Shown here: in pieces, positions 1-32,000 of the stretch | Position numbering within the stretch: position 1 is the stretch's first letter | How the letters are laid out: every line of letters starts with the position of its first letter | Notes under the pieces: model-generated | Told to the model about the DNA's origin: nothing | The model's input: only the letters and a program-made list of their open reading frames with translations | Databases searched by the model: none | Translations under genes and position numbers: made by a program | NCBI GenBank assembly: GCA_030167145.1 | Contig: CP126532.1 | Span: 1,230,001-1,262,000 of the forward strand | Direction of reading: 5' to 3' | DNA from: Ktedonobacterales bacterium | Lineage (GTDB): Bacteria; Chloroflexota; Ktedonobacteria; Ktedonobacterales; JADMIN01 | DNA: 32,000 nucleotides

Positions 1-26
1 CCCACACACCCTTCTCGTCGTCCAGA

Positions 27-545
27 TTAGTCCGTATCCGTGGCGTGCTGGCGTTGCCACCAGTCGCCAACTGAGCCAGAGCGGGGCGCCTCACCCGTGA
101 CGGGCGCCTGAGTCGCCTTGGACTCGGCCTCTTCCCTGGCACGCGAAAGTTCGCGCATCTGGTCCAGGGGATCAGAGGGGATGTTTTCCGCCCGCGCCAG
201 TAGGCTCGCGACCACCGCCGTATCGGCAGCCTGCGCCGCCGCAACGGGAGCGGGGGTGGCGCTGGCTTTAGCGGTCGCGGGCTTACCCGCGGGCCGAAGT
301 CGGTCCAAGTCTGGATCCAGTTTCGGCATAGCTGCCTTAATCACGTCAATGTCACTCAGCTTGTGGCCCTGCTGTGTGTAGTTAAGGAGGGCCGCAATGA
401 TGGGGTTCTCCAGGGGAGGGAGCGCGGTGGGATGGGCTGGAGCCATCTTCTGCACCCGGACCCGTTCCTGCTCGTAGGTGTTAATCTGATCGCGCAGGCG
501 GCGTCCGATCTCCTGGTGATGCAACCACTGTCTGTACTTGCCCAT
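27..545 (-). CDS. hypothetical protein (172 aa; basic/helical N-terminus, Ala/Pro-rich middle, acidic C-terminus)
   Basis: ATG at 545-543 preceded by GGAG about 8 nt upstream (gcGGAGtaactaATG). Uninterrupted 172-codon ORF. No family motif recognised. Confidence 0.55.
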   Translation of the reverse strand: MGKYRQWLHHQEIGRRLRDQINTYEQERVRVQKMAPAHPTALPPLENPIIAALLNYTQQGHKLSDIDVIKAAMPKLDPDLDRLRPAGKPATAKASATPAPVAAAQAADTAVVASLLARAENIPSDPLDQMRELSRAREEAESKATQAPVTGEAPRSGSVGDWWQRQHATDTD

Positions 546-676
546 TAGTTACTCCGCTGTCTGTGGGAGGGAGTGTTGTTTCACCCCGAACTCGTCACCG
601 ACCCGGGAGCATCCCACCACCCTCACTGCCACGGCCGGCCTGCGCGTTGCGGACCCTGCCGAGCTATGACTGGGCT

Positions 677-705
677 AGTATAGCATAGGCGAACAGGGCG
701 TACAA
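677..705 (-). promoter_or_regulatory. sigma70-like promoter candidate for the 27..545 gene
   Basis: On the minus strand: TTGTAC (705-700), 17 nt, TATACT (682-677). This implies a leader of about 125 nt before the ATG at 545. Confidence 0.45.
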
Positions 706-747
706 TCATCAGCTCCGCATGGGCCATTATGGGCTATTGGAAGCGCG

Positions 748-775
748 GTGCTCCGGCCATCAATGGCCGGAGCAC
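748..775 (-). terminator. perfect 13-bp inverted repeat; likely terminator of the M16 peptidase gene, or a palindromic binding site
   Basis: GTGCTCCGGCCAT-CA-ATGGCCGGAGCAC, a perfect 28-nt palindrome. It lies about 100 nt downstream of the M16 stop (873) and upstream of the 677-705 promoter candidate. No U-tract follows. Confidence 0.45.
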
Positions 776-872
776 GGACGCGAAGGCATGAATGTCATGG
801 GAGATTCCGTGCGGCAGGGGCAGACAGGAATGTCCGCCCCACCACAGGATGACCAGAGCGCACGGCGCGCTC

Positions 873-2198
873 CTATGAGGCTGCGTCGTCGGATTCGGTT
901 TCGGATTGGGCGGTGACGCCAAGCTGGGCGGCTTCGACGGGGCCGTAGGCGAGCAGGACATGGCGGTCGGTGAGGGGGTAGCGGTCGAGGACGCGGCGGA
1001 TGTCGGCGATGGTGACGCGCTCGATCTCTTCCATCTCTTCTTCGATGGTGCGCAGGCGGTTTTCGCGGAGCCAGGTGTAGGCGAGGTCTTGCATGCGGCT
1101 GTAGGCGGATTCGCCGTCGAGGACGACACGGCTGACGAGTTTGTCTTTGGCGCGGCGCAGTTCGTCTTCGTGGACGCCGTCGTCTTGCATGCCTTTTAGC
1201 TCGGCCTTGACGAGTTCGAGGACGCCGGGGGCGTGGTCGGGGGTAGTGCTGATGAAGGTGAGTAGCATGCCGGTGTGGTCAAAGGGTGAAAGGGAGGCGG
1301 CGGCGGTTTCGGCGAGGCCTTTCTGAAAGATATTCCAGAAAAGGCGAGAGCCGGTGTGATCGCCAAGGACCATAGCGGCGAGTTCGGCGGGGTAGAGGTC
1401 GGGGTCCTGGAAGCTGACGGCAGGGCAGGCGAGGAGCATGATCTGCTGCTTGAGGTTGGGTTTGACGATGACGCGGGCGGTGGGTTGGGCGGGCAGATAG
1501 GGCTGGGCGGTGCGGCCTTGCTCGCCGCCGCGCCAGTCGCCGCATTTTTCGGCGGCGAGATCGAGCAGTTGCTGCCAGTCGAAGTTGCCAGCGATGGAGA
1601 GGATGAGGTTGTTGGCGGCGTAGCGGCGGGCAGCGTAGTCGCGCATCTGCTCAACTTGCAGGTCGCGGATGCTTTCGCGAGTGCCGAGGACTTCGTGGGC
1701 GAGGGACTGGCCGTCGAAGTAGGTGGCGATGAGCTTGCGGTACGCCTGGCTGGTGGGAACGTCTTCGGAGCGGGCGATTTCTTCGAGGATGACGTTGCGC
1801 TCCATGTCGAAGTCGGTGGCGTCGAGGCGGGGGCGCATCATGTCGCTGAGCAGATCTACAGCACGGGGGAGATATTCGCCGAGGACGCGGGCGTAGTAGA
1901 CGGTTTGTTCGACGGAGGTGAAGGCGTTGAATTCGGCGCCCATGGTGTTGAAGTCAAGGGTAATTTGTTCGGCGTCGCGGTGGGCGGTACCTTTGAATAC
2001 CATGTGCTCCAGGAAGTGGGAGACGCCATAGAGGGCTGGGTCGTGCTCGTCACGCGCGCCGGTGCGGACGTGGAAGCAGATGGAGATGGATTCGAGGTCG
2101 GGCATCTGCTGTCCGAGGATTTGGAGTCCGTTGGGGAGCGTGTGGTGGAGGAGCCGTGTTCCGGTGCTAGGGGTCTGCTGCTGTTGTGGAGCTGCCAT
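873..2198 (-). CDS. M16 (pitrilysin/insulinase) family zinc peptidase
   Basis: 441 aa with an ATG start. Inverted zincin motif HxxEH in 'SHFLEHMVFKGT', with the downstream 'NAFTSVEQTVYY' Glu region typical of active M16 subunits. Confidence 0.9.
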   Translation of the reverse strand: MAAPQQQQTPSTGTRLLHHTLPNGLQILGQQMPDLESISICFHVRTGARDEHDPALYGVSHFLEHMVFKGTAHRDAEQITLDFNTMGAEFNAFTSVEQTVYYARVLGEYLPRAVDLLSDMMRPRLDATDFDMERNVILEEIARSEDVPTSQAYRKLIATYFDGQSLAHEVLGTRESIRDLQVEQMRDYAARRYAANNLILSIAGNFDWQQLLDLAAEKCGDWRGGEQGRTAQPYLPAQPTARVIVKPNLKQQIMLLACPAVSFQDPDLYPAELAAMVLGDHTGSRLFWNIFQKGLAETAAASLSPFDHTGMLLTFISTTPDHAPGVLELVKAELKGMQDDGVHEDELRRAKDKLVSRVVLDGESAYSRMQDLAYTWLRENRLRTIEEEMEEIERVTIADIRRVLDRYPLTDRHVLLAYGPVEAAQLGVTAQSETESDDAAS

Positions 2199-2468
2199 GC
2201 GTGTAGCCTCTACTTCACTGTTGTGGTGGGTGGGCGCGATGTATGGATGTCAGTGGGTATGTATACAAGACGATAGGGCATTGGTGTCTAGGGGTGATGA
2301 TAGCCCGGCGAGGGGTGGGGTGTCAAAGGAGGAGCGGCGGGAAAGAGTCGCGGGCGGTTGATGTAGGACGAGCGGGTAGTTGAAACCGCGCTTGTCGGAA
2401 TGTCTGCTCTACTACAGCGGACAGCAGAGGGAAAGGACCGGATAATCGAGGCGTGTGGCTGGGTGGGT

Positions 2469-3587
2469 TTATTCGGCCTCGGTGGTGGAGGCGCCAAGCG
2501 CGGGGAGGTTGCGCTGCTGGGCGCGGCGGCGGCGGCGCTCGTGCAGGGCGCGACGGATGCTGACCACGCGCTCGTAGGGCCAGTAGATCAGCGGGCGCAG
2601 CACGAGATCTTGCGTGGGAAGCACGCGCCAGACATAGCCACCGAAGCCGCGTTTATAGAGGTAGACGCCGTAGAGGTCTTCGCCCGGCTCAAGCTTATCG
2701 GGGATGGTACGCCAGTCATAATACTTCGCCCCGTGCGCCTTGGCCCACTTGATCGCCTCCCATTGCAGGGGATGATTCGGGCGCAACTTGCGATGTTCGG
2801 GCATGTCAGAGGATGCGCCGTGCAGATACCACGCCCACTCGCCCAGGACGGCCACGGTCAGTGCGGAGACCAGTTCGCCGTTGTGCTCGCCGAGGAAGAG
2901 CACCATATGCGCGGTGCCGTCGCGCGCCGCCGCCTCAGCCGAATAGTGCGCGAGCATATCGCGGAAGAGGTCTTTGGGGTAGATGTAGAAACCGTCGCGC
3001 TTGCCGGTCTCTACTAAGAGGCCGTAGAAGGCGTCGAGGTCGGCTTCACCCGCAGCGATGCGGAAGGTCATGCCGCTTTTCGCTCCGGCGCGCACATAGC
3101 GCCGCCACGAGGCCGACATGTTGGCCAGAATCTCTTGTTCCGTGCCGCTGATGTCGGTGACCCATGCGCCAGTCATGTAGATATTGTGGGTGGTCTCGCG
3201 GAAGCCTAGCCGCTTGAGCGCCACGGTCCAGGACTTGTCATCGCACGAAACGTTCGGCTCCGCGCGAATCAGGAATGCCCCGCGCTTGCGCGCCTCGCGC
3301 CTGGCGAAGGTGATCAGCAGCGGCAGCGCAGGCGAATTGGGGTCCGCGCAGACGGGACCGCGCGGCGAATAGAAGAACGGCGTGGGAACGCCCTGCGCCT
3401 TGCTGCGCACCAGCAGCATCGCCGCCACCAGCCGGTCGCCATCCATCACGCCGACGCGCAGCGAGCCGTGGCGCGCCTCTGGCTCGGAATGCTCCGGCCA
3501 CTCATAGGTTTGGCAGATATGCCCGGTGGGATTCTCGGCGACAAAGCGGTTCCAGAGGAGTCGGTTCTCGATCAGCTTCGCTTCCAA
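2469..3587 (-). CDS. FemAB-family peptidoglycan peptidyltransferase (lipid II aminoacyl transferase-like)
   Basis: The track ORF 2469..4160 overlaps the antiporter, so its N-terminal part is unlikely to be translated. I place the start at TTG 3587 (GAGGTGGAATA-TTG); GTG 3602 is an alternative. The product begins 'LEAKLIENRLLWNRFVAENPTGHICQTYEWPEH...' and continues with FemX-like features such as 'WAWYLHGASS', 'PNHPLQWEAIKWAKAHGAKYYDW' and 'LYGVYLYKRGFGG'. Confidence 0.8.
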   Translation of the reverse strand: MEAKLIENRLLWNRFVAENPTGHICQTYEWPEHSEPEARHGSLRVGVMDGDRLVAAMLLVRSKAQGVPTPFFYSPRGPVCADPNSPALPLLITFARREARKRGAFLIRAEPNVSCDDKSWTVALKRLGFRETTHNIYMTGAWVTDISGTEQEILANMSASWRRYVRAGAKSGMTFRIAAGEADLDAFYGLLVETGKRDGFYIYPKDLFRDMLAHYSAEAAARDGTAHMVLFLGEHNGELVSALTVAVLGEWAWYLHGASSDMPEHRKLRPNHPLQWEAIKWAKAHGAKYYDWRTIPDKLEPGEDLYGVYLYKRGFGGYVWRVLPTQDLVLRPLIYWPYERVVSIRRALHERRRRRAQQRNLPALGASTTEAE

Positions 3588-3636
3588 TATTCCACCTCGC
3601 ACCCAAGCTCGCGCATATCGGATAACACAGAGCAGG

Positions 3637-3665
3637 AGTATAGCAGAGCCGTTCGCGCCGGGCAA
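3637..3665 (-). promoter_or_regulatory. sigma70-like promoter candidate for the FemAB-family gene
   Basis: On the minus strand: TTGCCC (3665-3660), 17 nt, TATACT (3642-3637). It lies about 50 nt upstream of the TTG start at 3587. Confidence 0.35.
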
Positions 3666-3699
3666 ACCGGCTGGCACAGACGGGTAGGCAAGCGCGTCG

Positions 3700-3837
3700 C
3701 TAGTCGGGGTCAAGCGCCGACTTCGGTTCGGTCGCGTAGGATGCGCGCCACGCGGCATAGCCGCCGCGCAAGGCGCGGGCGTCGAAGCCCAACGCGCGTA
3801 GCTGCCGCGCCACACGGGCGCTGGTTGCCTCGTGCGC
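3700..3837 (-). other. in-frame continuation of the antiporter ORF past TGA 3838-3840; encodes the missing C-terminal half of the rhodanese domain
   Basis: The same frame reads AHEATSARVARQLRALGFDARALRGGYAAWRASYATEPKSALDPD and then TAG (3702-3700). There is no other stop in these 45 codons. 'LGF..ARAL.GGY.AW' is the canonical rhodanese C-terminal helix-strand motif. Confidence 0.65.
3805..3824 (-). promoter_or_regulatory. GC-rich stem-loop 14 nt downstream of the in-frame TGA (SECIS-like candidate)
   Basis: RNA CC-A-GCGCC CGUGU GGCGC-GG: 7 bp with one bulged A and a 5-nt loop with G at loop position 2. The loop starts 22 nt after the UGA. Hairpins like this are frequent in GC-rich DNA, so the evidence is weak on its own. 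Confidence 0.3.
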
Positions 3838-5298
3838 TCAGGTGCAGTAGGCCACCACCGTGCGGTCGCGCGCCGCCTTGGCCGCCCATTCGAGAATCTG
3901 ATCAGGGACGACACGGACGCTGCCCGGAATCTGGTTCTGCGCGACGTCGTATTGCGCGCGTGTCCGCACATCCAGCACCACGGGCGGTTTGTCGCTGGCA
4001 AGCAGTTCCGCCAGTTCTTCGGGCGCGACGCGGGGCACGGCATCGGCTTCGCCCTGGAACAGGCCACCGACGGTACCCTCGCGCTCCTCGGCGGGCGTCT
4101 GCTGGGCGTGCGCCACCTGGCGCGCGTAGCGGGCGGCCAGGGGGTTGGCGGTGACACCATGTGCGACGACGGAGACCAGCACGACCACGCCAGTGACAGC
4201 CAGCAGACTCACTGCGCCGGGCACGTTGGCCTCCACCACCAGCAGGGCGAGCAGCAACGCGCTGAGGCCACGCGGGCCGAACCAGCCGATGAAGGCGCGC
4301 CCAGCGGCGCTGATGGTGGCCCGCCGCAAGACGAGATCGAAGGCAACGGGGCGAATGATGCCGATGGCAATGATCGCCAGCAGTAGCGCGGGAAAGATGG
4401 CAATCGTGCCAAAGAGCGTGGAGAGCACCGCGCCGAATAAAAGGAAGGCGAGCAACATCGCCATCTCGGCGGTGACTTCGCCGTATTCGAGGAAACAATC
4501 GCAGAGCGTCACATCGAAAATCGCCACGGCGAGACCGGCGAAGTAGGCCGCGAGAAAGCCATCGCCGCCAACGACCTGGGCCGCCGCGTATGCGGCGAGC
4601 ACCAGCCCCATTCCGTACATCGCCTGGTACTCACGGCGGATGTTCATGCGCTTGTCCACCTGACCCATCAGCCACGCGCCAATTCCGCCGACGATCAGCC
4701 CAACCACTGGGCTGAGCACCAGCAATTGCGCCAGGAATCCGAACCAGGCGAATGCGCCGTGGAGGGATGCCTGGCTGATGGCAATCAAGATCAGGATGAT
4801 GGGCAGCACGACGATATCGTTCATGCCGGCTTCGATGCTCAGCGCACGACGTACCGAGCGCGGGATGCGCTCGTTGCGGACGATATCGCGCAGCACGATG
4901 ATGTCGGTTGAGGCGAGAACCGCGCCAAGCAGCAGCGACTGCGGCAGCGTGGTTCCCAGGAGCCAGTGCGCGACCAGCGCGATGCCGACGACGGTAAGCA
5001 GCGTGCCCGGCCCCAGAGAGAGCAGCGGCACGTGCCAATCGCGGCGCAGTTCTTCGATTTCCAGGTTGACGGCGTCGAGGAAGAGCACCAGCGCCAGGCT
5101 GAGGGTGGCAACGGCGACGAGCACCGGCGAATGCGGGCCAAGCGTGATAACGCCGGTGACGCCTTGGCCCAGGAGCAGACCGAGGCCGAGAAACAGCATG
5201 GGGAAGGAGACCGGCGCGCGTTCGACGAAGCGCGAGACCAGCGCCGATATCAGTAGGACCAGGGCCACCAGGGCGAACCACGAGGTCAGGTCGTTCAT
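3838..5298 (-). CDS. CPA1-family cation/proton (Na+/H+) antiporter fused to a C-terminal rhodanese domain; conventional call ending at TGA 3838-3840
   Basis: ATG at 5298 with AGGAG about 10 nt upstream. Polytopic membrane domain with 'ASTDIIVL' and 'SIEAGMNDIVVLP' exchanger motifs. The C-terminal 'ELAELLASDKPPVVLDVRTRAQYD..IPGSVRV..RDRTVVAYCT' is the N-terminal half of a rhodanese fold, and it ends at a stop two codons after the catalytic-position Cys. Confidence 0.9.
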   Translation of the reverse strand: MNDLTSWFALVALVLLISALVSRFVERAPVSFPMLFLGLGLLLGQGVTGVITLGPHSPVLVAVATLSLALVLFLDAVNLEIEELRRDWHVPLLSLGPGTLLTVVGIALVAHWLLGTTLPQSLLLGAVLASTDIIVLRDIVRNERIPRSVRRALSIEAGMNDIVVLPIILILIAISQASLHGAFAWFGFLAQLLVLSPVVGLIVGGIGAWLMGQVDKRMNIRREYQAMYGMGLVLAAYAAAQVVGGDGFLAAYFAGLAVAIFDVTLCDCFLEYGEVTAEMAMLLAFLLFGAVLSTLFGTIAIFPALLLAIIAIGIIRPVAFDLVLRRATISAAGRAFIGWFGPRGLSALLLALLVVEANVPGAVSLLAVTGVVVLVSVVAHGVTANPLAARYARQVAHAQQTPAEEREGTVGGLFQGEADAVPRVAPEELAELLASDKPPVVLDVRTRAQYDVAQNQIPGSVRVVPDQILEWAAKAARDRTVVAYCT

Positions 5299-5368
5299 GC
5301 CGAATCATCTCCTAGCTACCCAACGCATAGTGGCAAGTTTCGCGGTGGACACCCCTACAGGAGCATCG

Positions 5369-6553
5369 CTAGCGTGCGAAGGCGGTCATGCCGGTGACTT
5401 CGCGGCCCACAATCAGCGACTGGATGGTATCGGTGCCCTCGTAGGTGAAGACGGCCTCGATGTCGGCGAAGTGGCGGGCGATGTGGTATTCCAGCAGGAT
5501 GCCGTTGCCGCCGAGCATCTCGCGCGCTTCGGCGACGACTTCGCGCGCCAGCCGCGCGTTGTTCATCTTCGCCAGCGATGCCATACCCTCAGTCATCTGC
5601 CCCTGCTGCTGCAACTGGGCCAGACGCAGGCAGAGCAGTTGCATGGTGGTGACGTTGGCGAGCATCGAGGCGAGCTTACTCTGGATAATCTGGAAGCTCG
5701 CCAGCGGCTTGCCGAACTGCTTGCGCGCCTGAGTGTAGGTCAGCGCGATCTCGTAGGCCGCGATGGCATGCCCCACCGCTTCCCACGCCACGCCGGAGCG
5801 TGTCGCCGTCAGCACGCGGGCAGTATCCTTGAAGCTGCGCGACTGCGCGAGTCGGTTTGCCACCGGCACGCGCACACCGCTGAGGGTGATGTCGGCCTGC
5901 CAGACGGCGCGCTTGGCGACTTTGCCGGTCATCACCTCGGCGACGAAGCCTGGTGTGCCCTTCTCCACCAGGAAGCCGCCAACATTGCCGTCGTCGTCGC
6001 GCGCCCAGACGATGACCACATCGGCGAAGGAGGCGTTGCCGATCCAGCGTTTTGCGCCATCGAGCACATAGTAGTCGCCGTCGCGGTGGGCGCGGGTTTC
6101 GAGGGCGACGGCATCGGAGCCGTGGTTCGGCTCGGTGAGGGCGAACGCGCCGATCTTTTCCATGCGCGCCATCGCGGGCAGCCAGCGTTGCTTCTGCTCC
6201 TCGGAGCCGAGCATGGCGATGGAACTCATGGCGAGGCCGGAATGCACGCCAAAGAAGGTGCAGACGCTGGCGTCGCCGCGCGCCAGTTCCAGGGCGACGA
6301 GGCCGGTGGCGAGCGCGCTCATGCCGGGGCAGCCGTAGCCCTGGATGCTCGCGCCCGCAATGTTGAGCGTGGCGAGCTTGGGGATCAACTCGAAGGGGAA
6401 CTCGGCACGCTCCCAATAGCCGTTTATGACGGGGATTACCTCGGCGTCGCAGAAGGCGCGCACTTTGTCGCGCACCGCACGTTCGGCGGGGGTAAGCAGG
6501 TCGTCCATGCGGTAGAAGTCGGTGCCAAGGGATGTGGTGACATCGGCGATCAT
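5369..6553 (-). CDS. gcdH: acyl-CoA dehydrogenase, glutaryl-CoA dehydrogenase-like
   Basis: I place the start at ATG 6553 (AAGGA about 10 nt upstream); the longer track ORF to 6847 has a non-ACAD N-terminus. Motifs 'AFALTEPNHGSD', 'KRWIGNA', 'ARKQFGKPLASFQ' and the C-terminal 'FTYEGTDTIQSLIVGREVTGMTAF' resemble the GCDH signature. Confidence 0.8.
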   Translation of the reverse strand: MIADVTTSLGTDFYRMDDLLTPAERAVRDKVRAFCDAEVIPVINGYWERAEFPFELIPKLATLNIAGASIQGYGCPGMSALATGLVALELARGDASVCTFFGVHSGLAMSSIAMLGSEEQKQRWLPAMARMEKIGAFALTEPNHGSDAVALETRAHRDGDYYVLDGAKRWIGNASFADVVIVWARDDDGNVGGFLVEKGTPGFVAEVMTGKVAKRAVWQADITLSGVRVPVANRLAQSRSFKDTARVLTATRSGVAWEAVGHAIAAYEIALTYTQARKQFGKPLASFQIIQSKLASMLANVTTMQLLCLRLAQLQQQGQMTEGMASLAKMNNARLAREVVAEAREMLGGNGILLEYHIARHFADIEAVFTYEGTDTIQSLIVGREVTGMTAFAR

Positions 6554-6719
6554 GATGGTGGTCCTTTGCTGTGGTGATGAGCGGCCGGGGTGGCGTGGGT
6601 TTGGTGATGCCCTTTGGCATTGTACCGCTTTCGGGCGAGCGAGCACCTGGCTCACGTGAGGCAAAGATTGGAAGAGGATGAGGAAATGGCCCCCCATCTT
6701 CCGCTGAGCGGTGATCCGC

Positions 6720-6727
6720 GATACAAT
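6720..6727 (+). promoter_or_regulatory. -10-like octamer GATACAAT upstream of the DUF929-VKOR pair
   Basis: GATACAAT lies 98 nt upstream of ATG 6825, with a weak -35 (TTCCGC, 17-nt spacing). The same octamer recurs upstream of nuoJ and of the 31848 partial ORF. Confidence 0.35.
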
Positions 6728-6789
6728 GGCGGCAATGGCGCATTTGCGGGCGCATGGCGCGGACTGCGACGACGCCAGACGGCTACGGC

Positions 6790-6811
6790 GGAATCCATGG
6801 TGGAATCCATG
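6790..6811 (+). repeat. tandem direct repeat GGAATCCATG-gt-GGAATCCATG immediately upstream of the DUF929 RBS
   Basis: Two exact 10-nt copies at 6790-6799 and 6802-6811. A second tandem, CAATGGCG-g-CAATGGCG, sits at about 6724-6740. Confidence 0.5.
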
Positions 6812-6824
6812 AGGAGCAGGATAT

Positions 6825-7886
6825 ATGGCGAACTCGAAGCGTGGCAATAGGCCGTCCTCGGCGGCGAAGCCCGGCGCGAACGCGAAACCGGGCGCGCGGC
6901 CAGCGACGGCGGGCCAGCGTGCAACCGCGACTGCAAGCGCAACGGCAAAGCAGTCCGCGCAAGCTGCGGCGATGAAGGGCGGAAGCAGCCGCCTGGAGGC
7001 GGTGCGCGCCAGCGCGGGGGCGCAACCGCGCCGCCCGCAGCAGCGGCGCTATGCCCAGCGCGCTACCGGATGGCGGGCGTTCTTGCAGGGGCCGCGCGCG
7101 ATTGGCCTCTCGGTGGTGGCGATGGCGCTGGTGGTGGTGCTGTTCGTGATTTTGGCGAACCGGCAAGCGACGGTGAGGGCGACTCCGGTCTCCGCGACAC
7201 TCTATAAGCAGGTGACGCAGATTAGCCCGGATGTCTTCGCCAAGGTCGGTACGGGTAGCCAGAGTGTGCCGTTCAAGGCGACGCCAGCCAACACCGCAGT
7301 GCTCAAGGATAGCTCTGGCAAGCCGATCATTGTCTATATTGGCGCGGAATATTGCCCGTACTGCGCTGCCGAACGCTGGAGCGTGATTACGGCGCTCAGC
7401 CGCTTCGGCACGTTCAGCAATCTGCATACGACCAAGTCTACGACCAACGATACGCCTGCGGATATTCCAACGTTCACGTTCTACCAGAGCAGCTATGCGA
7501 GCCAGTATGTGAATTTCCAGCCGGTGGAGATCGAAGATCGAAACGGGCAAACGCTGCAACAGATGACCGCGGAGCAGAACAAGTTGTTCGCCCAATATGA
7601 CGCCGATCCCTATACCACCAGTCCAGGGGCGATTCCTTTCATCAGCATCGCTAACCAGTTCATCCAGGTGAGCGCGGGCTATCAGGTGGCGCTGATCCAG
7701 ACGGATACATGGGATAGTATCGGGCAGGCGCTGCAAGATCCGACCTCGCCGGAGGCGCAGGCGATCATCGGCAACGCCAACTATCTGACGGCGGCGATCT
7801 GCAAGGTGACGAACAATCAGCCAGCGAATGTCTGCACCGCCGCGCCGATTCCGACGATTCAGCAGAGCCTGCCGAAGGGCCAGTAG
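6825..7886 (+). CDS. DUF929-like membrane-anchored thioredoxin-fold protein (CPYC motif)
   Basis: ATG with GAGGAG 8 nt upstream. Lys/Arg/Ala-rich N-terminus, one TM helix ('AIGLSVVAMALVVVLFVILA'), then 'IIVYIGAEYCPYCAAERWSVITALSRFGTF', which I recognise as the DUF929 hallmark. The CxxC is at 7353-7364. Confidence 0.78.
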   Translation: MANSKRGNRPSSAAKPGANAKPGARPATAGQRATATASATAKQSAQAAAMKGGSSRLEAVRASAGAQPRRPQQRRYAQRATGWRAFLQGPRAIGLSVVAMALVVVLFVILANRQATVRATPVSATLYKQVTQISPDVFAKVGTGSQSVPFKATPANTAVLKDSSGKPIIVYIGAEYCPYCAAERWSVITALSRFGTFSNLHTTKSTTNDTPADIPTFTFYQSSYASQYVNFQPVEIEDRNGQTLQQMTAEQNKLFAQYDADPYTTSPGAIPFISIANQFIQVSAGYQVALIQTDTWDSIGQALQDPTSPEAQAIIGNANYLTAAICKVTNNQPANVCTAAPIPTIQQSLPKGQ

Positions 7887-7907
7887 CGAGCTAGAGGAGT
7901 ACGCGCG

Positions 7908-8552
7908 ATGACTGAGCAGGCTGATGGCGTGGGAGCGGGGCTGGTGGCGCTGGCGCGGCGCGCGCCAGGGCTGACGGCGATGCTGCTGATGGCGGTGGCG
8001 GGGGTGGGCATCTCGATCTACCTGACGACGATCCACTACGCCAAGGTGGCGCCGTTCTGCACGACGGGCGGCGTCATCAACTGCGCGTCGGTGCTGCGCA
8101 GCCAGTTCTCGAATGTGCCGGGGACGCAACTGCCGATCACGATACCGGGCTTGCTGTGGTTCGTGGTGAGCGGCGGGCTGGCGTTCGTGGGGCTACGGGC
8201 GCTGTGGCGTGGTTCGCCGGAGCCGGAGCGGCTGCGGGCGGCGCACTTCGTCTGGGCAGCGGCGGGCATGCTCTTCGTGCTGTATCTGGTCTACGCCGAG
8301 ATCGTGGTGCTGCATAGCATCTGCGAGTGGTGTACGACGGTCCACATCATGACGTTTGCGACGTTCCTGATCGCGCTGGGCCGTCTGCAACACGTGGATA
8401 CGCCGACTCGCACGCCTGTTGCGCGCGGCGAGCGCAATCGGAGCGCGAATGCGGCGCATGCGCCCACGCGCCCGGCGACGGGTACGGCGCGCCACGGCGC
8501 GACAACGAGCCGCCAGCGGACGAGCGCGCAGGCACCGCGCAGGCGGCGGTAG
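7908..8552 (+). CDS. vitamin K epoxide reductase (VKOR) family protein
   Basis: ATG with AGAGGAG 9 nt upstream, 21 nt after the DUF929 stop. Polytopic membrane protein with a loop Cys pair 8 residues apart ('FCTTGGVINC', C51/C59) and a membrane CxxC ('SICEWCTTVH', C139/C142). That is the VKOR four-Cys arrangement. The C-terminal tail is Arg-rich. Confidence 0.85.
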   Translation: MTEQADGVGAGLVALARRAPGLTAMLLMAVAGVGISIYLTTIHYAKVAPFCTTGGVINCASVLRSQFSNVPGTQLPITIPGLLWFVVSGGLAFVGLRALWRGSPEPERLRAAHFVWAAAGMLFVLYLVYAEIVVLHSICEWCTTVHIMTFATFLIALGRLQHVDTPTRTPVARGERNRSANAAHAPTRPATGTARHGATTSRQRTSAQAPRRRR

Positions 8553-8589
8553 GAACGCGGGGATGGCGGGGAGTAGACAGGGGAGCTGG

Positions 8590-9294
8590 TCAACTGGTCT
8601 TGCGGCTGGCCTTGTAGTCTTGATCCCGTTCGAGCAACACCAGTTGACCGGCCCGTTTCGTCGGACGCACAGGCTTAAGCGCCACGCCAGCGGGTTGCGC
8701 GTCAGTGGGGTCGCCAACCTCATTACCCCATTGCGCCCAGCCAGGTCGTGAGTGGCGGGCGAAAAGCTCAAGATAAGGCCCAGGGCTGCACTGCTCGATG
8801 ATGTCGTAGAGTTCATCGGGCTTGCGCGAGTGCTCGCGCTTCTGGGTACTCAGGATGTTCACTTGCCGACGGCCTGGAGCCAGGGTGCGTAAAGAGCCGC
8901 GCGTGCCAAAGAGCACAAGTTCCGTGACATTGCGAAAGTAGAAGCCAACGCCTCTGCCATCCGGCCCGCCATCTTTGCGGATTTTATACCAGACGAGGTT
9001 CGTTTTGTAGGTGAAGCCCCATCGCTTCATCACCTCAAGACCTTCCAGGATGAGCGCGTTTGGCACCCACAAATAGAGATGGCTCTGCGGGAGCGCCAAC
9101 TGCGCGACTGGCAGTTCAAGGATCTCGTCAAGCGTCATCGTTGAGTAGCGCGAGAGGCGTCTGTGTTCGGGGGCCATCTTGCCTGTGCGATTGGAGAACT
9201 GCCACGGAGGGTCTGCCAGAATCGTCCCGCAGCGGTCGAATCCCTGTGCCAGTAAGTCTTCAGCAGCCGTGGGAGGGGTCTCGTGTTCGCTCAT
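8590..9294 (-). CDS. MT-A70 family DNA methyltransferase (beta-class amino-MTase, 'DPPW' motif)
   Basis: 'ILADPPWQF' catalytic motif, plus 'LYLWVP', 'WGFTYKTNLVWYK' and 'REHSRKPDELYDIIE'. I place the start at ATG 9294, which overlaps the upstream stop as ATGA. The track's 9351 start lies inside the upstream gene. Confidence 0.9.
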   Translation of the reverse strand: MSEHETPPTAAEDLLAQGFDRCGTILADPPWQFSNRTGKMAPEHRRLSRYSTMTLDEILELPVAQLALPQSHLYLWVPNALILEGLEVMKRWGFTYKTNLVWYKIRKDGGPDGRGVGFYFRNVTELVLFGTRGSLRTLAPGRRQVNILSTQKREHSRKPDELYDIIEQCSPGPYLELFARHSRPGWAQWGNEVGDPTDAQPAGVALKPVRPTKRAGQLVLLERDQDYKASRKTS

Positions 9295-9887
9295 GATCGC
9301 GCTCCATCTGTATACAGCCCACGTGAGATGCCGAACACCAGGATCGGACACCCTCCACCGCCGCCACCTTCGATTCGAGGCAGAAGCTTGCTCATGTGTG
9401 TGGTTGAGGCGCCATATGATGAGCCTCTGCCAAGTGTATCGAAGAGCTGCTGCAATTCGTCACAGCGCGTGACGATGACGCCAACGCTTACCGCGCGCAG
9501 ATCGAAGAGCAAACGAAAGTTGTTGAGGTCGCGGTCAAAGAATGGATCTTTGTTGTTCCACTCGATCTCCAGCGCGATCCCATTCTTATAGCAGTCTACC
9601 TTGTGAGTAGGTGAAGCGTACTCGGCCTCATCAACGACGATTTTAGTGTTGAATCCGCGTTCACGCCATCCGCGTGCAGTGAACTCGCCATCAATACGAC
9701 TGGCAACCGCTGACTTCGATCCTCCTGGGGTTTCTATCTCGGTGCGCCACAATCGGAAATTGGTCAGCACGTCTATGATGTCGTGCCATTCGGATGGGAA
9801 GTCATAGCGCAAAATAGCGATAGCGTGCTTCCATTCGTGGACTTCGTATTGCGTTCGCACGAACTCCAGCAGCAGATCAAGCGTCAC
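9291..9887 (-). CDS. type II restriction endonuclease, BamHI/BglII/BstYI-like fold
   Basis: 'THKVDCYKNGIALEIEWNNKDPFFDRDLNNFRLLFDLRAVSVGVIVTR' matches the D-x9-E-x-E PD-(D/E)xK core and following helix of BglII/BstYI-type enzymes ('HKIDFVKDRVAFEVQFGKY...'). I place the start at GTG 9887 (AAGGAG + 7 nt). GC is about 50%, against about 65% in the flanks. Confidence 0.72.
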   Translation of the reverse strand: MTLDLLLEFVRTQYEVHEWKHAIAILRYDFPSEWHDIIDVLTNFRLWRTEIETPGGSKSAVASRIDGEFTARGWRERGFNTKIVVDEAEYASPTHKVDCYKNGIALEIEWNNKDPFFDRDLNNFRLLFDLRAVSVGVIVTRCDELQQLFDTLGRGSSYGASTTHMSKLLPRIEGGGGGGCPILVFGISRGLYTDGARS

Positions 9888-9964
9888 GCGCCCGCTCCTT
9901 ATATGCGCTCTAAGGGCAGTGCTCCCAAGCGCGAAGTGTGGTGATATATATGGCGAGGCATTGC

Positions 9965-9981
9965 CAGGCGCTGAACGCCTG
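9965..9981. promoter_or_regulatory. small hairpin/palindrome between marC and the R-M cassette
   Basis: CAGGCG-CTGAA-CGCCTG (6-bp stem, 5-nt loop), about 80 nt upstream of the endonuclease GTG and about 110 nt downstream of the marC stop. Its function is undetermined. Confidence 0.25.
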
Positions 9982-10089
9982 ATCTTTAGTATACTGTAAG
10001 AACTGATGAATAGCGGCACCTTTAGGAGGAACTCGAACGGGAGAGGATGAGATGATGCTCGCTCCGCTCAGTGCGGGCGGTGACTGCTA

Positions 10090-10737
10090 TCAGTGGCCGA
10101 TGAGGTGAATGACGCCAAGGTCAGCCAGACCATTGAGGATGAGTTGCACAGCGAGCGCGGCCAGCAGGAAGCCAAAGACCTTTTCGATGACCAACATGCG
10201 GTTCTCATCGAGGTGATTGCTGACTCGATTCGCAAAGCGGAAGATGAGGATGTCGAGCACGATCACGGCGGCCAGCACGCCGATGACCACGGCGATCTCG
10301 ACGAACGAGGTGGACTCCGCAGAGGCGGTGATGAGGACAACGATGCCCACGGGATTGAGCAGGTAGGGTACCGCCAGAGGGAAAGTGGCCAGTTGCATTG
10401 GATCTTTGCCCGCGAGTGATGTGGATTTCGCCTCGAAATCTGGCGACCGGAGCACCATCGGCACGGCGAGGATCAGCAGGATGATGCCGCTGGCGATGGA
10501 GAGCGCGCCCGGTGAGAAGTGCAGCAGGCCGGTGAGCAGTTCGCCGAAGATGAGCAGGATGAGCGCGGTGATGGTGGCGGTGATGAGCATCTTCTGGTCA
10601 ATGCGCCGTTTGGTTGCGCCATCCATACCTTTGGTAATCTCTAGGTAGGGCACCAGGGCGATCTTGGGGCCGATGCCAATGAGCAGCAGCAGAAACATGT
10701 CAATGACAAACACAAGGTCAATCGTGGCAAAGTCCAT
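10090..10737 (-). CDS. MarC (UPF0056) family integral membrane protein
   Basis: 215 aa with about 6 TM helices. The N-terminal 'FLLLLIGIGPKIALVPYL', the 'MLITATITALILLIFGELL' helix and the overall size are typical of the MarC family. ATG with AGAGAGGGG upstream. Confidence 0.75.
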   Translation of the reverse strand: MDFATIDLVFVIDMFLLLLIGIGPKIALVPYLEITKGMDGATKRRIDQKMLITATITALILLIFGELLTGLLHFSPGALSIASGIILLILAVPMVLRSPDFEAKSTSLAGKDPMQLATFPLAVPYLLNPVGIVVLITASAESTSFVEIAVVIGVLAAVIVLDILIFRFANRVSNHLDENRMLVIEKVFGFLLAALAVQLILNGLADLGVIHLIGH

Positions 10738-10943
10738 GGCGAACCCCTCTCTAGCTGGCGGCGCGCGTGATGCATAGGGGCAACGATTGCATGACGCGGG
10801 CCAATGCGTGAGGGCGTGCGGGATGACGTGGGAGGTGGCTCCTAGTGATACAAGGCGGGCAGCGCGGTATCCGGTATAATGAGGGGCGCGGGTGTGCGGC
10901 GTTCGCGGAGACCGTGGTAAGCAGCGAAAAGGATACGATAGGC

Positions 10944-12137
10944 ATGGGGCGTGGACATCTGGTGATCGGGCAATCGGGCGGGGCGACGGCGGTGATCAAC
11001 GCGAGCCTGGTCGGGGCGGTGCGCGCGGCGTTCGCTGAGGACGCGATAGACAGCATCTACGGCGCGCGCTATGGCATCGAAGGGGTGCTACGGCGCGATC
11101 TGGTAGATCTGCGGCAGGAGCCGCTCGGCCTGTGGGATGCGCTGCTGACGACGCCGTCCGCCGCGCTGGGGTCGTGCCGTTACCGGCTGCGCGAGGGGGA
11201 TGCGGAACGGGCGGTGACGCAGCTACGCGACCTGGGCGCGCGCTACTTTCTGTATATCGGCGGCAACGATTCGGCGGATACGGCGCACCAGATGGCGCTG
11301 GCGGCGCGCGAGATGGACTATGACCTGCGGGTGATCTGCGTGCCGAAGACAATTGACAATGACCTGCCGGAGACGGACCACTGCCCTGGCTATGGCAGTG
11401 CGGGGCGATTTCTGGCGCTGGCGACGATGGATTCGGCGCTCTGCACGGAGTCTATGCCCTCGCACTATCCAGTGAAGTTGATCGAGGTGATGGGGCGCGA
11501 CGCAGGTTGGCTTGCGGCGACGGCGGCGCTGGGCAAGGAGCGCGAGGAGGATGCGCCGCACCTGATCTACTTTCCTGAACGGCCACTCAGCGCAGAGCGC
11601 TTTCTGCGCGATGTGCGCGAGGCGCATGCGCGCTACGGGCAGGTGGTAGCGGTGGTGGCGGAGACGGTGCGGGATGAGCAGGGGCAATCGCTAGGGGCGC
11701 TGGGCAGCCAGGGGACCGATGCGTTCGGGCATCCGCTGCTGAGCGGTGCGGCGCAGTATCTGGTGAGCCTGGTGCGCGCGGAGCTAGGGCTGCGGGCGCG
11801 GTTCGATAAGCCGGGGGATTTGCAGCGGATGTCGTCGGCGTGTGTCTCGGAGACGGACCGGGCGGAGGCGGAGGCGGTGGGGCGGGCAGCGCTGCGCGCG
11901 GCGGTGGCGGGGGAGACGGATAAGATGGTGACGCTGGCGCGCGCGCCGGGGCCGGAGTATGCCTGCGAGACGGGGCTGACGGAACTGGCGCGCGTAGCGA
12001 ATACGCTGCGCCCGATGCCGGAGGAGTTCATCACACCGGAGGGAACTGGGGTGACGGAGGCGTTCCGGCGTTACGCGCTGCCGCTGCTGGGCGCAGCTCT
12101 GCCCCAGCATGCGCGACTGGTGGGCGTGCAGGCATAG
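10944..12137 (+). CDS. 6-phosphofructokinase family protein (possibly PPi-dependent)
   Basis: I place the start at ATG 10944. Motifs 'GQSGGATAVINASL', 'YIGGNDSADTA', 'VPKTIDNDL' and 'VMGRDAGWLAA'. 'GGNDS' puts Asp where ATP-PFKs have Gly (GGDGS), which hints at PPi dependence. That is inference only. Confidence 0.88.
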   Translation: MGRGHLVIGQSGGATAVINASLVGAVRAAFAEDAIDSIYGARYGIEGVLRRDLVDLRQEPLGLWDALLTTPSAALGSCRYRLREGDAERAVTQLRDLGARYFLYIGGNDSADTAHQMALAAREMDYDLRVICVPKTIDNDLPETDHCPGYGSAGRFLALATMDSALCTESMPSHYPVKLIEVMGRDAGWLAATAALGKEREEDAPHLIYFPERPLSAERFLRDVREAHARYGQVVAVVAETVRDEQGQSLGALGSQGTDAFGHPLLSGAAQYLVSLVRAELGLRARFDKPGDLQRMSSACVSETDRAEAEAVGRAALRAAVAGETDKMVTLARAPGPEYACETGLTELARVANTLRPMPEEFITPEGTGVTEAFRRYALPLLGAALPQHARLVGVQA

Positions 12138-12147
12138 ACGGACGTAC

Positions 12148-12200
12148 AACCATACATGGCCGACGCATAGATGGGCGTCCATTCGCGACCATGTATGGTT
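12148..12200. terminator. nested inverted repeat between convergent genes (bidirectional terminator candidate)
   Basis: Outer perfect 12-bp arms AACCATACATGG (12148-12159) and CCATGTATGGTT (12189-12200). Inner stem GACGC(12162-12166)/GCGTC(12175-12179). It sits between the pfk stop (12137) and the beta-propeller stop (12239). Confidence 0.5.
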
Positions 12201-12238
12201 AGAGCTGACGCACGAATGATGGGTCACAGCCCAACTGG

Positions 12239-13687
12239 TTAGAGGTGGAAGGCGTAGAGCCTGCTGTTTACCGACCCCACGTACACGATGCCGTCAGCGA
12301 TGACGGGCGATGCGGATGAGTAGTTTCCGATATATGTCGAGAAGTCCACTGCTCCCGATGTGGCGTCCAGGGCGAGCAGATCACCGCCACCGCCGACGAC
12401 ATAGACCAGCCCGTTGGCGACGGCTGCCGAGGAGGTGATAGGGCCAGCGGTACCGAATGCCCAAGCCTGCACTCCGGTTACTGCGTTGACAGCGTGCAAT
12501 GTGTAGTCCGCCGAGCCGATGTAGACCATCCCATTAGCAACCGCTGGGGAGGCGGTGATCGGGCCGCCAGTAGCGGCACTCCAGATCAACTTGCTCGTCT
12601 TGGCGTTCAGCGCGTAAAGATTCTGGTCGGCGGAGCCGATATAGAGCACCTGTGTCGCGGTTCCGCCGATAGTCTCAGAGGCCACGGCCGCCGAAGACTG
12701 GATACTGCCACCGGTCGTGTAGCTCCAGGCCAGAGCACCGGTGGCGGTATTGAGCGCATACAACGAATTGCCAGAGCCGAAGTAGACATTCCCATTCGCG
12801 ACCGCAGGCGACGAGAAGATCGAGTTCGTGGTGCTGTAGGTCCAGATCAGCGTGCCAGTTGCGGCGTTCAAGGCATAGAGGCCGCCGTTTTGTGAGCCGA
12901 CATAGACCACCGAAGTTTTCGTGCCGCTAATGGTTGCCGATGCGACGACTGGCGAGGAGGCGATAGCGCCGGTGGCATAGCTCCAAACGAGCTTGCCGGT
13001 CGTGGCATTCAGCGCATACAGGGTGTTGTCGAAGGAGCCGACGTAGACGATTCCATTCGAGACTACCGCCGAGGAGCGGATGAAGCCGCCGGTCGCGTAA
13101 CTCCATTTGAGCGCGCCCGTCGAGACGTTGATTGCGTACAGTATGCCATCTTCTGAGCCAATGTAGGCAATCCCTTTCACCACCACCGGCGAAGCGACCA
13201 CCTCGTTGCCAGTGGTGTAGCTCCAGTCGAGCGCCAGCCCGGAGACGTTCGAGGTGTTGAGCACATTCTCATAGGGGTTGTAGCGTCCGCCCTGCGCGCT
13301 GAATCCGAACGGATTCCAATTGGTCTGGACCAGGAAGGTCGCGGAGGCGGTCAGCTTACTCGTCGCGCCAATGCCGGTGACGGTGTGATTGCCAGGTGTC
13401 GCGGTCGCGGGCACGGTAAGAGATGCGCTGAAGGCGCCAGCGGAGCTGGTCGTCGCCGTGCCGACAGTGGTGCTGTCGAAGGTGATGGTAACGCTCTCTG
13501 AAGCGCCGAACCCTGAGCCATTGACGGTCGTTTTGGTGGTCGGGGGGCCAGAATTGCTGGGAAGCTTCAGCGTAGCCCCGCTCGCTAAGGCAATGTTGCC
13601 AGTTGTGAAACCAGTCTCAGCGCATAAGAGCGCCAGCATTATGCTGGTAGCCAGCGCCACCCGCAGTCGCATCACATGCCTGAACAC
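12239..13687 (-). CDS. secreted PQQ-like (BamB-type) 8-bladed beta-propeller repeat protein with N-terminal Ig-like domain
   Basis: Eight repeats of the form 'G(I/V)VY(V/I)GS.D..LYALNA.TG.L.W(S/T)Y'. Signal peptide 'MRLRVALATSIMLALLCAETG'. I place the start at GTG 13687 (AGGAGGA + about 7 nt); ATG 13672 is an alternative. Confidence 0.85.
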   Translation of the reverse strand: MFRHVMRLRVALATSIMLALLCAETGFTTGNIALASGATLKLPSNSGPPTTKTTVNGSGFGASESVTITFDSTTVGTATTSSAGAFSASLTVPATATPGNHTVTGIGATSKLTASATFLVQTNWNPFGFSAQGGRYNPYENVLNTSNVSGLALDWSYTTGNEVVASPVVVKGIAYIGSEDGILYAINVSTGALKWSYATGGFIRSSAVVSNGIVYVGSFDNTLYALNATTGKLVWSYATGAIASSPVVASATISGTKTSVVYVGSQNGGLYALNAATGTLIWTYSTTNSIFSSPAVANGNVYFGSGNSLYALNTATGALAWSYTTGGSIQSSAAVASETIGGTATQVLYIGSADQNLYALNAKTSKLIWSAATGGPITASPAVANGMVYIGSADYTLHAVNAVTGVQAWAFGTAGPITSSAAVANGLVYVVGGGGDLLALDATSGAVDFSTYIGNYSSASPVIADGIVYVGSVNSRLYAFHL

Positions 13688-13878
13688 GGTGTTCCTCCTT
13701 CGTCGCCATTCATCCATACACTTCGCCGCTACGCCGTGTGCGTCAGCGCCTATGCGCTTTGTAGCGCTGAGCGGCCACTATGCACAGGGCGATAGGTGTA
13801 CGAAAAGGGTACTTTCGTATCAACCGGGAGTTGGGAGGCAATTGTCGAGGAGGCGGCGACGTGCGCGCAGCGGATGCG

Positions 13879-14736
13879 CTAGCGCGTGGCGGGGAAGTGG
13901 TAGCGGAGGAAGAGGTGGCTTTCGGCGCGCCTGACACTGGTGAGGCTGCCCCAGAGCGGGGCGGCGGGCGCGAAGATGCGGCCTTCGGCGAGGCCGGGGC
14001 GGTTGTGCTGAGTGTCGCGTCCGGCGATCTGGGGTGCGAGGGTCAGGAATAGCTCGTTGAGCAGATGTTCCGCGAAGAAGTCGCCCATGATGTGCGGGCC
14101 GCCTTCGACGAGGATACGCTCAGTTGGCTGCGCGTCTTGAATGGCGCGGAGGATGCTCGCCGCCGCGACGCTATCGCCGGGCTGGGGGGAGACGTGGACG
14201 TGTGGAGGCAAGGTGTGCTGGGCGAGGCGCGTTGCGCCCGCCGCCGTGGTGACGATCAACGTTTGCACGCGGCCAGAGGCGAAGACAGGCAGCGTGAGGT
14301 CGAGGTCGCCGCGAGCGGTGACGATGACGTTGAGCGGCGGCTGATGCAGGCCCAACGCGGTCCGCAACGCTTGGTAGTCGGCTGCCAGCGGGGGATAGAT
14401 GTAGTCCGCCGTCCACAGGTGCTTGGGCACAGAGCGCAGGGTGCCCGCGCCAGCGACGACGGCGCCAGCGACGGCGCGCAGGATGCCCATCACCGCGCGG
14501 TCGTGCTGGTTGAAGCCGCTGATGTCGCCGCCGCCCGCGTGGTTGGGGTCGTCGAGCGCGACAACGCCGTCGAGCGTGCTGACGAAGTTGGCGAAGATAT
14601 GGGGGCTGCGCTGTGCTGGCGGAGGCAAGCTGAGCGGCCCGTAGAGGGCCGCCAGCGCCGGTGGCAGGGGAAGTGGCTCGCCAGGGGTGTCATCGAAGAG
14701 GGTGACGAGTGGGGTGAGTGGGGCCGACGCGCTCAT
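13879..14736 (-). CDS. RibD C-terminal domain / DHFR-fold reductase family protein
   Basis: 'ANFVSTLDGVVAL', 'DRAVMGILRAVAGAVVAGAGTLR', 'ILVEGGPHIMGDFFAEHLLNELFLTLAPQIAG' and the overall length fit pyrimidine-reductase-like RibD_C proteins. The ATG overlaps the folE stop as ATGA (14733-14736). Confidence 0.72.
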   Translation of the reverse strand: MSASAPLTPLVTLFDDTPGEPLPLPPALAALYGPLSLPPPAQRSPHIFANFVSTLDGVVALDDPNHAGGGDISGFNQHDRAVMGILRAVAGAVVAGAGTLRSVPKHLWTADYIYPPLAADYQALRTALGLHQPPLNVIVTARGDLDLTLPVFASGRVQTLIVTTAAGATRLAQHTLPPHVHVSPQPGDSVAAASILRAIQDAQPTERILVEGGPHIMGDFFAEHLLNELFLTLAPQIAGRDTQHNRPGLAEGRIFAPAAPLWGSLTSVRRAESHLFLRYHFPATR

Positions 14737-15386
14737 TTGGCGCTGGCTCCGCTGAGGTTGAGGAACTCGGCGCGCAACGCAGGGTTCTTGGCAAATTCGC
14801 CGCGCCAGCAGGTGGTGCGGGTCAGCGAGGTGTCTTCGCGGACGCCGCGCATCTGGGTGCAGAGGTGATGCGCTTCGAGGTAGACGGCGACGCCGTGGGG
14901 CCAGAGCATCGTTTCCAGGGCTTCGGCGATCTGCTGGGCCATGCGCTCTTGCACGGTGAAGCGCTGGGCGAAGAGCCGCACCAGGCGGGTGAGCTTGGAG
15001 ATGCCGATGATGTGTTCATGGGCAATATAGGCGACGTAGGCGCGTCCGTAGAAGGGCAGCGCGTGATGCTCGCAGAGGGCGTAGAACTGGATCGGCCCTT
15101 CGATGACCTGGCTGAGATGGCAATCTGGCTCGCCCCGGCACTCGGCATCGAAGACGGTCAGCAGCTTAGGGTCGCCCTCGTAGCCTTGTGTTGCATCATA
15201 CATCGCTTGAATGAAACGTCGCGGGGTATCTTCGGTGGCCTGGGTGTTCATCTCCATGCCGAAGGCGGCGAAGATTTCGGCGGCATAGCCCTCGAAGGTG
15301 CGCATTTGCTCTTCGGTGACATGGCGGGGTCGAAGCTGTGTCACTGTTTCAATGGTTTCTTCATCCTGCTCAATACGTAAGGCCAT
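14733..15386 (-). CDS. folE: GTP cyclohydrolase I (FolE type, zinc-dependent)
   Basis: 'FYALCEHHALPFYGRAYVAYI', 'IGISKLTRLVRLFAQRFTVQERMAQQIA' and 'EAHHLCTQMRGV' are the canonical FolE motifs, including the Cys/His zinc ligands. I place the start at ATG 15386 (GGAGGA + 7 nt). The track's ATG 15401 contains that SD. Confidence 0.9.
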   Translation of the reverse strand: MALRIEQDEETIETVTQLRPRHVTEEQMRTFEGYAAEIFAAFGMEMNTQATEDTPRRFIQAMYDATQGYEGDPKLLTVFDAECRGEPDCHLSQVIEGPIQFYALCEHHALPFYGRAYVAYIAHEHIIGISKLTRLVRLFAQRFTVQERMAQQIAEALETMLWPHGVAVYLEAHHLCTQMRGVREDTSLTRTTCWRGEFAKNPALRAEFLNLSGASAK

Positions 15387-15422
15387 GATGACGTCCTCCA
15401 TATACCTGATTACTATGACTGG

Positions 15423-16103
15423 TTACAATGCCGGAGCCTCGGTTGGGGTATCGGCGCTGGCGTCGCAGGCGATCTCGAACTGGCAGCGCGGCTGCTGCTC
15501 GCCTTCGCAGACACACTGCGCGCACACTGGTGTTCCGGCGATGTCGCTGACCAGGGTTTCGGTGAGCGCGCAGATTTCGGGATGACCCGGAACCGCTGCC
15601 GCGAGGGGGCAGCTATAGCCGGTGATGATGTAGTGTCCGTCGCGCAGCTCAAGCTCGGCCAGGCCGCCCAGGGCGTTGAGCGTGCGGGTCACCGCTTCGG
15701 CGCGGCTGTGCGCGTCGGACTTGGTGGCGACGGGAAGCTGGAGGGCCATGCGGTGGCCGACTTCGCGCGCCGCTGTGGTGAGTGCTTCGGCGGGCATGCG
15801 CGCGCTGAGGATGTCGAGCAACTCGCGCAGCGCCTGGGCGTAGGGACGCGGAAAGATGTGCTCAGCCTCGGCGGTGAGCACGTATTCATAGGCGGGCTTG
15901 CCACTGCAACCGCTGCGCCGCACGCCGCGCTGCTGGGCGAGGCCGTCGCGCTCCAGCGCGGCCAGATGGACTCGCACGGCGTTATCGGTGAGATCGAGCG
16001 CCTGGGCCAGTTCTTCGACGGTGCGCGCATTGCGGCGCAGCAGCAGCAGGATCTGGCCGCGCGTGCTGGTGAGCATGCGTGCGTCCCATTGTCGCGCTGT
16101 CAT
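15423..16103 (-). CDS. ArsR-like winged-helix transcriptional regulator with Cys-rich C-terminal domain
   Basis: N-terminal 'RGQILLLLRRNARTVEELAQALDLTDNAVRVHLAALERDGL' is an ArsR/SmtB-type HTH. The last ~65 residues carry 7 Cys ('YSCP..EICAL..PVCAQCVCEGEQQPRCQFEIAC'). ATG with GAGGAGGAG upstream. Confidence 0.75.
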   Translation of the reverse strand: MTARQWDARMLTSTRGQILLLLRRNARTVEELAQALDLTDNAVRVHLAALERDGLAQQRGVRRSGCSGKPAYEYVLTAEAEHIFPRPYAQALRELLDILSARMPAEALTTAAREVGHRMALQLPVATKSDAHSRAEAVTRTLNALGGLAELELRDGHYIITGYSCPLAAAVPGHPEICALTETLVSDIAGTPVCAQCVCEGEQQPRCQFEIACDASADTPTEAPAL

Positions 16104-16163
16104 ACGCTCCTCCTCTGAATATCTGACCTACTCTCTAGAGCGTAGTACATCATGCACCGATAC

Positions 16164-16196
16164 GTCAAGTATGTCAAAGGAATATTTGACAAATAT
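16164..16196. promoter_or_regulatory. AT-rich cluster of GTCAA/TTGAC half-sites and overlapping palindromes upstream of the ArsR-like gene (operator candidate)
   Basis: tacGTCAAgtaTGTCAAAggaataTTTGACAaatat. It contains TGTCAAA-6-TTTGACA (16172-16191) and the perfect ATATTTG-a-CAAATAT (16182-16196). It lies 60-95 nt upstream of ATG 16103 and is the most AT-rich patch in this intergenic region. Confidence 0.45.
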
Positions 16197-16260
16197 GACC
16201 GATCTTGTGACGCATGTGGCGGCGCGGTGTTGGTGTTTTGTCGTGTGTGTGTACGTTGGG

Positions 16261-16803
16261 TTAGTGTGGGGGCAGGCCTACGCCGTGATCATAGACCATT
16301 GCACCGCCGAGATAGCCGGTGACGGCGAGCATCACCACGCCGAAGACGCTGGCGACGAGGTAGAGCGCGACCAACGAGCGCGGCAGGCGCGGGGCGTAGA
16401 GCAGTGGGAAGATGATCTTGGTCTGGCGCTCGACGCCGGCGATGGCGGGCGCGGTGCGCGGGAAGGTGAGGCGGAGCCAGCCGAGGATGCGGGGGAAGAG
16501 CCAGGCAAGGCGAAGCAGCAGCAGAAGGCTGAACATCACCGAGGTGAGTACGGCGAAGGATTTGTGCAGATGCAGCAAACTGCCAGCGGGCGCGAGGTTG
16601 ACATCGCGTTCGCTGAGCCAGCCGGATAAGAGGGCGACGAGCGCACCAGGGAGGCCGAGAATCAACAGCCAGGTGGCGGCGGTGGTGAGGCCAGCGCGGC
16701 GGAGGAAGACGGCCACGAGGTCGAGCGCGACACTGGTGATGAGCAGGGCGATGGGAAAATGAACCAGAATTGGATGCAGTTCGGCAAGTCGTAGCGATGG
16801 CAT
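16261..16803 (-). CDS. DUF2231-like integral membrane protein
   Basis: The N-terminal 'HPILVHFPIALLITSVALDL' is the DUF2231 hallmark as I recall it. About 5 TM helices. It lies 70 nt downstream of the DoxX-Rieske gene. Confidence 0.68.
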   Translation of the reverse strand: MPSLRLAELHPILVHFPIALLITSVALDLVAVFLRRAGLTTAATWLLILGLPGALVALLSGWLSERDVNLAPAGSLLHLHKSFAVLTSVMFSLLLLLRLAWLFPRILGWLRLTFPRTAPAIAGVERQTKIIFPLLYAPRLPRSLVALYLVASVFGVVMLAVTGYLGGAMVYDHGVGLPPH

Positions 16804-16873
16804 GGGAGCAAACCTTCGTTATATGGAGAACTGGTGGATGATACAGCCAGGTATATCGGGGCGCATGGGACCA

Positions 16874-18190
16874 TTAGCCGCTGACGCGGATGGCGCCGGT
16901 GGCGGTGTCTACCTGGATGGGTACACTGGTGAGCGGAGTATCGGTTGGTCCCTGAATGACGGAGGCGCCCTGGGTGGGATCGAACTCAGCGCCATGGCAG
17001 GGGCAGTAGAGGATGCTGCTGCCAGGATCATACTGCACAGGGCATCCCGCGTGGGTACAGGTGGCATCGAAGGCGACGAATTTGCCATTGGGGAGATGCA
17101 CGACGATACCGGGATCGCCATTGGAGGGAATGGTGAAGTCTGCGGAACTATTGGTGGGCACCTGGCTGACCTGGGCGATGGTCGTTCCCGCCGTTCCGCT
17201 GGTGGCGGTGGCGTCGGTGGCGCTGGTGGTGGCGGCGGGTGTCTCGGCGGGTGTGGCGGTGGGGGCGGCGCTTTGGGCGCTGGCGCTTGTCTGGCGGAAC
17301 CGTGAGACGAGGAAGACCAGGGCGAGTGTGCTGCCGATACCCGCTGCTGCACCCCGCAGGAACTCGCGCCGGGTTGCCTGGGGGGTGAGTCCGCGCTGGG
17401 AGCGTGCGCGGGGATTGCGCGAGCTGGAAGCGCCGCGCTGGCCAGTGAGCGGACGAGCGGTGCGGGAGGTGGGAAGGGCGGATTGCGCTGCTGGTTGTGG
17501 CGCGGGTTGCGCGAGCGGTGTGGCGGGATCGGTGATGCCGAGCGCTGCGCGCAACACGGCCGCAACGATAGGCTGGCGGTGGGGGGGCACGCGGGCCATA
17601 ATCCAGGCTGCTAGCCGGGGATCGAGCGTGGGCCAGCCGCAGGCGGCCGCGCCAGCGAGCAGGATGGTGACCCACCCAAAGAGGAAGACGATGTCTGAGC
17701 CGTAGAAGTACGGATGGATGCGCCAGCTTGCAGAGAGGAAGAAGATCAGGCTGAGCAATGCGCCGAAGAATGCCGCTGGTCGCAGCAGCAGACCGGCCAA
17801 GGCGCCGAGGCCAATGGCTAGCTCGCCGTAGGCGATCAGCGCACCGAAGAGCTGGGCGTGAGGTGAGGCGACCTGAAGCAAGAGTCCGCGAATCGGCGAA
17901 CTTATCGCGAATGTGGTGATTTGCTTACCGACATAGCCTGGGGCTGAAGAGCGGAAGTATTGTGGGTTGGTCAGTTTTTGTAGACCGGCGTAGACGAAGG
18001 TGATGCCAAGAAAAGCGCGTAAGGGCAGCAGCACCCGCCCCGCCAGCGGCAGCCGTCCCCAGGCGGCCCAGAGGGCGCCGAGTGGCATGTGGCGTTGCGT
18101 GGGGGTGGGGCGACGCATTGGAGGAGACTGCGGTTTGGTGCGTGGGTTCATATCACCTCGTGTTCCAGGGGTATTCAGGCGCTTGTCCAT
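16874..18190 (-). CDS. DoxX-family membrane domain fused to a Tat-motif-preceded Rieske [2Fe-2S] domain
   Basis: aa ~45-185: four TM helices ('LRAFLGITFVYAGLQKL', 'LFGALIAYGELAIGLGALAGLLL', ...), DoxX/DoxD-like. aa 273-296: 'TRREFLRGAAAGIGSTLALVFLVS'. C-terminus: 'CTHAGCP...(x12)...CPCHGAEFD' Rieske ligands. The start is uncertain (ATG 18190 or ATG 18151). Confidence 0.85.
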   Translation of the reverse strand: MDKRLNTPGTRGDMNPRTKPQSPPMRRPTPTQRHMPLGALWAAWGRLPLAGRVLLPLRAFLGITFVYAGLQKLTNPQYFRSSAPGYVGKQITTFAISSPIRGLLLQVASPHAQLFGALIAYGELAIGLGALAGLLLRPAAFFGALLSLIFFLSASWRIHPYFYGSDIVFLFGWVTILLAGAAACGWPTLDPRLAAWIMARVPPHRQPIVAAVLRAALGITDPATPLAQPAPQPAAQSALPTSRTARPLTGQRGASSSRNPRARSQRGLTPQATRREFLRGAAAGIGSTLALVFLVSRFRQTSASAQSAAPTATPAETPAATTSATDATATSGTAGTTIAQVSQVPTNSSADFTIPSNGDPGIVVHLPNGKFVAFDATCTHAGCPVQYDPGSSILYCPCHGAEFDPTQGASVIQGPTDTPLTSVPIQVDTATGAIRVSG

Positions 18191-18340
18191 GCTGACCTCG
18201 CCATACGCGGCGAGCAGGGTACAGATGAAGAGGATAGCGAGGCTATCTCAAAAGAAGCTGGGAAGAAGATTGGAAAATATTCATACTTGTCGTGAGCGCG
18301 CGATATTGTGTCTGGTGAAGGCGATGGGGCAGAGCGCCCA

Positions 18341-18349
18341 TGGTAGAAT
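18341..18349 (+). promoter_or_regulatory. extended -10 promoter candidate (TGgTAGAAT) for the two-component operon
   Basis: TGGTAGAAT lies 46 nt upstream of ATG 18395. I saw no good -35. Confidence 0.35.
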
Positions 18350-18394
18350 GGGGCATTGATGTGGTGTCTGGACGCCGAAGGACATGGGCAGCCT

Positions 18395-19093
18395 ATGCGG
18401 ATACTATTGGTTGAAGATGAGATGCGGCTGGCGCACAGTTACGCGCGCAATCTGGAGGATGATGGGCATTTCGTCGAGGTGCTTCACGACGGCGAGGCCG
18501 CTTACGAGCGAATACACCGTAATGGCGGGGCATTCGATATGATGATTCTGGATGTGCTGTTGCCGGGATGCAGTGGCGTGGAGGTGTGCCGGCGAGTGCG
18601 GGCGGAAGGCATCCGAACGCCGATTTTGCTGCTGACGGCGCTCGATCAGACGGAAGACAAGGTGGCGGGGCTAGATGCGGGGGCGGATGATTACTTGACG
18701 AAGCCGTTCCCGTTCGAGGAATTGCTGGCGCGGTTGCGGGCGCTGGCGCGGCGTCCGCAGCGATACGAGCCGCTGGCGGGCACGGCACGGCTGCACGTGG
18801 GCGACCTGGTGGTGGATGTGCCACGGCATGAAGTGCGGCGGGGTGACCGGCCAATCACATTGACGGCGCGTGAGTTCGCGCTGCTGGAATATCTGGCGCG
18901 CAATGCGGGGCGTGTGCTGACGCGCCAGCAAATCACGGATCATGTCTGGCCAGACGGCACCGAGGCGGGGAGCAACGTGCTGGATACATACATGCACTAT
19001 CTGCGCGATAAGCTGGACCATGGTTTCGACGAGAAGCTGCTGCGCACAGTGCGTGGGGTAGGGTATATGCTCCGCGCGCCGGAGGAGGGGTGA
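18395..19093 (+). CDS. OmpR/PhoB-family response regulator
   Basis: 'MRILLVEDE', the phosphoacceptor region 'MMILDVLLPG', 'LLLTAL', 'DDYLTKPF' and the C-terminal winged helix 'LTAREFALLEYL...RTVRGVGYML'. I place the start at ATG 18395. Confidence 0.92.
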   Translation: MRILLVEDEMRLAHSYARNLEDDGHFVEVLHDGEAAYERIHRNGGAFDMMILDVLLPGCSGVEVCRRVRAEGIRTPILLLTALDQTEDKVAGLDAGADDYLTKPFPFEELLARLRALARRPQRYEPLAGTARLHVGDLVVDVPRHEVRRGDRPITLTAREFALLEYLARNAGRVLTRQQITDHVWPDGTEAGSNVLDTYMHYLRDKLDHGFDEKLLRTVRGVGYMLRAPEEG

Positions 19094-19099
19094 GCGCTG

Positions 19100-20638
19100 A
19101 TGAAGTTGGCTGCCTTGGTCCCCTCCTGGGCTAATCGGAGGGCCACCTGGACGTATGGGCGTCTGCGCGGGCTGTTGGGGAGACGCGCGGGCGCTGGCAT
19201 GGGGTCCAGAGCTGCGTCGCGTCCGGTGCGGGCGACGCGCAGGCGACTGGCGCTGATCAATGTGCTGGTGGTGTCGGGGATTCTGACGGCGATGGCGTTT
19301 GCGGTGTATGGCTGGGAATTGCATGCCAGCGATCAGCAGGTCAACGATCAGCTTACGCAGTGGGTGGCCCATGCGATGCCCGGTGGCGGGGTAGCGAGCG
19401 CAGATGGGCAGCCGGGCCAGGTTGGGCAGCCCGATCCACGCGATCCGCTGGACCATGACCATTACGAACCGTTCAGCCCCAATGTATTTTCGGTGACGCT
19501 CGATCAGCAGGGGCGTGTGATTGCCGATCCGGCGAATGTGGCTGCGCTGGGCCTGCCAGATCTGGCGGCGGCGGCGCCGGTGCTGAGTGGCAAGCAAACG
19601 AGTACGCTGGTGACGACGGGCAGGGACGATCACACCTTCCGCCTGTATACCGTGCCGATCTATCAGCATGGTGCAGTGGTGGGGGCGCTGCAAGCAGGGA
19701 TGTCGCTCGCGCCACGCGAGCGGCAACTACACGATCTGCTGGCCATCCTTGCCGCCGTCAGCGCGGGGATGTTGCTGCTGACGGGACTTGCCAGCTTGTT
19801 TCTCGCGGACCGGGCGTTGTTTCCGATGCGGCTGGCCTATGATCGGCAGCGCCAGTTTGCGGCGGCGGCATCGCACGAGCTACGCACGCCGCTGGCGCTG
19901 GCGCGCTCACAGGCAGAACTGGTGGAGCGCTCGCTGGGCCGTGCGCTGGCCGCTGGCGCAAATGAGGGCGCTTCCGTGGCGGTGGGCAGTGACGATCTGC
20001 GGCGCATGCGCGCGGATGTGGGAGAGATCACGGCTGAGGTGGATTACATGACGCGCCTGGTGCGTGATCTGCTGCTGCTGGCGCGGGATGCGGGCGATCA
20101 TCAGGGGGCGCTGTGGGAGTCGGTTGATCTGCGGGGGCTGGTGGCGGAGACGGCGGCGAAGCTGCAACTGCGGGCGATAGCCAACGGACTGACGCTGCGG
20201 ATGGATACGCCGCCGGAGGGGGAGACAGGTGCGGCGGTCTATGTGCGCGGCGACGGCGACCGGCTGCGCCAACTGGCACTGGCGCTGCTGGAGAATGCGA
20301 TCCATTATACGCCCGCCGGTGGGACGATTACGGCGCGGGTGGGAGTGGTACACGGCCACGGGTTGCCGGGAAAGCGCCAGAATGTGGCGCAGTTGGTGGT
20401 GGCAGATACAGGGGTGGGCATTGCACCGGAAGATATGCCACGCATCTTCGAGCCGTTTTATCGGGCTGATGCGGCGCGCGGCAGAATGGCAGGGGCGGAG
20501 AACCACAGCGGCGCGGGGCTAGGGTTGGCGCTGGCGCAGTGGATCGTGAGGGCGCACGAGGGCGAGATTGCGGCGAGGAGCACGCCAGGCAAAGGCGCGA
20601 CATTCACGGTGACGCTGCCCGAAGAGGGCGGACACTGA
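19100..20638 (+). CDS. sensor histidine kinase (HisKA + HATPase_c)
   Basis: H-box 'ASHELRTPLA', N-box 'LLENAIHYTP', G1 'DTGVGI' and G2 'GAGLGLALA'. The N-terminal TM helices flank a periplasmic segment. It starts 6 nt after the RR stop; the exact start is uncertain. Confidence 0.9.
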   Translation: MKLAALVPSWANRRATWTYGRLRGLLGRRAGAGMGSRAASRPVRATRRRLALINVLVVSGILTAMAFAVYGWELHASDQQVNDQLTQWVAHAMPGGGVASADGQPGQVGQPDPRDPLDHDHYEPFSPNVFSVTLDQQGRVIADPANVAALGLPDLAAAAPVLSGKQTSTLVTTGRDDHTFRLYTVPIYQHGAVVGALQAGMSLAPRERQLHDLLAILAAVSAGMLLLTGLASLFLADRALFPMRLAYDRQRQFAAAASHELRTPLALARSQAELVERSLGRALAAGANEGASVAVGSDDLRRMRADVGEITAEVDYMTRLVRDLLLLARDAGDHQGALWESVDLRGLVAETAAKLQLRAIANGLTLRMDTPPEGETGAAVYVRGDGDRLRQLALALLENAIHYTPAGGTITARVGVVHGHGLPGKRQNVAQLVVADTGVGIAPEDMPRIFEPFYRADAARGRMAGAENHSGAGLGLALAQWIVRAHEGEIAARSTPGKGATFTVTLPEEGGH

Positions 20639-20644
20639 CGCAGG

Positions 20645-22324
20645 TCAGGGCTGGCAGGCGCTGGTCGAATATTGGACGACGGGTGACTCGCCGGCGCTGG
20701 CGGAATCGGGGATGAAGGTGATCGTGCCCTGGTGGCCGAAGAAGAGCGAGTTGTTGGTGGCGGTGATGGTGACGCTTTCGCCGCGATCCAGTGAGCCATC
20801 TGACGGGTTGAGGGAGATGCCGGTGCCGAAGCCGCCGTCAACTGAGGCGCGCCAGTCTACGGTGTCGGGGCCGATGTTCTTCAGCGTGATGCGGGCTGAC
20901 CGCTTGCCTGATTTGCAGGCGAGGGTGATGCTGGTTGTGGAGACGCGCAGCCAGTTTTTGGGGATGGGAGTTGCGGTGGGGGATGGACGTGGGGTGATGG
21001 TGGGCGTGGCAGCACCATGCGGTCCGGCGCTGGCGCCTGGGGTGCCCGTGCCTGGGCCGAGGGCGAGGAAACCGTTCTGGCCAACCATGCCGACGACCAG
21101 CGCGATGGCCAGCAGCACGACGATGCCGCCACCCAGCAGCACCAGCAATGGCGCGGTGACGATGGCGTTGCGCCGCTGGTCCTGGGGGACGGGCCACGCA
21201 GGCGCGCCGCCAGGGTTCGGCGGGGACGGCGGATAGCCACCGCCGCGTGCGCTCTGCGGAGATAGCGGGAGACCAGGCGCGCCGATGATGGTGCGGTCGT
21301 CATCGCGGCCGGACCAGCCATCATATGTGCTGCTGGGGATGCCCCAGTCGGCCTGCGCAGTGCGCGCGGGGTCGGCGGTGAGCGCGGGGCGCAGACCGGT
21401 CGCCATTGCCGCGAGGGTGCGTCCGCCGCTGGCCTCGCGCAGCGCCCGCGCGAAGGCGCGCGCCGTCTTGGGGCGAGCGGCTGGATTTTTTTCCAGCGCC
21501 CAGTCAATCACCTGCTCGACGCGCAAGGGCAGATCGGGGCGGAAGGTGCGCAGGGGCGCGGGGGCGTCTACAACTTGTTGCGAGAGCACGGATACGACAT
21601 CTTGCCCAATGAAAGGAGGCTCGCCAGCCAGCAGGGTATAGGCGACGATGCCAAGGGCGTAGATGTCGGCTGATGCGCCCACTTGCTCGCCGCGGGCCTG
21701 TTCGGGGGCCATGTATTCGGGCGTGCCCATTGCCGCGCCGGCCTGGGTGAGTTCGGGGTTATTCGCCGCGCCAGAGCGCAGCCGCCCTTTCAGCACCGGC
21801 AGGTCGGGCGCGGCGACTGGCCGGGCGATACCAAAATCGGCGAGCATCAAGCGACCATCGGGATGTAGCAGCAGATTTGAGGGCTTCACGTCGCGATGGA
21901 CGATACCGTTGAGGTGGGCGAGGTCGAGCGCAGCCGCGATTTGCTCGATGTAGCGGGCGACGAGCGAGAGCGAGAGCTGCCCCTCGCGCTGCACGAGTTC
22001 GGCGAGCGAGCCATCGCTGAGATAGGGCATCACCAGATAGGCGATGCCCTGCTGCTCGCCGAATTCGTAGATGGGAACGATATTGGCGTGGTCAAGCGCG
22101 GCAGTGGCGTCGGCCTCGCGGCGGAAGCGGGCGAGGAAGACCTCCCACGCTTCGGGATCGCTGACGAGGCGGGAGTCCAGCACTTTGACGGCGACCTGCC
22201 GGTGGGGGCGTTCCTGGCTGGCCAGATAGACCGCGCCCATGCCGCCAGTGCCAAGCACTTCTTCGAGGACGCATGAACCCAGGCGTGAGCCGAGAAGCTC
22301 ATCGGGATTCCAGGCTGTGACCAC
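20645..22324 (-). CDS. Hanks-type Ser/Thr protein kinase with TM helix and extracytoplasmic all-beta domain
   Basis: 'LGTGGMGAVYLA', 'VAVKVL', 'HRDVKPSNLL', 'ADFGIA' and 'GTPEYMAPEQ'. TM helix 'PLLVLLGGGIVVLLAIALVVGMV'. C-terminal domain of about 110 aa bracketed by Cys. GTG start with GAAGGAAG 8 nt upstream. Confidence 0.92.
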   Translation of the reverse strand: MVTAWNPDELLGSRLGSCVLEEVLGTGGMGAVYLASQERPHRQVAVKVLDSRLVSDPEAWEVFLARFRREADATAALDHANIVPIYEFGEQQGIAYLVMPYLSDGSLAELVQREGQLSLSLVARYIEQIAAALDLAHLNGIVHRDVKPSNLLLHPDGRLMLADFGIARPVAAPDLPVLKGRLRSGAANNPELTQAGAAMGTPEYMAPEQARGEQVGASADIYALGIVAYTLLAGEPPFIGQDVVSVLSQQVVDAPAPLRTFRPDLPLRVEQVIDWALEKNPAARPKTARAFARALREASGGRTLAAMATGLRPALTADPARTAQADWGIPSSTYDGWSGRDDDRTIIGAPGLPLSPQSARGGGYPPSPPNPGGAPAWPVPQDQRRNAIVTAPLLVLLGGGIVVLLAIALVVGMVGQNGFLALGPGTGTPGASAGPHGAATPTITPRPSPTATPIPKNWLRVSTTSITLACKSGKRSARITLKNIGPDTVDWRASVDGGFGTGISLNPSDGSLDRGESVTITATNNSLFFGHQGTITFIPDSASAGESPVVQYSTSACQP

Positions 22325-22345
22325 GTGTATCGCTTCCTTCGAACG

Positions 22346-22702
22346 TTAGATCTTCGAGCGAATGGCCTGCTCGACGGTTTGCAGAATCTTGGCCCCGCCG
22401 GTTACCTCGCCCTGGACGCCCTTCTCAACATCGCGGACCGTGCTGACGAGGAAGCGGATCGCCTCGGCGGCGAGCACGGTGATGGCGGCGGCATAGCCGA
22501 GGGTTAGCCCGACGATGGCGGCGGCGATGTGGTTGATGAGGGGGATGTGCGAAAGAGATGAAGATTGCCCGACGAAAAAGAGTAGCGCTTCCATCAGCAC
22601 GAAGCCGATGATGAGAAACAGGATAAAGAACAAGAATACCTTGCCGATGGCGCGGCGCATCGCGCCCAAGAGATGAAATCCGGCGCGTTCGATACCACCC
22701 AT
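22346..22702 (-). CDS. small two-TM membrane protein, hypothetical (upstream of and probably co-transcribed with the kinase)
   Basis: I place the start at ATG 22702 (GGAGAGG about 10 nt upstream). TM helices 'VFLFFILFLIIGFVLMEALLFFV' and 'IAAAIVGLTLGYAAAITVLAA'. It ends 21 nt before the kinase GTG. Confidence 0.5.
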   Translation of the reverse strand: MGGIERAGFHLLGAMRRAIGKVFLFFILFLIIGFVLMEALLFFVGQSSSLSHIPLINHIAAAIVGLTLGYAAAITVLAAEAIRFLVSTVRDVEKGVQGEVTGGAKILQTVEQAIRSKI

Positions 22703-23015
22703 ACTGCTATTACCTCTCCACACCCACGGAACGCTCCGAGATGAGGCGCTCCGGCTATATCCTCGAACCGGTGATGCCCGCACGTGGGCCACTCCGTTGC
22801 GAGGCCCGCCGCCAGTGTAGCACGCCTGACAAGTGGTCGCTTCACGCTAGGCCATGCGTCCTATTGGGGGTGGTGAGATGGGCCGCCATGCATGCCCAAG
22901 TGCCGAGAAGGTAGCTGAATCGTCTCATCATATGAAAGGGTGACAGGACGCGCTAACACTTTGGGATTTTTCGGGCGTGAAGCGCGCCGAACACCTCATC
23001 TTGATTGACACACGG

Positions 23016-23024
23016 TGATACAAT
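23016..23024 (+). promoter_or_regulatory. extended -10 promoter candidate (TGATACAAT) for nuoJKLMN
   Basis: TG-n-TACAAT lies 93 nt upstream of the nuoJ ATG. The nearby TTGATT/TTGACA hexamers are too close (9-12 nt) to act as a normal -35. Confidence 0.4.
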
Positions 23025-23116
23025 AAGCGATGGCGACTCGCACCGGGCCGTGCGGCATGCCACCTCGCGAGAACCCTGGCAACGGCCCATTCGCACATGT
23101 GGAGGAATACCCAAGC

Positions 23117-23659
23117 ATGTCTCTGAATGTCGCGACTGTGGCGTTCTACATCATTGCCATTTTGCTCGTCGCATCGGCGCTGGCGGTGGTGTTCTTGCGC
23201 AATATCGTTCACGCCGCACTTTCGCTGGTAGCGGTTTTCGGCGCTGCCGCTGGTATTTATCTGCTCTTGAATGCCGAATTCATCGCTATTGTTCAGGTGC
23301 TCATCTATGCGGGCGCGGTGACGATTTTGATTTTCTTCGCGATCATGCTGACGCAAAACAGCATGTCGAAGAATAGCAACCCCTTTAGCGGGCAGTGGTG
23401 GCTGGCGGGGCTGATCGCGGCGCTGCTGGGCGCGGGCATTGTGTACGCGGTGGGCAGCAGCCAGATGCTGGCTGGGACGGCGAGCACGCAGCTTACCTTG
23501 GCGGGGCTTGGACCGGAGACGGGCACGGTGGTGCGGCTGGGACAGTTGCTTTACAGCCCATTTGAATACAGCTACGTGCTGCCATTTGAAATCGCCTCGG
23601 TGGTGCTGCTGGTGGCCATGGTGGGCGCGATTATGATTGGGCGCGGGGAAGAGGAATAG
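23117..23659 (+). CDS. nuoJ: NADH-quinone oxidoreductase subunit J
   Basis: I place the start at ATG 23117 (GGAGGA about 11 nt upstream). 'FYIIAILLVASALAVVFLRNIVHAALSLV' and 'NAEFIAIVQVLIYAGAVTILIFFAIML' are typical NuoJ sequences. Confidence 0.9.
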   Translation: MSLNVATVAFYIIAILLVASALAVVFLRNIVHAALSLVAVFGAAAGIYLLLNAEFIAIVQVLIYAGAVTILIFFAIMLTQNSMSKNSNPFSGQWWLAGLIAALLGAGIVYAVGSSQMLAGTASTQLTLAGLGPETGTVVRLGQLLYSPFEYSYVLPFEIASVVLLVAMVGAIMIGRGEEE

Positions 23660-23671
23660 GAGGACGCCGCG

Positions 23672-23998
23672 ATGGTCTCTCTCAACGCATTTCTGGTGCT
23701 GGGCGCGGTGGTCTTTTGCATTGGCCTCTTCGGCGCGCTCAGCAAGCGGAACGCGGTCTCGATTCTGATGTGCATTGAGATCATGCTCAATGCGGTCAAT
23801 ATCACGCTGGTGGCGTTTGCCGCCTCGCTGCAACAGCAGCACAGCCCGACTGGCCCCCGGCTGACGGGCCAGATCTTCGCCGTCTTCATCATCACGGTGG
23901 CTGCCGCAGAGGCGGCCGTCGCGCTCGCCATGATTATCGCCATCTACCGGCGGCGCAGCACCATTGACGTTGGTGAGATCAACCTCATGCGCTGGTAG
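23672..23998 (+). CDS. nuoK: NADH-quinone oxidoreductase subunit K
   Basis: 108 aa with 3 TM helices. The conserved membrane glutamates are in 'MCIEIMLNAVN' and 'VAAAEAAVALA'. AGGAGGA lies 8 nt upstream. Confidence 0.93.
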   Translation: MVSLNAFLVLGAVVFCIGLFGALSKRNAVSILMCIEIMLNAVNITLVAFAASLQQQHSPTGPRLTGQIFAVFIITVAAAEAAVALAMIIAIYRRRSTIDVGEINLMRW

Positions 23999-24065
23999 CG
24001 CCGGACTTCTTCACAGGTAGGAAGGGCCGGTCCGCTGCGCGGCCACGTAGACATCGGAGCGAAGC

Positions 24066-26234
24066 ATGACCCCAGTAGACCTCGTATGGTTGATTCCCGC
24101 GCTGCCGCTGGCGGCGATGGTCCTCATTTTCTGCGTCACCCGGCCGCTGGATGTGCGTAGCCAGCATCGTGTTCCTCCGGTGGGGGCAGCGGCTGGCGGC
24201 CACGGGGCCGGTGACGCCGCACATGAAACGCACGACACCGCGCCCACTGAGCAGGGAGCATCGCATGGCGACGCGGGACACGACGACCACGGCGGCGGGC
24301 ATGGCTCGACGACGCCGTGGGGCATGGTGGGCAGCGTGATCGGCCTGGGAGCGCTGGCGGGCGCATTTGTGTGGTCGCTGTTGATTCTCTTTCAGTTTCT
24401 GAGCGACAGCGCGCTGTTGGCGCACGGCAAGACGATTCACCTCTATAACTGGTTCACTATCGGTAGCTTGAAGTACACCATAGATTTCCGCGTGGATTCG
24501 CTGACGGTGGTGATGCTGATCGTGGTCACGGGCGTCTCGATGCTGGTGCATCTCTACTCCGTGGGCTACATGGCGGGCGACGCGGGCTATTCGCGCTTCT
24601 ACGTCGAACTGGCGCTCTTCACGCTGGCGATGCTGATTCTGGTGCTAGCGGCGAACTTCCTGGTGCTGTTCATCGGCTGGGAGCTGGTCGGGTTGTCGTC
24701 GTACCTGCTGGTAGGCTTCTGGTTCAATCATTCGCCGCCGCCCGCTGGCTCGGAAGCGCCATATCCGCCGCCCGCGCAGGTCAAGGCGTTTGTCACGACG
24801 CGGCTGGGCGACTTCGGTTTCATGATCGGCATCCTGATTCTCTTCTTCCTGACCGGCACGTTCAACTTCGTGGAATTGACCATCAAGACCAATCCCGCCA
24901 CCGGCATAGACCGCACCCTGGTGACGATTGCGATGATTCTGGTGTTCTGCGGCGCTATCGGCAAGTCGGCGCAGTTCCCGCTGCACGTGTGGCTGCCGGA
25001 CGCAATGGCCGGCCCGACGCCGGTCAGCGCGCTGATCCACGCGGCGACGATGGTGGCGGCGGGCGTATATCTGGTGGCGCGGCTCTTCCCGCTGTACGCG
25101 GTCTCGGCGTATCCGGCGGCATTCCAGGTGGTGGGCTATATCGGCGGATTCACGGCGCTGTTCGCGGCGACCATCGCGCTGACACGGTACGACATCAAGG
25201 GCGTGCTGGCGTACTCGACGATCAGCCAACTTGGCTATATGTTCGTTGGCTTGGCCGTTGGCGAAACCAATACCATCGGTATGTATCACCTCTTTACGCA
25301 TGCCTTCTTCAAGGCGCTGCTGTTCCTTGGCTCCGGCAGTGTGATTCACGGGCTCGCGACGGCGCAGGATCCGCATGGGGTGCAGGATATGCGCAAGATG
25401 GGCGGTCTGGCGAAATTCATGCCGATTACCGCGCTGTGTTTTTTGGTGGCGACCCTCTCGATCTCCGGCATTCCGCCGTTCGATGGCTTCTGGAGTAAAG
25501 ATCCGATCATCGCTACCTCTCTGGATCGCGGCAATTACGTGGTCTTTGGCATGACGCTGCTCACCGCGTTGCTGACCGCCTTCTATATGTTCCGGCTATT
25601 CTTCCTGACCTTTGGCGGCAAGGGCGGTGCGTTTGGCGGGCTGTGGGGCGGACGCGCGCAATATCGTGGTGAGGCGGAGCATCCACATGAGTCGTCGTGG
25701 GTGATGTGGCTGCCGCTGGTGATTCTGGCTACCGCGACAGTCGCGCTGGGTTTGGTAGACTTCTTCGGTTTCGATCAGGGATTCGCCTGGTTCCTCAATA
25801 GCGGCGTCAATGTAGAGTTCCCAGTGGTGCCAGCGCTGGATGTCTTGACGGGCGTTGGTGTCGCCACAGCCCTTCTGGGTGTTGGGCTGGCGTGGCTGAT
25901 GTATGGCCTGGGGGTGATTCCGGCCAATGCTTTCACGCGCAATCCCATCGGTGGGTTCGTGCATCGCGTGCTCTACAACAAGTATTACCTGGACGACCTG
26001 TACGGCTGGATCATCAAGTACGTGGCGCTGGGCCTCGCGAGCGGCTGCGCGCTCTTCGATCAGTACATCATTGACGGCCTTGTGAATGGCTCAGCGCGCT
26101 TCGTGCGCGGCCTGGGCAACGTGACACGCCGCTCCGAGACGGGCGTGCTGCAAAACTATGGTGCGGCGCTGTTTGGCGGCGCGCTGATTATCATGATCGT
26201 CATCTTCTTCGCCACGGGCACAATCGGTAAGTAG
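24066..26234 (+). CDS. nuoL: NADH-quinone oxidoreductase subunit L (with atypical His-rich insertion after TM1)
   Basis: 'GWELVGLSSYLLVGFW' and 'SAQFPLHVWLPDAMAGPTPVSALIHAATMVAAGVYL', with a long C-terminal extension consistent with the lateral helix. aa 26-85 is a hydrophilic H/G/D/A-rich insert. Confidence 0.93.
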   Translation: MTPVDLVWLIPALPLAAMVLIFCVTRPLDVRSQHRVPPVGAAAGGHGAGDAAHETHDTAPTEQGASHGDAGHDDHGGGHGSTTPWGMVGSVIGLGALAGAFVWSLLILFQFLSDSALLAHGKTIHLYNWFTIGSLKYTIDFRVDSLTVVMLIVVTGVSMLVHLYSVGYMAGDAGYSRFYVELALFTLAMLILVLAANFLVLFIGWELVGLSSYLLVGFWFNHSPPPAGSEAPYPPPAQVKAFVTTRLGDFGFMIGILILFFLTGTFNFVELTIKTNPATGIDRTLVTIAMILVFCGAIGKSAQFPLHVWLPDAMAGPTPVSALIHAATMVAAGVYLVARLFPLYAVSAYPAAFQVVGYIGGFTALFAATIALTRYDIKGVLAYSTISQLGYMFVGLAVGETNTIGMYHLFTHAFFKALLFLGSGSVIHGLATAQDPHGVQDMRKMGGLAKFMPITALCFLVATLSISGIPPFDGFWSKDPIIATSLDRGNYVVFGMTLLTALLTAFYMFRLFFLTFGGKGGAFGGLWGGRAQYRGEAEHPHESSWVMWLPLVILATATVALGLVDFFGFDQGFAWFLNSGVNVEFPVVPALDVLTGVGVATALLGVGLAWLMYGLGVIPANAFTRNPIGGFVHRVLYNKYYLDDLYGWIIKYVALGLASGCALFDQYIIDGLVNGSARFVRGLGNVTRRSETGVLQNYGAALFGGALIIMIVIFFATGTIGK

Positions 26235-26261
26235 GCGAGAGGGAAAGGAAAGAAGCTGGAT

Positions 26262-27848
26262 ATGCCCTGGTTAACCCTGGTAGTCTTCCTGCCCGCGCTC
26301 GCTGGCGTGATTGTGCTGCTGGCGCCATCACGCGCCGCGAAGTGGATCGCCGCCGCGTTCACGCTGGTGGTAGTGGGCATCAGCCTGTATCTCTACTTCG
26401 GGCTGCTCAACGGCAGCGCCACCAACTTCGGCGATGTGCTGCATCCGCAATGGTTCGAGTCGCAGCCATGGATCAACGTAACGCTCGGCGGATTTCACTT
26501 CCAGATCAATTACGCGCTGGGCGTGGACGGCCTGAGTCTGCCAATGGTCTTCCTGAACGCGCTGCTGACGTTTCTGGCTGTAGTCAGTTCATGGCGTATC
26601 GAGAAGCGGCCACGGTTCTACATGGCGATGCTGCTGTTTCTCGAAACGGGCGTGATGGGCGTCTTCACGTCGTTCGACCTCTTCCTCTTCATCCTCTTCT
26701 GGGAGGTCGAACTGATCCCGATGTTCTTGCTGATCGGCATCTGGGGTGGCGCGCGGCGCGAGTACGCGGCGTGGAAGTTCTTGATTTATACGCTGGTCGG
26801 CTCGTCGTTCACACTGGCGGGCATCTTCTTCATCTACGTGCAGACGGGCGCCGTCAACGCGACGTTCCAGCACTTCGCCAATCCAGTGGTGGCGGGGTCG
26901 CTGAATGGCTCGATGACGCTGCTGGGGGCGACGGTCTCGCTGCCGCTGGTGTTGTTCCTGCTGCTGTTTACGGGCTTCGCGGTGAAGATTCCGATGTGGC
27001 CGGTGCATACGTGGCTGCCAGACGCGCATACCGAAGCGCCGACGGCGGTGAGCGTGTTGCTGGCGGGCGTGCTGCTGAAGATGGGCGCGTATGGCTTGAT
27101 TCGCATCTGCCTGGGCTTCGTGCCGCATGGGGCGATGGAGTTCGCGCCGGTACTGGGCATCTTCGCGGCGATCAACGTGCTGTGGGGCGCGGGAGCTTCG
27201 ATGGTGCAGCAGGATATGAAGAAGATGATCGCGTACTCCAGCGTGAGCCACATGGGTTATGTGTTGCTGGGGGTCGCGGGGGCGGCGGCGGTGGCGACGA
27301 CGGGCGCGGGCGCGGACCTGGCGAGCTTCCGGCAGGCGGCGCTGACCGGCGCGACGCTACAAATGTTTACCCACGGCGCGATTACGGGTATGCTCTTCTT
27401 CTGTGTCGGCGTGGTCTATGAGAAGGCGCATACGCGCAACATAGACGCATTCGGCGGCATCGCAGAGGTGATGCCAAAGGAGAGTACTCTGTACTCGTTC
27501 GCCTGTTTCGCGTCGCTGGGTCTGCCCGCGTTGGCGGGCTTCGTCGCGGAATACTTAGTCTTTACGGGCAGCTATGCGCTGCTGCCGGTGCAGACGATAC
27601 TGTCGGTCTTCGGAGTGGTGCTGACGGCGGGTTATCTGCTGTGGATGCTGCGCCGCTCGTTCTTCGGACCACTGAATAAGGCGTGGGCGTGGCTCACCGA
27701 TGCGAACCCGCTGGAGTGGTTCCCGCTGGTGTCGCTGGCGGTGGTGATTCTCTTCGTCGGTGTGTATCCGCTGCCGATTGTGGATCTGCTGACGCCCAGC
27801 CTGCATCAGATGCTGACTACTCTACAGCCCATCGTGGCGTCACGCTAA
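26262..27848 (+). CDS. nuoM: NADH-quinone oxidoreductase subunit M
   Basis: 'FWEVELIPMFLLIGIWGG', 'PMWPVHTWLPDAHTEAPTAVSVLLAGVLLKMG' and 'MIAYSSVSHMGYVLLG'. Confidence 0.93.
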   Translation: MPWLTLVVFLPALAGVIVLLAPSRAAKWIAAAFTLVVVGISLYLYFGLLNGSATNFGDVLHPQWFESQPWINVTLGGFHFQINYALGVDGLSLPMVFLNALLTFLAVVSSWRIEKRPRFYMAMLLFLETGVMGVFTSFDLFLFILFWEVELIPMFLLIGIWGGARREYAAWKFLIYTLVGSSFTLAGIFFIYVQTGAVNATFQHFANPVVAGSLNGSMTLLGATVSLPLVLFLLLFTGFAVKIPMWPVHTWLPDAHTEAPTAVSVLLAGVLLKMGAYGLIRICLGFVPHGAMEFAPVLGIFAAINVLWGAGASMVQQDMKKMIAYSSVSHMGYVLLGVAGAAAVATTGAGADLASFRQAALTGATLQMFTHGAITGMLFFCVGVVYEKAHTRNIDAFGGIAEVMPKESTLYSFACFASLGLPALAGFVAEYLVFTGSYALLPVQTILSVFGVVLTAGYLLWMLRRSFFGPLNKAWAWLTDANPLEWFPLVSLAVVILFVGVYPLPIVDLLTPSLHQMLTTLQPIVASR

Positions 27849-27866
27849 AGCGGCAGGAGCCTGATC

Positions 27867-29354
27867 GTGAAAATACAGTTTGACGCAGCACAATTCTGGA
27901 TGCTCTCGCCGCAGTTGAGCGTGGTGCTACTTGGCTTTCTAGTGCTGGGAATGGACCTCATCACCAAGCGGAGGCTGCCGACCTTTCTGGTGGCGCTCTT
28001 CGGGCTGGTGGTGCCGCTCTTTTTCACGCTGACGCTTTCGCTCGGCACGTTTGGCACGCATCCGCCACGCGCGTTCTTCGGGATGTTCGCGGCGGATGGT
28101 TTCGCGCTCTTCTTTGATTATCTGTTTCTGGCCATCGGCTTCGGCGTGATTCTGGTCTCATACGGCTATGCGGGCAAGTTTCTGCGCGCCACACGCGGCG
28201 AATACTACAGCGTGATTCTGCTTTCGCTGGCCGGTATGATGCTGATGGGCAGCACGACGGAACTGATCTCGATCTACATCTCGCTGGAGCTGACGAGCAT
28301 CCCGCTCTACGTGCTGGCGGGGCTGATGCGCCACGAGACGCGCTCGGCTGAGGCGGCGGTGAAGTATGTGCTGCTGGGGGCGATGTCGTCGGCGATTCTG
28401 CTCTACGGCCTGGCGCTGCTCTACGGTGTGACGGGGAGCACAGACCTGGGGGAGATTGCCAAATCGGTGACAACCGTGCTGCACGGCGGGAATCTGGTGC
28501 TGCTGGCGGCGGATGTCTTCATCTTCACGGGTTTCGGCTTCAAGATTTCGGCGGTGCCGTTCCACATGTGGGCGCCGGACATCTACGAGGGCGCGCCATC
28601 GCCCTCTACGCTGTTCTTCTCGATTGGCTCGAAGGCGGCGGGGTTTGCGGCGATCCTGCGCATCTTCGTCTTTGGCGGGCTGATTGGGCCGAGCAGCGCA
28701 TATCTGTGGGTGATGGTGGCCATCGTGGCGGCGGTGACGATGACGCTGGGCAATATTGTGGCGCTGCTGCAATCGAATATCAAGCGCATGATGGCCTACA
28801 GCAGCATCGGGCAGGCGGGCTATCTGCTGGTTGGGCTGGCGGCGCTGATGCTGCACAACACGCCGGAAGGCATGCTGAGCATGCTGGCGTTCCTGGCGGT
28901 GTATATCGTCACGAATATCGGTGTGTTCACGGGCATCATCGGGCTGGCCGACGCCACCGGCAAGGAGAATATCCGCGACTTCGATGGCCTGGGCCGCCGC
29001 GCGCCATGGATTGCGTTTGGCATGTCGCTCAGTCTGCTCTCACTGGCGGGTATTCCGCCGATGGCGGGCTTTTTGAGCAAACTGTTCATCCTGGCGACGG
29101 CGTGGGGGTCGGGCAGCCAACTGGCGTGGCTGGTGATTCTGGGCCTGATCAATAGCGCGATCTCCATCGTGTATTACACCAATGTGGTGTGGCGCATGTT
29201 CGCCTTCGAGCCGCCGAAGAAGGACCGGCTGGCGATGCCCGCCGCCATCAACATCGGCATGGCGCTCGCGGTCGCGGGCATCCTGGCGCTGACGGTGGTC
29301 TTTGGGCTGCTGGCGAACCAGATTCTCACCGGCGGCGCGGGGCTGCTGAAGTAA
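27867..29354 (+). CDS. nuoN: NADH-quinone oxidoreductase subunit N
   Basis: GTG start with AGGAG 8 nt upstream. 'ISLELTSIPLYVLAG', 'VPFHMWAPDIYEGAPSPSTLFFS' and 'MMAYSSIGQAGYLLVG'. Confidence 0.92.
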   Translation: MKIQFDAAQFWMLSPQLSVVLLGFLVLGMDLITKRRLPTFLVALFGLVVPLFFTLTLSLGTFGTHPPRAFFGMFAADGFALFFDYLFLAIGFGVILVSYGYAGKFLRATRGEYYSVILLSLAGMMLMGSTTELISIYISLELTSIPLYVLAGLMRHETRSAEAAVKYVLLGAMSSAILLYGLALLYGVTGSTDLGEIAKSVTTVLHGGNLVLLAADVFIFTGFGFKISAVPFHMWAPDIYEGAPSPSTLFFSIGSKAAGFAAILRIFVFGGLIGPSSAYLWVMVAIVAAVTMTLGNIVALLQSNIKRMMAYSSIGQAGYLLVGLAALMLHNTPEGMLSMLAFLAVYIVTNIGVFTGIIGLADATGKENIRDFDGLGRRAPWIAFGMSLSLLSLAGIPPMAGFLSKLFILATAWGSGSQLAWLVILGLINSAISIVYYTNVVWRMFAFEPPKKDRLAMPAAINIGMALAVAGILALTVVFGLLANQILTGGAGLLK

Positions 29355-29357
29355 AAA

Positions 29358-29375
29358 CGTAGCCTGAAGGCTACG
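29358..29375 (+). terminator. hairpin 3 nt after the nuoN stop (terminator candidate)
   Basis: CGTAGCC-TGAA-GGCTACG, a perfect 7-bp stem with a tetraloop. It is preceded by AAAAA; no clear T-tract follows. Confidence 0.5.
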
Positions 29376-29410
29376 GGTAATCGTCTAAAATGTAGTTCTG
29401 TACACAGCGG

Positions 29411-29442
29411 CGCCCTCTCGTGCTACACCGGACGAGGGGGCG
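29411..29442 (+). promoter_or_regulatory. 11-bp stem-loop whose 3' arm contains the only SD-like sequence of the downstream dehydrogenase gene
   Basis: CGCCCTCTCGT-(10 nt)-ACGAGGGGGCG, 10 Watson-Crick pairs plus one G.U. It ends directly at the TTG/GTG start candidates (29443/29446). Confidence 0.4.
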
Positions 29443-30402
29443 TTGGTGTATGCTGGGGGTATGGAGAGCCAGTCGCTATTATTGATGGGGCCGCGCATGC
29501 TGGCGTGGGTTACGGAGCAGTTGCCGCCACTCGCGCCGGATGCGGTGCTGGTGCGGACGACGGCGGGCGCCGTGAGTGTGGGCACGGAACTGCCGCAATA
29601 TACCGGCGCGGCGCGTTCACCCGCTCCGCGCGGATATCCGCGCATGACAGGCTATGAGAGCGTGGGGGTGGTGGTCGCGTGCGGAGGTGCGGTGCACGAT
29701 GTGCATCCGGGCGACCGCGTGGTGGCGTTCTACGGCCACCGCACGCTAGCAGTCGTGCCTGACAGCAAGGTGATACCCGTGCCAGATGGCATATCGGACG
29801 CGCTGGCGCTCTTGGCGATACTGACCTGCGATGTGGCGAAGGGCATCCGCACGCAAGCGCCGCGCGAGGATGAGCCGGTGCTGGTGACAGGTGCGGGGGC
29901 GATTGGCCTGCTGACGATCTGGGTGCTGCGCGCGTATGGTGTGCGCGCTGTGGATGTGGTCGAGCCAGTGGCAGAACGGCGGGCGCTGGCGCTGGCGCTG
30001 CGGCTGGGCGCGCGGCAGGCGTGGACGCCGGAGGATGTGCCGAGCGCTGAGAGCTACACTGTTGGCTTCGAGTGCAGCAGCCGCGACGCCGCGTTTCACT
30101 TGCTGCAACGGCGGGTAGCGGCGGGCGGGCGCATCTGCGTGTTGGCAGATGGCAATATCGAGCCGCTGACGCTGGCGCCAGACTTCCATCGCAAAGAACT
30201 GACGGTGGTGGGGTCGAGCGATGGGTGGGACTACCAGGAGCATGCGCGCTGGTATTTCGCGCGGGTGCAAGCGGGCGCGCCGGAGCTAGAGGCGATCTTC
30301 GACGATCGCGTGGCGGCGTCCGCGCTGCCAGAGGCGTTCGCGCGGATGGCGAGCGGCGAGCGCATGCCGGTGAAGGTGCTGATAGACTACAATACAGGCT
30401 GA
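29443..30402 (+). CDS. medium-chain dehydrogenase/reductase (MDR) family oxidoreductase, BchC-like subgroup
   Basis: 'VSVGTELPQYTGAARSPAPRGYPRMTGYESVGVVV' resembles the 'GTE...GYPLVPGYESVG' motif I associate with BchC-type MDRs; it has Tyr where classical ADHs have the GHE His. Rossmann motif 'VLVTGAGAIGLL'. The start is ambiguous (TTG 29443, GTG 29446 or ATG 29461). Confidence 0.78.
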   Translation: MVYAGGMESQSLLLMGPRMLAWVTEQLPPLAPDAVLVRTTAGAVSVGTELPQYTGAARSPAPRGYPRMTGYESVGVVVACGGAVHDVHPGDRVVAFYGHRTLAVVPDSKVIPVPDGISDALALLAILTCDVAKGIRTQAPREDEPVLVTGAGAIGLLTIWVLRAYGVRAVDVVEPVAERRALALALRLGARQAWTPEDVPSAESYTVGFECSSRDAAFHLLQRRVAAGGRICVLADGNIEPLTLAPDFHRKELTVVGSSDGWDYQEHARWYFARVQAGAPELEAIFDDRVAASALPEAFARMASGERMPVKVLIDYNTG

Positions 30403-30459
30403 TGACACATAGCGTAGGGGCGTCCGGTGGACGCCCGCCGCGAGAGGAATACCCGCACC

Positions 30460-30957
<498 letters not shown>

Positions 30958-30987
30958 AGGCTGAGCCCAAACAAGGGAAGTAACGCC

Positions 30988-31767
30988 ATGCGCTTCCATA
31001 GCGCCACTATCCCATCAATGGGGTTTCCGCGTAGCATCGCGTTACGAAACCTGCTGCTACTGGCTATAGTGGGCGCAAGTATCGTGCTGGCGGGGTGTAG
31101 CGGCAGCAGTGGAACTCCCAAACGAGGAGTGGGAGCATTCCTGCATGTGCTCGTTTTTGCGCCACAAGTGACCTATGCCGATGCGTTGCGCCGTGTGACT
31201 GACTTCGGCCTTCAGCCTGCATGGAATTGTGGTGTGCCTGCTACTGTCGTCCCGAGCTCTGGCCAGGCGCCGCTGCGGCGCTGGGAGCCAGTGGGTCAGC
31301 GCGCGACCTATGACCAGCAGCACGAGATTGTCGTACAGGAGACGCCGCTCGCACCAAGTGACTGGCAAGATCGTCTGACGTCACTTCCTGGCGTACGGCA
31401 AGTCAACATATTCGATGTGCCAGCGTGCCAGAACTACGTGAACGGCACCCCGACCGCCAATGATGCGCTGCCGCTGACTGGCAATGACATGATTCCGTAT
31501 GGACTCGTCACGTTCGATTCGACAACCTCGTATGATGACGCGCTCTATACTGTCAGCGACCTGGGCCTCAATTTGGCGGACCCGTGCGGCAGCCGGTCGG
31601 GTGACTTCAATATCGCGGGGCAAGAAGATGGCCTCGCGCAGACACACACGCTGCTGATCGCGCCTGATCCTGGGAACAGCTCTACTTTGTGGCAACAGCA
31701 GTTGCAGAGTGCGGCGGGCGTCACCAAAACGCAGATTCCTGCCGGTCCGCCGTCATGCTCCGGGTGA
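30988..31767 (+). CDS. putative lipoprotein with two tandem copies of an uncharacterised ~90-aa two-Cys domain
   Basis: Signal peptide plus lipobox 'LLLLAIVGASIVLAGC' (Cys37). Repeat A spans aa ~50-147 and repeat B aa ~170-257 (see findings). The start is ATG 30988 or ATG 31018. Confidence 0.62.
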   Translation: MRFHSATIPSMGFPRSIALRNLLLLAIVGASIVLAGCSGSSGTPKRGVGAFLHVLVFAPQVTYADALRRVTDFGLQPAWNCGVPATVVPSSGQAPLRRWEPVGQRATYDQQHEIVVQETPLAPSDWQDRLTSLPGVRQVNIFDVPACQNYVNGTPTANDALPLTGNDMIPYGLVTFDSTTSYDDALYTVSDLGLNLADPCGSRSGDFNIAGQEDGLAQTHTLLIAPDPGNSSTLWQQQLQSAAGVTKTQIPAGPPSCSG

Positions 31768-31847
31768 CTCGCGGCTCAATGAGGTCAGGCGATACAATCA
31801 ACGAAAGCGCGCGACAGTGGAATTGGCCACCAGTCGGTTGGCGCGCG

Positions 31848-32000
31848 ATGAGTCGCAGCAAATTTTGTCGAAGTGCGGTTAGGCAAGCGGTGAAACAGCC
31901 AGACGTGTCTTGGAACCCAGATGAGGCGGCGCTGCCGCCCGTGCCAACGCCGCCACGTGTTGTGCGGGTGCGCGGCCCAGCGCGGGGAGCGCAGGTCGTG
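31848..32000 (+). CDS. possible 5' end of a CDS running off the window (51 codons, no stop)
   Basis: ATG at 31848, open to the window edge. GATACAAT lies 50 nt upstream. It is too short to judge coding potential, and no motif was recognised. Confidence 0.2.
   Translation, partial: MSRSKFCRSAVRQAVKQPDVSWNPDEAALPPVPTPPRVVRVRGPARGAQVV

Follow-up and report, generated by a model that had tools for sequence, protein, structure and literature searches.

Several kinds of selenoprotein built on a rhodanese domain have already been described. Rhodanese selenoprotein forms 1, 2 and 4 carry UxxS or UxxG, and TsoB is a rhodanese/DsbD fusion selenoprotein with UxxxxU (PMC13188914). They establish the selenocysteine (Sec)-containing rhodanese as a kind, but their motifs are other than the one reported here, have no upstream Cys, and are found without fusion to a cation/proton antiporter. 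The family NF041203 (rhodanese_LYCAU, rhodanese selenoprotein form 3) also has its Sec in a Y-C-x-U motif of the rhodanese domain, written L-Y-C-A-U; it is a stand-alone protein, with a model of 126 positions. Sec is likewise found in membrane transporters, or attached to them: the E1-E2 cation ATPase (UxxC), the SO_0444 Cu/Zn efflux protein (UxC), YeeE/YedE and SaoP, for which metal or metalloid roles have been suggested (PMC13188914). None of these is a secondary antiporter of the CPA family and none has its Sec in a rhodanese module. The 2026 catalogue of prokaryotic selenoproteins, as searched, lists no CPA-family antiporter with Sec, and in the literature that we searched there was no report of an antiporter or exchanger selenoprotein, including any antiporter-rhodanese fusion.

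The locus considered here lies in a stretch of 32,000 nucleotides from a Ktedonobacterales bacterium (contig CP126532.1, positions 1,230,001 to 1,262,000), which we call the window and whose numbering we use. On its minus strand, an ATG at 5298 starts an open reading frame of 486 codons (5298-3838), which ends in ...VVAYCT followed by a TGA at 3840-3838. Past this TGA the same frame reads AHEATSARVARQLRALGFDARALRGGYAAWRASYATEPKSALDPD up to a TAG at 3702-3700, with no stop and no frameshift in between. We propose that the full gene is 3700..5298 (minus), that is, 532 codons with Sec at codon 487, and that the TAG (3700..3702, minus) is its true stop. The 45 codons at 3703..3837 (minus), reached only after Sec insertion, would then provide the active-site loop of the rhodanese followed by a helix, a strand and a helix. 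The coordinates of the frame, of the TGA, of the extension and of the TAG had been given in a first-pass annotation and are all confirmed in the window, as is the sigma-70-like element TTGCCC-17-TATACT that it had placed at 3665-3637. The public entry for this gene is "hypothetical protein OJF49_001130", 486 aa; the JGI annotation places a 30-aa gene inside the extension. TGA also ends 6 of the 19 called genes of the same contig as an ordinary stop, which means that the genetic code has not been reassigned. We conclude, with a probability that we put at about 0.9, that the TGA at 3840-3838 is the selenocysteine codon of a 532-residue selenoprotein encoded at 5298-3700 on the minus strand.

When the TGA is read through, a rhodanese homology domain is found at residues 426-519 (3742..4023, minus), on both sides of the TGA: PF00581 scores 50.4 bits (threshold 22.2) over model positions 2-101 of 102, while the truncated product covers the model only to position 68. 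The best curated match of the domain is NF041203 (E = 5.6e-27, model positions 17-126 of 126), with scores of 90.4 bits for the full protein and 93.9 for the domain alone, below the 115-bit cut-off of that family. Here the matched domain makes up residues 417-526 of an antiporter fusion of 532 aa, and its motif reads A-Y-C-T-U. In pairwise alignments with three solved rhodaneses (3iwh, 6mxv and 1yt8 domain 2), the TGA falls on the column of the catalytic Cys. The first-pass annotation, which had put the TGA two codons past the catalytic Cys, was therefore mistaken on this point: the TGA (3838..3840, minus; proposed Sec487) is itself the catalytic position. The Cys two codons before it (Cys485, TGC at 3844..3846, minus) is an extra one, which makes a C-x-U motif; like Y484, it is kept in 82/82 orthologues. 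The active-site loop has the same length as in the solved rhodaneses (U-A-H-E-A-T-S against C-A-G-G-V-R-S) and, in place of their Arg, an invariant Glu together with Thr/Ser. In thiosulfate sulfurtransferases, basic residues of this loop hold an anionic sulfur donor; the present family has the invariant Glu and no Arg there, which suggests, as far as a sequence can tell, that its substrate differs or that it acts as a sensor. In the AF2 model of a Cys-form homologue (P0016), C485 ends the beta-strand before the active-site loop, and the residues equivalent to the extension form a helix (H489-503), a strand (E507-511) and a second helix (H514-521).

We compared codon 487 in 80 species-level genomes. 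It is TGA in 57 of them, TGC or TGT in 23, and never TAA or TAG; no residue or stop other than Cys or TGA occurs at this place. The homologues fall into two length classes, one of ~484-487 aa, in which all proteins end exactly at ...YCT, and one of ~530-546 aa. The long ones, the Cys forms, continue past the same point as YCTCPDEASSGR, in agreement with the motif C-[ST]-C-P-x-E-A-[ST]-S that the first-pass annotation had given for related rhodaneses. In every TGA-form locus the frame runs on without a stop for 40-63 codons past the TGA and encodes the conserved peptide PxEATSARVARQLxxLGFxAxALxGGYxAW...EPK. The entropy there is 0.88/0.81/1.49 by codon position, which is a coding pattern; as third positions vary most, this region is translated, with purifying selection acting on it. 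All 60/60 sequences have TGA as the internal stop, against a mixture of final stops in the orthologues (TGA 28, TAG 20, TAA 13). TGA forms, at 54-71% protein identity, span classes of Chloroflexota as well as Rubrobacteria (Ktedonobacterales, Chloroflexia, Thermomicrobiales, Dehalococcoidia and Rubrobacteria), and this divergence excludes the contamination of the TGA-form loci by a single genome. Among the carriers of the gene is a cultured one, Nitrolancea hollandica Lb (L042). Cys and Sec forms are interleaved within the Anaerolineae/Caldilineae clade.

Just past the TGA there is a SECIS-like hairpin with the core GCGCC, loop CGUGU, GGCGC (3807..3821, minus), at +20 to +34 when the U of UGA is counted as 1. 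It had been described earlier as a hairpin of 7 bp with a bulged A and the loop CGUGU at 3824-3805. This extended form, with its two extra C:G pairs and the bulged A (3805..3824, minus), is indeed seen in the window and at the right place, but only the inner 5 bp are conserved, the outer two pairs being kept in 65% and 33% of the orthologue sequences. In E. coli the minimal SECIS element sits 11 nt downstream of the UGA. The SECIS of the E. coli fdhF type is likewise a hairpin inside the coding sequence just past the UGA, and its small apical loop contains G (PMC1088965); the present family differs from it in having 5 conserved bp only, a loop CGUGY throughout, and a predicted core which starts 16 nt past the UGA.

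In 60 distinct sequences, the stem +20..+24 / +30..+34 is paired in 99.7% of the cells, and every change keeps the pairing. The pair 21:33 covaries from C:G to U:A in 5 sequences, at synonymous third positions (Ser AGY, Ala GCR); covariation is limited to this pair, the remaining four being nearly invariant. Selection on the peptide S-A-R-V-A-R could account for part of this invariance, in which case third positions should be free; the third-position entropy is 0.60 within the element against ~1.5 in its flanks. Positions 24 and 30, which are third positions and are free in the Cys forms, where the conserved hairpin is absent, are C and G respectively in 60/60 TGA forms each. G26 and G28 of the loop are invariant too. 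Sec forms, the window included, have Ala (GCC) where Cys forms have Gly. In two Cys forms (L052 and L064) a decaying hairpin is still present. In the 1.35 Mb of DNA that we fetched, each TGA locus has the 15-nt element once, at a constant offset, and it is found nowhere else.

Taken alone, the hairpin of the window shows no gain in stability over shuffled sequence (z = 0.40), and another hairpin is formed when the window RNA is folded to minimum energy. Hence the evidence that the hairpin is more than a chance structure comes from the comparative data only. A longer SECIS, with a lower stem pairing +10..+14 with +39..+43, was rejected, being 69% paired with no compensatory change. A search of the whole window against Rfam gave no match at gathering thresholds; at E <= 10, the region 2300-4000 gave three weak unrelated matches, none of them to a SECIS or tRNA family.

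We also looked for the machinery of Sec insertion. There is no selA, selB, selD or tRNA-Sec in the window and 6 kb of extra flank, together ~38 kb of the 5.07-Mb contig; tblastn with the E. coli SelA, SelB and SelD gave no match in the window (1.35 Mb of loci were searched as well), and ARAGORN found no tRNA-Sec in the window or in 83 fetched loci. Among the TGA-form loci of relatives, one (L047) has a full SelB 4 kb downstream of the TGA-form gene, with the GTP_EFTU, SelB beta-barrel and SelB winged-helix 2 and 3 domains, and a Ktedonobacterales MAG (L024) has the N-terminus of SelA 10 kb upstream of it. In a third (L025), SelA is matched more weakly (E = 4e-6), and the frame of this match is interrupted by stops when translated. 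Two other 'selB' matches were discarded, one being CysN/CysC (L039) and the other covering the GTPase domain only (L016). When the protein database was searched with the SelA N-terminus of L024, only short SelA fragments were listed among the matches, none of them on the 5.07-Mb contig. Rubrobacter, a TGA-form taxon, is a published Sec decoder (PMC1794560), and so is Dehalogenimonas (PMC4918011), which belongs to the Dehalococcoidia, a TGA-form class. We infer that the Sec machinery is present in this genome.

These observations have to be weighed against other ways of explaining the TGA. It might be a recent nonsense mutation, from TGC or TGT, which would have left a truncated antiporter with a broken rhodanese. 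A single substitution would be enough, Cys-form orthologues do exist, and the public annotation is that of a 486-aa protein; but a recent mutation would hardly be shared by 57/80 genomes whose proteins are 54-71% identical, the frame downstream would not always be open with coding-like substitutions, and there would be no conserved RNA hairpin. We regard this as extremely unlikely. The first-pass annotation had left the choice between selenocysteine and recent nonsense mutation: the conservation of the TGA and of the open frame (57/80) refutes the latter, and the former is strongly supported. It is hardly more credible that the protein genuinely ends at YCT, with the 45 downstream codons untranslated or expressed separately. 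Many database proteins do end at YCT and gene callers stop there, with the 30-aa JGI gene in the extension. However, the extension is always in frame with the upstream ORF, it varies most at third codon positions, like sequence that is translated, and a domain deprived of it cannot fold (Pfam 2-68 instead of 2-101 of 102); moreover, TGA is the internal stop of 60/60 sequences, against mixed final stops. As for an error of sequencing or assembly, in which a TGC would have been read as TGA, one base would suffice, yet a second assembly (Logan SRR22113990, L089) has the identical TGA with 260 identical flanking bases, the same codon is found in 57 other genomes, and the window carries the hairpin specific to Sec forms and the Ala GCC, both absent from Cys forms. 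The chance of such an error is negligible.

One could finally imagine that the UGA is read through without selenium, through a suppressor or near-cognate tRNA for Trp or Cys, or through Cys-tRNA(Sec), the hairpin merely stimulating the process. Strictly speaking, what the data show is a read-through of UGA and a selected hairpin rather than the identity of the inserted residue; besides, the Sec machinery was not seen in the ~38 kb of this genome that we covered. Nevertheless, the UGA occupies the place of the catalytic Cys, and the orthologues have there either UGA or a Cys codon and nothing else, the mark of Sec/Cys pairs. In its position, and in its small apical loop with G, the hairpin is like a bacterial SECIS (PMC1088965), SelB and SelA adjoin TGA-form genes, and the nearest curated family is a selenoprotein. 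We therefore consider selenium-free read-through very unlikely, and we infer that selenium is physically incorporated at residue 487. In the selenocysteine reading, the hairpin GCGCC-CGUGU-GGCGC of the mRNA, located within the S-A-R-V-A-R codons, would be bound by SelB carrying Sec-tRNA(Sec), and SelB would bring Sec to the UGA in place of the release factor, as in other bacteria. The product would consist of an NhaP-type antiporter, a flexible linker and a C-terminal, presumably cytoplasmic, rhodanese domain, in which Sec would hold the position of the catalytic Cys in a strand and loop reading Y-C-T-U-x-x-E-A-T-S-A-R.

The membrane part of the protein, residues 16-388 (4135..5253, minus), is an NhaP-type (CPA1) cation/proton antiporter domain (PF00999, E = 2.7e-37). 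A phmmer search of the PDB with this single sequence gave no match and a family profile was required; the profile matches PaNhaP and MjNhaP1, archaeal CPA1 Na+/H+ antiporters (PDB 4cz8, 4czb). These share with our protein the membrane fold, the TD and ND motifs and two Arg, and differ from it in having no C-terminal rhodanese, no Sec and no C-D-C in the membrane domain. T131-D132 (4903..4908, minus), the 'TD' ion-site motif of NhaP, aligns to ATDP of PaNhaP, with D132 kept in 82/82 orthologues; N160-D161 (4816..4821, minus), the 'ND' motif of electroneutral CPA1 antiporters, aligns to FND of PaNhaP, with N160 kept in 81/82 and D161 in 82/82. R316 and R343 align to PaNhaP as well, and D132, E156, N160-D161, R316 and R343 are invariant or nearly so among the 82 orthologues. 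Since the residues of the ion site are invariant, the transporter is probably active, as judged from its sequence. The membrane domain has a second C-x-C motif, C266-D-C268 (4495..4503, minus), with both Cys present in 82/82 orthologues, and the matching region of PaNhaP has no Cys. The AF2 model of P0016 superposes on PaNhaP (4cz8) and on 4czb with a TM of 0.75, and the structural neighbours of the modelled transporter are KefC, SOS1, SLC9C1 and NHE1. In the same model the linker is disordered (pLDDT < 50 at residues 401-416); the model gives no usable geometry between the two domains.

What the rhodanese domain does for the antiporter can only be approached by analogy. In KefC (PDB 8by2), SOS1 and SLC9C1, too, a cation/proton exchanger ends in a cytoplasmic domain with a regulatory role. 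KefC is a K+/H+ exchanger gated by glutathione and its adducts via a C-terminal KTN domain; it senses thiol/electrophile chemistry and offers a functional analogy for the gating that we propose, although it belongs to CPA2 and not to CPA1, uses another regulatory fold and lacks Sec. We tentatively suggest that the rhodanese domain may be a regulatory sensor gating cation/proton exchange rather than a metabolic sulfurtransferase, an idea that we hold to be possible without favouring it. Gating would follow from the formation of a selenenylsulfide between C485 and U487, or from their uptake of a sulfane sulfur or an electrophile. No conserved gene neighbours were found, the biggest neighbour cluster being present in 10/82 loci; the gene is thus not embedded in a sulfur pathway. 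In favour of the regulatory role we counted this lack of conserved neighbours, the invariant residues of the ion site, the disordered linker and the loop bearing Glu and no Arg, together with the fact that in KefC, SOS1, SLC9C1 and NHE1 gating is exerted by a cytoplasmic domain at the C-terminus. Alternatively, the CxU pair could serve to bind a metal, or as a carrier of sulfur or selenium. A more specific version of the sensor proposal is that of a selenium-dependent, redox/thiol-gated antiporter, in which Sec would be the sensing residue and not the catalyst of a soluble oxidoreductase, maybe with a relay of four Cys/Sec or a metal site shared with C266-x-C268; in this precise form we hold it to be rather unlikely.

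The first consequence of the selenocysteine reading concerns annotation. In every TGA-form database entry that we saw, including those named "cation:proton antiporter", the gene is cut to about 484-487 aa, and this truncation in public annotation affects dozens of soil and sludge bacteria. The genes can be repaired by a simple rule: YC[T] followed by TGA, then GYGCCCGKGYGGCRC at +19. Once repaired, they add a widespread selenoprotein to largely aerobic lineages of soil, sludge and thermophilic habitats which are not known to be rich in selenoproteins. The interleaved Cys and Sec forms, together with the decaying hairpins of L052 and L064, make a clean series for the replacement of Sec by Cys, and the contrast between Gly and Ala GCC gauges the cost, in amino acids, of having a SECIS inside the helix of an active site. 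If the domain gates transport, ion and pH homeostasis would be linked to thiol/selenol chemistry. Should the selenium-dependent gating just described be true, the pH and ion homeostasis of aerobic Chloroflexota and Rubrobacteria would be tied to redox conditions, to sulfane-sulfur or electrophile stress, and to the supply of selenium.

The antiporter-rhodanese ORF runs on the minus strand from an ATG at 5298 to an in-frame TGA at 3840-3838, i.e. 486 codons ending with ...RDRTVVAYCT; beyond the TGA, 45 further codons in frame (AHEATSARVARQLRALGFDARALRGGYAAWRASYATEPKSALDPD) lead to a TAG at 3702-3700, downstream of which lies a promoter-like TTGCCC-17-TATACT (3665-3637, minus strand). All these coordinates, like the hairpin at 3824-3805, agree with the first-pass annotation. 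Its claim that the segment following the TGA completes a rhodanese fold is borne out by Pfam: next to Na_H_Exchanger (residues 16-388), a complete Rhodanese domain (residues 426-519, model positions 2-101/102, 50.4 bits) is obtained only when the TGA is read through, and coverage in the annotated product ends at model position 68. This product is identical to a database entry, hypothetical protein OJF49_001130, from a Ktedonobacterales MAG (5.07-Mb contig), and a second assembly (run SRR22113990) has the identical TGA, with the 260 surrounding bases unchanged. On the same contig TGA terminates 6 of the 19 called genes (5 without the antiporter-rhodanese gene), which means that UGA is not reassigned. 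Within the read-through segment the JGI gene caller predicts a 30-aa "gene" (11507-11599 of L088, the locus fetched from the window's own contig; about 3792-3700 of the window, minus strand), an artefact due to the Sec codon being treated as a stop. All the TGA-form database entries that we saw are truncated.

In a protein search the close homologues fall into two length classes, about 530-546 aa versus 483-487 aa. The long ones span 99% of the read-through query; the short ones, dozens of proteins with 65-71% identity, all terminate exactly at ...(V/I)(A/T)YCT, and the DNA of two of them has a TGA followed in both cases by an open, conserved frame. We searched the GTDB representatives, one genome for each species, using the family alignment, and obtained 80 loci: the codon after YC[T] is TGA in 57 of them, TGC or TGT (Cys) in 23, and TAA, TAG or any other residue in none. 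Thus the comparison of orthologues proposed at first pass aligns either Cys or TGA to the TGA codon, and the Cys-form proteins are full length. In every TGA locus the frame stays open for 40-63 more codons, encoding PxEATSARVARQLxxLGFxAxALxGGYxAW...EPK, and the final stops of the TGA-form genes are mixed (TGA 28, TAG 20, TAA 13). The entropies by codon position past the TGA, hairpin left out, are 0.88, 0.81 and 1.49; they are 1.16, 1.17 and 1.58 in the 120 nt upstream. This means that the sequence after the TGA is translated and under purifying selection at least as strong as upstream. The TGA form is carried by Ktedonobacterales, Roseiflexaceae, Herpetosiphonaceae and other Chloroflexia, by Thermomicrobiales (including the isolate Nitrolancea hollandica Lb), by Dehalococcoidia and some Caldilineaceae, Ardenticatenales and Anaerolineae, and by Rubrobacter and Rubrobacteraceae. 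A very recent nonsense mutation, which had been the other initial proposal, is refuted by this recurrence of the TGA ahead of a conserved open frame. The same comparative data rule out a sequencing error and, as the frame is open in all TGA loci with an entropy of coding type, a natural end of the protein at YCT.

The TGA had been believed to lie two codons after the catalytic Cys. Aligned pairwise with three rhodaneses of known structure (3iwh, 6mxv and domain 2 of 1yt8), it falls on the catalytic Cys column itself, the loop U-A-H-E-A-T-S being matched to C-A-G-G-V-R-S, C-G-G-G-F-R-S and C-A-G-R-T-R-S. Hence C485, two codons upstream, does not have the catalytic role; it is a further Cys which ends the beta-strand before the active-site loop and makes with U487 a C-x-U motif. 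The loop has the standard length and an invariant Glu at +3, with Thr/Ser in place of the Arg found in solved sulfurtransferases.

We aligned the 60 distinct TGA-form sequences, gap-free, numbering the U of UGA as 1. RNAalifold predicts a single helix, 20-24 with 30-34, with the loop C25-G26-(U/G)27-G28-(U/C)29. By pair counting, 99.7% of the cells are paired (1 mismatch in 300 cells); four pairs out of five show some G:U wobbles, and all variation save the one mismatch retains pairing. At pair 21:33 five sequences have the double change from C:G to U:A. Both are third codon positions, one in a Ser (AGY) and one in an Ala (GCR) codon; neither change alters the amino acid, and the protein therefore cannot account for the covariation. 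At third positions the entropy falls from about 1.5 in the two flanks to 0.60 within +19..+36. All 60 TGA forms have C at position 24 and G at position 30, and 50 of the 60 have T at position 27; the corresponding third positions of Cys forms are essentially free. There the peptide reads S-G-R-V-S-R, compared with S-A-R-V/A-A-R in TGA forms, and pairing is at most weak, wobble-rich and dictated by the codons. The 15-nt element GYGCCCGKGYGGCRC occurs exactly once per matching TGA locus, at a constant offset and on the gene strand (in the window at 3821-3807, minus strand, i.e. +20..+34), and was not found elsewhere in the 1.35 Mb of fetched DNA. The conserved stem has only 5 bp: of the hairpin first described, these inner pairs stand, but only 65% and 33% of the sequences preserve the two outer ones, and the 60-sequence comparison does not support a lower stem extending the hairpin either. 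On its own, the window RNA does not fold better than shuffled sequence does, its minimum-energy fold being a different hairpin, and no Rfam family matches the hairpin.

We estimate at about 0.9 the probability that the UGA is recoded as Sec487 through SelB and the hairpin at +20..+34. SelB with Sec-tRNA(Sec) would be bound to this hairpin as the ribosome arrives at the UGA, which would lead to insertion of Sec487; a failure of recoding would yield a 486-residue antiporter with an unfoldable half-domain. We found neither selA, selB, selD nor tRNA-Sec in the window or in a further 6 kb of flanking contig sequence. In another locus, L047, the TGA-form gene is followed 4 kb downstream by a gene for a full-length SelB (15850-17712, plus strand; GTP_EFTU, SelB beta-barrel, SelB-wing_2 and SelB-wing_3; 31% identity to E. 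coli SelB over 622 residues). In a Ktedonobacterales MAG, a SelA N-terminus running off the locus edge is found 10 kb upstream of the TGA-form gene (L024, 1-405, minus strand); it is SelA by Pfam, and related database entries bear the name L-seryl-tRNA(Sec) selenium transferase. A weaker SelA match (L025, 3-209, minus strand, tblastn E = 4e-6) has a frame interrupted by stops. Rubrobacter xylanophilus decodes Sec and has five selenoproteins (PMC1794560), in the Dehalococcoidia the genus Dehalogenimonas has selC, selA, selB and selD (PMC4918011), and there is a report of an unusual 8/4 tRNA-Sec in Chloroflexi and Actinobacteria (PMC5389517). ARAGORN calls a tRNA-Ser (GGA) at 2453-2540 (plus strand), antisense inside the 3' end of the FemAB ORF (2469-3587, minus strand); Rfam gives no tRNA there even at E <= 10, and the call is probably a false positive. 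The selenocysteine reading of the first-pass annotation is strongly supported at the family level by the 57 TGA and 23 Cys codons among 80 loci and by the conserved hairpin, and is very probable for the window gene.

A neighbour-joining tree was built from the 400 residues upstream of the Sec/Cys site and is therefore independent of the Sec/Cys state; as it is rooted by midpoint alone, the ancestral state is only inferred. All 23 Cys forms fall within one Anaerolineae/Caldilineae clade, with three Sec forms (L043, L046, L062) nested among them. Two tree neighbours of L043 are Cys forms reading YCHCPDDASSARVAR with a degraded hairpin (L052, 7054-7095, 3 of 5 pairs; L064, 3216-3257, 4 of 5 pairs). 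These hairpins look like fossil SECIS elements and point to a Sec-to-Cys replacement. Six loci of Rubrobacter and Rubrobacteraceae (Actinomycetota; L063, L066, L067, L069, L070, L081) have the TGA form and the same hairpin. Together with the clustering of L066 with Chloroflexota sequences, apart from other Rubrobacteraceae, this suggests that the whole selenoprotein gene, SECIS included, was transferred horizontally.

The family profile of the membrane domain matches PaNhaP and MjNhaP1, on which the AlphaFold model of P0016, a Cys-form homologue (mean pLDDT 82.8, pTM 0.74), is superposed with a target-normalised TM-score of 0.75. The ion-site residues T131-D132, E156, N160-D161, R316 and R343 show little or no variation among 82 orthologues. 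By N160-D161 the domain is of the ND type, which marks electroneutral exchange in CPA1 antiporters. The residue that follows the TD motif (A-S-T-D-I), number 133 (codon 4900-4902, minus strand), is Ile in the window versus Pro in 76 of the 82 orthologues. A second C-x-C motif, C266-D-C268 (L-C-D-C-F..Y-G-E-V-T; 4495-4503, minus strand), is invariant in 82/82, whereas PaNhaP has no Cys in this region; C266, C268, C485 and U487 might together act as a relay or a metal site. In the P0016 model the linker (residues 401-416) has pLDDT < 50 and the rhodanese module is well modelled, with H489-503, E507-511 and H514-521 after the Sec/Cys position; lacking these, a product ending at the TGA would be unable to form the domain. 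The gene has no conserved neighbours. In one Caldilineaceae Cys-form locus (L039, 12882-15846, plus strand) CysD-like and CysN/CysC sulfate-activation genes lie 1.3 kb downstream of it, an arrangement seen in no other locus. Upstream on the window's contig (L088, 5412-8474; window about 9887-6825) are a BglII-like endonuclease and an MT-A70 methyltransferase, likely a restriction-modification pair, and VKOR adjoining a DUF929 gene; these are unrelated to the Sec finding.

As to function, we tentatively suggest a role for the rhodanese module as a sensor in the cytoplasm. C485 and U487, which share a strand and loop, might form a selenenylsulfide or take up sulfane sulfur or an electrophile, and their altered state would be signalled to the transporter. 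This is proposed because the ion-binding and motif residues of the transporter are preserved, the linker is disordered, no pathway context is seen for the gene, the active-site loop is not of sulfurtransferase type, and C-terminal cytoplasmic domains gate all of the structural neighbours KefC, SOS1, SLC9C1 and NHE1, KefC responding to glutathione and its adducts. Alternatively, the CxU may possibly be a soft-metal site, perhaps jointly with C266-x-C268. The second-best curated match of the window domain is the chromate-resistance rhodanese ChrE; according to the 2026 review, selenoproteins linked to transporters have mostly to do with resistance to metals or metalloids (PMC13188914). The module could also be a sulfur or selenium carrier.

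Sec-containing rhodanese domains are established, with five forms in the 2026 catalogue (PMC13188914). Form 3, which Zhang and Gladyshev were the first to predict (2005), has a CxU motif and is defined by NCBIfam NF041203 (rhodanese_LYCAU), to which the window domain is most similar (E = 5.6e-27, 90-94 bits against a cut-off of 115). NF041203 proteins are of single-domain size, while the window domain belongs to a 532-residue antiporter; by score and fusion it therefore departs from NF041203 on two of three membership criteria, the C-x-U-type motif being shared. None of the NCBIfam models spans the fusion with a score above its cut-off, the 2026 catalogue has no antiporter or exchanger selenoprotein, and we found none in the literature; large surveys may have counted TGA-form genes under form 3. 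We concluded that the antiporter-rhodanese is a new architecture and subfamily within a known class of selenoproteins. It has practical value in annotation, and suggests a connection of ion homeostasis with selenium and thiol chemistry that can be tested.
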